44,491 bases of DNA, taken from positions 1 through 44,491 of the forward strand of contig CAZFAZ010000042.1 in assembly GCA_964517155.1 (NCBI GenBank), given 5' to 3'. How positions within the stretch are numbered: position 1 is the stretch's first letter; the number at the start of each line of letters is the position of its first letter. Under the pieces are notes generated by a model. The model did no database searches, was not told where the DNA came from, and saw only the letters and a program-made list of their open reading frames with translations. Made by a program: the position numbers and the translations under genes. The stretch comes from an uncultured Thermoplasmatales archaeon (GTDB taxonomy: Archaea > Thermoplasmatota > E2 > DHVEG-1). Positions 1-44,491 of this stretch are shown piece by piece.

Positions 1-581
1 TCGCCAAAGCTGTTTTTTGCAAGTTGTTTTACAGATGCAAGTGCTTTTTCCATCTGTTTTTCATCTTCGACCATCTGAATTCCAATACCGCCACCACCAG
101 CTGATGCCTTAAGCATCACAGGATATCCTATTTCATGGGCGATATCTTTTGCTTTTTCATGATCTGCGATTGCTTCTGTAACACCAGGGACAACATTTAC
201 TCCTGCTTTAATCATTGATTTTTTAGAATCAATCTTTGAGCACATCAGCTCCATTGATTTTACAGGCGGGCCGATAAACTCTATTCCGTTTTTATGACAC
301 ATACCTGCAAACTCTGCGTTTTCTGCCATAAAACCATATCCCGGATGAATTCCCTCAGCCTGAGTTTTAAGTGCAACATCAATTATTTTTTGTTTCTGAA
401 GATAACTCTGACTTGCAGGACCTGGGCCAATATTGTATTTTTCATCAGCATATTTTACAAAAAGTGCTTTTGCATCGGCATCAGAGTACACTGCAACGGT
501 CGATATTCCTAGTTCTTTGCAGGCTCTCATTATACGAACCGCGATTTCTCCACGGTTTGCTATGAGTACTTTATTAAGCAT
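1..581 (-). CDS. pycA: Biotin carboxylase subunit of pyruvate carboxylase (subunit A), partial; continues past the left edge
   Basis: Not in the ORF track. Minus strand from ATG at 581 reads MLNKVLIANRGEIAVRIMRACKELG...IHPGYGFMAEN...LKASAGGGGIG, the biotin carboxylase signatures. GAGGT SD at 589-593. Lies directly downstream of pycB. Confidence 0.92.
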   Translation of the reverse strand, partial: MLNKVLIANRGEIAVRIMRACKELGISTVAVYSDADAKALFVKYADEKYNIGPGPASQSYLQKQKIIDVALKTQAEGIHPGYGFMAENAEFAGMCHKNGIEFIGPPVKSMELMCSKIDSKKSMIKAGVNVVPGVTEAIADHEKAKDIAHEIGYPVMLKASAGGGGIGIQMVEDEKQMEKALASVKQLAKNSFG

Positions 582-602
582 TATTATTACCTCAAATATC
601 TT

Positions 603-2420
603 TTATAGTACTTGCATTAGAAGGTCGCCATTTGCAACAGATTCGCCTTCTTTAATAAAGATTTCTTTTACTTCGCCTTCTTTTTCAGCTTTAATTTCCT
701 GCTCCATCTTCATTGCTTCAATAGTTGCAATTACATCACCAGTTTTTACTTTGTCACCTTTTTTAACTTTGATAGAAAGAATTGTTCCTTGCATGTTTGA
801 TTTAACGCCACCTTCAACATCTTTTGGTTTTCCACCAGCAACGGCTGGTCCTGCACCGGCTACCATAAATCCACCTGTTGGATTTACTTTTACTTCAAAT
901 GGCTCACCATCGACTTCTACTTCAAACTCGGTTGGAATTTGTGCAGGTCCACTGCGTTCTTCAGGTGCCACTGTTTCAAGCCATATATCTTTGACTTCTG
1001 GAAAACTTTGTTTTACCATACCTCGCGTTAGTTTATGATCGAGAGGTAATGGAAGCTGATCCGATGTAAATTCAGCTTGTGCCTGACCTTTTAAAAATTT
1101 AAGACCGACCTGCGGGTAAATTGCATAAGTCATTACGTTTTCTTCAGTATATTTTACATCACTGTGTTCTTTCAGCTCTGCTTTTCTCTTCTCCCACATT
1201 GGTTCAAGTAGATCTGCTGGTCTGCAGTCGATTACTTCATCTTTCCATTTTGGTCCAAGAACAAGTTTCATTATTTTTGGATCGATTGGAGCAGGTGATT
1301 TTCCATACATTCCTTTACAGTAATCTTTTGTTTCTTTGGTAATAACTTTGTATCTACCATGTAAAACATTCATAACTGCTTGAACACCTACTACTTGACT
1401 AGTTGGAGTGACAAGTGGAGGATAACCGAGTTCCTCGCGAACTTTTGCAGTCTCTATTAGAATTTCCTGATATTTATCTCCTGCGCCTTGTTCTTCAAGT
1501 TGGAAAATTAAGTTTGAAAGCATTCCACCAGGCACCTGGTGAAGTGTTACTGCTGGATCTACTTTGAGTGCATTGAATCTATGAAGATGCCTGTATTTAT
1601 CCCATATTTTCATAAAGTATTTACGAATATCAATGAGAAGCTCTAAATCATAACCTGTATCCCATTTTGTACCCTGAAGTGCTGCAACAACGCTTTCTGT
1701 TGCAGGTGCTGCAGTACCACCAGATATAGGAGACATTGCAGTATCAAGAACGTCTACCCCTGCTTCAACAGCACGTTGATATGCCATACCTGTCATACCA
1801 CTTGTATAATGACTGTGCAGATCAATTGGTATTTTTATCCCTGCATCTTTTACACCTTTAATTATATCATAAGCACGCTGTGGGCTAATCATACCGGCCA
1901 TATCTTTGATACATAGACTGTCGGCACCCATTTTTGATAATATTTTAAACTTATCAACAAAATAATCAACAGTATGAATTGGAGATATTGTATAACTTAA
2001 ACATGCTTGTACATGCCCGCCGTTATCTTTGACCGCTTTCATTGGTACTTCCATATTACGAATATCGTTTAATGCATCAAAAATTCGGAAGTAATCTACA
2101 CCATTCTTTTTTGCTAAAAATATAAATTTTTTAACAATATCATCTGGGAAATTCCAATAAGCAACAATATTCATTGCACGCTCAAGCATCTGCATCGGCG
2201 TGTTTGGCATTGCTTTTTTAAGCTCACGTATACGCTCCCATGGACATTGATTTAAATATCTAATTGGTACATCAAAAGTTGCTCCGCCCCATACTTCCAT
2301 TGAGAAATATCCAACTTTGTCAAGTTTTTCTGCAATTGGAAGCATATCTTCTGTTCTCATTCTTGTTGCAAGCATCGACTGGTGTGCATCTCTAAATATC
2401 ATTTCATGAAGTTCTACCAT
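603..2420 (-). CDS. pycB: Pyruvate carboxylase subunit B (carboxyltransferase plus biotin carrier)
   Basis: Motifs RDAHQS, WGGATFD, CIKDMAG, HSH and LVTPTSQ, plus a C-terminal EAMKM biotinylation site; adjacent to a biotin carboxylase gene. Confidence 0.9.
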   Translation of the reverse strand: MVELHEMIFRDAHQSMLATRMRTEDMLPIAEKLDKVGYFSMEVWGGATFDVPIRYLNQCPWERIRELKKAMPNTPMQMLERAMNIVAYWNFPDDIVKKFIFLAKKNGVDYFRIFDALNDIRNMEVPMKAVKDNGGHVQACLSYTISPIHTVDYFVDKFKILSKMGADSLCIKDMAGMISPQRAYDIIKGVKDAGIKIPIDLHSHYTSGMTGMAYQRAVEAGVDVLDTAMSPISGGTAAPATESVVAALQGTKWDTGYDLELLIDIRKYFMKIWDKYRHLHRFNALKVDPAVTLHQVPGGMLSNLIFQLEEQGAGDKYQEILIETAKVREELGYPPLVTPTSQVVGVQAVMNVLHGRYKVITKETKDYCKGMYGKSPAPIDPKIMKLVLGPKWKDEVIDCRPADLLEPMWEKRKAELKEHSDVKYTEENVMTYAIYPQVGLKFLKGQAQAEFTSDQLPLPLDHKLTRGMVKQSFPEVKDIWLETVAPEERSGPAQIPTEFEVEVDGEPFEVKVNPTGGFMVAGAGPAVAGGKPKDVEGGVKSNMQGTILSIKVKKGDKVKTGDVIATIEAMKMEQEIKAEKEGEVKEIFIKEGESVANGDLLMQVL

Positions 2421-2623
2421 TACTTTTAGCCTCCGGCTTTTTTATTTTTTTATATTAATTAATACCTTGAGATGTGGAATGGTATCTAGTTCCCCTACTT
2501 AAGAATATTGGATTTAAAATAAGATATAGGTTTATTATTTTGGTAATAATTTGGCAATAAACTTTATACCAGAGTTTTTTATTGTGATTCTAATTTAAGA
2601 TGTTTAATCAAGGAGGCTTACTC

Positions 2624-4780
2624 TTGCCAAAAAAATCTGCAATAATAGTTATCGTACTTGGGTTGTTGCTTTTATCTTTTACAGATATATCTATTCCTCT
2701 TTCTAATCCAGGAGAGATATATGAAAAAAATGAAATACTTTTTTATCGTAATGTGACAGTTTATGCACCAGCTGTTGCAAGTACCGATAAAGGATACGTT
2801 GGAGTCATGTCTACTATAACTGTTACTATTCAAAGCCCTGGCAGTGGAAAGGTTTTTGTTGATACTCTTCCTTTGACACAGGTGGATATGCAGGGTTCTG
2901 CACGTCTTGCAGTAAAAGTTGCAAGTGCTCTTGTAAAAAATGATGAGAACTGTGATGTTAATCCATCTCTTTATGATTATTTCTTTGTTGTTCGTACCGA
3001 TGCACCAGTTATTGGAGGACCTAGTGCTGGTGGGATTATGACTGTTGCAACAGTTGCTCTTTTACAAAACTGGTCTTTAGATGAACATACTGTTATGACT
3101 GGTATGATAAACCCTGATGGAAGCATCGGGCCAATTGGCGGCATACTTTATAAAATTGATGCAGCCTATAATGTTGGCGTAAAACGTTTTTTAATTCCAA
3201 AAGGTCAAGGAACCTATCTTGAAACTGTTAGAGAAACTGTAACAAATAATGGATGGACTAGCACCCAGATTAAAACTGTTACACGTAATGTTGTTGATTA
3301 TGTAAAAGAAAAAGGTTATGATATCCAGGTAGTGGAAGTTGAAGATGTTGTTCAAGCAATCAATAATTTTACAGGATATGTTTTTAGTTCTAATTATTAT
3401 GATGGCAAAATGAAAAGCGAAGAATATCTAAATGCTTTTTTTAGTCTTTCAAGTTCATTGCTTGAAGAATCACAAAGTCTATATGAAAATGCTAGTATTT
3501 TGTTTACTGAATCAAGTGATAATATTCCTAATCGAGTTATGGATTGGGATCGTTTTACTTGGATTTATCCAAATAGCGAAATAAAAAATTTTTTAGATCA
3601 AGCTAAGCTTTTAAAAGATGAATCTGAGACATGGTTTGAACGAGAAATGTATTATACTAGCACAACTAAATCGTTTTTATCTCTTATAAACTCCAGATAT
3701 GTAATATATGCCTGTAATTATTATAACACAGATGAAGATGATAGAGATAATTATGTGAGTAATTTAATAGATGAAGTTAGTAGTCATCATGAAGTTAAAA
3801 AAAATCTTGCAAGAAATAGTAGTATTACTGGTTTTGTAACTTTGCAATGTATAGGTGGTGCTCAGAAACGTGCTTCTGAAGCAAGTGACTATTTAACACT
3901 AGCTGAAAATAAGTATGAACAAGAGGAATATTTGTCCGGCTTAGAATATCTAGCACGAGCAAATGAACGCAGTGACAGTGTAGGCTGGTGGATTAATCTA
4001 ACAAGTTTTTTTAATGAAACAGATGAAATACATATATCTGATATTGACAGTCTTGCTATTGAATACATAGAAGAAGCACAGCAGGCTATAATATATTCAA
4101 GCATTCTTTTGGAGGAATTAGGCACAAGTTCAAATTATTTATCTGGTGCTCAAAATATGCTTGAAGATGCTAGAACTGAAAGAGAAAATGGTTATCCTGC
4201 AGCTGCCCTTTTTGAAGCACTTGATGCAATAACAAAAGCAAATCTTGAAATTGAAACAATTGGCATCAGCAGTGAAAATGAATACAGAGAAAAAATAAAC
4301 AGGATTAATAATAGTGCTGTTGAAAGTATTTTAAAAAGTGTAGGATACGGCATTAAACCTATACTACCAGTATGCTATTATGAATATGCAGATAGCCTTC
4401 TTGATGAAAAAGACCTTACAACAGCACTTTTCTATTATCGTTTTAGCGGAATGATTGCAGGTGCTCTAAGTTTTACAAATATCAGCAAAGGTGCGATTTC
4501 TTCAAGATATGAAGGTTTTCCTAAATTTAATTCACCTGTTAGATACAAAATTGATTTTAGTTTCTTGTTAGTTATTTTTGGTTTTGGCGCCCTTGCGGGA
4601 TTAGGTTTAGGCCTGCTAATTGCAGGTTTATTTAATAATTCTTCAAAAGATGATACGAAAATAACAAAAGAAAAAAAGACTTATGACGGCAGCACTTCAT
4701 ATACAAGCTATAAAGGCTACAGTTATCCAAATAATGAAATACCAAGAAGTATTAAAGATTATTACAGGAAAAACAAATAA
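2624..4780 (+). CDS. Membrane-anchored archaeal S16 (Lon-C-like) serine protease lacking an AAA+ domain
   Basis: GGPSAGG (catalytic Ser) and GPIGGILYK (Lys of the dyad); hydrophobic N-terminus and a C-terminal TM helix. Start moved to TTG 2624 because AGGAGG lies at 2611-2616. Confidence 0.8.
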   Translation: MPKKSAIIVIVLGLLLLSFTDISIPLSNPGEIYEKNEILFYRNVTVYAPAVASTDKGYVGVMSTITVTIQSPGSGKVFVDTLPLTQVDMQGSARLAVKVASALVKNDENCDVNPSLYDYFFVVRTDAPVIGGPSAGGIMTVATVALLQNWSLDEHTVMTGMINPDGSIGPIGGILYKIDAAYNVGVKRFLIPKGQGTYLETVRETVTNNGWTSTQIKTVTRNVVDYVKEKGYDIQVVEVEDVVQAINNFTGYVFSSNYYDGKMKSEEYLNAFFSLSSSLLEESQSLYENASILFTESSDNIPNRVMDWDRFTWIYPNSEIKNFLDQAKLLKDESETWFEREMYYTSTTKSFLSLINSRYVIYACNYYNTDEDDRDNYVSNLIDEVSSHHEVKKNLARNSSITGFVTLQCIGGAQKRASEASDYLTLAENKYEQEEYLSGLEYLARANERSDSVGWWINLTSFFNETDEIHISDIDSLAIEYIEEAQQAIIYSSILLEELGTSSNYLSGAQNMLEDARTERENGYPAAALFEALDAITKANLEIETIGISSENEYREKINRINNSAVESILKSVGYGIKPILPVCYYEYADSLLDEKDLTTALFYYRFSGMIAGALSFTNISKGAISSRYEGFPKFNSPVRYKIDFSFLLVIFGFGALAGLGLGLLIAGLFNNSSKDDTKITKEKKTYDGSTSYTSYKGYSYPNNEIPRSIKDYYRKNK

Positions 4781-4811
4781 TACTAGTTTTTAATAATGGT
4801 TTTTTGTAAAA

Positions 4812-5846
4812 ATGAAAATACAAGGCACTTTTATAGACGAAAAAATAATTGTTCAAAGAGCAAAAGACGTAGGCAGACTTTTTAATAAAAGTCATTTCGG
4901 CAGGCCTCTTAAAGACAACAAGCTTCAGCTTGATTTTATTGAAGGCTGTTTTTTAATTGATGAAGATAAAATAAGTATAACAAAAGACGAAAAAAAATTA
5001 AGTTTTGATGAGCTTGTATCAATTGCTGTAAGAAAAAATTTAGATTTTGATGTAAAGTATATTGTTTTTAAAGACATTAAAAATAGAGGACATTCGGTAA
5101 CGCTTTATGATGAAATTAAAGGAGTTACTTTTTATGATTTTAAAAAAGAATTTTTTGTCTGTGTTTTTTCTGAAAACAGTTTATTTAACGTAAAAGAAAC
5201 AATTAATCTTATATGCAAAGTTGTAAAAAAAGATGTAAAACTTTGGTTTGCCGTAGTTGACTCTGAAGGTGATGTTACATACTATGATGTTTCAATAGTT
5301 GATTTTAAAGGTTTTAATAAAAAAGCAAAATATACAAAAAACAAAGGTTTTTTGCTTGATAATTCTATTATTGTTTTTGATGAAAAACTAAAAAATAATT
5401 TATTTGAAAAAGAGTTTTTCGGCAAACCTTTTGGCAGTGGACTGCGTCTTTCTTTTGTTGAAGGTTTGTATCTTTCTGATGAGAAAATCTTAGATATTGT
5501 AGATATTAAAAAAAAAGACATTTCTCGCAAGGATTTTATCCAAAAAATAAAAAAGATAGATCCTATGTTTGATGAAAGGTTTAAAGTATATTGCGATTTG
5601 AAAAAACGTGGGCTTATTACTAAAACAGGTTTTAAGTTTGGCACTGATTTCCGATGCTATACACGCAGTCCAGATGAGATTCATGCGGAATATCTGGTTC
5701 ATATGGTTGATGAGAAATTCAAAAGTGCTTGGTCTGAGATGAGTCGCGCCATTCGCCTTGCTCATTCTGTTAATAAAGAAATTATTTTTGCTTGTGTTGA
5801 AAAAGATAAGATTGAATACATAAAATTTGGTCGTTTAAAGCCATAA
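4812..5846 (+). CDS. endA: tRNA-intron splicing endonuclease, two-unit (alpha2 homodimer) type
   Basis: The C-terminal unit has GFKFGTDFRCY...HAEYLV...AHSVNK (Tyr/His/Lys triad). The N-terminal unit is a degenerate repeat ending AVVDSEGDVTYY. Confidence 0.9.
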   Translation: MKIQGTFIDEKIIVQRAKDVGRLFNKSHFGRPLKDNKLQLDFIEGCFLIDEDKISITKDEKKLSFDELVSIAVRKNLDFDVKYIVFKDIKNRGHSVTLYDEIKGVTFYDFKKEFFVCVFSENSLFNVKETINLICKVVKKDVKLWFAVVDSEGDVTYYDVSIVDFKGFNKKAKYTKNKGFLLDNSIIVFDEKLKNNLFEKEFFGKPFGSGLRLSFVEGLYLSDEKILDIVDIKKKDISRKDFIQKIKKIDPMFDERFKVYCDLKKRGLITKTGFKFGTDFRCYTRSPDEIHAEYLVHMVDEKFKSAWSEMSRAIRLAHSVNKEIIFACVEKDKIEYIKFGRLKP

Positions 5847-5903
5847 TTTTTTTATAACAAGTTTGTGTTATAGATAGTTTACCGGGGGAGGAAAAAGAAT
5901 AGT

Positions 5904-6542
5904 ATGTTACAGATACGTTGGCATGGTCATGCATGCTTTGAAGTAACTAATGATAAAATATTGGTTACAGACCCGCATGATGGTAAAAGCATAGGTATTC
6001 CTACACCTAGTGTGCAAGGCGACATAATACTTGTTTCTCATGATCATTATGACCATAATAGTGTAAAAACAGTTGAAAAAACAGGTAGTAAAGTTGTTAC
6101 GGATGGGCGTAAGCGCAATATCGATGGTGTAGAAGTTTTTGGAATAGATGCATTTCATGATGAGGAAAAAGGTGCTAAACGTGGTAACAATATAATGTTT
6201 AAATTTACAATTGATAACATAAGTTTTTGTCATCTTGGAGATTTAGGACATATACTAGATGATGAAACTGCTTCTAAAATTGGGGATGTCGATGTATTAT
6301 TTATTCCAGTTGGAGGAACATTTACGATTGATGATAAAAAAGCATGGAATGTTATTAAAAAAATTAAGCCAAAAATAGTTATCCCTATGCATTATAAAAT
6401 AGGTGGGCTTAGTCTGCCAATCTCAGGAATAGATGCTTTTCTTGAACAGAATCCTTATCGTGTTTTACATGTTGGAAATGAAATAGATATAGAAAAAGAA
6501 GATTTACCAGATGAGCCTGAGGTTTGGATTTTTACTCTTTAA
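5904..6542 (+). CDS. Metallo-beta-lactamase-fold hydrolase
   Basis: Motifs WHGHACF, SHDHYDH, HLGDLG, PVGG and IPMHY. Confidence 0.88.
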   Translation: MLQIRWHGHACFEVTNDKILVTDPHDGKSIGIPTPSVQGDIILVSHDHYDHNSVKTVEKTGSKVVTDGRKRNIDGVEVFGIDAFHDEEKGAKRGNNIMFKFTIDNISFCHLGDLGHILDDETASKIGDVDVLFIPVGGTFTIDDKKAWNVIKKIKPKIVIPMHYKIGGLSLPISGIDAFLEQNPYRVLHVGNEIDIEKEDLPDEPEVWIFTL

Positions 6543-7497
6543 TTTCAGGGTTAACGCAGTTGGTTGGTGTTTCACCTTTTAAACCCATCAACATGTTTTC
6601 TGCAGCCATAATCGCCATTTTTGTCCTTGTTTCTGTTGTTGCAGACGCAGAATGAGGCTGTAATATAGCATTATCAAGTTTCAAAAGTTTTTTGTTTATC
6701 TCAGGCTCATGCTCATAAACATCTAATCCTGCTCCAAAAATCCATTTATTTTGTAATGCTTTTGCAAGTGCTTGCTCATCAACTATTGGACCGCGAGATG
6801 TGTTAATTAATATCGCTGTTTTTTTCATCATTTTAAATTCTTCTTCAGATATTATGTGATATGTTGAATCAAGTAAAGGGACATGAATTGAGATAAAGTC
6901 AGATTTATTTAAAAGAGTGTATAAATCCACTTTTTCTGCACCTATTTTTTCTTCCAATTCTTTATTTGCATTTGTGTCATAATAAATAACTTTCATATCA
7001 AATCCTTTGGATTTAAGGGCAAAAGTAGTTCCAATCCGCCCTGTTCCAATAACTCCAAGTGTTTTACCTTTTACATCTTGACCATGCATAAGCATTGGCG
7101 CCCAACCTTTGAATTTACCCGCTCTTGTAAATTTATCTGCTTCTACGATTCTGCGGGCAACTGAAAAAAGTAATGCCCATGCCATCTCAGCTGTTGTATC
7201 TGTTAAAACATCTGGTGTGTTACTGACAGGTATTTTGTGTTTAGTCGCTGTTTTTATATCTATATTGTTATAGCCTACAGCATAGTTTGCAATCATCTTA
7301 AGCTTTGGTTCTGATTCTATTATTTCTTTATCAATTGTATCTGTTAGAAGACATAAAAGCCCATCCTTTCCTTTGAGTCCAGTTATTATTTCTTTTTTTG
7401 AAAGAACTTTATCATGTGGATTTATTTGTATTTCATGGTATTTTCTTAAAATTTTAAGACCCGGCTCTGGTATTTTACGGGTTACAAATATCTTCAT
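6532..7497 (-). CDS. gyaR: Glyoxylate reductase / D-glycerate dehydrogenase (D-2-hydroxyacid dehydrogenase family)
   Basis: Motifs AVGYNNID, NTPDVLT, GTGRIG (Rossmann fold), INTSRG, LDVYEHEP and PHSAS. Confidence 0.85.
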   Translation of the reverse strand: MKIFVTRKIPEPGLKILRKYHEIQINPHDKVLSKKEIITGLKGKDGLLCLLTDTIDKEIIESEPKLKMIANYAVGYNNIDIKTATKHKIPVSNTPDVLTDTTAEMAWALLFSVARRIVEADKFTRAGKFKGWAPMLMHGQDVKGKTLGVIGTGRIGTTFALKSKGFDMKVIYYDTNANKELEEKIGAEKVDLYTLLNKSDFISIHVPLLDSTYHIISEEEFKMMKKTAILINTSRGPIVDEQALAKALQNKWIFGAGLDVYEHEPEINKKLLKLDNAILQPHSASATTETRTKMAIMAAENMLMGLKGETPTNCVNPEIKE

Positions 7498-7503
7498 TTT
7501 TTT

Positions 7504-7956
7504 TTACACCTCCTCTTTTATAGTCTCAAAACATGCAAATGTAAATGTTCTTCCTACGCCTTTAAGTGTCCTAAGTTTATCTACGACTAATTTACCGATT
7601 TCTTTAAGTGAACTGCCTCTTACTTTTAATAAAAGATCGTATTCACCTGATATTATGTGTACTTCTGAAATACCTGTTAGTTTGCCTATTTTTTTTGCTA
7701 GTTCTCTTTGCGATACTTCAACATTTGCTTGAAATCCTATAAAAACAAATACTTCTGTTGGAAAACCAATTTTTTTATAATCAATATTTACACTGAAGTT
7801 TTTTATTATCCCATTTTTTTGCATTTTTTGTATTCTATCATGTACTGTTACTCTAGGTATTGAAATATTCTTTGCTATATTTTTTGTAAAGTTACGGGAA
7901 TTTTTTTTAAGTTCATCAAGTATCTTTTTGTCTTTTTCATCAATCATAACTAACAT
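7504..7956 (-). CDS. Lrp/AsnC family transcriptional regulator
   Basis: IDEKDKKILDELKKNSR...TVHDRIQKM...GII helix-turn-helix and ISGEYDLLLKV RAM domain. Confidence 0.92.
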   Translation of the reverse strand: MLVMIDEKDKKILDELKKNSRNFTKNIAKNISIPRVTVHDRIQKMQKNGIIKNFSVNIDYKKIGFPTEVFVFIGFQANVEVSQRELAKKIGKLTGISEVHIISGEYDLLLKVRGSSLKEIGKLVVDKLRTLKGVGRTFTFACFETIKEEV

Positions 7957-7981
7957 TATGTCGGTTTTACTTTATATTTTT

Positions 7982-7995
7982 TACTATTTTTAGTA
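7982..7995. promoter_or_regulatory. Short inverted repeat TACTA-TTTT-TAGTA in the divergent Lrp/asparagine synthetase intergenic region; possible operator
   Basis: Perfect 5-bp arms around a T4 core between two divergent starts. Short and AT-rich, so weak evidence. Confidence 0.25.
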
Positions 7996-8053
7996 TTTTT
8001 GACGAAAAAAATAACACTATGATTAAATAGTCTGAATTGTAAATACAAAATAT

Positions 8054-8947
8054 ATGAAAACAAAAAAACAAGCAATACTTAAAGTTCAAAGCAAAATAAG
8101 AAGAATACTTGCAGAATATTTAGAATCAAAAGATTTCATCGAAATAAACCCTGTAATACTCTCACCAATGACTGATCCATTGAACCACCCAACAACACCT
8201 GGAAACATAACCTGCTATGGACAAAAATATCATCTAACACAAAGTATGATATTTCACAAACAAGTAGCACTAAAAACACTTGAAAAAATATTTGTTTTCT
8301 CACCAAACATGAGATTAGAGCCAAAAGATAGAGGTAAAACAGGAAGACATCTATTTGAATTTACACAATTGGACTTAGAAATAAAAAATGCTTCAAGAGA
8401 GGATATAATAAAACTATGCGAAGAAATGCTTATGACTCTTATAAAAACCATTAAAAAAGGCTGCAAAAAAGAACTAAAAATCCTAGATAGAACAATCAAA
8501 ACACCCAAATCTCCTTTTAAAAGAATAACATATAAAGAAGCATATGAAAGATATGGGCAAGATTTTGAAACAAAGCTTTCTAAAAAATACAAAGAACCAA
8601 TCTGGGTTATAGACATGCCAATAATGCATCGTGAATTCTACGACAGAGAACATAAAGACAAACCAGGTTTTCTTGCAGACATGGATCTCATATATCCTGA
8701 AGAATATGGCGAGGCACTCTCAGGTGGCGAAAGAGAATATGAGTATAAACGAATAAAAAAACGCATGAGAATAAAAGGTAAAAAATGCTCTGAGTTTAAA
8801 ACATATTTAGACTATGCTGCTAAAGGATTACCAAAATCAGCAGGTTTTGGAATAGGAATTGAGAGGCTTACTAGATACGTTTGTGGACTTAAAAGAATAG
8901 AAGAGACATCGCTTTTTCCAAAGATTCCTGGTAAAGCGTGCATCTAA
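8054..8947 (+). CDS. asnA: Archaeal-type ammonia-dependent asparagine synthetase (AsnRS-like catalytic core with no anticodon domain)
   Basis: 297 aa with class IIb aaRS motifs (SPNMRLE...RHLFEFTQLDLE; EALSGGERE; SAGFGIGIERL), TDPL and LTQSMIFHKQ; no N-terminal OB fold. Confidence 0.85.
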   Translation: MKTKKQAILKVQSKIRRILAEYLESKDFIEINPVILSPMTDPLNHPTTPGNITCYGQKYHLTQSMIFHKQVALKTLEKIFVFSPNMRLEPKDRGKTGRHLFEFTQLDLEIKNASREDIIKLCEEMLMTLIKTIKKGCKKELKILDRTIKTPKSPFKRITYKEAYERYGQDFETKLSKKYKEPIWVIDMPIMHREFYDREHKDKPGFLADMDLIYPEEYGEALSGGEREYEYKRIKKRMRIKGKKCSEFKTYLDYAAKGLPKSAGFGIGIERLTRYVCGLKRIEETSLFPKIPGKACI

Positions 8948-8959
8948 ATTTTAGTTTGG

Positions 8960-10852
8960 CTAGTTTTCCATCTCAGCAAGTTGTTGCATTACTTGATCTA
9001 TTTCGCCCTGCAAGGAGTAAAAATGTATATCTTTTTCGTTTTCAAGATGCCCTTGTGCAAAAAGTGACCATAATGCACTTGTAGGATAGACGTTTGGCAT
9101 TGTATAAACTCTGACATCATAAGATCCATCTGCTGTTTTCTCTGTGTTTACATACAATCTAAATGAACAATCTGCGTTTTTAACATAAGATAGACTTGAT
9201 AGTTCGTTAAGGTATTCATTAGTTAAATTTTCATCATATATCCAGCCTTTTAACTGAACACCTTGATATTCATTTACAAATTCAACATCCTCAAATGTTT
9301 CATCTATTGGTTCTTCATAGGCAAATGAGTCTATCTTAAAAGTAGGTAAATATAGGTAATCCCAATCGTTCTGGTCATAAGATTCATCATTACTTCCATC
9401 TGAATAATCAAATAGATTTTTATCTCTCCAGATGTAATTATAGTTCATAATGCTGTGATATTGTTCTAAATATTTCTCATATTCGTCATCTGGCATATTA
9501 GGATATCTGCTTCCAACAGGGTCCATTATATCTACACCAGCGAAGGTCCATGGCATTAATCCCATTGAATGCCCCATTTCATGTAAAACACCTTTTGCTA
9601 CAGTCACACGCATCATTCTTTGTGAAAAAACATACCTTTTAAGTGAAGGAAGAGGAAAACCATTACCGACCAAGATAGTATCATAATAGTTATATTCACT
9701 TGGAATGTTGTATCCTAATGTATTTGCAACGATTAAATATCTAAAAATTCCTTTTCTCTCATCAGCAAAATTATGTCTATAAAAACCTAGAATTTGCCCT
9801 TGAGTCTGATCAAATTCATTAATGAAAGGCAACATTTCACCACCACCATTCACCGGACCATCATCCCAACCGTCATCAATATAAACATTAATACCATGCT
9901 GAGCAAAACGCTCAATAATCATCTGTTGAGACTCTTTAAAGAAAATATGTTTTGAATCAAATAAACCTTTACTTTCCATACCATCTGCTTCAATATAAAA
10001 ATCAGGTTGATAAGGATCAGCAAAATATTTTCTCATCTGATATTCCTGAAGATTACTAAGTCCATCAACATCAGGATCAAGGTTTTTATGATCATCATAA
10101 GTAAATGGATCATAACCCCATTTCCATTCCCATGCTGTTGGAATGCCATCATTATCCGGATCTAGCTCCCTATCATCAGCTGTTGGATCAGATCCAAGAA
10201 CATTTACCTCAACCCAGTATGGAATACCATCATGATCAAAATCAGCTTGATATACATTAAACCAAACTTCATAATATTCCCCAAGATAATGACCATACCC
10301 ATCACTATCCCTAAAATTATCATCACCAGACCAACGACCTGTACGGAAGTTATAAATAACTTCAATTTCTTCTTTTACAACATCATTTGATTTACGACCA
10401 AGAAATCCAGTTGGAACTTTTTCAACAATAGAGATGCTCACATCAGACTCCTCTACCTCCTCACCAACATAATAATTCACCTTAGTCTCTAAACCTATAT
10501 TATCCCACATATTAAAAGTACCACTAGAACCAAGACCGACATAACCAAGACTATCACAAATCTTGCCATCAACATCAATAATCCAATAAAAACTTGGGGT
10601 GCTCTTCCAACTATTACCTAAAACAAGCATCTTATCCATAAGACCACGATTACGAATCCTTAAAACTTCAACAGTTATACCTTGATTAATATCAGGACTA
10701 ATGCGATTGTCAAACTTTTTTTCAGGTTCAGTTTCTTTGGTTTCTTCTTCTGTTTTTGTATATTCTACATATGCAATTAATCCGGCAGTAACAAGACAAG
10801 CCGCCACTAATATTACAACACCAATATATATATTATTTTTTTTGTTCAACAT
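8960..10852 (-). CDS. Membrane-anchored putative zinc metallopeptidase with Ca-binding DxDxDG repeats
   Basis: N-terminal TM helix; repeats DFDHDGIP, DPDNDGIP and DPDVDGLS; HEMGHSMGL zinc motif and SIMNY Met-turn. Start taken as ATG 10852, after a GGGG SD-like run. Confidence 0.65.
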   Translation of the reverse strand: MLNKKNNIYIGVVILVAACLVTAGLIAYVEYTKTEEETKETEPEKKFDNRISPDINQGITVEVLRIRNRGLMDKMLVLGNSWKSTPSFYWIIDVDGKICDSLGYVGLGSSGTFNMWDNIGLETKVNYYVGEEVEESDVSISIVEKVPTGFLGRKSNDVVKEEIEVIYNFRTGRWSGDDNFRDSDGYGHYLGEYYEVWFNVYQADFDHDGIPYWVEVNVLGSDPTADDRELDPDNDGIPTAWEWKWGYDPFTYDDHKNLDPDVDGLSNLQEYQMRKYFADPYQPDFYIEADGMESKGLFDSKHIFFKESQQMIIERFAQHGINVYIDDGWDDGPVNGGGEMLPFINEFDQTQGQILGFYRHNFADERKGIFRYLIVANTLGYNIPSEYNYYDTILVGNGFPLPSLKRYVFSQRMMRVTVAKGVLHEMGHSMGLMPWTFAGVDIMDPVGSRYPNMPDDEYEKYLEQYHSIMNYNYIWRDKNLFDYSDGSNDESYDQNDWDYLYLPTFKIDSFAYEEPIDETFEDVEFVNEYQGVQLKGWIYDENLTNEYLNELSSLSYVKNADCSFRLYVNTEKTADGSYDVRVYTMPNVYPTSALWSLFAQGHLENEKDIHFYSLQGEIDQVMQQLAEMEN

Positions 10853-11007
10853 TATTCCCCCATATCTATAGGTTTTCATTAACAATATTGTTTTATCATC
10901 TATATAAATATTTCTGACTATAAATATTTTATATTTCATATTATAATGTTTTTTACTCAAATAGAAAGTTAACAGTTGTTAATAAATAGATATTTCTAAA
11001 ATAAAAA

Positions 11008-11904
11008 CTAACATAATACAACAACAGAATGCAGGACAACCTCATTCAAAGAAACGTCCAAACCAAACTCTAAACCTTTTCTAACAATAAAACCATTAAT
11101 ACTATCAATTTCAATTTTACGACCTTTTTGAATACTTTGAAACATGGACGAAAAATTATCACATGTATCAATAATAACTTCCCTAGTTAAATCAAGCATA
11201 GCCTCATAGGAAAGAAAAAAACCTGACGCTCTAGCAACAAGAGTAGACTCATGACAAATTCGCTCCATAATCTTTTCTAAAACAGGATTTTTTAGAATAT
11301 AGCCATTTTTACATCTAAAAAAACAAGTTAAAGGATTAATACTAGAATTTACAATTGCCTTGGCCCAAATATCAGATACAACATCATCAGAAAGAGTTGT
11401 TTTGATACCAGATTTATTAAATAAATCAACAAATCTTTCTTCAACAGAAGTGCTTTTTACAATACCGCCTATTTTTGTTTTACCAACACCAGTATGCTTG
11501 ACAACGCCTGGTTTAAAAAAAACAGAGCCGTGTGTTGTAATACAAACAAAAAGTTTCTTTTTGTCTACAAATTTTTCTATTTTTTCGATATTGTCCAAAC
11601 CATTCTGCAAAGACATAACAAATGTATCTTCACTCATGACTTTTTTAATTTCACATGCTGCTTTTTCTGTATCATAAGACTTAACAGAAATGATGATAAG
11701 ATCTGGTGAAAAAGAAATATCTTTAACCGTTTCAAATGCAGAAACTTTCACAGTAGCCTTTGTTTTACCTTTTATTTTAAGACCATTTTTTCTAATCGCC
11801 TCAACATGGTCTTTTCTACCAACTAAGACAACATTATTGTTTTTAGCAAGAATTCCTCCGAACAAAGAACCGATTGCACCTGCACCAAAAACGACGATGT
11901 TCAT
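11008..11904 (-). CDS. panE: 2-dehydropantoate 2-reductase
   Basis: Motifs GAGAIGS, VKSYD, SLQNG, WAKAIVNSSINP, SSMFQ and EIDSING. Confidence 0.9.
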   Translation of the reverse strand: MNIVVFGAGAIGSLFGGILAKNNNVVLVGRKDHVEAIRKNGLKIKGKTKATVKVSAFETVKDISFSPDLIIISVKSYDTEKAACEIKKVMSEDTFVMSLQNGLDNIEKIEKFVDKKKLFVCITTHGSVFFKPGVVKHTGVGKTKIGGIVKSTSVEERFVDLFNKSGIKTTLSDDVVSDIWAKAIVNSSINPLTCFFRCKNGYILKNPVLEKIMERICHESTLVARASGFFLSYEAMLDLTREVIIDTCDNFSSMFQSIQKGRKIEIDSINGFIVRKGLEFGLDVSLNEVVLHSVVVLC

Positions 11905-12827
11905 TTTTTAATACCCAGCTCCAAGCATTTATTTTGTATCTCTTCAGACGTCATCGCAATTAAAGGAGTTAGAACAGGTATTTTTATTTGCTCATTTAAC
12001 AATTTAAGTTCAGAAATAACATCAAAAGAACTATCATAAAAACTATGACCTGTGACAAGTGCAACACATTTTTTTATAGCCGCCACATCATTAATATTTT
12101 TATACATTGTTTCTTTGTTATCAAAAATAACTATTTCTTTATCTGAATACCATTCGTCAATAAAACTATTTAGCACCTCCGCTAGTGAGCCACCAGAATC
12201 CAAAAAAACCACACTGCATCCTCTCCGCATAACATACCATGCAGCTAAAATAGAATCTAAACTATTGATAAAAACCAGAATTTTCCCTTGCGTTCTGAGA
12301 GGCAAACCTCCATTACAACGGATTTTTTTTGTAAACAAGTAAGCATTTTCATCGCGTATTTCAATAAATAACTCCACATTAGGATCTGTTAGATTAACAT
12401 TAGCTTCTGTTGCAATAACTATATCATTACCTACTTTAACTGCAACATCTTGACTTGAAAAACTATGCGTACCTGTTCTTTCAACTCTTAAAGCAAAGCT
12501 TTTATCTTTGTTTAATTCTTCTTTTGAAATATCAACAGCAAACTTGGAAATAAATGGTATTTCACTAATTGTTTTCACTGCAGGACTTATGGAAGTGATA
12601 CCAAAGATTTTTTTTAGAATATTAATGCTTTCATTTATTTGATCTGTAAAAACATAAATTCTGCCTCTTTTCATTTTTACTTCAAAAGAAATATTTCTTG
12701 TTTTCAATGCATTTCTAATGTTATTTATTAAAGTATTTTCAAAATGTTTACGAGTCTTTGATGCTTTTAAACCAAGTTCCCCATATCTAACAATTATCAG
12801 CTCAGCTTTCACAAATGCATAATTCAT
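11901..12827 (-). CDS. ThiI-like THUMP-domain protein with a degenerate PP-loop
   Basis: IVRYGELGLK N-terminus, THUMP domain (SFALRVER...VNLTDP...IEIR) and GGLPLRTQGK. The PP-loop reads INSLDS instead of SGGxDS. Confidence 0.75.
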   Translation of the reverse strand: MNYAFVKAELIIVRYGELGLKASKTRKHFENTLINNIRNALKTRNISFEVKMKRGRIYVFTDQINESINILKKIFGITSISPAVKTISEIPFISKFAVDISKEELNKDKSFALRVERTGTHSFSSQDVAVKVGNDIVIATEANVNLTDPNVELFIEIRDENAYLFTKKIRCNGGLPLRTQGKILVFINSLDSILAAWYVMRRGCSVVFLDSGGSLAEVLNSFIDEWYSDKEIVIFDNKETMYKNINDVAAIKKCVALVTGHSFYDSSFDVISELKLLNEQIKIPVLTPLIAMTSEEIQNKCLELGIKK

Positions 12828-13062
12828 ATATTGTTACATTAATATTTGGTAAAATAAAAACTCTGGAAGTTACTTCATTTTTAAAAGTTTTCTGTATTCT
12901 TTGGCTCTGCCATTAAAATAAGGAGAAATAGTGAATTTAAGGGCAATGTTGAGAATTTAGTGTCAAAAAAAAGATTTTAAGGAGATACTTACTTTTAGGG
13001 ACAAAACCCAAGCAATGAAAAAATATTTATACTATTAATATATAAAATATGATATAAACTTT

Positions 13063-15372
13063 ATGATTAAAAATAATAGCATGCTGGGAGTTTTAATCGT
13101 TGTTCTCATTCTGATACCAAATTATTTTATTGTAGAAACTGTAAACTCTTCAAGCCCAGATATAAATGAAAATAGATGTGGCAAAGGTTTTAGATATAAT
13201 ATTCAAGGATGGGTCTACCTACATGTGGAAGGGGAACCCTGGGAAAGAGGATACCAATATGCATATCTGGCATCTGACGAAATAATGGATATGATGCACC
13301 GCTGGAGTAATCTTGGACATAACTTTGGCTTTATGAAGATTTTTATCAAAAAAAATCAACCTAAAAACTATTACCAAATATCGGAGCAATGGTGGAACAT
13401 ATGCAGATCTGAATCTATAAAAAAATTTTTTACACAAGTTCCAAATGAATATATACAAGAAATGCAAGGCATGACAGAAGGATTAAAAGACAAAAATGCA
13501 AAAATCTTTGACAGAGAAATTGAATTTGAAGATGTCTTTGCACTACAATTTGTTCAAGATGTACAATACACCTTAGCCAAATTTCATAAAGGAATACACC
13601 CGATAAAAGACATATTACACGGATTAAAAGAAATAGCATCTAAAGATATATTAAAAAACGAGGGCCACTGTAACGCTTTTATTGCAACAGGGGATGCAAC
13701 AACCAATGGAGAAATTGTTGTTGCACATGCAACAATATTTTCAAGGTACATAGCTCAAAGATGTAACTTCATTGTAGATATACAACCATCAGAAGGATAT
13801 CGGTTTATGATGACCTCACCACCTGGTTCACTTTGGAGCCAAGAAGATTGGTACCAAAATGACCAAGGAATAATCCTCACCGAAACAGAAACAATACCAC
13901 AAGGCCCCTGGAATATTAAAGACACTATCCCTAAAGGCGTAAGATCCAGAAAAGCCATCCAATACTCAGATAGCATTGATGCAGTAATTAAAAACCTTGC
14001 ATACAAAAACAACGGCCTTATACCAAACGAATGGCTTATAGGCGACAAAAAAACAGGTGAAATTGCTTCATACCATCAAGCATTATATAATACGCCAATA
14101 AAAAGAACATTTAATGGATATTATCATTCAAATTGTTTAGCACATGACGCAAATGTGCTCTCAGAGCTTACAGGCGTACCACAGAGTATACTAAAAATTT
14201 ATTCAAAACTTTCTGCAAAAAATGGTTATTTTTACATTCAAGATGATAAAGTAATTTGGAAAGATGAAGTATATCAAAAACTAAAAGAATTTGGAGAGAA
14301 ATATTACGGTAAAATCGATATAAATACGGCTAAAGAGATTATGACCACATACCCGATTACCGATCGTACCACTGATTGTAAAATCACTACATCTGAATTA
14401 ATGAAAAACTTTGGGATGATTGTTCATATTGGAAGCACAGATGGCTTACTTTGGACTCCTTCGAATGAAGAACAGGAAAAATATAAAGGAATAACTGAGT
14501 TGATTCCTAATGGATGGTTAGAAATTTATCCAATCATCTCAAAAGTAAAAAATTTACTGCCTGAAAAAAAAGCAGATTTAAATAAAGTAAATACTGCAAT
14601 AATTTTAAATGAATATACAACTACAAAAAAAGAAGAAAAACAGATAGAATCAAATACAATATATGAAAATATAAAAATTCAGATTGATTATGATAAAATA
14701 ATCTTGACAGATATCGAAGACAAAAAAGAAATATTTATCTGTCAAACAAATGGAAAAATAAGTTCCAAACCAAAAATAGATGAAAGTACCATATATCTAG
14801 GATCATGGGACGGCAATATATATGCATATGACCTTAAAACCGGAAAAATAAAATGGAAATATCAAACAGGATGGGGAGTTGTTACAACACCTGCAATATC
14901 TGAAGATATACTTTTTGCAGGCAGTCTTGATAACAATTTTTATGCAGTTGACAAGCACACTGGTGATTTAATATGGCATTTTACTTGTAATGCTGCGATT
15001 CATTCCTCTCCAATAGTTTACGCAGACTATGTATTCTTCGGATGTGATGATGGCCGACTATACGCTCTTGATAAATTAAATGGAGATTGTCATTGGATTT
15101 TTTCACCAGAATACACAATAGATGATAATGACGTTAATAATTATATTACAACACCCATCACCGCAGATCCCTACATACAAAATGGGCTGATTCATATAGA
15201 CATTAAAGAAAAAACCTTTACCTTAGATCCTCAAACATATGAAGAAAAAACAGATATGTTTAAAGATAAAGAGCATTTGTTTAAAAATTATGGTTTTATA
15301 TCTATAATACCAGGCTTTATTCTCCTAACACTTTCGATATGTTTTTATCTATATTCCACTAAGAAAAAATAA
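13063..15372 (+). CDS. Secreted Ntn-hydrolase (C45 peptidase / phospholipase B-like) fused to PQQ-type beta-propeller repeats, with a PGF-CTERM-like anchor
   Basis: Signal peptide; GWVYLHVEGEPWERGYQ; GHCNAFIATG (Cys nucleophile); repeats GSWDGNIYAYD, GSLDNNFYAVD and GCDDGRLYALD; C-terminal PGF plus TM plus KKK. Confidence 0.7.
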   Translation: MIKNNSMLGVLIVVLILIPNYFIVETVNSSSPDINENRCGKGFRYNIQGWVYLHVEGEPWERGYQYAYLASDEIMDMMHRWSNLGHNFGFMKIFIKKNQPKNYYQISEQWWNICRSESIKKFFTQVPNEYIQEMQGMTEGLKDKNAKIFDREIEFEDVFALQFVQDVQYTLAKFHKGIHPIKDILHGLKEIASKDILKNEGHCNAFIATGDATTNGEIVVAHATIFSRYIAQRCNFIVDIQPSEGYRFMMTSPPGSLWSQEDWYQNDQGIILTETETIPQGPWNIKDTIPKGVRSRKAIQYSDSIDAVIKNLAYKNNGLIPNEWLIGDKKTGEIASYHQALYNTPIKRTFNGYYHSNCLAHDANVLSELTGVPQSILKIYSKLSAKNGYFYIQDDKVIWKDEVYQKLKEFGEKYYGKIDINTAKEIMTTYPITDRTTDCKITTSELMKNFGMIVHIGSTDGLLWTPSNEEQEKYKGITELIPNGWLEIYPIISKVKNLLPEKKADLNKVNTAIILNEYTTTKKEEKQIESNTIYENIKIQIDYDKIILTDIEDKKEIFICQTNGKISSKPKIDESTIYLGSWDGNIYAYDLKTGKIKWKYQTGWGVVTTPAISEDILFAGSLDNNFYAVDKHTGDLIWHFTCNAAIHSSPIVYADYVFFGCDDGRLYALDKLNGDCHWIFSPEYTIDDNDVNNYITTPITADPYIQNGLIHIDIKEKTFTLDPQTYEEKTDMFKDKEHLFKNYGFISIIPGFILLTLSICFYLYSTKKK

Positions 15373-15431
15373 AAGAGGAAAAAAAATAAATAAATTTATT
15401 AGGTACTATTATAATATATAAATAATAAAAA

Positions 15432-16931
15432 TTGTGCGAAGGTGCTAAAATAGCTGAAAAAAAAGAACAGTGGGATTCAAGATTTATATTCATAATGGCT
15501 GCAATTGGCTCAGCTGTAGGCCTTGGAAACGTCTGGCGATTTCCATATGTATGCTATCAAAACGGAGGAGGAGCTTTTTTAATACCATATTTTGTCGCGT
15601 TATTTACTGCAGGAATACCTCTTCTGATACTAGAATTCTCAGTTGGACACTGGGCGCGAAAAGCACCTCCTGAAGCATTTAAAAAAATCGGGAAAAAATA
15701 TGAGATAGCTGGCTGGGCAAGTGTACTAATGCCGTTTACTGTTGCCATATATTACATAGTAATCATGGCCTGGTGTTTTGCATATATGGTATATGCAGTA
15801 AATATTCGCTGGGGTAACACTGCTGATGTTTTTTTTAAAAATTTTTTGGGCGACACAGGCAACCCTGTAATATTTGGTAGTTTTAGCATACCTATACTTT
15901 TAGGGCTTATTGCAATATGGCTAACTGTTTTTCTAATACTGTACAAAGGTGTAAAAAGAATTGGAAAAGTTGTTGCATTAACTGTTCCAATACCAACAAT
16001 TCTTCTGATAATCTTAACCGTAAGAGGGTTAACACTACCCGGAGCCGTTGAAGGAATTAGTTATTATTTAACACCAAATTTCTCAAGTCTTTTAGATATA
16101 AATGTCTGGCTTGCCGCATACGCACAGGTATTTTTCTCAATTGGCGTTGCACAGGGCATAATGATAACTTATGCAAGCTTTTTAAAGAAAAAATCAGATA
16201 TAAACAACAATGCATTCATAATCGCCCTTGCTGATGCAGGAACTAGTTTTCTTGCAGGATTTACAGTATTTAGTGTTGTAGGATATCTTGCGTATACACA
16301 AGGGATAGGAATCGAAGCACTAGGCCAACAAATCGCAGGGCCAAATCTAACATTTGTAACCTATCCTACTGCAATTTCATTACTGCCATTTGCAGCAGCC
16401 TTTTTTGGAGTAATATTTTTTATAGCACTCCTAACGTTTGGAATTGATTCAGCGTTTTCAATGCTTGAACCGATGGCCTCAAGCCTTAATGATAAATTCA
16501 AAATTACAAAAGGAAAAGCAACAGCAATATTATGCATAATAGGTTTTAGCCTAAGTCTTTTTTTTACAATGGGAAATGGACTAAAATTAGTAGACCTTTT
16601 TGATCATTTCATAGCAAACTTTGGACTTTTAACAATTGGACTGATAGAATGTTTAATCTTAGGCTGGATGTATTCAACTGTAAAACTTAGGAAGCATGCA
16701 AATTCTTCTTCAGATATTAAAATAGGACGATGGTGGGATATATTAATTAAGTTTGTAATACCTAGTATTTTATCATTAATACTGATATTGTCTGTAATTG
16801 AAAACATTTCAAAACCATATATGGACTACCCCTGGTGGTTACTCTTAATCTTTGGTTTAGTTCCAATCATAATATTATTTGTTTTTGCGTTTATTTTAAC
16901 AAAAACAAAAAGTAAAGAGGTGAACGCCTAA
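15432..16931 (+). CDS. Sodium-dependent transporter, NSS/SNF family (probably an amino acid transporter)
   Basis: Motifs AIGSAVGLGNVWRFPY, GGGAFLIPY, QVFFS and GIDS. The start is uncertain (TTG 15432 or ATA 15450). Confidence 0.93.
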   Translation: MCEGAKIAEKKEQWDSRFIFIMAAIGSAVGLGNVWRFPYVCYQNGGGAFLIPYFVALFTAGIPLLILEFSVGHWARKAPPEAFKKIGKKYEIAGWASVLMPFTVAIYYIVIMAWCFAYMVYAVNIRWGNTADVFFKNFLGDTGNPVIFGSFSIPILLGLIAIWLTVFLILYKGVKRIGKVVALTVPIPTILLIILTVRGLTLPGAVEGISYYLTPNFSSLLDINVWLAAYAQVFFSIGVAQGIMITYASFLKKKSDINNNAFIIALADAGTSFLAGFTVFSVVGYLAYTQGIGIEALGQQIAGPNLTFVTYPTAISLLPFAAAFFGVIFFIALLTFGIDSAFSMLEPMASSLNDKFKITKGKATAILCIIGFSLSLFFTMGNGLKLVDLFDHFIANFGLLTIGLIECLILGWMYSTVKLRKHANSSSDIKIGRWWDILIKFVIPSILSLILILSVIENISKPYMDYPWWLLLIFGLVPIIILFVFAFILTKTKSKEVNA

Positions 16932-16932
16932 A

Positions 16933-17028
16933 ATGCTACCAGTTTCAGCAATTATCATGTTTATATTTGGTGCTACAATATGTTATGGCGGCCTTGCATA
17001 TTTTATTTATAGGGCAATAAAAAAATAG
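16933..17028 (+). CDS. MetS-family small subunit of the NSS transporter (31 aa)
   Basis: MLPVSAIIMFIFGATICYGGLAYFIYRAIKK begins 1 nt after the NSS stop, with GAGGTGA upstream. It matches the SAIIM...(W/Y)GGL single-TM pattern. Missed by the ORF track. Confidence 0.8.
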   Translation: MLPVSAIIMFIFGATICYGGLAYFIYRAIKK

Positions 17029-17031
17029 AGT

Positions 17032-17805
17032 TTAGTATCGGCCATTTGGTAAAAATATTTTACTTTCCAATTTATCCAACTCAGTTAAGTGCTTATCATC
17101 TACTTCGAACTCAAAATCATAAAAGATATCTTTTAAAATAAGCGGCTCTGCTGCAGCTACTCCAAAATCAATACGTTTTTTAGGATTATTCAAAGCATTA
17201 ATTATTTCATCTTGAGTTATTTTATCACATCCTACTTTTTCAACCGCAGAAATAATTCGTCTTATCTGATTCCAAAGAAAATTTTGTGCAAAAAAATCAA
17301 TTACTAAAAACCTACCAGATTTGCTAACTACAATATTATCAATTACACGAACAGGATTCTTACCAGTTTCAACTCTTGCAAAATTAGAAAAATCATGCTC
17401 ACCTGTAAAAAAAGAAAGCGTTTTTACTATTTTTTCAAAATCAAGAGCTGTAACATCTAAATAATAACTGTACTGTCTAAGATTTGCATATCTTGGATAA
17501 AAATCATCATCAACGATTTTGAAAGCATAAAACAATATCTCCTTGCATTCTTTGTTTAAACTATCAAGCATTTCTTTTTTAAAATTTTTAGTATTAAATG
17601 CAACGACACTACCAAGTGATGAAACACCTTTATCTGTTCTACTTGCTGAGCGGAAAATTGATTCTTTAGTGTTTTTTATTAACTTGTTTTTTTTAAGAAT
17701 GTTTATTATTTCTTCTTCTACTGTTTTTAAATTTGGTTGGCGTGCATAACCATAAAAGTTTTTACCATTATATGCAAACTTTAAAGCAACTCTCATTACA
17801 AACAT
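17032..17805 (-). CDS. truA: tRNA pseudouridine(38-40) synthase
   Basis: Motifs YNGKNFYG, ASRTDKGV (catalytic Asp), GEHDFSNF and FLWNQIR. Confidence 0.92.
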   Translation of the reverse strand: MFVMRVALKFAYNGKNFYGYARQPNLKTVEEEIINILKKNKLIKNTKESIFRSASRTDKGVSSLGSVVAFNTKNFKKEMLDSLNKECKEILFYAFKIVDDDFYPRYANLRQYSYYLDVTALDFEKIVKTLSFFTGEHDFSNFARVETGKNPVRVIDNIVVSKSGRFLVIDFFAQNFLWNQIRRIISAVEKVGCDKITQDEIINALNNPKKRIDFGVAAAEPLILKDIFYDFEFEVDDKHLTELDKLESKIFLPNGRY

Positions 17806-17854
17806 ACATAGGATAATTCTTTAAAAAGATAAAACATACAGCTAATACATTAAT

Positions 17855-19144
17855 ATGACAAGAAAAAAATTAATTGAAGATAAATTAAAAAAAGCAAAAA
17901 TTCAAACTGGTGACAAAATAAGAATAGCATCTAAAAAAATGACAAAAGAAGGCTTTCTTATGCCTCATCATCAATTCAGCGATGAGAAAATTATTACAAT
18001 TAAACTTGATAACGGATACAATATTGGTATAGCAGTTGATAAAGACACAAAAATTACTTTAGTTGAAAAAAATAAACAATCTATCAAAAAAACAAAGGAA
18101 ATACCTTTTGATAAAAACAAACCAACAATTTCCATTATTGGAACTGGTGGAACAATAGCCTGTTATGTTGATTATAGAACAGGTGCTGTTCATCCTGCAA
18201 GCTCTGCCAAAGACCTTGCTTTTGCAGTACCTGAAATTTTTGATATATGTAATGTTAAAACCCAGGTTGCTTTTCAAATATTAAGTGAAAATTTTGAAGT
18301 AAAAAACTGGCAGAAACTTGCAAATATCGTTGCAGAAGAATTAAATTCTGGTGCAAAAGGAGTAATTATTCCACATGGAACAGATACATTGGGTTATACT
18401 GCAGCAGCACTTTCATTTATGCTTAAAAATCTTACAGGACCTGTGGTTCTTGTTGGTGCACAAAGAAGTAGTGATAGACCCTCAAGTGACGCTGAGTTAA
18501 ATCTTTTATCCGCAGCGATTGTTGCATCAAAATCAGATATTGGTGAAGTAGTAGCAGTAATGCATCATGAAATGTCTGATACATGTAATGCTATCCATCG
18601 TGGCACAAAGGTTCGTAAGTTTCATACCAGCCGTCGTGACGCATTTAAAACAGTAAATGAAGAAGTAATTGGTTTTGTTGAAAATAAAGAAATAAAACTA
18701 AATACCTCATATAATAAAAAATCCAAAGGTAAAGTTGTTGTTGATGATAAAATGCAAACAGATGTTGCAATGATTTATGTATATCCAGGTATTGAGCCAC
18801 AAGATATACCTCAAAAAAAAGGAATTGTTTTTGTTGGTACCGGTCTTGGCCATATCCCTGAAAAAATTATTCCAAGAATAAAAGAATTAAGAGATAAGGG
18901 AACTGTTTTTGCAATGACTTCACAGTGTATATTTGGAAGAATTAATATGAGTGTTTATTCAACTGGTCGAGATCTATTAAAAGCAGGTGTTATATCCTGT
19001 AAAGATATGCTTGCTGAAACTGCGTATGTAAAGCTTATGTGGGCACTAGGCCATAGTAAAAAACATGATGAAGTAGAAGAAATCATGAGAAAAAATATAG
19101 CTGGTGAAATATCTACACGTACTCGAAGTGATGTATTCTTATAA
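17855..19144 (+). CDS. gatD: Glu-tRNA(Gln) amidotransferase subunit D
   Basis: KLDNGYNIG N-terminal domain, plus TGGTIA, HGTDT, GAQRSSDRPSSD and HTSRRDAF. Confidence 0.95.
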   Translation: MTRKKLIEDKLKKAKIQTGDKIRIASKKMTKEGFLMPHHQFSDEKIITIKLDNGYNIGIAVDKDTKITLVEKNKQSIKKTKEIPFDKNKPTISIIGTGGTIACYVDYRTGAVHPASSAKDLAFAVPEIFDICNVKTQVAFQILSENFEVKNWQKLANIVAEELNSGAKGVIIPHGTDTLGYTAAALSFMLKNLTGPVVLVGAQRSSDRPSSDAELNLLSAAIVASKSDIGEVVAVMHHEMSDTCNAIHRGTKVRKFHTSRRDAFKTVNEEVIGFVENKEIKLNTSYNKKSKGKVVVDDKMQTDVAMIYVYPGIEPQDIPQKKGIVFVGTGLGHIPEKIIPRIKELRDKGTVFAMTSQCIFGRINMSVYSTGRDLLKAGVISCKDMLAETAYVKLMWALGHSKKHDEVEEIMRKNIAGEISTRTRSDVFL

Positions 19145-19166
19145 AAAAAAAGAAAAAAATGTTTGT

Positions 19167-19553
19167 TTATTTTTGGGCTTGTTTCTCTGCGATGTCGCCA
19201 ATTATTGGTAGTTTGAATTTTTTGTTCTGCACAGCCATTATTATAAAGATTAGCCACAAAACACCGATCATCATATAAATAATCCATGAAAGCCACATAA
19301 GTGCAGGAATACCTTGATCTACAGTTAACCCCCACGCACCATACACATAATTTACTTTCGGGGCTCCAATCCACCCGATTACTGGCGCAATTATAGTCAA
19401 TGGCAAAAACGTCAAAAACGATTGCCAGGCATGAAATCTTACTGTTTTATTTTCTTTTTCCATAACTATAAAAATTATTCCTGTTATCCAAGTACCGATA
19501 TAACATACCATACTTGCGATGTTTTCCTCTAAATTCATAGATGTTTTAGCCAT
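19167..19553 (-). CDS. DUF4870-type small membrane protein
   Basis: ENIASMVCY...EKENKTVRFHAWQS...FKLPIIGDIAE pattern with three TM segments. Confidence 0.75.
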   Translation of the reverse strand: MAKTSMNLEENIASMVCYIGTWITGIIFIVMEKENKTVRFHAWQSFLTFLPLTIIAPVIGWIGAPKVNYVYGAWGLTVDQGIPALMWLSWIIYMMIGVLWLIFIIMAVQNKKFKLPIIGDIAEKQAQK

Positions 19554-19597
19554 AATAATATCTCCCTTAGAAGGCGATAATAACCTCTATGTATTTA

Positions 19598-20650
19598 TTA
19601 TTTGTGTAATTTTGGGAGTACAAACAATAAATCATCTATTTTTATTACTTGTATCTTACTTGTTTTATACTCGATTTCTTCAGGTTTTTTAACAACGTGC
19701 AACTCATATGTTTTTTCATCCATCAACTGCAGCTCATTTTTTGTTTGACTTACAATTATCATTTCTCGTATGGTTTCTTCTCCACTCAGCATTCTTGCAT
19801 TTTCCAAGTTTTTTAAATCAGTTGATGTTTCTTGCCAGTCTGCTAGATTTATTAATTTTACTTTATTTGCCTGCAGATTTTTTATTTGATAATAAGTATC
19901 ATCGCTTTTTATGATATCACCTTTTTTATAAGGCGAAATTCTAACAAGATAAGTCATTTTATAGATTTGTTTACTATCTTTCATTCCAGTATTTGTTGAA
20001 GATTGTTTTATATAACCGCCGTATTTATCTAAAAGCATCTTTGAAATAGTAAATCCTGCATTTTTATCACTAATGTAAAAGTCTAACCCGCCGTGTTCTT
20101 CCGCTACATCTGCAATAAAAAGAGTTTTGTTTCCTTTTGCTTGCATGTTTTCAATTATTATTTCAACTGTTGACCGTATATCTGATAGTTCTTCGTTTGA
20201 AAACTTTCGTTTTTCTGTTCTTACTTGAATTATTGCCTCGTGATATCCTCCAAATTGCCTTGAGCATGTTTCACATACTGTTTTTCTAAGTCTAATAAAC
20301 AGTTCATGTTCTTCTGTGATTTCTTTTTCTTGTATGAAACCTGATATGTATACTTTGCATTCAAGCCCACGCAGAGTTTCACTGCAGTTTGTATTTATAT
20401 CAACTTTTTCAAGTTCACGGCTTATCTCAAAATTGTTTTTTATTAACTTACGCAAGATATCATTTAAAATTTCATTTTTCCAAGTGTTTTTATATTTGTA
20501 TCCTTGACAATGTGTACATACTGGTAAATCCAGTATTTCTGGCCCTTGTGTAAACTTTTTATTTTTAACGTAACACTCTATGCATACACCGTCTTTGTAG
20601 ATTTCACCTTCTTTTCCGCATTCAACACAAAACATAATTTTCAAAACCAT
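19598..20650 (-). CDS. NMD3-family ribosome biogenesis protein
   Basis: Four CxxC pairs (FCVECG, CIEC, CTHC, CETCSR), YHEAIIQVR and GGLDFY. Confidence 0.88.
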   Translation of the reverse strand: MVLKIMFCVECGKEGEIYKDGVCIECYVKNKKFTQGPEILDLPVCTHCQGYKYKNTWKNEILNDILRKLIKNNFEISRELEKVDINTNCSETLRGLECKVYISGFIQEKEITEEHELFIRLRKTVCETCSRQFGGYHEAIIQVRTEKRKFSNEELSDIRSTVEIIIENMQAKGNKTLFIADVAEEHGGLDFYISDKNAGFTISKMLLDKYGGYIKQSSTNTGMKDSKQIYKMTYLVRISPYKKGDIIKSDDTYYQIKNLQANKVKLINLADWQETSTDLKNLENARMLSGEETIREMIIVSQTKNELQLMDEKTYELHVVKKPEEIEYKTSKIQVIKIDDLLFVLPKLHK

Positions 20651-20721
20651 TCTTAGAGGGATGATGCAATCCGTATATTATAAGTATATAGGTTGCAATA
20701 TCAGATTTAAGTGATTTAATT

Positions 20722-21216
20722 TTGGTTGAAATTAGAGCAGCGGAATTAAAAGATTTAGAGAATATAACTGAAATTTATAATCATGCGATTTTAAACACTG
20801 TTGCAACTTTTGATACAAAACCTAAAACATTTGAAGAACAAAAAGAATGGTTTGAGGGACATGGCTCTAAAAATCCTATACTTGTCGCAGAAATTGATAA
20901 AAAAGTAGTTGGTTTTGCATCACTTAGCAAATATTCTACACGCTGTGCATATTCTGATACTGCAGAGCTTTCAATATACATAAAAGAAAAATATCAAGGA
21001 AAAGGTATTGGAAAAAAGCTTATGAAAGAAATTATTGATGCAGGAGAAAAAGCAGATCTTCATGCAGTAATTTCAAGGATTGCAGAGGGAAATAAAGTTA
21101 GTATTAATTTACATGAAGAAGTAGGTTTCAACCACGTTGGCATCTACAAAGAAGTAGGATTTAAATTTGGAAAAAAACTTGACGTTTACTTAATGGAAAA
21201 AATCTATAAAACATAA
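20722..21216 (+). CDS. GNAT N-acetyltransferase (phosphinothricin / methionine sulfoximine acetyltransferase-like)
   Basis: Motifs IYNHAI...ATFD, ELSIY, QGKGIGKKL, N..SINLH and GFKFG. Confidence 0.85.
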   Translation: MVEIRAAELKDLENITEIYNHAILNTVATFDTKPKTFEEQKEWFEGHGSKNPILVAEIDKKVVGFASLSKYSTRCAYSDTAELSIYIKEKYQGKGIGKKLMKEIIDAGEKADLHAVISRIAEGNKVSINLHEEVGFNHVGIYKEVGFKFGKKLDVYLMEKIYKT

Positions 21217-21220
21217 AGTT

Positions 21221-21811
21221 TTATTTTTTTATTGCTTTAAAACCTAGTTCAAATGCTTTCTTATTTATATTTTGATATTTCTTTGGAACGTTTTCAAGGA
21301 TTGTATCAAGCAGTACCTCTGATTTAAAAGGCAAAACCTCTGCACCTGCCAGCGCACCTAGCATCACAACATTTTTTGTGATAAGAGCACCTGCCTCTTT
21401 TGCAAGTTTTACAGCATCGATTTTGTAAAGTTCCCCATATTTTTCTAATTCCTCAAAAATCTTTTCAACTTCAGGATATTTTTCATCACCTGTTGCCACA
21501 GTAAAAGGAATAACCGGTACAATATCCGTTATAATCTTGGTTTTTTTATTTGTATACCCGATATAACGTAATGCTTCCAAGGGCTCCATGCTAAGCATAG
21601 CAGATGCAGAACCCGCTGGAACCAAAGGACCTGATACATCACCAAGTCTTACTGTACCATTCACGCTGCCGCCGCGCTGTGCCATACCATGAACTTCAGA
21701 TACAAATACATTAACACCTACTCTAACCGCTGCTTTTCCAAGTATATTTGCAGCAGTAATTACTCCTTGACCGCCGACACCTGTAAGAACAATGTTTATT
21801 TTTCCTTTCAT
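21221..21811 (-). CDS. iorB: Indolepyruvate:ferredoxin oxidoreductase beta subunit
   Basis: Motifs GVGGQG, SEVHGMAQRGGSV and NVVMLGAL. Confidence 0.93.
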   Translation of the reverse strand: MKGKINIVLTGVGGQGVITAANILGKAAVRVGVNVFVSEVHGMAQRGGSVNGTVRLGDVSGPLVPAGSASAMLSMEPLEALRYIGYTNKKTKIITDIVPVIPFTVATGDEKYPEVEKIFEELEKYGELYKIDAVKLAKEAGALITKNVVMLGALAGAEVLPFKSEVLLDTILENVPKKYQNINKKAFELGFKAIKK

Positions 21812-21812
21812 T

Positions 21813-23687
21813 TTATTTATCCTCCTTTAAATGAATTGCTCCAAAAGGACAAATCGTTGCACAATTGCCACAGCCGTTACACTGCTGCTCATCAATTAAA
21901 ATACTACCATCTTTACCATAATATATTGCAGGACAGCCAAATCTTCCGATACATATTTTACACTTACGGCATTTTTCTTGATCTATCTGATAAACAGGTA
22001 TTTTTTCACCGCGTTTTATTTTATCTCGGTTTTCAAGAAGAATACATGGTGATTTACTTACAACAACTGCGGCTCCCTTAAAATTAAGTGCTCGTTTAAA
22101 TGCTTCAGTAGTCTCTTTAATGTTATTTGGGTCAACAACTTCAATATGTTCTACGCCGCATCCTTTGCAGACATCTTCAACATTTATTTTTTTTGCTGGA
22201 CGACCCATTCCATCAAAATCTGTGCCTGGGTGAGGCTGATGACCCGTCATAGCAGTTGTTCTGTTATCAAGAATAGTAATTACCACATCATGATTATGGT
22301 GAACTGCATTAACAACTGGCGGAATACCTGAATGGAAAAACGTGCTATCGCCCATAAAACTAATTATTTTTTTATCTGTTGCAACCGCAAGACCACAAGC
22401 GGTTCCTGCATTACTACCCATACATAAAAGCAGATCTGCCATTTCAAGTGGTTTTGCACGACCAAGGGTGTAACACCCTATATCTGTAGGATAAATAACA
22501 TCTTTAGGTTGTGCTTTTTTTGCAGCATAATATGTCGCACGATGTGGACAACCCGGGCAAAGTGCTGGCGGTCTGCTTGGAAGTTTAATATCACTTGTTT
22601 TTGCAGCAGAATACGGGTTTTTAACGTTAAATATCTTTGAAAAAGCCTCTGCTACAATATCAGGATTATATTCAAAAAGTCGTGAGAAATGCCCTGACGA
22701 TTTACCATAGAATTTAACGTTTGCACCCATTTCATACGCGATTACTTTGAACTGGTTTTCTAAAATTGGTTCAAGTTCTTCAACAAGTATTATGTTTTTA
22801 CATGATTTAATGAATTTTTCACACATTTTTCTTGGTAGTGGATTGCTCATACCAAGCTTTAGAATTCTGACATTAAGTTTGAGGTCTTCGGCAACCTCTT
22901 TTACATAGTTAAAGGAAACACCAGAGGTGACAATACCCCAATCAAAGGGTTTTCCAATGTTTATTATTTTGTTAAACTCTGATTTTTCACTGAGTTCTTC
23001 AGCTTTTTTAAGCATTTTTAAGAGTTCTGGATGACGAGCACGAGCGATATCAGGAGTCGTAACCCACATCGGGCTTTTTTCAAAATTACCTTTTCTTCTT
23101 GGTTTTTGCATTTTTTTAAGCTCGATTCCACCGCGAACATGATTAAGTCTTGTTGTGGTCCTAAGAAGTATTGGAGACTTTAGTTTTTCAGACGTTTCAA
23201 ATCCTACTCTTGTCATCTCTTTTGCTTCATTTGGTGTTGAAGGCTCAAGCATTGGTGCACCGCCAAAAAGCGCATAATATCTATTGTCTTGTTCGTTTTG
23301 TGATGAATGACAAGAAGGATCATCTGCAGTAATTATTACGTGTCCTCCTCTGCAGCCTATATACATATAGGTCATGAAAGCATCACTTGCAACATTAAGA
23401 CCTACATGTTTCATACATGTAAGTGCACGAAGACCAGATATTGCAGCAGCACCTGCAACCTCGAGTGCTACTTTTTCATTTGTAGAATATTCAAAATAAA
23501 AACCTGGGTCTTTTTTTTGTTTGGTAAAATGTTTTGCAATAGCTGAAAAAGTATCTGCAATTTCAGAGGATGGCGTCCCAGGATATGTTGTCGCAACATC
23601 GACGCCTGCTTCAATTGCACCACGGGTTATTGCCTCGTTTCCCAAAAGAAGTATTTTTTCACCTGGTTTATCTTTAAGTATATACAT
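21813..23687 (-). CDS. iorA: Indolepyruvate:ferredoxin oxidoreductase alpha subunit
   Basis: Motifs YPGTPSSE, MKHVGLNVA, SSQNEQD, LCPGCPH and GDSTFFH, plus a C-terminal 2x[4Fe-4S] domain. Confidence 0.95.
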   Translation of the reverse strand: MYILKDKPGEKILLLGNEAITRGAIEAGVDVATTYPGTPSSEIADTFSAIAKHFTKQKKDPGFYFEYSTNEKVALEVAGAAAISGLRALTCMKHVGLNVASDAFMTYMYIGCRGGHVIITADDPSCHSSQNEQDNRYYALFGGAPMLEPSTPNEAKEMTRVGFETSEKLKSPILLRTTTRLNHVRGGIELKKMQKPRRKGNFEKSPMWVTTPDIARARHPELLKMLKKAEELSEKSEFNKIINIGKPFDWGIVTSGVSFNYVKEVAEDLKLNVRILKLGMSNPLPRKMCEKFIKSCKNIILVEELEPILENQFKVIAYEMGANVKFYGKSSGHFSRLFEYNPDIVAEAFSKIFNVKNPYSAAKTSDIKLPSRPPALCPGCPHRATYYAAKKAQPKDVIYPTDIGCYTLGRAKPLEMADLLLCMGSNAGTACGLAVATDKKIISFMGDSTFFHSGIPPVVNAVHHNHDVVITILDNRTTAMTGHQPHPGTDFDGMGRPAKKINVEDVCKGCGVEHIEVVDPNNIKETTEAFKRALNFKGAAVVVSKSPCILLENRDKIKRGEKIPVYQIDQEKCRKCKICIGRFGCPAIYYGKDGSILIDEQQCNGCGNCATICPFGAIHLKEDK

Positions 23688-23915
23688 TTTTTTTCAAACC
23701 TCATAATAAATCGTTTAAATAGTTTTTTTCCCCGTGCATGGTAAAAGAGAGCAGCATATAAAATTATCTGATTCATATGGAGAAAAAGTATGCTAAATAT
23801 TTGCAAAAAAACATTTTTTGTGAAAAAAAATATGTTTTCGAAAGGTTTATAAATAAAAATTTGGTTCTTAGGGAGACAAAAAACAAATCAATGGTAAAAA
23901 CAGGGAGGAAAAATT

Positions 23916-24212
23916 ATGACAGAAAAAGTAATAAATCCTGACGAGAACACAATATATGTTGGAAACAAACCACCAATGAGCTATGTGCTTGCTGTAGTTA
24001 CACAGTTCAACGGAGGCTCTGACGAAGTAGTAATAAAAGCACGCGGCCGTGCAATCAGCCGTGCAGTAGATACCGCAGAAATAGTCAGAAATAGATTTGT
24101 GCAAAACGCAAAAGTAAAGGATATCAAAATCGGAACTGAGAGCATTACAAATGAAGAAGGACGTAACTCCAACGTATCTTCAATTGAAATATCTCTTTAC
24201 ACGAAGAAATAA
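23916..24212 (+). CDS. albA: DNA/RNA-binding protein Alba (copy 1)
   Basis: [26 protein letters not shown] and VSSIEI; GGGAGG SD upstream. Confidence 0.96.
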
Positions 24213-24225
24213 AAATAGTAAAAAC

Positions 24226-24300
24226 AGATGCAAAGGCATTGCAATTACTGCTATATTCGTTTTGTAATTGCTTAGTAGTTGTATCTTTCTTTTATTTTTA
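24226..24300 (+). terminator. Two-stem hairpin followed by a U-rich tract after alba copy 1
   Basis: AGATGCAA (24226-33) pairs with TTGTATCT (24279-86); GCAATTAC (24241-48) pairs with GTAATTGC (24264-71); TTCTTTTATTTTT follows. Confidence 0.5.
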
Positions 24301-24390
24301 TTTAGTTTTATTGATATTGTTTTTTAAATTTTTTTGATAAAGCGAAATAATTTAAATCTAAAAACATATTCCCCTTGCCTGTTGATAGGG

Positions 24391-26013
24391 ATGGTAAATT
24401 ATATTATTGTAACAGGCGGGGTTATTTCTGGACTAGGAAAAGGAATTACTACCGCTTCAATTGGCAAGATTCTGCAACTTCATGGTTACAATGTAACAGC
24501 AATGAAGATAGACCCATACATGAATTTTGATGCAGGAACCTTAAGGCCTACTGAGCATGGTGAAGTATGGGTCACTGAAGACGGCGGAGAAATCGATCAG
24601 GATCTGGGGCATTATGAACGTTTTTTAGATATCAATATACCAAAATCACATAATATTACTACAGGTCAAGTTTATAGTGCAGTCATAGAAAAAGAGAGAA
24701 AAGGCAAATATCTTGGTAAAACAGTGCAGCCTATTCCTCATGTAACTGATGAAATTAAAGAAAGAATTCGTTTTCCTTCAACTCAAAATAGTTGGGATTT
24801 TGTACTTGTAGAAATAGGTGGCACTGTTGGAGACTATGAAAACGTACTTTTTTTAGAAGCAGTCCGTCAGATGAAACAAGAAGGCGACAAAGTCGTCTTT
24901 GTTCATGTTACTTATGTTCCTATGCTTGATGCGCTTGGTGAGGCAAAAACCAAACCTACTCAGCATAGTGTAAAACTGCTTCGTGAAATAGGTATTATGC
25001 CTGATTTTATTATAACTCGCTCTGAAAAAGCACTTGATAATGTTCGTCGTGAAAAAATTGCAATGTTTTGTAATGTTTCTCAAGACGCTGTTATAAGCAA
25101 TGAAGATGTTGATAATATTTATTCTGTTAGTCTGCTTTTTGAAAAGCAAGACCTCTGCAAAAAAATACTTAAAAAATTAAATCTTAGAAGGGATAATAAT
25201 AATCTTGAAGAATGGGATAAATTTATAAAAAAAATAAAACGCCTTCAAAATACTGTTAAAATCGGCATCGTCGGCAAATATTTTGATATAGGTACATCTC
25301 AACTTAGTGATAGTTATATTAGTGTTATTGAGGCGGTGAAACATGCTGCTTGGAATAACACACTACTTCCTGATATTAAATGGATTGATTCAAAAGTATT
25401 TGAAGAAGAACCAGGTAAACTCTCCAGTCTTGATGAATTAGATGGAATTATTGTTCCTGGGGGTTTTGGCGGCTCAGGCATAGATGGAAAAATTTCAACA
25501 ATTAGATATTGCCGTGAGAATGGCATACCTTTTTTAGGTCTTTGCCTTGGAATGCAACTTGCAGTTGTTGAATATGCTCGTAATGCATGTGGTCTTAGTA
25601 ATGCTCATTCTACTGAGTTTGATAAAAAAACACCTCATCCTGTGATTGATTTTATTCCTGAGCAAGTAAAAATTCTTCAGGAGTCGCGTTATGGTGCAAC
25701 TATGCGTCTTGGTGCGTATCCTGCCGATATTAAAAAAGGAACTATGGTCTATGATTTGTATGGTTCTGAAAAGGTTTCAGAGAGACACCGCCATAGATAT
25801 GAGGTAAATCCTGAGTGTGTAGAAAAACTTGAGAGATGCGGGATTGTATTTCCAGGTAGAAGTCCAGATGGAATATTAATGGAATTTATGGAGCTGCCAA
25901 CTCATAATTATTTTGTTGGTACACAAGCACATCCTGAATTTAAATCAAGACCTTTGAGACCTGCTCCACTGTTTAATGGTTTTATACAGGCAGCTAAAAA
26001 AAGAAGAAAGTAA
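24391..26013 (+). CDS. pyrG: CTP synthase
   Basis: Motifs TGGVISGLGKG, KIDPY, KTKPTQ, GLCLGMQ, RHRHRYE and HPEF. Start taken as ATG 24391. Confidence 0.97.
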   Translation: MVNYIIVTGGVISGLGKGITTASIGKILQLHGYNVTAMKIDPYMNFDAGTLRPTEHGEVWVTEDGGEIDQDLGHYERFLDINIPKSHNITTGQVYSAVIEKERKGKYLGKTVQPIPHVTDEIKERIRFPSTQNSWDFVLVEIGGTVGDYENVLFLEAVRQMKQEGDKVVFVHVTYVPMLDALGEAKTKPTQHSVKLLREIGIMPDFIITRSEKALDNVRREKIAMFCNVSQDAVISNEDVDNIYSVSLLFEKQDLCKKILKKLNLRRDNNNLEEWDKFIKKIKRLQNTVKIGIVGKYFDIGTSQLSDSYISVIEAVKHAAWNNTLLPDIKWIDSKVFEEEPGKLSSLDELDGIIVPGGFGGSGIDGKISTIRYCRENGIPFLGLCLGMQLAVVEYARNACGLSNAHSTEFDKKTPHPVIDFIPEQVKILQESRYGATMRLGAYPADIKKGTMVYDLYGSEKVSERHRHRYEVNPECVEKLERCGIVFPGRSPDGILMEFMELPTHNYFVGTQAHPEFKSRPLRPAPLFNGFIQAAKKRRK

Positions 26014-26020
26014 CGCAACT

Positions 26021-27403
26021 TCATTTTAATTTGAGATATTTATCAATTGCTTGTGCTGCTTTTTTCCCGGCACCCATAGCAAGTATTACTGTTGCTGCAC
26101 CTGTCGCAATATCACCGCCGGCATAAACCCCATCAATACTTGTTTTACCGTCTTTGTCAACCTTGAGATTACCCCGTCGTTCCGTTTCAAGTTCTTTTAT
26201 CGACTGGGGAACCAGAGGATTTGGGCTTTGACCAATTGCAACAAGGGCTGTATCTATCTTGATCGTAAACTCTGAATCAGGTATAGGTATTGGCCTACGC
26301 CGCCCGCTATCATCTGGCTCGCCTAGCTTCATCTCTATACATTTTACTGCTTTGACTTTGCCTTGTTCATCACTGATAAACTCTACAGGATTTGTAAGAA
26401 GTTTAAAGATTACTCCTTCTTGTCTTGCATGATGTATTTCTTCAATTCTTGCAGGCATTTCTTTTTCAGTTCTACGATAAAGGATATATGATTTTTTGGC
26501 ACCCATTCGAAGTGCTGTTCTTGCACAATCCATAGCAACATTTCCAGCACCAAAAGTCGCGGCAACACTACCAACTTTACAAGGCGTACTATGACGCGGG
26601 AAGTCGTATGCTTTCATCATATTCACACGGGTTAAAAATTCATTAGCACTATATACGCCGTCTAAACTTTCACCAGGAATATTAAGCCAATTGGGAAGAC
26701 CTGCACCTGTTCCAATAAAAACTGAATCAAAATCTTTGAGAAGTTCAGGTATTGTAATTGTTTTGCCAACAACTACATCATATTTTATTTCCACGCCAAG
26801 GCTTTTAATGTAATCTACTTCTGCATGAACAATTTCTTTTGGCAGACGAAACTCAGGAATGCCATACATGAGAACTCCACCTGGTGCATGAAGTGCTTCA
26901 AAAATAGTAACACTATGGCCTTTTTTTGCAAGTTCTCCGGCACAAGTAAGACCTGCAGGACCTGCACCTACTACTGCTACTTTTTTGCCTGTAAGTTTTA
27001 CTTTTTTAGGTTTTTTAATTCCTTTGTCTCTTTCATAATCTGCAAGGAAACGCTCAAGTCTGCCAATTGCTACAGGTTCACCGAGTTTCAAAAGAGTGCA
27101 GTGTCCTTCACATTGGTTTTCATAAGGGCAAACCCTTCCGCATACCGCAGGAAGTGCGTTTTTATTTTTTAAAACTTCAACAGCTTTATCTAAATTTCCT
27201 TGAGCCAACTCTCTTATAAAATCTGGAATGTCAACTCCTACGGGGCATCCCTTTGTGCATGGCCTGTTTTTGCATTGAATGCAGCGTTTTGCCTCCTGAA
27301 TTGCAGTTTTTTTATCATAACCGTATGGTACTTCATTAAAATTTTTAATTCTTTTTTTCGGGTCTTGTTCAGGCATCGGATGTTTTTCTTTTTTTACAGG
27401 CAT
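26021..27403 (-). CDS. nfnB: NfnB/SudA (GltD-like) large subunit of electron-bifurcating transhydrogenase
   Basis: RCIQC...C...CP and CGRVCP...QCE iron-sulfur motifs, GAGPAG, YGIPEFRLPK, GAGNVAMD and GGD; directly follows nfnA. Confidence 0.85.
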   Translation of the reverse strand: MPVKKEKHPMPEQDPKKRIKNFNEVPYGYDKKTAIQEAKRCIQCKNRPCTKGCPVGVDIPDFIRELAQGNLDKAVEVLKNKNALPAVCGRVCPYENQCEGHCTLLKLGEPVAIGRLERFLADYERDKGIKKPKKVKLTGKKVAVVGAGPAGLTCAGELAKKGHSVTIFEALHAPGGVLMYGIPEFRLPKEIVHAEVDYIKSLGVEIKYDVVVGKTITIPELLKDFDSVFIGTGAGLPNWLNIPGESLDGVYSANEFLTRVNMMKAYDFPRHSTPCKVGSVAATFGAGNVAMDCARTALRMGAKKSYILYRRTEKEMPARIEEIHHARQEGVIFKLLTNPVEFISDEQGKVKAVKCIEMKLGEPDDSGRRRPIPIPDSEFTIKIDTALVAIGQSPNPLVPQSIKELETERRGNLKVDKDGKTSIDGVYAGGDIATGAATVILAMGAGKKAAQAIDKYLKLK

Positions 27404-27404
27404 T

Positions 27405-28232
27405 TTAAACTTTCACCCCTGCAAGTTTGCAAGCATGTTTTTCTTCATCTATAAAACGCCTGTTTCTAAGCATAAGATTTTCAAAATCAACCTGATGGCC
27501 GTCAAACTCGGGGCCATCAACACAAGCAAATTTGATTTTCCCGCCAACTGTTACTCTGCATCCCCCGCACATACCTGTTCCATCAACCATAATTGGATTT
27601 AGTGAAACAATAGTTTTTAAATCATATTTCTTTGTAAGATCTGATACAACCTTCATCATTATAACAGGCCCTATCGCCCATACTATGTCTATTTTTTCTC
27701 CACTATCAATTAGTTTCTGAAGAACAGTTGTAACAAAACCTTTTATCCCTTTTGAGCCGTCATCTGTTGCAATATGTAGTTCATCTGAAACTTTTGTAAT
27801 TTCTTTTTCAAGCATTAAAAGACTTTTGTTTCTTGCTCCAAGGATACTTATTACTTTGTTGCCTTCTTGTTTTAATGCTTTTATTATCGGATATAATGGT
27901 GCAATTCCAACGCCACCACCTATACATACTACGGTTCCAAATTTTTCTATTTCTGAAGGTATGCCTAAAGGCCCTGCAAAATTAAGAAGACTATCTCCTT
28001 TATTCATCATCCCTAGTTGTTTAGTTGTTTTTCCAACTTCCATGAAAATAATTGTAATAGTTTCTTTTTTTCTATCGTAATCTGCGATGGTTAAAGGGAT
28101 TCTTTCTCCTTCTTCATCTATTCTAAGAATGATGAATTGGCCAGGTTGTGCTTTTTTTGCAACTAATGGTGCTTTAATCTTCATAAGTTTAACATTATCT
28201 GATAAAATCTGTTTTTCGAGTATTTTATACAT
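27405..28232 (-). CDS. nfnA: NfnA/SudB small subunit (PyrK-like FAD/[2Fe-2S] protein)
   Basis: Motifs GERIPLTI, GGGVG, MVDGTGMCGGCRV and CVDGPEF. Confidence 0.88.
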   Translation of the reverse strand: MYKILEKQILSDNVKLMKIKAPLVAKKAQPGQFIILRIDEEGERIPLTIADYDRKKETITIIFMEVGKTTKQLGMMNKGDSLLNFAGPLGIPSEIEKFGTVVCIGGGVGIAPLYPIIKALKQEGNKVISILGARNKSLLMLEKEITKVSDELHIATDDGSKGIKGFVTTVLQKLIDSGEKIDIVWAIGPVIMMKVVSDLTKKYDLKTIVSLNPIMVDGTGMCGGCRVTVGGKIKFACVDGPEFDGHQVDFENLMLRNRRFIDEEKHACKLAGVKV

Positions 28233-28357
28233 AACACTTCACGGCTCTTAAAAATATTTTTTAAGAAAACTATAATCAGGCGTGTTTTTTAAAGCTTTAT
28301 GATGGCAAAAAAAGTATTACTCAAATTTTTACGCTTTTAAACAACTAAAAAATACTT

Positions 28358-31357
28358 TTAATCACTTATAATAAGTGCTTTGCCTGATTTTCCATCAATC
28401 TTTATTTTCAATGGTTTTTTTAATTTTATATGTTTTACATATTTTAGTTCCTTTTGAACATTCGCTGAATTTAAAAAATCCCAATTAATATATTCTTCAT
28501 TAGACAAAGAAATACTAACATACCCAACTTCTCTTGATATTATATTATGTAAAAAATGTGTTCCTTGTGTTGGTTTTATATTAAAATCTTTTAATGCTAC
28601 TTCAACTAAAACTTTTACGTTTGAAATTTGAGACCAAACTATAGGAATTCCTAAAAAATGGTCTTGTGTGCCCCATCTACCCGGCCCAATTAAAACATAT
28701 TTTTTATCTGTTTTTACAAAACTTTTATTTATTTTTTCTATTTCTTTTGAAATTTCAAACGTTTTTATAGATGAAAATTTATCATTTTTAACCATAACAA
28801 TATCTGATATGCTGTCTATTGCCCCGTTACCCATTGCGTTTTTTGATAAAATAAGGACTTTTTCAGATTTTTCTTCTTCTTTTGACCAACTAACTTTATA
28901 ATGTTCTTTATTAATAATCATAGGCCTAATTTGAAGTAGAGCAAACGTTGCTGGCTTTGTCTGCATATCTACAGCAAATTCAAACTCTACATGCGAGCCC
29001 ATTCCTTGTTTACCTATTTTTAATATATCTTCAAAGAGCTTTGCAAAAGGAATGTCACCATATTTTATAAGATTTGAAAACGTTATCAATTGCGGCCCTT
29101 TTTTTGAAAAATCATCGATTATCTTATCATCATTCATATCGTAACTACTAGCAATATATTCTAGCTCGCCATCTTCTAAAATTTCTGATATTTTTATACG
29201 GCTTAAATTTTTTGTATCCTCCTCGCAAAGTTTGTGTTTTTTGTCTTTAGTTACATCTAAAATATAAAGAGTGTTCTGTGTATTTCGAAAAGCCATCTCG
29301 GGAGTGGACATCTCAGAAATATCAGGGCGTTTTGGACAAAATCTAAATGTTTTTTCGCCGCCAACAACAGAATAACCTAACCCAACAGCAAGATTTACTA
29401 TGCCCTCTTCTCTTTTTTGAGGAGGCGTGGGATAATAATTATAAGATTGTGCAACACCTGAGAAAGTAGGATAATAACGACCACTATGATTTTTTCCGAT
29501 TACTTCTTGTATTATTATTGCCATTTTTTCTTCTTCAATTTTTGAATCTGTGGCTTTTATATAATCCTCAGATTTTTTAAAAAAAACAGAAGCATAAACC
29601 AACTTAATTGCACGGCTTAGTTGATCAACACGTTCTGCTAGATTTTTAAGGTTGTTTGGTATCAGATATGTAGAATAAATTCCAGCAAATGGATGATGTT
29701 GAGAATCTTCTAAAAGACTTGAAGATCTGACAGCCAGTGGTTTTTTGAATTTTGTTAGGATTTTTCTTAGTTTTTTATTTAACTCTTTTGATATTTCTGC
29801 TTTTAAAAATATTTTAGATATTTCAGCATCGGATAATTTACTAAGGTTTTGCAGCTTCTCCCAGATTTTATTTTGTTTTAAAAACTCATCAAATTCTTCA
29901 GTACCTATCACTGCCGTACTTGGAACATTTATTTTTAACTCCTCATATTTTTCATTAAGATTATACATTGAGATTAACGATCTAATAAAAGCTATACCCC
30001 TTGCTTTTCCACCCAGAGAATCTCCACTGATTTTTGTAAAAGAATTACCAAATTCGAAGGTTTGTCTTGAAAAATCAGTCATTGAACGAAGTTGCCTTTC
30101 TCTTCTTGTCTCTTTGAATATTTCAATCAAATATTTTCTATTTTCATCCAAATTAATAAAATCGTTTACCTTTTTTGGACGTAGCATAGATGCTAACTTA
30201 AATTCCCCTCTAGCCATCAGCCAATTTGAAAAATCGTTTCTATCTGCGTGATATCTAATTGACTCGACAGGTATTTTTTGCATACTTTTTTCAAATTCTT
30301 CCATGTTTGATGCACTGGCAATTTCAATGGTTTCTTTTTTATTTTTCAAAGGTTTTAAAAAAATAAAATCACCGAAACCGAGATGATTAATCAAAAAATC
30401 ATCAAAATCTTTTAGAAGTGAAGGAGAATTTTTGTAAATAAAATAAGAATTTGTTTTTTCTGCTTTTTTTCTGTTTGTTGCATCTGAAGATTGAAGAAGC
30501 GTTGGCAAATTCTTGTTGTCACTTTTTACATACCCTATAAAATCATGGCCTGCTTTTTTATTTAACTTTCCACTTTTGTAAAATGTCACATCAGAGAGTA
30601 TTCCTAAAACGTTACCCTTGTATTTCTCATATAGTTCTAAGCCTGCTTCATAGCTGTCTACAAGAAGTATTTTTGGCCTTGCTCGTCTGCGCAATAGTCT
30701 TTGCATTTCATTTAAGTCTTCTGAGATTGATCTTTGTATTTGTTTTACAATTTCAGTGTAAATTATTGGTAAAAACATTGAATAATATCTTATTGAATCC
30801 TCCAAAACAATAATTACCCTAACATCACCTGTAACTGTATCGTAATATACGTTTGTTTTATCTTCAACATATTTTACAATTGCAAGGAATAGCCTTGTAT
30901 CGCCATTCCAAAAAAATGCTTTATCAATTCCTTCTTCATGTATTCTATCTTGGCATAAATAAAGATCTGAAGAATCTGTTGCAAGGAGGATTACAGGCAA
31001 CTCAGGATGTGTTTTTTTGATTTTTTTTCCAAATAAAAAAGGATCCATGCCTATGTTTTTTGACATAGTTATTACAAGATCATATTTATTAGAGTTTATT
31101 TTTTCAAGGGCTTTTTTACCTGAAGCAACTCTTGTCACTCGCGGGGGCGAAGAAAGTAAAAGATCTTGATATTCTCCTACAACCATCTCAGAAATTAATC
31201 CTTCTTCTTCAATTATAAAAGCATCATAAAGACTTGAAACAAGAAGAATTTCACGAATTTTAAAAGGCATTAAGTTATGTAATATCTGGCTCGGCTGTTT
31301 GTACTCATCTTCATTTTTATTTGAAAAATCAAAGCTTATGCTGTCATCTAGCATCAT
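28358..31357 (-). CDS. Receiver-domain / PEP-synthase N-terminal (ATP-grasp) fusion protein of unknown function
   Basis: Two CheY-like segments, then LGGKARG, AVRSSS..ED, FAG, IIIQ, EFEFA and LQIRP (PPDK/PEPS nucleotide-binding domain), ending in a GPGRWG...GTHF tail. No PEP/pyruvate TIM barrel. Confidence 0.8.
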   Translation of the reverse strand: MMLDDSISFDFSNKNEDEYKQPSQILHNLMPFKIREILLVSSLYDAFIIEEEGLISEMVVGEYQDLLLSSPPRVTRVASGKKALEKINSNKYDLVITMSKNIGMDPFLFGKKIKKTHPELPVILLATDSSDLYLCQDRIHEEGIDKAFFWNGDTRLFLAIVKYVEDKTNVYYDTVTGDVRVIIVLEDSIRYYSMFLPIIYTEIVKQIQRSISEDLNEMQRLLRRRARPKILLVDSYEAGLELYEKYKGNVLGILSDVTFYKSGKLNKKAGHDFIGYVKSDNKNLPTLLQSSDATNRKKAEKTNSYFIYKNSPSLLKDFDDFLINHLGFGDFIFLKPLKNKKETIEIASASNMEEFEKSMQKIPVESIRYHADRNDFSNWLMARGEFKLASMLRPKKVNDFINLDENRKYLIEIFKETRRERQLRSMTDFSRQTFEFGNSFTKISGDSLGGKARGIAFIRSLISMYNLNEKYEELKINVPSTAVIGTEEFDEFLKQNKIWEKLQNLSKLSDAEISKIFLKAEISKELNKKLRKILTKFKKPLAVRSSSLLEDSQHHPFAGIYSTYLIPNNLKNLAERVDQLSRAIKLVYASVFFKKSEDYIKATDSKIEEEKMAIIIQEVIGKNHSGRYYPTFSGVAQSYNYYPTPPQKREEGIVNLAVGLGYSVVGGEKTFRFCPKRPDISEMSTPEMAFRNTQNTLYILDVTKDKKHKLCEEDTKNLSRIKISEILEDGELEYIASSYDMNDDKIIDDFSKKGPQLITFSNLIKYGDIPFAKLFEDILKIGKQGMGSHVEFEFAVDMQTKPATFALLQIRPMIINKEHYKVSWSKEEEKSEKVLILSKNAMGNGAIDSISDIVMVKNDKFSSIKTFEISKEIEKINKSFVKTDKKYVLIGPGRWGTQDHFLGIPIVWSQISNVKVLVEVALKDFNIKPTQGTHFLHNIISREVGYVSISLSNEEYINWDFLNSANVQKELKYVKHIKLKKPLKIKIDGKSGKALIISD

Positions 31358-31431
31358 TTTAACAAAATCAGAATGAAAAGATATGATAAGAAGGTTTTGT
31401 GCAAAATAAAAAATAAAAAAATTATGGTGTT

Positions 31432-32769
31432 TTAAACAACACCTTGGTCAATCATTGCATCTGCTACTTTTACAAATCCTGCAATGTTTGCTCCATCAAC
31501 ATAATTTACATAATTGCCTTGTTTTCCATATTTTACACAGGCTTCATGTATGTTTTTCATTATGCTGTGAAGTTTTTGATCTACTTCTTCTGCAGACCAG
31601 TCATATCTCATACTATTTTGACTCATTTCAAGACCCGATACTGCAACACCGCCTGCATTTACTGCTTTGCCGGGGGCATACATAATTTTTGCCTCTTGCA
31701 AATTTTTAATTGCATCTGGCGTGCAACCCATGTTTGATACCTCTGCAACTAGCATGCAGCCGTTGTCAATTAATTTTTTTGCATCTGCTCCGTCTAGTTC
31801 ATTTTGAATCGCGCAGGGCATTGCTATATCTACTTCAATATTCCAAGGTCTTTTACCTTTTGTAAAATCAACGCCAAATTTATCTGAATAATCTTGTGCT
31901 CTATCATTATTTGATGTTCTCATTTCAAGCATATAATCAATTTTTTTTCCTGAGACGCCGTCTGGATCATATATGTACCCATCTGGACCAGATATTGTAA
32001 CTACTTTTCCACCTAGTTCTGTGATCTTTAATGCTGCACCCCATGCTACGTTTCCAAAACCAGAAAGTGCTACTTTTTTACCTTTGAATGTTTCTTTTTT
32101 CAGTTTTAACATTTCTTGAGCAAAATATGTTCCTCCAAAACCTGTTGCTTCAGGCCTGATAAGACTTCCACCCCAATTTCTACCTTTGCCCGTTAGGACT
32201 CCAACAAATTCATTTCTAATTTTTTTGTATTGCCCAAACATAAAACCTATTTCGCGACCGCCAACGCCTATGTCGCCTGCAGGAACGTCTGTATTTGGCC
32301 CTATATACTTACATAGTTCAGTCATGAATGCTTGACAGAATCTCATTATCTCTTGCTCTGATCTGCCTTTTGCATTAAAATCAGCGCCACCTTTACCGCC
32401 ACCCATTGGAAGAGACGTTAATGAATTTTTGAATGTTTGTTCAAAACCCAAAAATTTGAGTATCGAAAGATTTACACTTGGGTGAAAACGAAGACCTCCT
32501 TTATATGGACCTATTGCGCTGTTAAATTCTACTCTAAAACCTCTATTTACATGAATTTCTCCTTTATCATCTACCCAAGGGACTCTAAACATAATTGTTC
32601 TTTCTGGTTCCACCATTCTTTCTAAAATTTTTGCTTTTTTGTATTTTGGATGTTTTTCTATGTGTGGCATTAAACTTTCTACAACTTCTTGGACTGCCTG
32701 ATGAAATTCTTTTTCACAGGGATCTTTTTGCTTTACTTTTTCCATAAAGATTTCAACGTCTTTATCCAT
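31432..32769 (-). CDS. gdhA: Glutamate dehydrogenase, bacterial GdhA-like (family I)
   Basis: Motifs GPYKGGLRFHP, MGGGKGG, DVPAGDIGVG, RPEATG, GFGNVA and NAGGVAVS; GGAGG SD at 32776-32780. Confidence 0.95.
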   Translation of the reverse strand: MDKDVEIFMEKVKQKDPCEKEFHQAVQEVVESLMPHIEKHPKYKKAKILERMVEPERTIMFRVPWVDDKGEIHVNRGFRVEFNSAIGPYKGGLRFHPSVNLSILKFLGFEQTFKNSLTSLPMGGGKGGADFNAKGRSEQEIMRFCQAFMTELCKYIGPNTDVPAGDIGVGGREIGFMFGQYKKIRNEFVGVLTGKGRNWGGSLIRPEATGFGGTYFAQEMLKLKKETFKGKKVALSGFGNVAWGAALKITELGGKVVTISGPDGYIYDPDGVSGKKIDYMLEMRTSNNDRAQDYSDKFGVDFTKGKRPWNIEVDIAMPCAIQNELDGADAKKLIDNGCMLVAEVSNMGCTPDAIKNLQEAKIMYAPGKAVNAGGVAVSGLEMSQNSMRYDWSAEEVDQKLHSIMKNIHEACVKYGKQGNYVNYVDGANIAGFVKVADAMIDQGVV

Positions 32770-32849
32770 AATATTCCTCCCATTAAGAGATGAACGTCGT
32801 ATCGATATCGCCTATTAAAACTTTACCACCTCCTTTATATTAAAAGGGA

Positions 32850-32878
32850 TAAACTGTAAAATATTCTTTTACAGTTTA
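32850..32878. promoter_or_regulatory. Perfect 12-bp inverted repeat upstream of gdh
   Basis: TAAACTGTAAAA-TATTC-TTTTACAGTTTA. Confidence 0.55.
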
Positions 32879-32950
32879 ACATTTTTTTGCATATAAAATT
32901 GTAATATTTGGTATATTGATAATCTCTTTTAAGAAGATTAAAATTAAAAA

Positions 32951-32970
32951 GTACAGGGGAGGACTTTGAA
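32951..32970 (-). repeat. Degenerate copy of the tRNA-3'-end-like repeat seen at 42076 and 42483
   Basis: GTACAGGGGA-GGACTTTGAA aligns with GTGCAGGGGAAGGGATTTGAA at 17 of 21 positions. Confidence 0.35.
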
Positions 32971-33065
32971 TACCAAGTTATTCATAAAAAAAGTTTTTAT
33001 CTTGTTAAACAATAATTCTATGTTAACAGGCAATAAGATAAGTTAAAATAGTTTTTTTGAATTTA

Positions 33066-33578
33066 ATGATTCAAAAGATGAAAGAACACGATACTAAAAA
33101 AATAAATAAAAATGGAAATAAAAAACCCTTTCTTATACCATATAGAATATATTTAATCCAAGGTTTATTAAATAATGTTATTTCGATATTTTTATTAATT
33201 ATTCCCATAATTATTACTTACTTATTTTCATATGCACGTCCATATTTATCAAATATTTTATATATGATATTATCCGTTATATTAATTAATTTTTCACTTA
33301 TTTATTTTATAGTAATATATGGCAAATATTATAGTAATTATACTTTAGACCCAGAATTTAAATTTTATAAAAAATTTAAATCATATTTCTTAAGAAAATA
33401 TATTTTAAAAAATATGGTATGCCCAGACTGCAGTGGTAGTTTTTTAAAATATGAAAATAAAACAGATATGTCTCAGTTTGTTGAAGATTTCTTATATCAT
33501 TGCGAGTCCTGCCAAAACATCTACTCTATAGAAAAGGTTGGAGATTTTATTAGACCTACCTTCCGCTTTAAAAAATAA
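33066..33578 (+). CDS. Orphan membrane protein with a C-terminal zinc ribbon
   Basis: Two hydrophobic helices followed by CPDC...CESC. Visibly more AT-rich than its neighbours. Start could be 33057, 33066 or 33078. Confidence 0.6.
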   Translation: MIQKMKEHDTKKINKNGNKKPFLIPYRIYLIQGLLNNVISIFLLIIPIIITYLFSYARPYLSNILYMILSVILINFSLIYFIVIYGKYYSNYTLDPEFKFYKKFKSYFLRKYILKNMVCPDCSGSFLKYENKTDMSQFVEDFLYHCESCQNIYSIEKVGDFIRPTFRFKK

Positions 33579-33857
33579 ATAAAAGAATAAATCATGCTGG
33601 TGGATATCTTTGAATATAAGAACGTCATTAAAAAGCACATAATTATTCATTTTTATTACCCAATATATTCTTTAAAATTAGGACAAATAAAAATAAACCT
33701 ATTTCTTTCAATACTTGGGTTTACTTTTTTTATGAAAAAAGCATAGTCTACTAACTTATAGTTACGTTTCTTCTTAAGTAATATATATCTTGTAATACTC
33801 AATTATTTTGTTATAATGTGAGTGGATTTTAAAAAAAATGGCGTGTAAAAGTTACTC

Positions 33858-33874
33858 TTAACCCACGGGGTTAA
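33858..33874 (-). terminator. Hairpin just after the stop of the zinc-finger microprotein
   Basis: TTAACCC-ACG-GGGTTAA, with a minus-strand T run about 20 nt further on. Confidence 0.4.
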
Positions 33875-33876
33875 AA

Positions 33877-34020
33877 TTATGTTATTGCAGGATCGTTAAA
33901 CTCCTCATCTTTTTCATATTCCTCATCTTCATCTATAGATTTCTTACATTTCTCACAAACGCCTTCTTCCTCTTCCTCAGAAGTAAGCTCTTCACCACAT
34001 ATCTCACAGTAATTAGTCAT
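33877..34020 (-). CDS. 47-aa acidic zinc-finger microprotein
   Basis: MTNYCEICGEELTSEEEEEGVCEKCKKSIDEDEEYEKDEEFNDPAIT; GGAGG SD at 34028-34032, 7 nt before the ATG; CxxC-x13-CxxC. Missed by the ORF track. Confidence 0.8.
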   Translation of the reverse strand: MTNYCEICGEELTSEEEEEGVCEKCKKSIDEDEEYEKDEEFNDPAIT

Positions 34021-34201
34021 AATTTATCCTCCAATAAAATTTATATAAACGAATCAAAGAAGAGGTTAAAATAGATTATTGCATGTTTATATAAAAAAAA
34101 TTACAAAATAAACTTTAATTTTCAAGTAACTTTTAATAACAATTTTTCATTACTAAAATGTTAACTTAACTATGTTTTTTTAAGGCGGAGGGAAAAAACA
34201 G

Positions 34202-35551
34202 ATGGAGACTGTAAAATATATAAAAGAACATGTACAAGAAGACGTGCTTAATATTGTTGAAAAAGAAAAAGTTTTGTTTATACGTCTGCAATTTATCGAC
34301 ATTCTTGGGATGCCGAAAAACATAGTAATAACTCCCTCTAGATTAGGTGATGCTCTTGACAAAGGAATTCCTTTTGACGGTTCATCAATTGCAGGATACG
34401 CGACAGTTGAGGAATCTGATAAAATTGCAAAACCTGATCCTACTAGTTTTGTAATACTTCCAGAGGAAGTTGAAAAAAGAAAGACTGCAAAGCTTAATTG
34501 TGATATATATGAGCCAAGTGGAAAGCGATTTATTGGAGATACAAAGTATGTTCTTGAAAAAATGCTAGAAAAAGTAGATAAACAGGGTTATCTGTATAAT
34601 GCTGGCCCGGAATGCGAATTTTTCTTATTTAAAAAAGAAAACGATGAATATACAACCATTCCAAATGATTCTGCGGGTTATTTTGATTTATCACACAGGG
34701 ATCTTGCTGAAGGCGTACGTGCAGATATATCTCTTGCTTTAGATGCAGTTGGTATAAACACATACACGAGCCATCATGAAGCATCTGACGGTCAGCATGA
34801 AATCAATTTTCATTATGGGGATGCAATTACTGTTGCAGACAGAGTTATAACTCTTAAATATATCACAAAAGTTATTGCTAAAAAACATAATTTACATGCT
34901 AGTTTTATGCCAAAGCCTATTTTTGGTTTAAACGGCTCAGGGATGCATACCCATCTTAGTCTTTTTACAAAAGATGGAGATAATGCTTTTTATGATCCTG
35001 ATGATAAAAATCAATTAAGTAAGACTGCGCACTATTTCATAGGTGGTCTTTTAGAATATGTAAAAGAAATCACTGCAATTCTTAACCCTTCTGTTAACTC
35101 ATATAAAAGACTTGTTCCAGGCTATGAGGCACCAACCTATATCTCCTGGGCAAATAGAAACCGCAGCGCCCTTATTCGTATTCCGACAGGTCGGGGGGAC
35201 AGCACACGTTGTGAACTGAGAAGCCCTGATCTTTCAGGTAATCCTTATCTTCAGTTTGCAGTAATGCTCGCAGCGGGTCTTAAGGGATTAGAAGATAAGA
35301 TTACACCACCTGAGCCTGTAGAAAAAAATATTTATTCTTTATCAAAAAAAGAAATGGAGAAATACAATATTCATCATCTGCCTGAAAGCCTTGGGCATGC
35401 TCTTGGACTTATGGAAGAAAGTGAACTTTTAAAAGATGTTTTAGGAGAACATATTTTTAATAATTTTTTACATGTGAAACGTGGCGAATGGGAAAAATAT
35501 AGAATGCAAATTACACAATGGGAGCTTGAAAAATATTTGCCTGTTATTTAA
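34202..35551 (+). CDS. glnA: Glutamine synthetase type I-alpha
   Basis: Motifs FDGSSI, GPECEFF, HHE...GQHEI, FMPKP...NGSGMH, NSYKRLVPGYEAP, NRSALIR and ELRSPD. Confidence 0.95.
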   Translation: METVKYIKEHVQEDVLNIVEKEKVLFIRLQFIDILGMPKNIVITPSRLGDALDKGIPFDGSSIAGYATVEESDKIAKPDPTSFVILPEEVEKRKTAKLNCDIYEPSGKRFIGDTKYVLEKMLEKVDKQGYLYNAGPECEFFLFKKENDEYTTIPNDSAGYFDLSHRDLAEGVRADISLALDAVGINTYTSHHEASDGQHEINFHYGDAITVADRVITLKYITKVIAKKHNLHASFMPKPIFGLNGSGMHTHLSLFTKDGDNAFYDPDDKNQLSKTAHYFIGGLLEYVKEITAILNPSVNSYKRLVPGYEAPTYISWANRNRSALIRIPTGRGDSTRCELRSPDLSGNPYLQFAVMLAAGLKGLEDKITPPEPVEKNIYSLSKKEMEKYNIHHLPESLGHALGLMEESELLKDVLGEHIFNNFLHVKRGEWEKYRMQITQWELEKYLPVI

Positions 35552-35644
35552 GGCAGGCTCGATATTTTTTATTTTTGCAGGTTTTCAAATTTAAGTAAGG
35601 TTTTTAACTAAGTTTTGTATATTATTTTTTGTAGAGGTGATGTT

Positions 35645-36091
35645 TTGGGCTTTGAAATGCAAATTATTAGTAATACGCCTTTGGTAGGTGAAGATGACCC
35701 TGACCTTGTTGCAAAAAAATTTTTTGAGCAAATTGGGTATCTTTCAAAAGGTAGCGATCCTGATATTCCTTTTAAACTTTTTAATGATTTTTTCTTGAAG
35801 CATCCTAATAAAGCATGGTATGTTGAAGAACTTTCTACTTCTTTAAAAACTAGTAAACCTACTATTTATCGCCATTTAAACAAGCTTAAAGGTTTTGATA
35901 TTCTTGAAGAAGTACAAATTCTTGATGAAACAACCAAGCAAAATAAAAAAGCATATCGACTACGTTATGGAAACATTCAAAAAGCCTGGAACTTTGTCGA
36001 GGCGCATTTAAAAGTTGCAATTGAAAACTACGGCAAAACTGTAGAGCATCTGCAGAATCTTATTGAAAAACAAAGGAAGGAATTTAAATGA
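35645..36091 (+). CDS. Winged helix-turn-helix protein (ArsR/TrmB-like)
   Basis: VEELSTSLKTSKPTIYRHLNKLKGFDIL helix-turn-helix. GAGGTGA SD at 35634-40 favours TTG 35645 as the start. Confidence 0.75.
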   Translation: MGFEMQIISNTPLVGEDDPDLVAKKFFEQIGYLSKGSDPDIPFKLFNDFFLKHPNKAWYVEELSTSLKTSKPTIYRHLNKLKGFDILEEVQILDETTKQNKKAYRLRYGNIQKAWNFVEAHLKVAIENYGKTVEHLQNLIEKQRKEFK

Positions 36092-36375
36092 ATGATGAAA
36101 AAGATAAGGTAGAATTAACTGAAGGATCGGTTTATAAGATTACGTCTCTTGGCGGACGAGAACAGTTACTTGAAACAGAAGGAATATTCAAAGGTTTTAT
36201 ATCAATTGGTGTAGATGAAACAGGTCTTCTAATGCAGCTTAACCAAAGCCATGGAAGTATGGCTGGAAAAATACGTATAGTGCCTCTGCATGTTATTTTA
36301 TTAATAGATGTGCTAGACGCTAAAGAAAATCATAAAAAAGAAGACTATAAAGGAATGTCTCATTACGTAGGTTAA
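36088..36375 (+). CDS. Hypothetical beta-rich protein, possibly Sm/Hfq-like fold
   Basis: ATGA overlap with the wHTH gene; beta-strand pattern GSVYKITS...EGIFKGF...LLMQL...IRIVPLHVILLIDV. Confidence 0.7.
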   Translation: MNDEKDKVELTEGSVYKITSLGGREQLLETEGIFKGFISIGVDETGLLMQLNQSHGSMAGKIRIVPLHVILLIDVLDAKENHKKEDYKGMSHYVG

Positions 36376-36457
36376 TTTCTTTATTTATTTTTAAATATTT
36401 TAAATAATATTTATCATTAATTATTTATATTGGTTTCTCCTTGTTTGATTTGTCTAA

Positions 36458-37225
36458 ATGAATGTAAAGATGAAATCAATTATACATCTAGATAAAATTT
36501 CAAAAAAATATGATGAATATGGTGTTGTGGTAAACGCCCTTGATGCCATATCTCTTACTATTTTACCAGGTGAATTTGTAAGCATAATCGGGCCAAGCGG
36601 CTCAGGAAAATCAACTCTTTTACACTGCATGGGCCTTCTTGACAAACCTACAAGTGGACAGGTTATGATAGATGGAAAAGATACAACTAAAATAACTGGT
36701 AAAGAAATTGCTCAATTCCGTGGTGAAAAACTAGGTTTTGTATTTCAAAACTATAATTTAATTCCCCGTTTAACAGTATTAGAAAATGTAATTCTGCCAG
36801 GCCTTATACTACAAAAAAACCCAAAGTTTTTAGAAGAAAAAGCAAGAACGCTTTTACAGGATGCAGGAATTCTTCATCGCTGTGACCATAAAGGAATACA
36901 TCTAAGTGGCGGGGAACAACAAAGAGTTGCAATTGCACGCAGTTTAATTAACGATCCTGTATTGATTCTTGCAGATGAGCCGACAGGTGCTCTTGACACT
37001 AACAGCACTGCAGAAATTATGGATATACTTTCAAAAATAAATGAAAAGAAAAAAACAACAATTGTTTTTGTCTCTCATGATCTAGAAATCGCAAAATATG
37101 CAAAACGCACAATTGTAATAGTAGATGGCAAGATAGTTGGAGATACAAAAGGAGACAAAAAACAATTTGATAAAATAATAAAGGTTTTAAAAAATTTCAA
37201 TGGAGAGAAAAAACATGGCTATTAG
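36458..37225 (+). CDS. ABC transporter ATP-binding protein (LolD/MacB type)
   Basis: Motifs [32 protein letters not shown] and VSHD. Confidence 0.95.
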
Positions 37226-38654
37226 CCGCCGTCTTGCCTTAGGGGAACTACGAGATCATAAACGAATATATGCAATTATCATCTTAGTTATAGCTCTTAC
37301 AATGACGTCATTTATGCTTGAAAATGCTTATCTAAACTATATGATGCAAGTAGTAGATGATACAACAAAACTTGTGACAAGCGATTCTGTGATTGTTGAT
37401 CCTAGCGCCAATATTCGTGATTTGTATGGCACTCAACCTGAATTAAAAAATGCTGGTGCAATAGCTAGAGATATTGAAAAAAGATTACCAGGATACACAA
37501 CGAGTATTCGTGTGACGGCGCAAGGAACATATGGTTTTGGTACCCAAGGCGAAACAGTAGATGGTTGCACTATACAAGGAATAGAACCTGAAAAAGATAC
37601 AATAATTAGCGGTATCGCAGATAAAATAGTTGAAGGCCGCTTTTTTAGAGAGACAGACCCTATTTTAAGAGGCCACACTCCGCTGTATATTGAAATAAAA
37701 GGACCAAAGGGTTTGCCTGATTTTAGTTATGGTGCTGGTGAAAAACTCAGATCACAAGAAGAGCCGTATCCTATTGTTGTTGGTGCTACCGCAGCAAAAA
37801 TACATCCTTCTATAGGGCTTAATAAAGTTTTATCGTTAACGCTTAGCGTTAGTGGAAAAGAATCGAGTTACGCAACAATTAATGTTAAAGTTATTGGATT
37901 ATATGAAAGTGGGACACCTACGCTTGATGCACTTATGTGGTTTATGCATGCAAATAGCCTGCGTGAAATTAAAAGATATGGTGAAGTCACAGGCCAGGAT
38001 TGGACGATACCCGGGGTTGGTACTTTTAAAGGATACAATCCAATTAAAGTAAATAAAGACAGAGGAGATGTTGTACTTGTCAAAGCACCTACTCCGTTTC
38101 ATAATTTAAACCCAGTTGGTCATTCTCAAGATGTAAGAAGTGAACTAAGTAATATTTTACCTCATTTGAAAGTATATAGCTGGCATGATTTCCTTGTTTA
38201 TATCGCAGGCAGCATGCAAGATGTTGTAACAATAATGCTATGGGGCAGTATCACGGTTACCTTATTTTTGTGTGCCGCTGCAATAAAATATGTAATGGAT
38301 TCCATTGTTATGAGAAAAACCCGTGAGATAGGCAGCTTAAAAGCCTTTGGCGCACGCGATAGAACTATTTTTAAAATTTTTTTATACCAAGGATTATTTA
38401 TCGGTTTTGTCGCAGGTTTTTTAGGACTGCTTCTATCTTTTATAGTGATGACTTTAGTAAACTGGTATGGAATAAATGTTGAGTTTATCGCAGGAACGCA
38501 GCTGAAAATTGGCTTTATAATAAACTGGCTTACCTTTCTTATATCAATATTGTTACCTGTTGTTCTCAGCGTACTTGCAGCAGCGATACCTGCTAAAAAA
38601 GCAAGCATGCTTTCACCTGTTGAAGCTTTAAGAAAAGGAGAATTGGCCCTATAA
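37215..38654 (+). CDS. ABC transporter permease (FtsX/MacB/LolE type)
   Basis: N-terminal TM, large extracytoplasmic loop, RKTREIGSLKAFGA and PAKKASMLSPVEALR. Start taken as ATG 37215. Confidence 0.9.
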   Translation: MAISRRLALGELRDHKRIYAIIILVIALTMTSFMLENAYLNYMMQVVDDTTKLVTSDSVIVDPSANIRDLYGTQPELKNAGAIARDIEKRLPGYTTSIRVTAQGTYGFGTQGETVDGCTIQGIEPEKDTIISGIADKIVEGRFFRETDPILRGHTPLYIEIKGPKGLPDFSYGAGEKLRSQEEPYPIVVGATAAKIHPSIGLNKVLSLTLSVSGKESSYATINVKVIGLYESGTPTLDALMWFMHANSLREIKRYGEVTGQDWTIPGVGTFKGYNPIKVNKDRGDVVLVKAPTPFHNLNPVGHSQDVRSELSNILPHLKVYSWHDFLVYIAGSMQDVVTIMLWGSITVTLFLCAAAIKYVMDSIVMRKTREIGSLKAFGARDRTIFKIFLYQGLFIGFVAGFLGLLLSFIVMTLVNWYGINVEFIAGTQLKIGFIINWLTFLISILLPVVLSVLAAAIPAKKASMLSPVEALRKGELAL

Positions 38655-38850
38655 CTTTAAAGTTATTTTATTACACAACACCTTGAAAAATGCAGGAATA
38701 ATACGTTTGAAAAAAGGAGAAAAAAGCGATAAAATCAGGTATTTTAGCAAGAATAATCTGTGAGAACTCTTTTAATAGAGATACACGTTATTGGTTTTGT
38801 TGTCTAAATAATCAAGACACGACAATATTAAATGGAAAGTGATACCAACT

Positions 38851-39402
38851 GTGATAGAAATAAACGTACAAAATATTGTAGCATCTACAACATTTGCAGA
38901 GAAATTAGATCTGGATGTAATAGCACAATCGTTAGAAGACGCTGAATACGAGCCAGAACAATTCCCAGGTTTAGTATACCGTCTACTTGAACCAAAAACC
39001 GCTACACTACTATTCAGAAGCGGAAAAGCAAACTGTACCGGCGCAAAAAATATTGAAGACGTCCATAAAACAGTCAGCATAATCGCAGAGAAACTAGAAA
39101 GAATAGGTATAAAAGTATATAAAAATCCTGAGATTGTAATCCAGAATATTGTAGCTACCTCTGATCTAGGCGGCGAACTTAACCTTAGTGAAGTAGCTGT
39201 TGCTCTTGGTCTTGAAAATGTAGAATATGAACCTGAACAATTTCCCGGCTTGGTTTATCGGTTAAAAGAACCAAAGGTAGCCATGTTGCTATTTGGATCT
39301 GGCAAAATAGTCTGCGCAGGCGCAAGAAAGAGAGAGGAGGTAAGCTTAGCTGCAGATAAATTATCACAGGAGCTTACTTCGTTAGGTCTTCTAAGAAAGT
39401 AA
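38851..39402 (+). CDS. tbp: TATA-box binding protein
   Basis: Two repeats of QNIVA...EYEPEQFPGLVYRL...LLF.SGK. Start is GTG 38851 or 38839. Confidence 0.97.
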   Translation: MIEINVQNIVASTTFAEKLDLDVIAQSLEDAEYEPEQFPGLVYRLLEPKTATLLFRSGKANCTGAKNIEDVHKTVSIIAEKLERIGIKVYKNPEIVIQNIVATSDLGGELNLSEVAVALGLENVEYEPEQFPGLVYRLKEPKVAMLLFGSGKIVCAGARKREEVSLAADKLSQELTSLGLLRK

Positions 39403-39433
39403 CCACTCTTTTTTAATTTTGAAATTTTATCAC

Positions 39434-39757
39434 TTATTTGCTCTTTCTTGTTAAGATTATTTCAATTGAAGATACGTTGGAAGTTCTACCTTCTTCGTTG
39501 GTGATACTTTCGGTTCCGATTGTTATGTCTTTGATTTTTGCATCTGTTACAAACCTATTTCTTGTTATTTCTGCTGTATCCACCGCGGTACTTATAGAGC
39601 GTCCTCTAGCTTTTATTACAACCTCTTCAGAACCGCTGCCCTGAAACTGTGTAACTACTGCAAGCACATAACTCATCGGTGGTTTTTGCCCAACATATAT
39701 TACGTTTTCATCATTTCTTTTTGCTTTTGTTGCTTTTTCTGTTGTTTCTTCTGTCAT
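39434..39757 (-). CDS. albA: DNA/RNA-binding protein Alba (copy 2)
   Basis: [26 protein letters not shown] and VSSIEI. GAGG at 39766-69 favours ATG 39757. Confidence 0.95.
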
Positions 39758-40087
39758 ACTTTCTTCCTCGGTCAAATCATATTTTTGTAACAGCATACAA
39801 AATTAAATAGTTTCCGTCAGAAAAAAAACCCAACCTCGACTGTACAAAAGGATGTTGAAAAGCAGTAGGCAAACAGAATCAAGGCTTGCGGTCTATAAAA
39901 AATTATTTTTTATTATGTTTTCTTCTTTCTTCTGTTAAATAGCCATAATGATAGGCATCATACAGAGTAAAGCGTTGGATGCTTGGGGCGCCTATCTTTT
40001 TCCCATTTTGACTTTTTTACAAAATAACTTTATATACAATTGTTTCAAAAACTAATATCTGTAATCTTTAAGCAGGGTGATAATAAA

Positions 40088-40204
40088 ATGAAATATGTAT
40101 TAAAAAACGGATATGAGGATAAATATGTAACTTATTTAAAAAAACGTTATGGCGCAGACCGTGCTACTTCTTTTTTAAAAAATAAATCATTTTTAAATAA
40201 TTAA
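40088..40204 (+). CDS. 38-aa basic small protein
   Basis: MKYVLKNGYEDKYVTYLKKRYGADRATSFLKNKSFLNN; GGGTGA SD at 40075-80 and TTTATATA TATA box at 40029-36. Missed by the ORF track. Confidence 0.55.
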   Translation: MKYVLKNGYEDKYVTYLKKRYGADRATSFLKNKSFLNN

Positions 40205-40276
40205 GCTTCTAAATTTCAAAAAATTTTTTGAAAAATTGTAAAACTTTAAATGCGCAAAAACGTATTCATTTTCTCT

Positions 40277-40431
40277 GGGGGAATTCGGTAGACCATTAGT
40301 ATGGTAAAGGATGGGTCTTCCATTTCCGATTCCTATAATGTAATATGGTGTTTGGAATTGAGGGGAACCAAATGCGATTTACATCATCACATAAAAAAAA
40401 TAATAAAAAAACAATGCCCGATTCCCCCACA
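40277..40431 (+). ncRNA. Candidate structured non-coding RNA of about 150 nt
   Basis: TTTAAAT TATA box at 40245-51; the 5' GGGGGAAT-T-CGG pairs with the 3' CCG-ATTCCCCC; internal hairpins; T run at 40447-53. Confidence 0.5.
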
Positions 40432-40491
40432 ATCACTTAATCATACTTTTTTTAATCACACGTTAAAAAAAACAAGAAAGCATGTTTTAAT

Positions 40492-41772
40492 TTAAATCAA
40501 TCTTGTTTGTCCTTGAACTTTATATGTAGAAAGTTCTTCAAAAATATCGTCTTCTTTTAAAATTGTAAGAATATCATCTAGAGAAGATGAAACTTTAATA
40601 TCACGCGTTCGCCCGTGCCTCCCCTTAGATATAACACGTGCCGTAATTATACCAAGCATATCAAGCTCACTTATTAAATCTGCAACTCTTCTCTGTGTAA
40701 GTTTATCGGTTCTTGCTTTCTTGGAAAGGTTTTTGTAAATTTCATAAACCTCTCCTGTTGTTATCGCACCTGTTGTGCCTGTTTTTTTATTATGCTGCTC
40801 CTGTAAAAGGATAGCAAGAAGAATAAGTTTAGATTGCGTGGGAAGCGTTCTTACTACTTCCATAATACGATCTATTTCTATTTTATTTTGAGCAAGACGA
40901 ACATGTTTTTTTGTAACGCGGGGCGCCCTGCTTCGCTCTGCAAGCTCCGCGCTCATCCTAAGAAGATCTAAAGCACGTCTTGCATCGCCGTGTTCTTGAG
41001 CCGCAAGAGCACTGCATAAAGGGAGCACGTCAACCTCAACAGACCCTGGTTTAAGAGCAATTTCAATTCGCTGATTTAAAATATCTTGCAATTCACCTGC
41101 GTCGTAAGGTGGAAAAATCATATTTTCTTCTCCAAGACTTGATTTTACACGCGGATCGAGAAATTCTGTGAATTTTAAATCGTTTGAAAGCCCGACAATG
41201 CTTACTTTTGCGTTTTTAAGTTCTGTGTTTATCCTTGAAAGATTATATAGTGCTTCATCACCTTTAAGTTTATCAACTTCATCAAGAATAATGACTATTA
41301 CTCCGCCTGTTTTTTCTATCATCTGTTTAAGCTTTGAATATACTTCGTCTGTAGGCCAGCCGGTAAAAGGAATTCGCTCAGACCATTCATTAATAAAATG
41401 GTTTGCAATGTTTTGTAAAACACGATAATGTGTGTCTACTACCTCACAATTGATATAAATAAAATTAACTTTTTTATTGATTTGTGTTCCTTTCTCAAGT
41501 AATTCTTTGCCTACAAATTTAGTAACAGCTGTTTTGCCTGTTCCTGTTTTACCATAAATAAAGACATTACTTGGTGTTTCATCACGAAGTGCTGGAACTA
41601 AAATTGATGCTAAATTATTGATTTCTTTTTCGCGATGCGGAAGTATTTCCGGCGTATATGTTGGTCTCATTGCCTCCCGGTTAATAAAAATTCCGTCACG
41701 GCTTAACAAATGACCAAAGATATCTGCGTTTACTGTATTTTTTACCGTAAAAATATAACCTCCCGAGTTCAT
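40492..41772 (-). CDS. cdc6: Orc1/Cdc6 replication initiator
   Basis: Motifs LPHRE, YGKTGTGKT, ILDEVD, GDARRALDLLR and ELDMLGII...GRHGRTR winged helix. The ORF-track start at 41850 is probably too long. Confidence 0.96.
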   Translation of the reverse strand: MNSGGYIFTVKNTVNADIFGHLLSRDGIFINREAMRPTYTPEILPHREKEINNLASILVPALRDETPSNVFIYGKTGTGKTAVTKFVGKELLEKGTQINKKVNFIYINCEVVDTHYRVLQNIANHFINEWSERIPFTGWPTDEVYSKLKQMIEKTGGVIVIILDEVDKLKGDEALYNLSRINTELKNAKVSIVGLSNDLKFTEFLDPRVKSSLGEENMIFPPYDAGELQDILNQRIEIALKPGSVEVDVLPLCSALAAQEHGDARRALDLLRMSAELAERSRAPRVTKKHVRLAQNKIEIDRIMEVVRTLPTQSKLILLAILLQEQHNKKTGTTGAITTGEVYEIYKNLSKKARTDKLTQRRVADLISELDMLGIITARVISKGRHGRTRDIKVSSSLDDILTILKEDDIFEELSTYKVQGQTRLI

Positions 41773-41844
41773 TGTAATCAACAGATTAATATTAAAAAGT
41801 TTTGTATGTTTTTTTTCTTTACTTCTCCTATAAAATAAATATAA

Positions 41845-42046
41845 GACCAAGCCCCTTATTTCCAGTGGAGAAATATTATTGTTTATGGTTTCATCTTAAA
41901 ATTTTTTTAAAAATATAATTTTAAAAATGGAAGAATTCAAATACTAAAAATTTCATAACTATCTGGCTATACTTATCGTCTATTTTTTCTAGCATTTTTT
42001 GTATACTTACAAAAATAGTTTCCACACGAAACAAAGGGGTCGGTCT
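41845..42046. other. Probable replication origin: two inverted ORB elements flanking an AT-rich unwinding region
   Basis: Minus-strand TCCACTGGAAATAAGGGG (41852-69) and plus-strand TTCCACACGAAACAAAGGGG (42020-39), both followed by GGTCT, immediately upstream of cdc6. Confidence 0.8.
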
Positions 42047-42075
42047 AATGAATTGTAAAATATTATAGCGCCGGC

Positions 42076-42099
42076 GTGCAGGGGAAGGGATTTGAACCC
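42076..42099 (-). repeat. tRNA(Leu)-like 3'-end fragment, copy 1 (att-like direct repeat)
   Basis: Reverse complement GGGTTCAAATCCCTTCCCCTGCAC is a T-arm plus acceptor 3' strand; no 5' half is adjacent. Confidence 0.75.
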
Positions 42100-42196
42100 G
42101 TGATTACTGGTAAAAATTAACTTTTACTCCCGTTGAGCATAAAAGCAAGGGCAGGTTTATAAGTAATTAATTCATTTTAGGATTGAGGAGAAGAGG

Positions 42197-42406
42197 ATGA
42201 ATAAAAACAAAACATTAATTATCGGCGGTAGCGCAGGGATGATTTTTGTTATCATTGGTATGACTATTATCATATCTAATATGATAGGATTACCTATTAT
42301 CGCCGGGGGCTTATTTGCTGCCTTAATCGGTATAACTTTTATCACAATTGGTGGAATAATTTCATTTATAGCTCAAACGATAGCTAAAAAACAAATGAAA
42401 AAATGA
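42197..42406 (+). CDS. Small two-TM orphan membrane protein (69 aa)
   Basis: GAGGAG SD and TTTATAA box upstream; two Gly-rich hydrophobic helices and a basic tail. Confidence 0.7.
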   Translation: MNKNKTLIIGGSAGMIFVIIGMTIIISNMIGLPIIAGGLFAALIGITFITIGGIISFIAQTIAKKQMKK

Positions 42407-42482
42407 AATCAACTTTAAAGAGAAGTTTATACGCAATTAGTTGTTTTAAATTGTAGTTTGAAGGGAGAAAAACAATAAATTA

Positions 42483-42506
42483 GTGCAGGGGAAGGGATTT
42501 GGACCC
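42483..42506 (-). repeat. tRNA(Leu)-like 3'-end fragment, copy 2
   Basis: GTGCAGGGGAAGGGATTTGGACCC, 23 of 24 nt identical to 42076-42099. Confidence 0.75.
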
Positions 42507-42596
42507 CTGGAATTAAAAATAATTTTTATAAATAACAATTCTTTAATTACAAAATAATAAATCAAACAGAGTTATAAAAAAATAGTTATTGTGGGC

Positions 42597-42836
42597 TTAT
42601 TTCCCGCCAATTATAATAACATCTTTTACAGATTTTATTGAATTAAACGGAAACACAAGATGACCTTGGTTGTCTAAATGATACAAACGAGGATCTACAT
42701 CATCAGATGGCTCAATGAGAACACCAACAAGATCTCCTGTTTTAGTATCAACAGTAGTGTTTCTCATAACACCAAGATACAAACCTTCCTCAGTCATAAC
42801 TGTCTTTCCTCTTAGTTCATTTTCAGTTATTCTCAA
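42597..42836 (-). CDS. PRC-barrel domain protein
   Basis: LRGKTVMTEEGLYLG...VDTKTG...PFNSIKSVKDVIII; AGGAGG SD before TTG. Confidence 0.85.
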   Translation of the reverse strand: MRITENELRGKTVMTEEGLYLGVMRNTTVDTKTGDLVGVLIEPSDDVDPRLYHLDNQGHLVFPFNSIKSVKDVIIIGGK

Positions 42837-42868
42837 TTTATTTCCCTCCTTTTTATATTATACAAACT

Positions 42869-44491
42869 TTACATATATTGAATGTCTTTGTCGCTTTTAT
42901 CCTTTTTGGCGATACCGCTACCAAGAGTTTCAGAAATTTTATTATAAAACTTAAGAATATTGGGGGTAATTGATGCCCGTACATCTTCACTTGCTTTGTC
43001 AAAATGAACCTTTTTAATTTTAGTTGCCTTTTCGTTTTCACGAATTGAAAGCATCGCTGCCTCGCGGCACAAAGCCTCGATATCTGCACCCGAATAATTC
43101 TCTGTGCTTTCAGCCAAATGCTTAATATTTACATCTTTATCAAGAGGCATATTTTTTGTATGAATCTTAAAAATCTCTAAACGCGCCTCTTTATCAGGAG
43201 CAGGAATCAAAACTAATCTATCAAAACGACCAGGGCGCAATAAACTTGGATCGATTATATCTGGTCTGTTTGTAGCACCAATTACCACAACGCCTTCCAT
43301 ACTTTCCATGCCATCGATACTTGTAAGCAGTTGATTTACAACACTATCAGTTACATGACTTCCAGTATCAGTGCCGCGCATAGGTGCAATGCTGTCAAGT
43401 TCATCTAAGAATACTATAGTTGGGGCTACCTGGCGTGCTTTTTTGAATAGTTCACGAACTGCTTTTTCTGATTCTCCAACCCACTTACTCATAACTTCAG
43501 GACCTTTAATGCTGATAAAATTTGCTTTAGATTCACTTGCGACAGCCTTTGCAAGGAGAGTTTTACCTGTTCCGGGTGGGCCATACAGCAAAACACCACG
43601 TGGGGGATTTATACCCATTCTCTTGAAAACATCGGGCTTTGTAAGAGGCCATTCAACTGCCTCTTGCAACTGTTGTTTTGCTATTTGAAGACCGCCTACG
43701 TCATTCCAGTTAACTTTAGGTATTTCAATTAAAAACTCACGCATAGCAGAAGGCTCAATTCCTCGATGAGCATTTTTGAAATCCTCCATGTTTACTTCCA
43801 TTTTTTCAAGAACCTCGACAGGAATTGGTTTTTCAAGGTCAATTTCGGGCAGATATCTTCTAAGTGCACTCATTGCTGCTTCTCTTGCAAGAGCCGCAAG
43901 ATCTGCACCTACATACCCGTAGGTGAATTCGGCTAAATCATCAAGCTTTGCATCTTCTGTAAGAGGCATACCACGCGTATGAATCTGAAGGATCTCTTTA
44001 CGGCCTGCTACATCTGGAGCATCTATTCTTATTTCTCTGTCAAATCGTCCCGGGCGCCTTAGCGCAGGGTCAAGCGTGTCAGGTATATTTGTAGCACCAA
44101 TAACAATTAATTTTCCACGACCTTTAAGACCATCCATAAGTGTAAGCATCTGAGATACAACACGGCGCTCTACTTCTCCATGTACTTCAGAGCGTTTAGG
44201 AGCGATTGCGTCAATTTCATCGATGAATATAATGCTTGGTGCATTTTTTTCCGCTTCTTCAAAAATTTTACGAAGATTTTCTTCGGATTGACCGTAGAAT
44301 TTTGACATAACTTCAGGACCATTAATCGTATAAAAGTTTGCACCCGATTCATTTGCAACAGCTTTTGCAATAAGTGTTTTGCCTGTTCCTGGTGGACCGT
44401 GTAAAAGAACTCCTTTAGGCGGGTCGATTCCAAGTCTGTCAAAAAGCTCTGGATGTTTAAGAGGAAGTTCTATCATTTCTCGAACTTTTGA
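42869..44491 (-). CDS. cdc48: CDC48/VAT AAA+ ATPase, partial; the N-terminus lies past the right edge
   Basis: Two AAA modules (GPPGTGKT twice, DEID/DELD, RPGRFDR twice); C-terminus IQYM. Confidence 0.95.

Follow-up and report, generated by a model that had tools for sequence, protein, structure and literature searches.

Two fragments of a tRNA gene that enclose a single small gene, with no intact tRNA and no integrase beside them, raise a simple question: how did such a unit come to lie next to cdc6 and a putative replication origin? The window, that is, the whole stretch of 44,491 nt analysed here, is contig C42 of an archaeal genome (G000; 1.59 Mb, 91 contigs, completeness 90.8%), whose family we take to be Thermoprofundales (MBG-D). 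By Pfam, the contig encodes Cdc6, TBP, Alba and a PRC-barrel protein. The host cdc6/orc1 gene (40492..41728, minus strand; Pfam Cdc6_C and Cdc6_lid) likely starts near 41728, and the ORF caller extends it to 41850. Upstream of it lies a presumed host origin region (41851..42039, unstranded), in which two opposed boxes, at about 41851-41871 and 42019-42039, flank an AT-rich spacer; we take these boxes to be ORBs by their consensus, and they are conserved in relatives, as expected for the position beside an origin that had been proposed from the sequence. The PRC-barrel gene of the host (42597..42836, minus strand; Pfam) forms the right flank; it neighbours cdc6 in 34 genomes, and cdc6 itself is present in 41/41. 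Elsewhere in the window, alba (39434-39796) has a similar sequence in the opposite orientation at 23916-24212 (75% over 177 bp), probably its paralogue.

A sequence-only reading of the window had described two 24-bp direct repeats, 23/24 identical and 407 bp apart, around one gene, and coordinates and profile scores bear this out. Copy 1 (42076..42099, minus strand) and copy 2 (42483..42506, minus strand) are 23/24 identical (25/27 when extended), are spaced by 407 bp and score 47.9 and 43.6, and no score in the reversed genome exceeds 12.0; the pattern of core plus arm has one match in the window and none in 100 shuffles. Each copy is the core of a tRNA-Leu 3′ end, part of the T arm plus the acceptor strand. 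The two had been treated as equivalent, which did not hold: copy 1 reads as an attR-type site, and copy 2, with one change in its T loop, as the core of a tRNA-free landing pad. In folding, copy 1 did not exceed its shuffled controls (z 0.05) and copy 2 did so to a modest degree (z −2.6), via the G/C runs of its tRNA part; Rfam gave no match in the cassette region.

Comparison with relatives placed the foreign DNA at about 42042-42596, thus beyond the repeats. To the left of copy 1 it includes an extension of about 34 bp (42042..42075, plus strand), unmatched in relatives, which weakly resembles that of three other units when aligned by eye; a profile did not recover this likeness. The GC palindrome CGCCGGCG, which had been noted as abutting copy 1, is indeed present at 42069-42076, but it has two copies in G000 and was seen beside none of the other sites examined, so that we rejected it as a family feature; it appears incidental. 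On the other side of copy 1 lies arm A (42100..42140, plus strand), in which a palindromic box, ATTACTGGTAAA, is separated from the core by 3 bp and is followed by a CTCCCGTTGA motif. Then comes a promoter and SD module (42141..42196, plus strand; TTTATA at 42156, GAGGAG at 42185), common to cassettes with different cargo (C69 of G000, L244, L227 and L297); in run X1, loose contig ends lie at 42156 and 42201. The cargo (42197..42406, plus strand) is a 69-aa membrane ORFan with three hydrophobic segments and no Pfam match. Homologues of the ORF were found at 99% and 81%; the gene occurs in 1/118 genomes of the order and is absent from the metagenome contigs searched, Atlas matches were all under 0.9, and there were no RNA datasets among the listed holders of the locus. 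A second, ORF-less promoter/SD-like module (42411..42480, plus strand; TTTATA at 42426, GAAGGGAG at 42460) resembles modules that precede ATGs elsewhere, has no ATG ahead of copy 2 and is probably the truncated beginning of an adjacent gene. Arm B and the decayed remainder of the pad (42507..42596, plus strand), unmatched in relatives, carry CTGGAATTAAAAA, a variant of CTGGAGTTAAAA. The promoter, SD, membrane ORF and empty second signal set of the sequence-only reading could thus all be located, and we likewise found no tRNA within the window and no integrase near the cassette.

The sequence-only reading had also referred to 32951. What lies there proved to be a degenerate, solitary third copy (32950..33010, plus strand) with an arm-A-like flank, ahead of a 173-aa ORF; the gdh-glnA interval is site-free in three other genomes (G002, G013 and G018). 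The stretch 32950-33900 belongs to an AT-rich 1.1-kb insert between gdhA and glnA, in which the 173-aa ORF is of the membrane/zinc-ribbon kind and which also contains a small Cys-rich acidic ORF, found in G001 too.

The assignment of the repeats to tRNA-Leu was confirmed, since 37/59 tRNA-Leu genes in the fetched loci (16 TAA, 13 CAG, 6 CAA, 1 GAG and 1 truncated) have the same core type, with AAGGG at positions 10-14 and CCC at 22-24. Neither a complete Leu(TAA) nor a complete Leu(CAG) is in the G000 assembly; the edge at which contig C90 starts cuts the 5′ half of Leu(CAG), so that a cognate tRNA gene very likely exists in this genome. A search for further copies and arrays, as had been advised, was productive. 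The profile found 14 non-tRNA copies in G000, 13 of them seeds and one new; the new one, at a contig end, could be the missing tRNA end. At no more than three mismatches, the 24-mer occurs in 37/41 genomes, tRNAs included, with no control matches; one congener has 30 matches and the other 5. A search of 185,579 species genomes with the strict pattern of core and arm gave 42 distinct loci; every one is archaeal, and 38 are titled Thermoplasmata, Thermoplasmatales or Thermoplasmatota. Two sister units in G000, on C69 (722 bp) and C79 (685 bp), each contain one membrane-protein ORF, relatives carry arrays, and orphan sites lie amid housekeeping genes in single-contig genomes. Thus the repeat neither lacks a host tRNA match nor is unique, and we saw no repeat-free copy of the gene in relatives, any of which would have spoken against the sequence-only reading.

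The cores themselves bear on how the sites arose. Left cores are usually of the same type as the anchoring tRNA, and position 23 is A in 42/92 arm-A orphans and in 0/59 tRNA-Leu genes. The pairs 12:24 (0.90) and 14:22 (0.97) are kept, and 13:23 (0.45) is not. The A at position 23, together with the kept G-N-G and C-N-C around the 7-bp T loop, fits strand exchange at the T loop or next to it, and not a duplication of the target. The accessible text of two papers lists the T loop among the preferred sublocations of integration (PMC4383910; PMC8371274). One site on contig C71 of G000, a Leu-type left core facing a tRNA-Ser(GGA), is not predicted by a simple T-loop exchange.

Several other arrangements were seen along the way. 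On C71, 17118-17773 is a two-gene toxin-antitoxin-like cassette between the Leu-type site and the tRNA-Ser(GGA), and a similar pair lies between Leu-type sites on C78 of G017. Gene-less minimal units of 71-73 bp (the core and about 48 bp of arm A; G009 C1 2107656-2107729, G001 C371 1990-2061) are rather small for a circular intermediate. In G000, the contig ends at C3 26219 and C79 91/776 are probably parts of a single array with at least three sites, and the genes that flank it are close neighbours in G004, G013 and G018. Contigs C7 and C23 hold two diverged Val(CAC)...Leu(GAG) loci with the same neighbour genes, by duplication or in a mixed bin. On C206 of the congener G001 (L250), a 5.5-kb insert directly follows cdc6 (the counterpart of 40433-40486 in the window) and has three sites and a tRNA-Arg fragment; two of the three sites carry a third arm type, CAAGTTAAAATCTC. 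In L224, G019, G049 and G097, sites are found a few kb or less from the cdc48-PRC-cdc6 cluster. The cdc48 gene of many relatives (L036, L041 and L043-L048) is split at two positions by long inserts, which are probably inteins.

We found that arm A has a counterpart in a family of integrases. The box lies at offset +4 in 98/239 sites, a set that includes a few genuine non-Leu tRNAs, and in at most one site at any other offset. Behind tRNA-Leu in some relatives there is a two-gene module of a 181-aa ORF (the partner) and a PF00589 integrase, which also has an N-terminal SAM-like domain; the module occurs in 19/118 genomes of the order (about one in six), all of the same family as G000. In all partner loci listed (6 Leu, 3 Ser-GGA) the box stands 3 bp behind the tRNA end. 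Eighteen regions were fetched, of which five are Leu-anchored; two of these five are complete elements, L484 (9.4 kb, Leu-CAA) and L483 (17.6 kb, Leu-CAG), and three are repeat-free up to the contig end. Both complete elements have the order tRNA, box, partner, integrase and, at the far end, arm A and core, with boxes symmetric about the 24-mer. Moreover, two non-palindromic box variants from partner loci recur exactly in orphan arms, five times each and never reversed. On this comparison arm A is the attR arm of this integrase family, because the complete elements have arm A and the core as their far end and the box variants recur in orphan arms. Arm B was found on none of the complete elements examined. 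The box also stands at the right end of the cassette in 5 cases among 203 sites; most cassettes, including the one beside cdc6, are without it there.

The boxes are probably bound by the partner, through an N-terminus predicted to be ribbon-helix-helix (RHH)-like. By eye, in an alignment of L340-L365, its N-terminal strand co-varies with the box type: Y-V-Y goes mostly with ACCGGT or ACTAGT boxes, T-L/I-Y with GTTAAC and S-L-Y with GACGTC. Three of 22 members match RHH_7 (best E 2.5e-4), a weak match, and RHH rows from the PDB have E 0.25-0.56; the partner model (mean pLDDT 74.7) gave no Foldseek match at E≤0.001 and weak winged-helix rows. The partner-integrase family targets Leu, Ser, Gly, Arg and Glu tRNAs, and a subgroup (L353, L364 and L368) has no tRNA upstream.

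A search for a recombinase beside the cognate tRNA, another suggestion of the sequence-only reading, thus succeeded in relatives, behind tRNA-Leu, but not in G000. The Leu-clade integrase was not found in G000, G001, G002, G004 or G009 (best match 26%), two of which are single-contig genomes, nor was the partner gene in G000-G002, though G001 has about 30 sites. Of the three integrases in G000, one neighbours tRNA-Arg, another tRNA-Pro, and the third is at the end of a contig. On its contig C85, 19700-22052 holds a degenerate copy of tRNA-Arg(CCT), one cargo gene, the intact tRNA-Arg(CCT) and a convergent integrase. A viral carrier was also considered and rejected, as the viral collections searched held neither a site nor a close integrase.

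Arm B marks a different kind of site. The core with arm B occurs in 21 metagenome stretches and in 19/118 genomes, and by pattern we gathered 50 distinct B sites in 39 right-flank contexts. Further sites lie on the cassette side of 29/50 B sites; beyond them, no Leu-type site was found at any of the 36 with at least 1.4 kb in view, compared with 49/83 A sites. In the sites compared, arm B always closes the array and takes the place of the intact tRNA of anchored arrays, because no Leu-type site lies beyond it.

Such pads were found both empty and filled. At one locus, between genes that we take to be secE and ftsZ, G000 is without a pad, L397 has an empty pad and L404 a pad with a cassette; at a second, adjoining what is presumably folC, G001 is without a pad, L394 and L405/406 are empty, and L400 and L419 are filled. 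In the pairs L404/L397 and L400/L406, both flanks align with exactly the 24-bp core between them (23 bp in L419/L406). The left flanks of filled and empty pairs are 82-88% alike, against a baseline of 46%, and no left-flank pairing was possible for L401 and L409. In pad L402, the box and the first 90 codons of a partner gene (53% to a Leu-clade partner) are followed by the contig end, before any integrase gene.

How pads arise at non-tRNA places is a matter of conjecture; our guess is the illegitimate integration of small excised circles. Compared with a pad-less allele, the C69 unit of G000 is inserted exactly, with an exact 11-bp target duplication of which that allele has one copy; in C49 the duplication is approximate. 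As a general rule of seeding, such a duplication is not supported, since 2/47 units reach 11 bp, both picked beforehand, against a control rate of 2.7%. The window has no usable duplication, and its 10-bp match sits to the left of the ORB. A circularly permuted motif of the B arm occurs in 8/50 right arms and 5/50 left flanks, far above background, and these counts do not discriminate between models. A role of pads as terminators of convergent host genes was rejected (18 vs 12, p=0.36). The literature searched, in which supplements and most subscription papers were outside the scope, had no description of tRNA-free pads.

Taken together, we consider it probable that the unit is an integrase-less cassette, which docked by site-specific recombination in a tRNA-free landing pad near cdc6. 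The pad would be copy 2 with arm B, and the cassette (arm A, promoter and 69-aa ORF) would have integrated into it, leaving copy 1 as an attR-type junction. The enzyme would be a tyrosine integrase of the tRNA-Leu-adjoining family with its 181-aa partner; it would have acted in trans, because the Leu-clade integrase was not found in G000, from a source element presumably lost since or unassembled. Strand exchange may take place in or beside the T loop, with the palindromic boxes, which stand 3 bp from either edge of the 24-bp core, held by the partner and with circular cassettes as likely intermediates. The T-loop change in copy 2 may now lock the cassette in. What comparison of sequences showed is the site family, its two arm types with their polarity, the position of arm A at the far end of complete elements, pads empty and filled, the recurrence of cassettes and the absence of the unit in relatives. 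The sequence-only reading had offered two interpretations, and the second, a minimal cassette moved in trans in an integron-like manner, gains support from the matching integrase family and att arms, the recurring cassettes and the empty and filled sites.

Do such cassettes move, or is the unit a dead relic, a larger integrase element that shrank to one gene between att scars and is now inherited vertically and immobile? The integrase clade is absent from G000, copy 2 has its T-loop change, arm B is decayed and the second promoter truncated, all of which would suit a relic, and the accessible text of two papers describes the loss of integrase genes (PMC8371274, PMC5704250). Yet random deletion would usually spare the box and a partner stub, both less than 80 bp from the core, and the site is missing in both congeners. 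Among 80 distinct site-to-site intervals none matched an integrase, and 41/58 of those bearing ORFs have a single one. Units of 624-625 and of 664-669 bp recur with identical ends in different genomes and array positions, 87-92% alike, which argues against decay in place. In another study, the interior of the cassette recurs in two runs, X3 and X4, each time with a single difference (over 371 and 176 bp, respectively), on short contigs of low depth (3.5 and 2.7); these are the sole records at least 99% alike, of 124 and 108, and the 41 and 38 records at 95-99%, of which a part was listed, may include flank pieces. The long flank contigs listed for the same runs (cdc6, cdc48) are about 83-84% alike. 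A near-identical interior with distant flanks is moderate evidence of movement and goes against a relic. Neither the junction of a 407-bp circle, among the contig joints listed (contigs drop rare forms), nor an empty allele of the pad beside cdc6 was seen, and the genomes are related, so the site counts are not independent. On balance, we regard a dead relic as unlikely.

An assembly artefact, with the cassette stitched in via the repeat, is much less probable still. The run that is probably the source does break at copy 2 (contigs 40400-42513 and 42484-43600, depths 72 and 93), and several sites lie at contig ends; however, a single contig extends from cdc6 across copy 1 as far as copy 2, synteny holds on both flanks in 33 relatives, and single-contig genomes have orphan sites among their housekeeping genes.

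Casposons target tRNA 3′ ends, and the repeats could in principle have arisen as a target-site duplication through a casposase or some other transposase, with arm A as its terminal inverted repeat. The symmetry of the boxes about the 24-mer in complete elements and the usual match of left cores to the anchoring tRNA would agree with this. We give it slightly less credence than an artefact: there is no Cas1 in G000 and none over the cut-off in 24 genomes of the family, the non-tRNA base at position 23 cannot arise by duplication, and the enzyme adjoining the box is PF00589.

That the unit is the remnant of an element that imported the origin and cdc6, the first interpretation of the sequence-only reading, we hold to be next to impossible: copy 1 lies only 37 bp from an ORB-like box, and sites lie close downstream of cdc6 in G001, but the repeats enclose neither cdc6 nor the ORBs, and capture is refuted by a synteny that is site-free between cdc6 and the PRC gene in 33/33 relatives with both genes in view (the lone borderline score, 13.3 in G014, is the ORB itself). 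No intact tRNA was found in this interval in relatives. Judged by conserved synteny, the cdc6-ORB-PRC arrangement is ancestral in the order and the origin is native; the insert would be recent and lineage-restricted, because the interval is site-free in all these relatives and the cargo was found in one of 118 genomes.

Measured against known systems, the docked cassette matches none entirely. It has the displaced tRNA 3′ fragment of a tRNA-targeted integrative element, and neither the intact tRNA nor a tyrosine integrase of its own. Like the T-stem-region subclass of tRNA islands, as the accessible text of PMC4383910 and PMC8371274 presents them, it involves such a fragment, a tyrosine integrase and an exchange near the T loop; unlike them it has no full tRNA and no integrase and is under 2 kb. 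An Islander screen would miss it, because it fails these three requirements as stated there. Similar to a CIME, the cassette has att sites at both ends without genes for integration or transfer; as for an origin by decay, arm A matches the end of complete elements, and the box and partner stub are missing at the other end. No integrated element adjoins the cassette that could mobilise it in cis. CIMEs and accretion, as far as described in the text available of PMC5704250, likewise concern integrase-less DNA between att sites, stacked and moved by the integrase of another element. The cassette system differs from them in being archaeal, in its target, a dispersed tRNA stub with no intact gene as anchor, and in its units of 0.07-2.6 kb, which recur with fixed ends.

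With integrons and CALINs, including archaeal ones (bioRxiv 10.1101/2022.02.06.479319, in the portion accessible), the system shares gene-sized, exchangeable cassettes of one or two genes in arrays, the lack of a local recombinase and many small membrane ORFans. In contrast to these, its sites are derived from tRNA and not from attC, with no attC hairpins, an IntI would not be expected, its platforms are dispersed, and both orientations occur among its cassettes (26 vs 32), which come with a promoter of their own. Tycheposons and Prochlorococcus islands are alike in that transient integrase elements leave partial tRNAs and cargo (bioRxiv 10.1101/2020.12.28.424599); their remnants, by the part of that preprint at hand, lie inside tRNA-anchored islands, whereas the pads here lie between housekeeping genes and are reused. 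Casposons share the direct repeat from a tRNA 3′ end and symmetric inner motifs; here there is no Cas1-solo, no terminal inverted repeat at both ends (the cassette has its box at the left end only), and the hybrid cores point to recombination, not duplication. A captured origin would have cdc6 and ORBs inside a lineage-restricted insert, and here they lie outside it. By analogy, and within what the available portions of these sources state, the unit is functionally like integron cassettes, with a mechanism closest to CIME accretion, tRNA islands and tycheposon remnants.

Pads, empty and filled, at many ordinary spots of the chromosome suggest gene-swapping points that would be served by an outside integrase. 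More tentatively, and with slightly less than even confidence, we propose a decentralised, integron-like system, in which short tRNA-mimic pads would spread themselves to arbitrary places between genes and make these reusable for gene exchange, passing integrase elements would load and unload single-gene cassettes, and the RHH strand of the partner would co-vary with the att box. In the sediment lineage, Cas1 was not found in the family genomes searched and the integrase is missing from most genomes. The att sites derived from tRNA ends can leave tRNAs and stay functional, and screens that demand an integrase, an entire tRNA and a length above 2 kb are blind to such units. The compact integrase with its short, portable target may also be of interest as a genetic tool. 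For the widespread, uncultured sediment archaea that carry these sites, the cassettes offer a concrete and testable route of single-gene flux; if the decentralised system is real, the hosts would gain a traffic of cassettes without risking their tRNA genes and without keeping an integrase.
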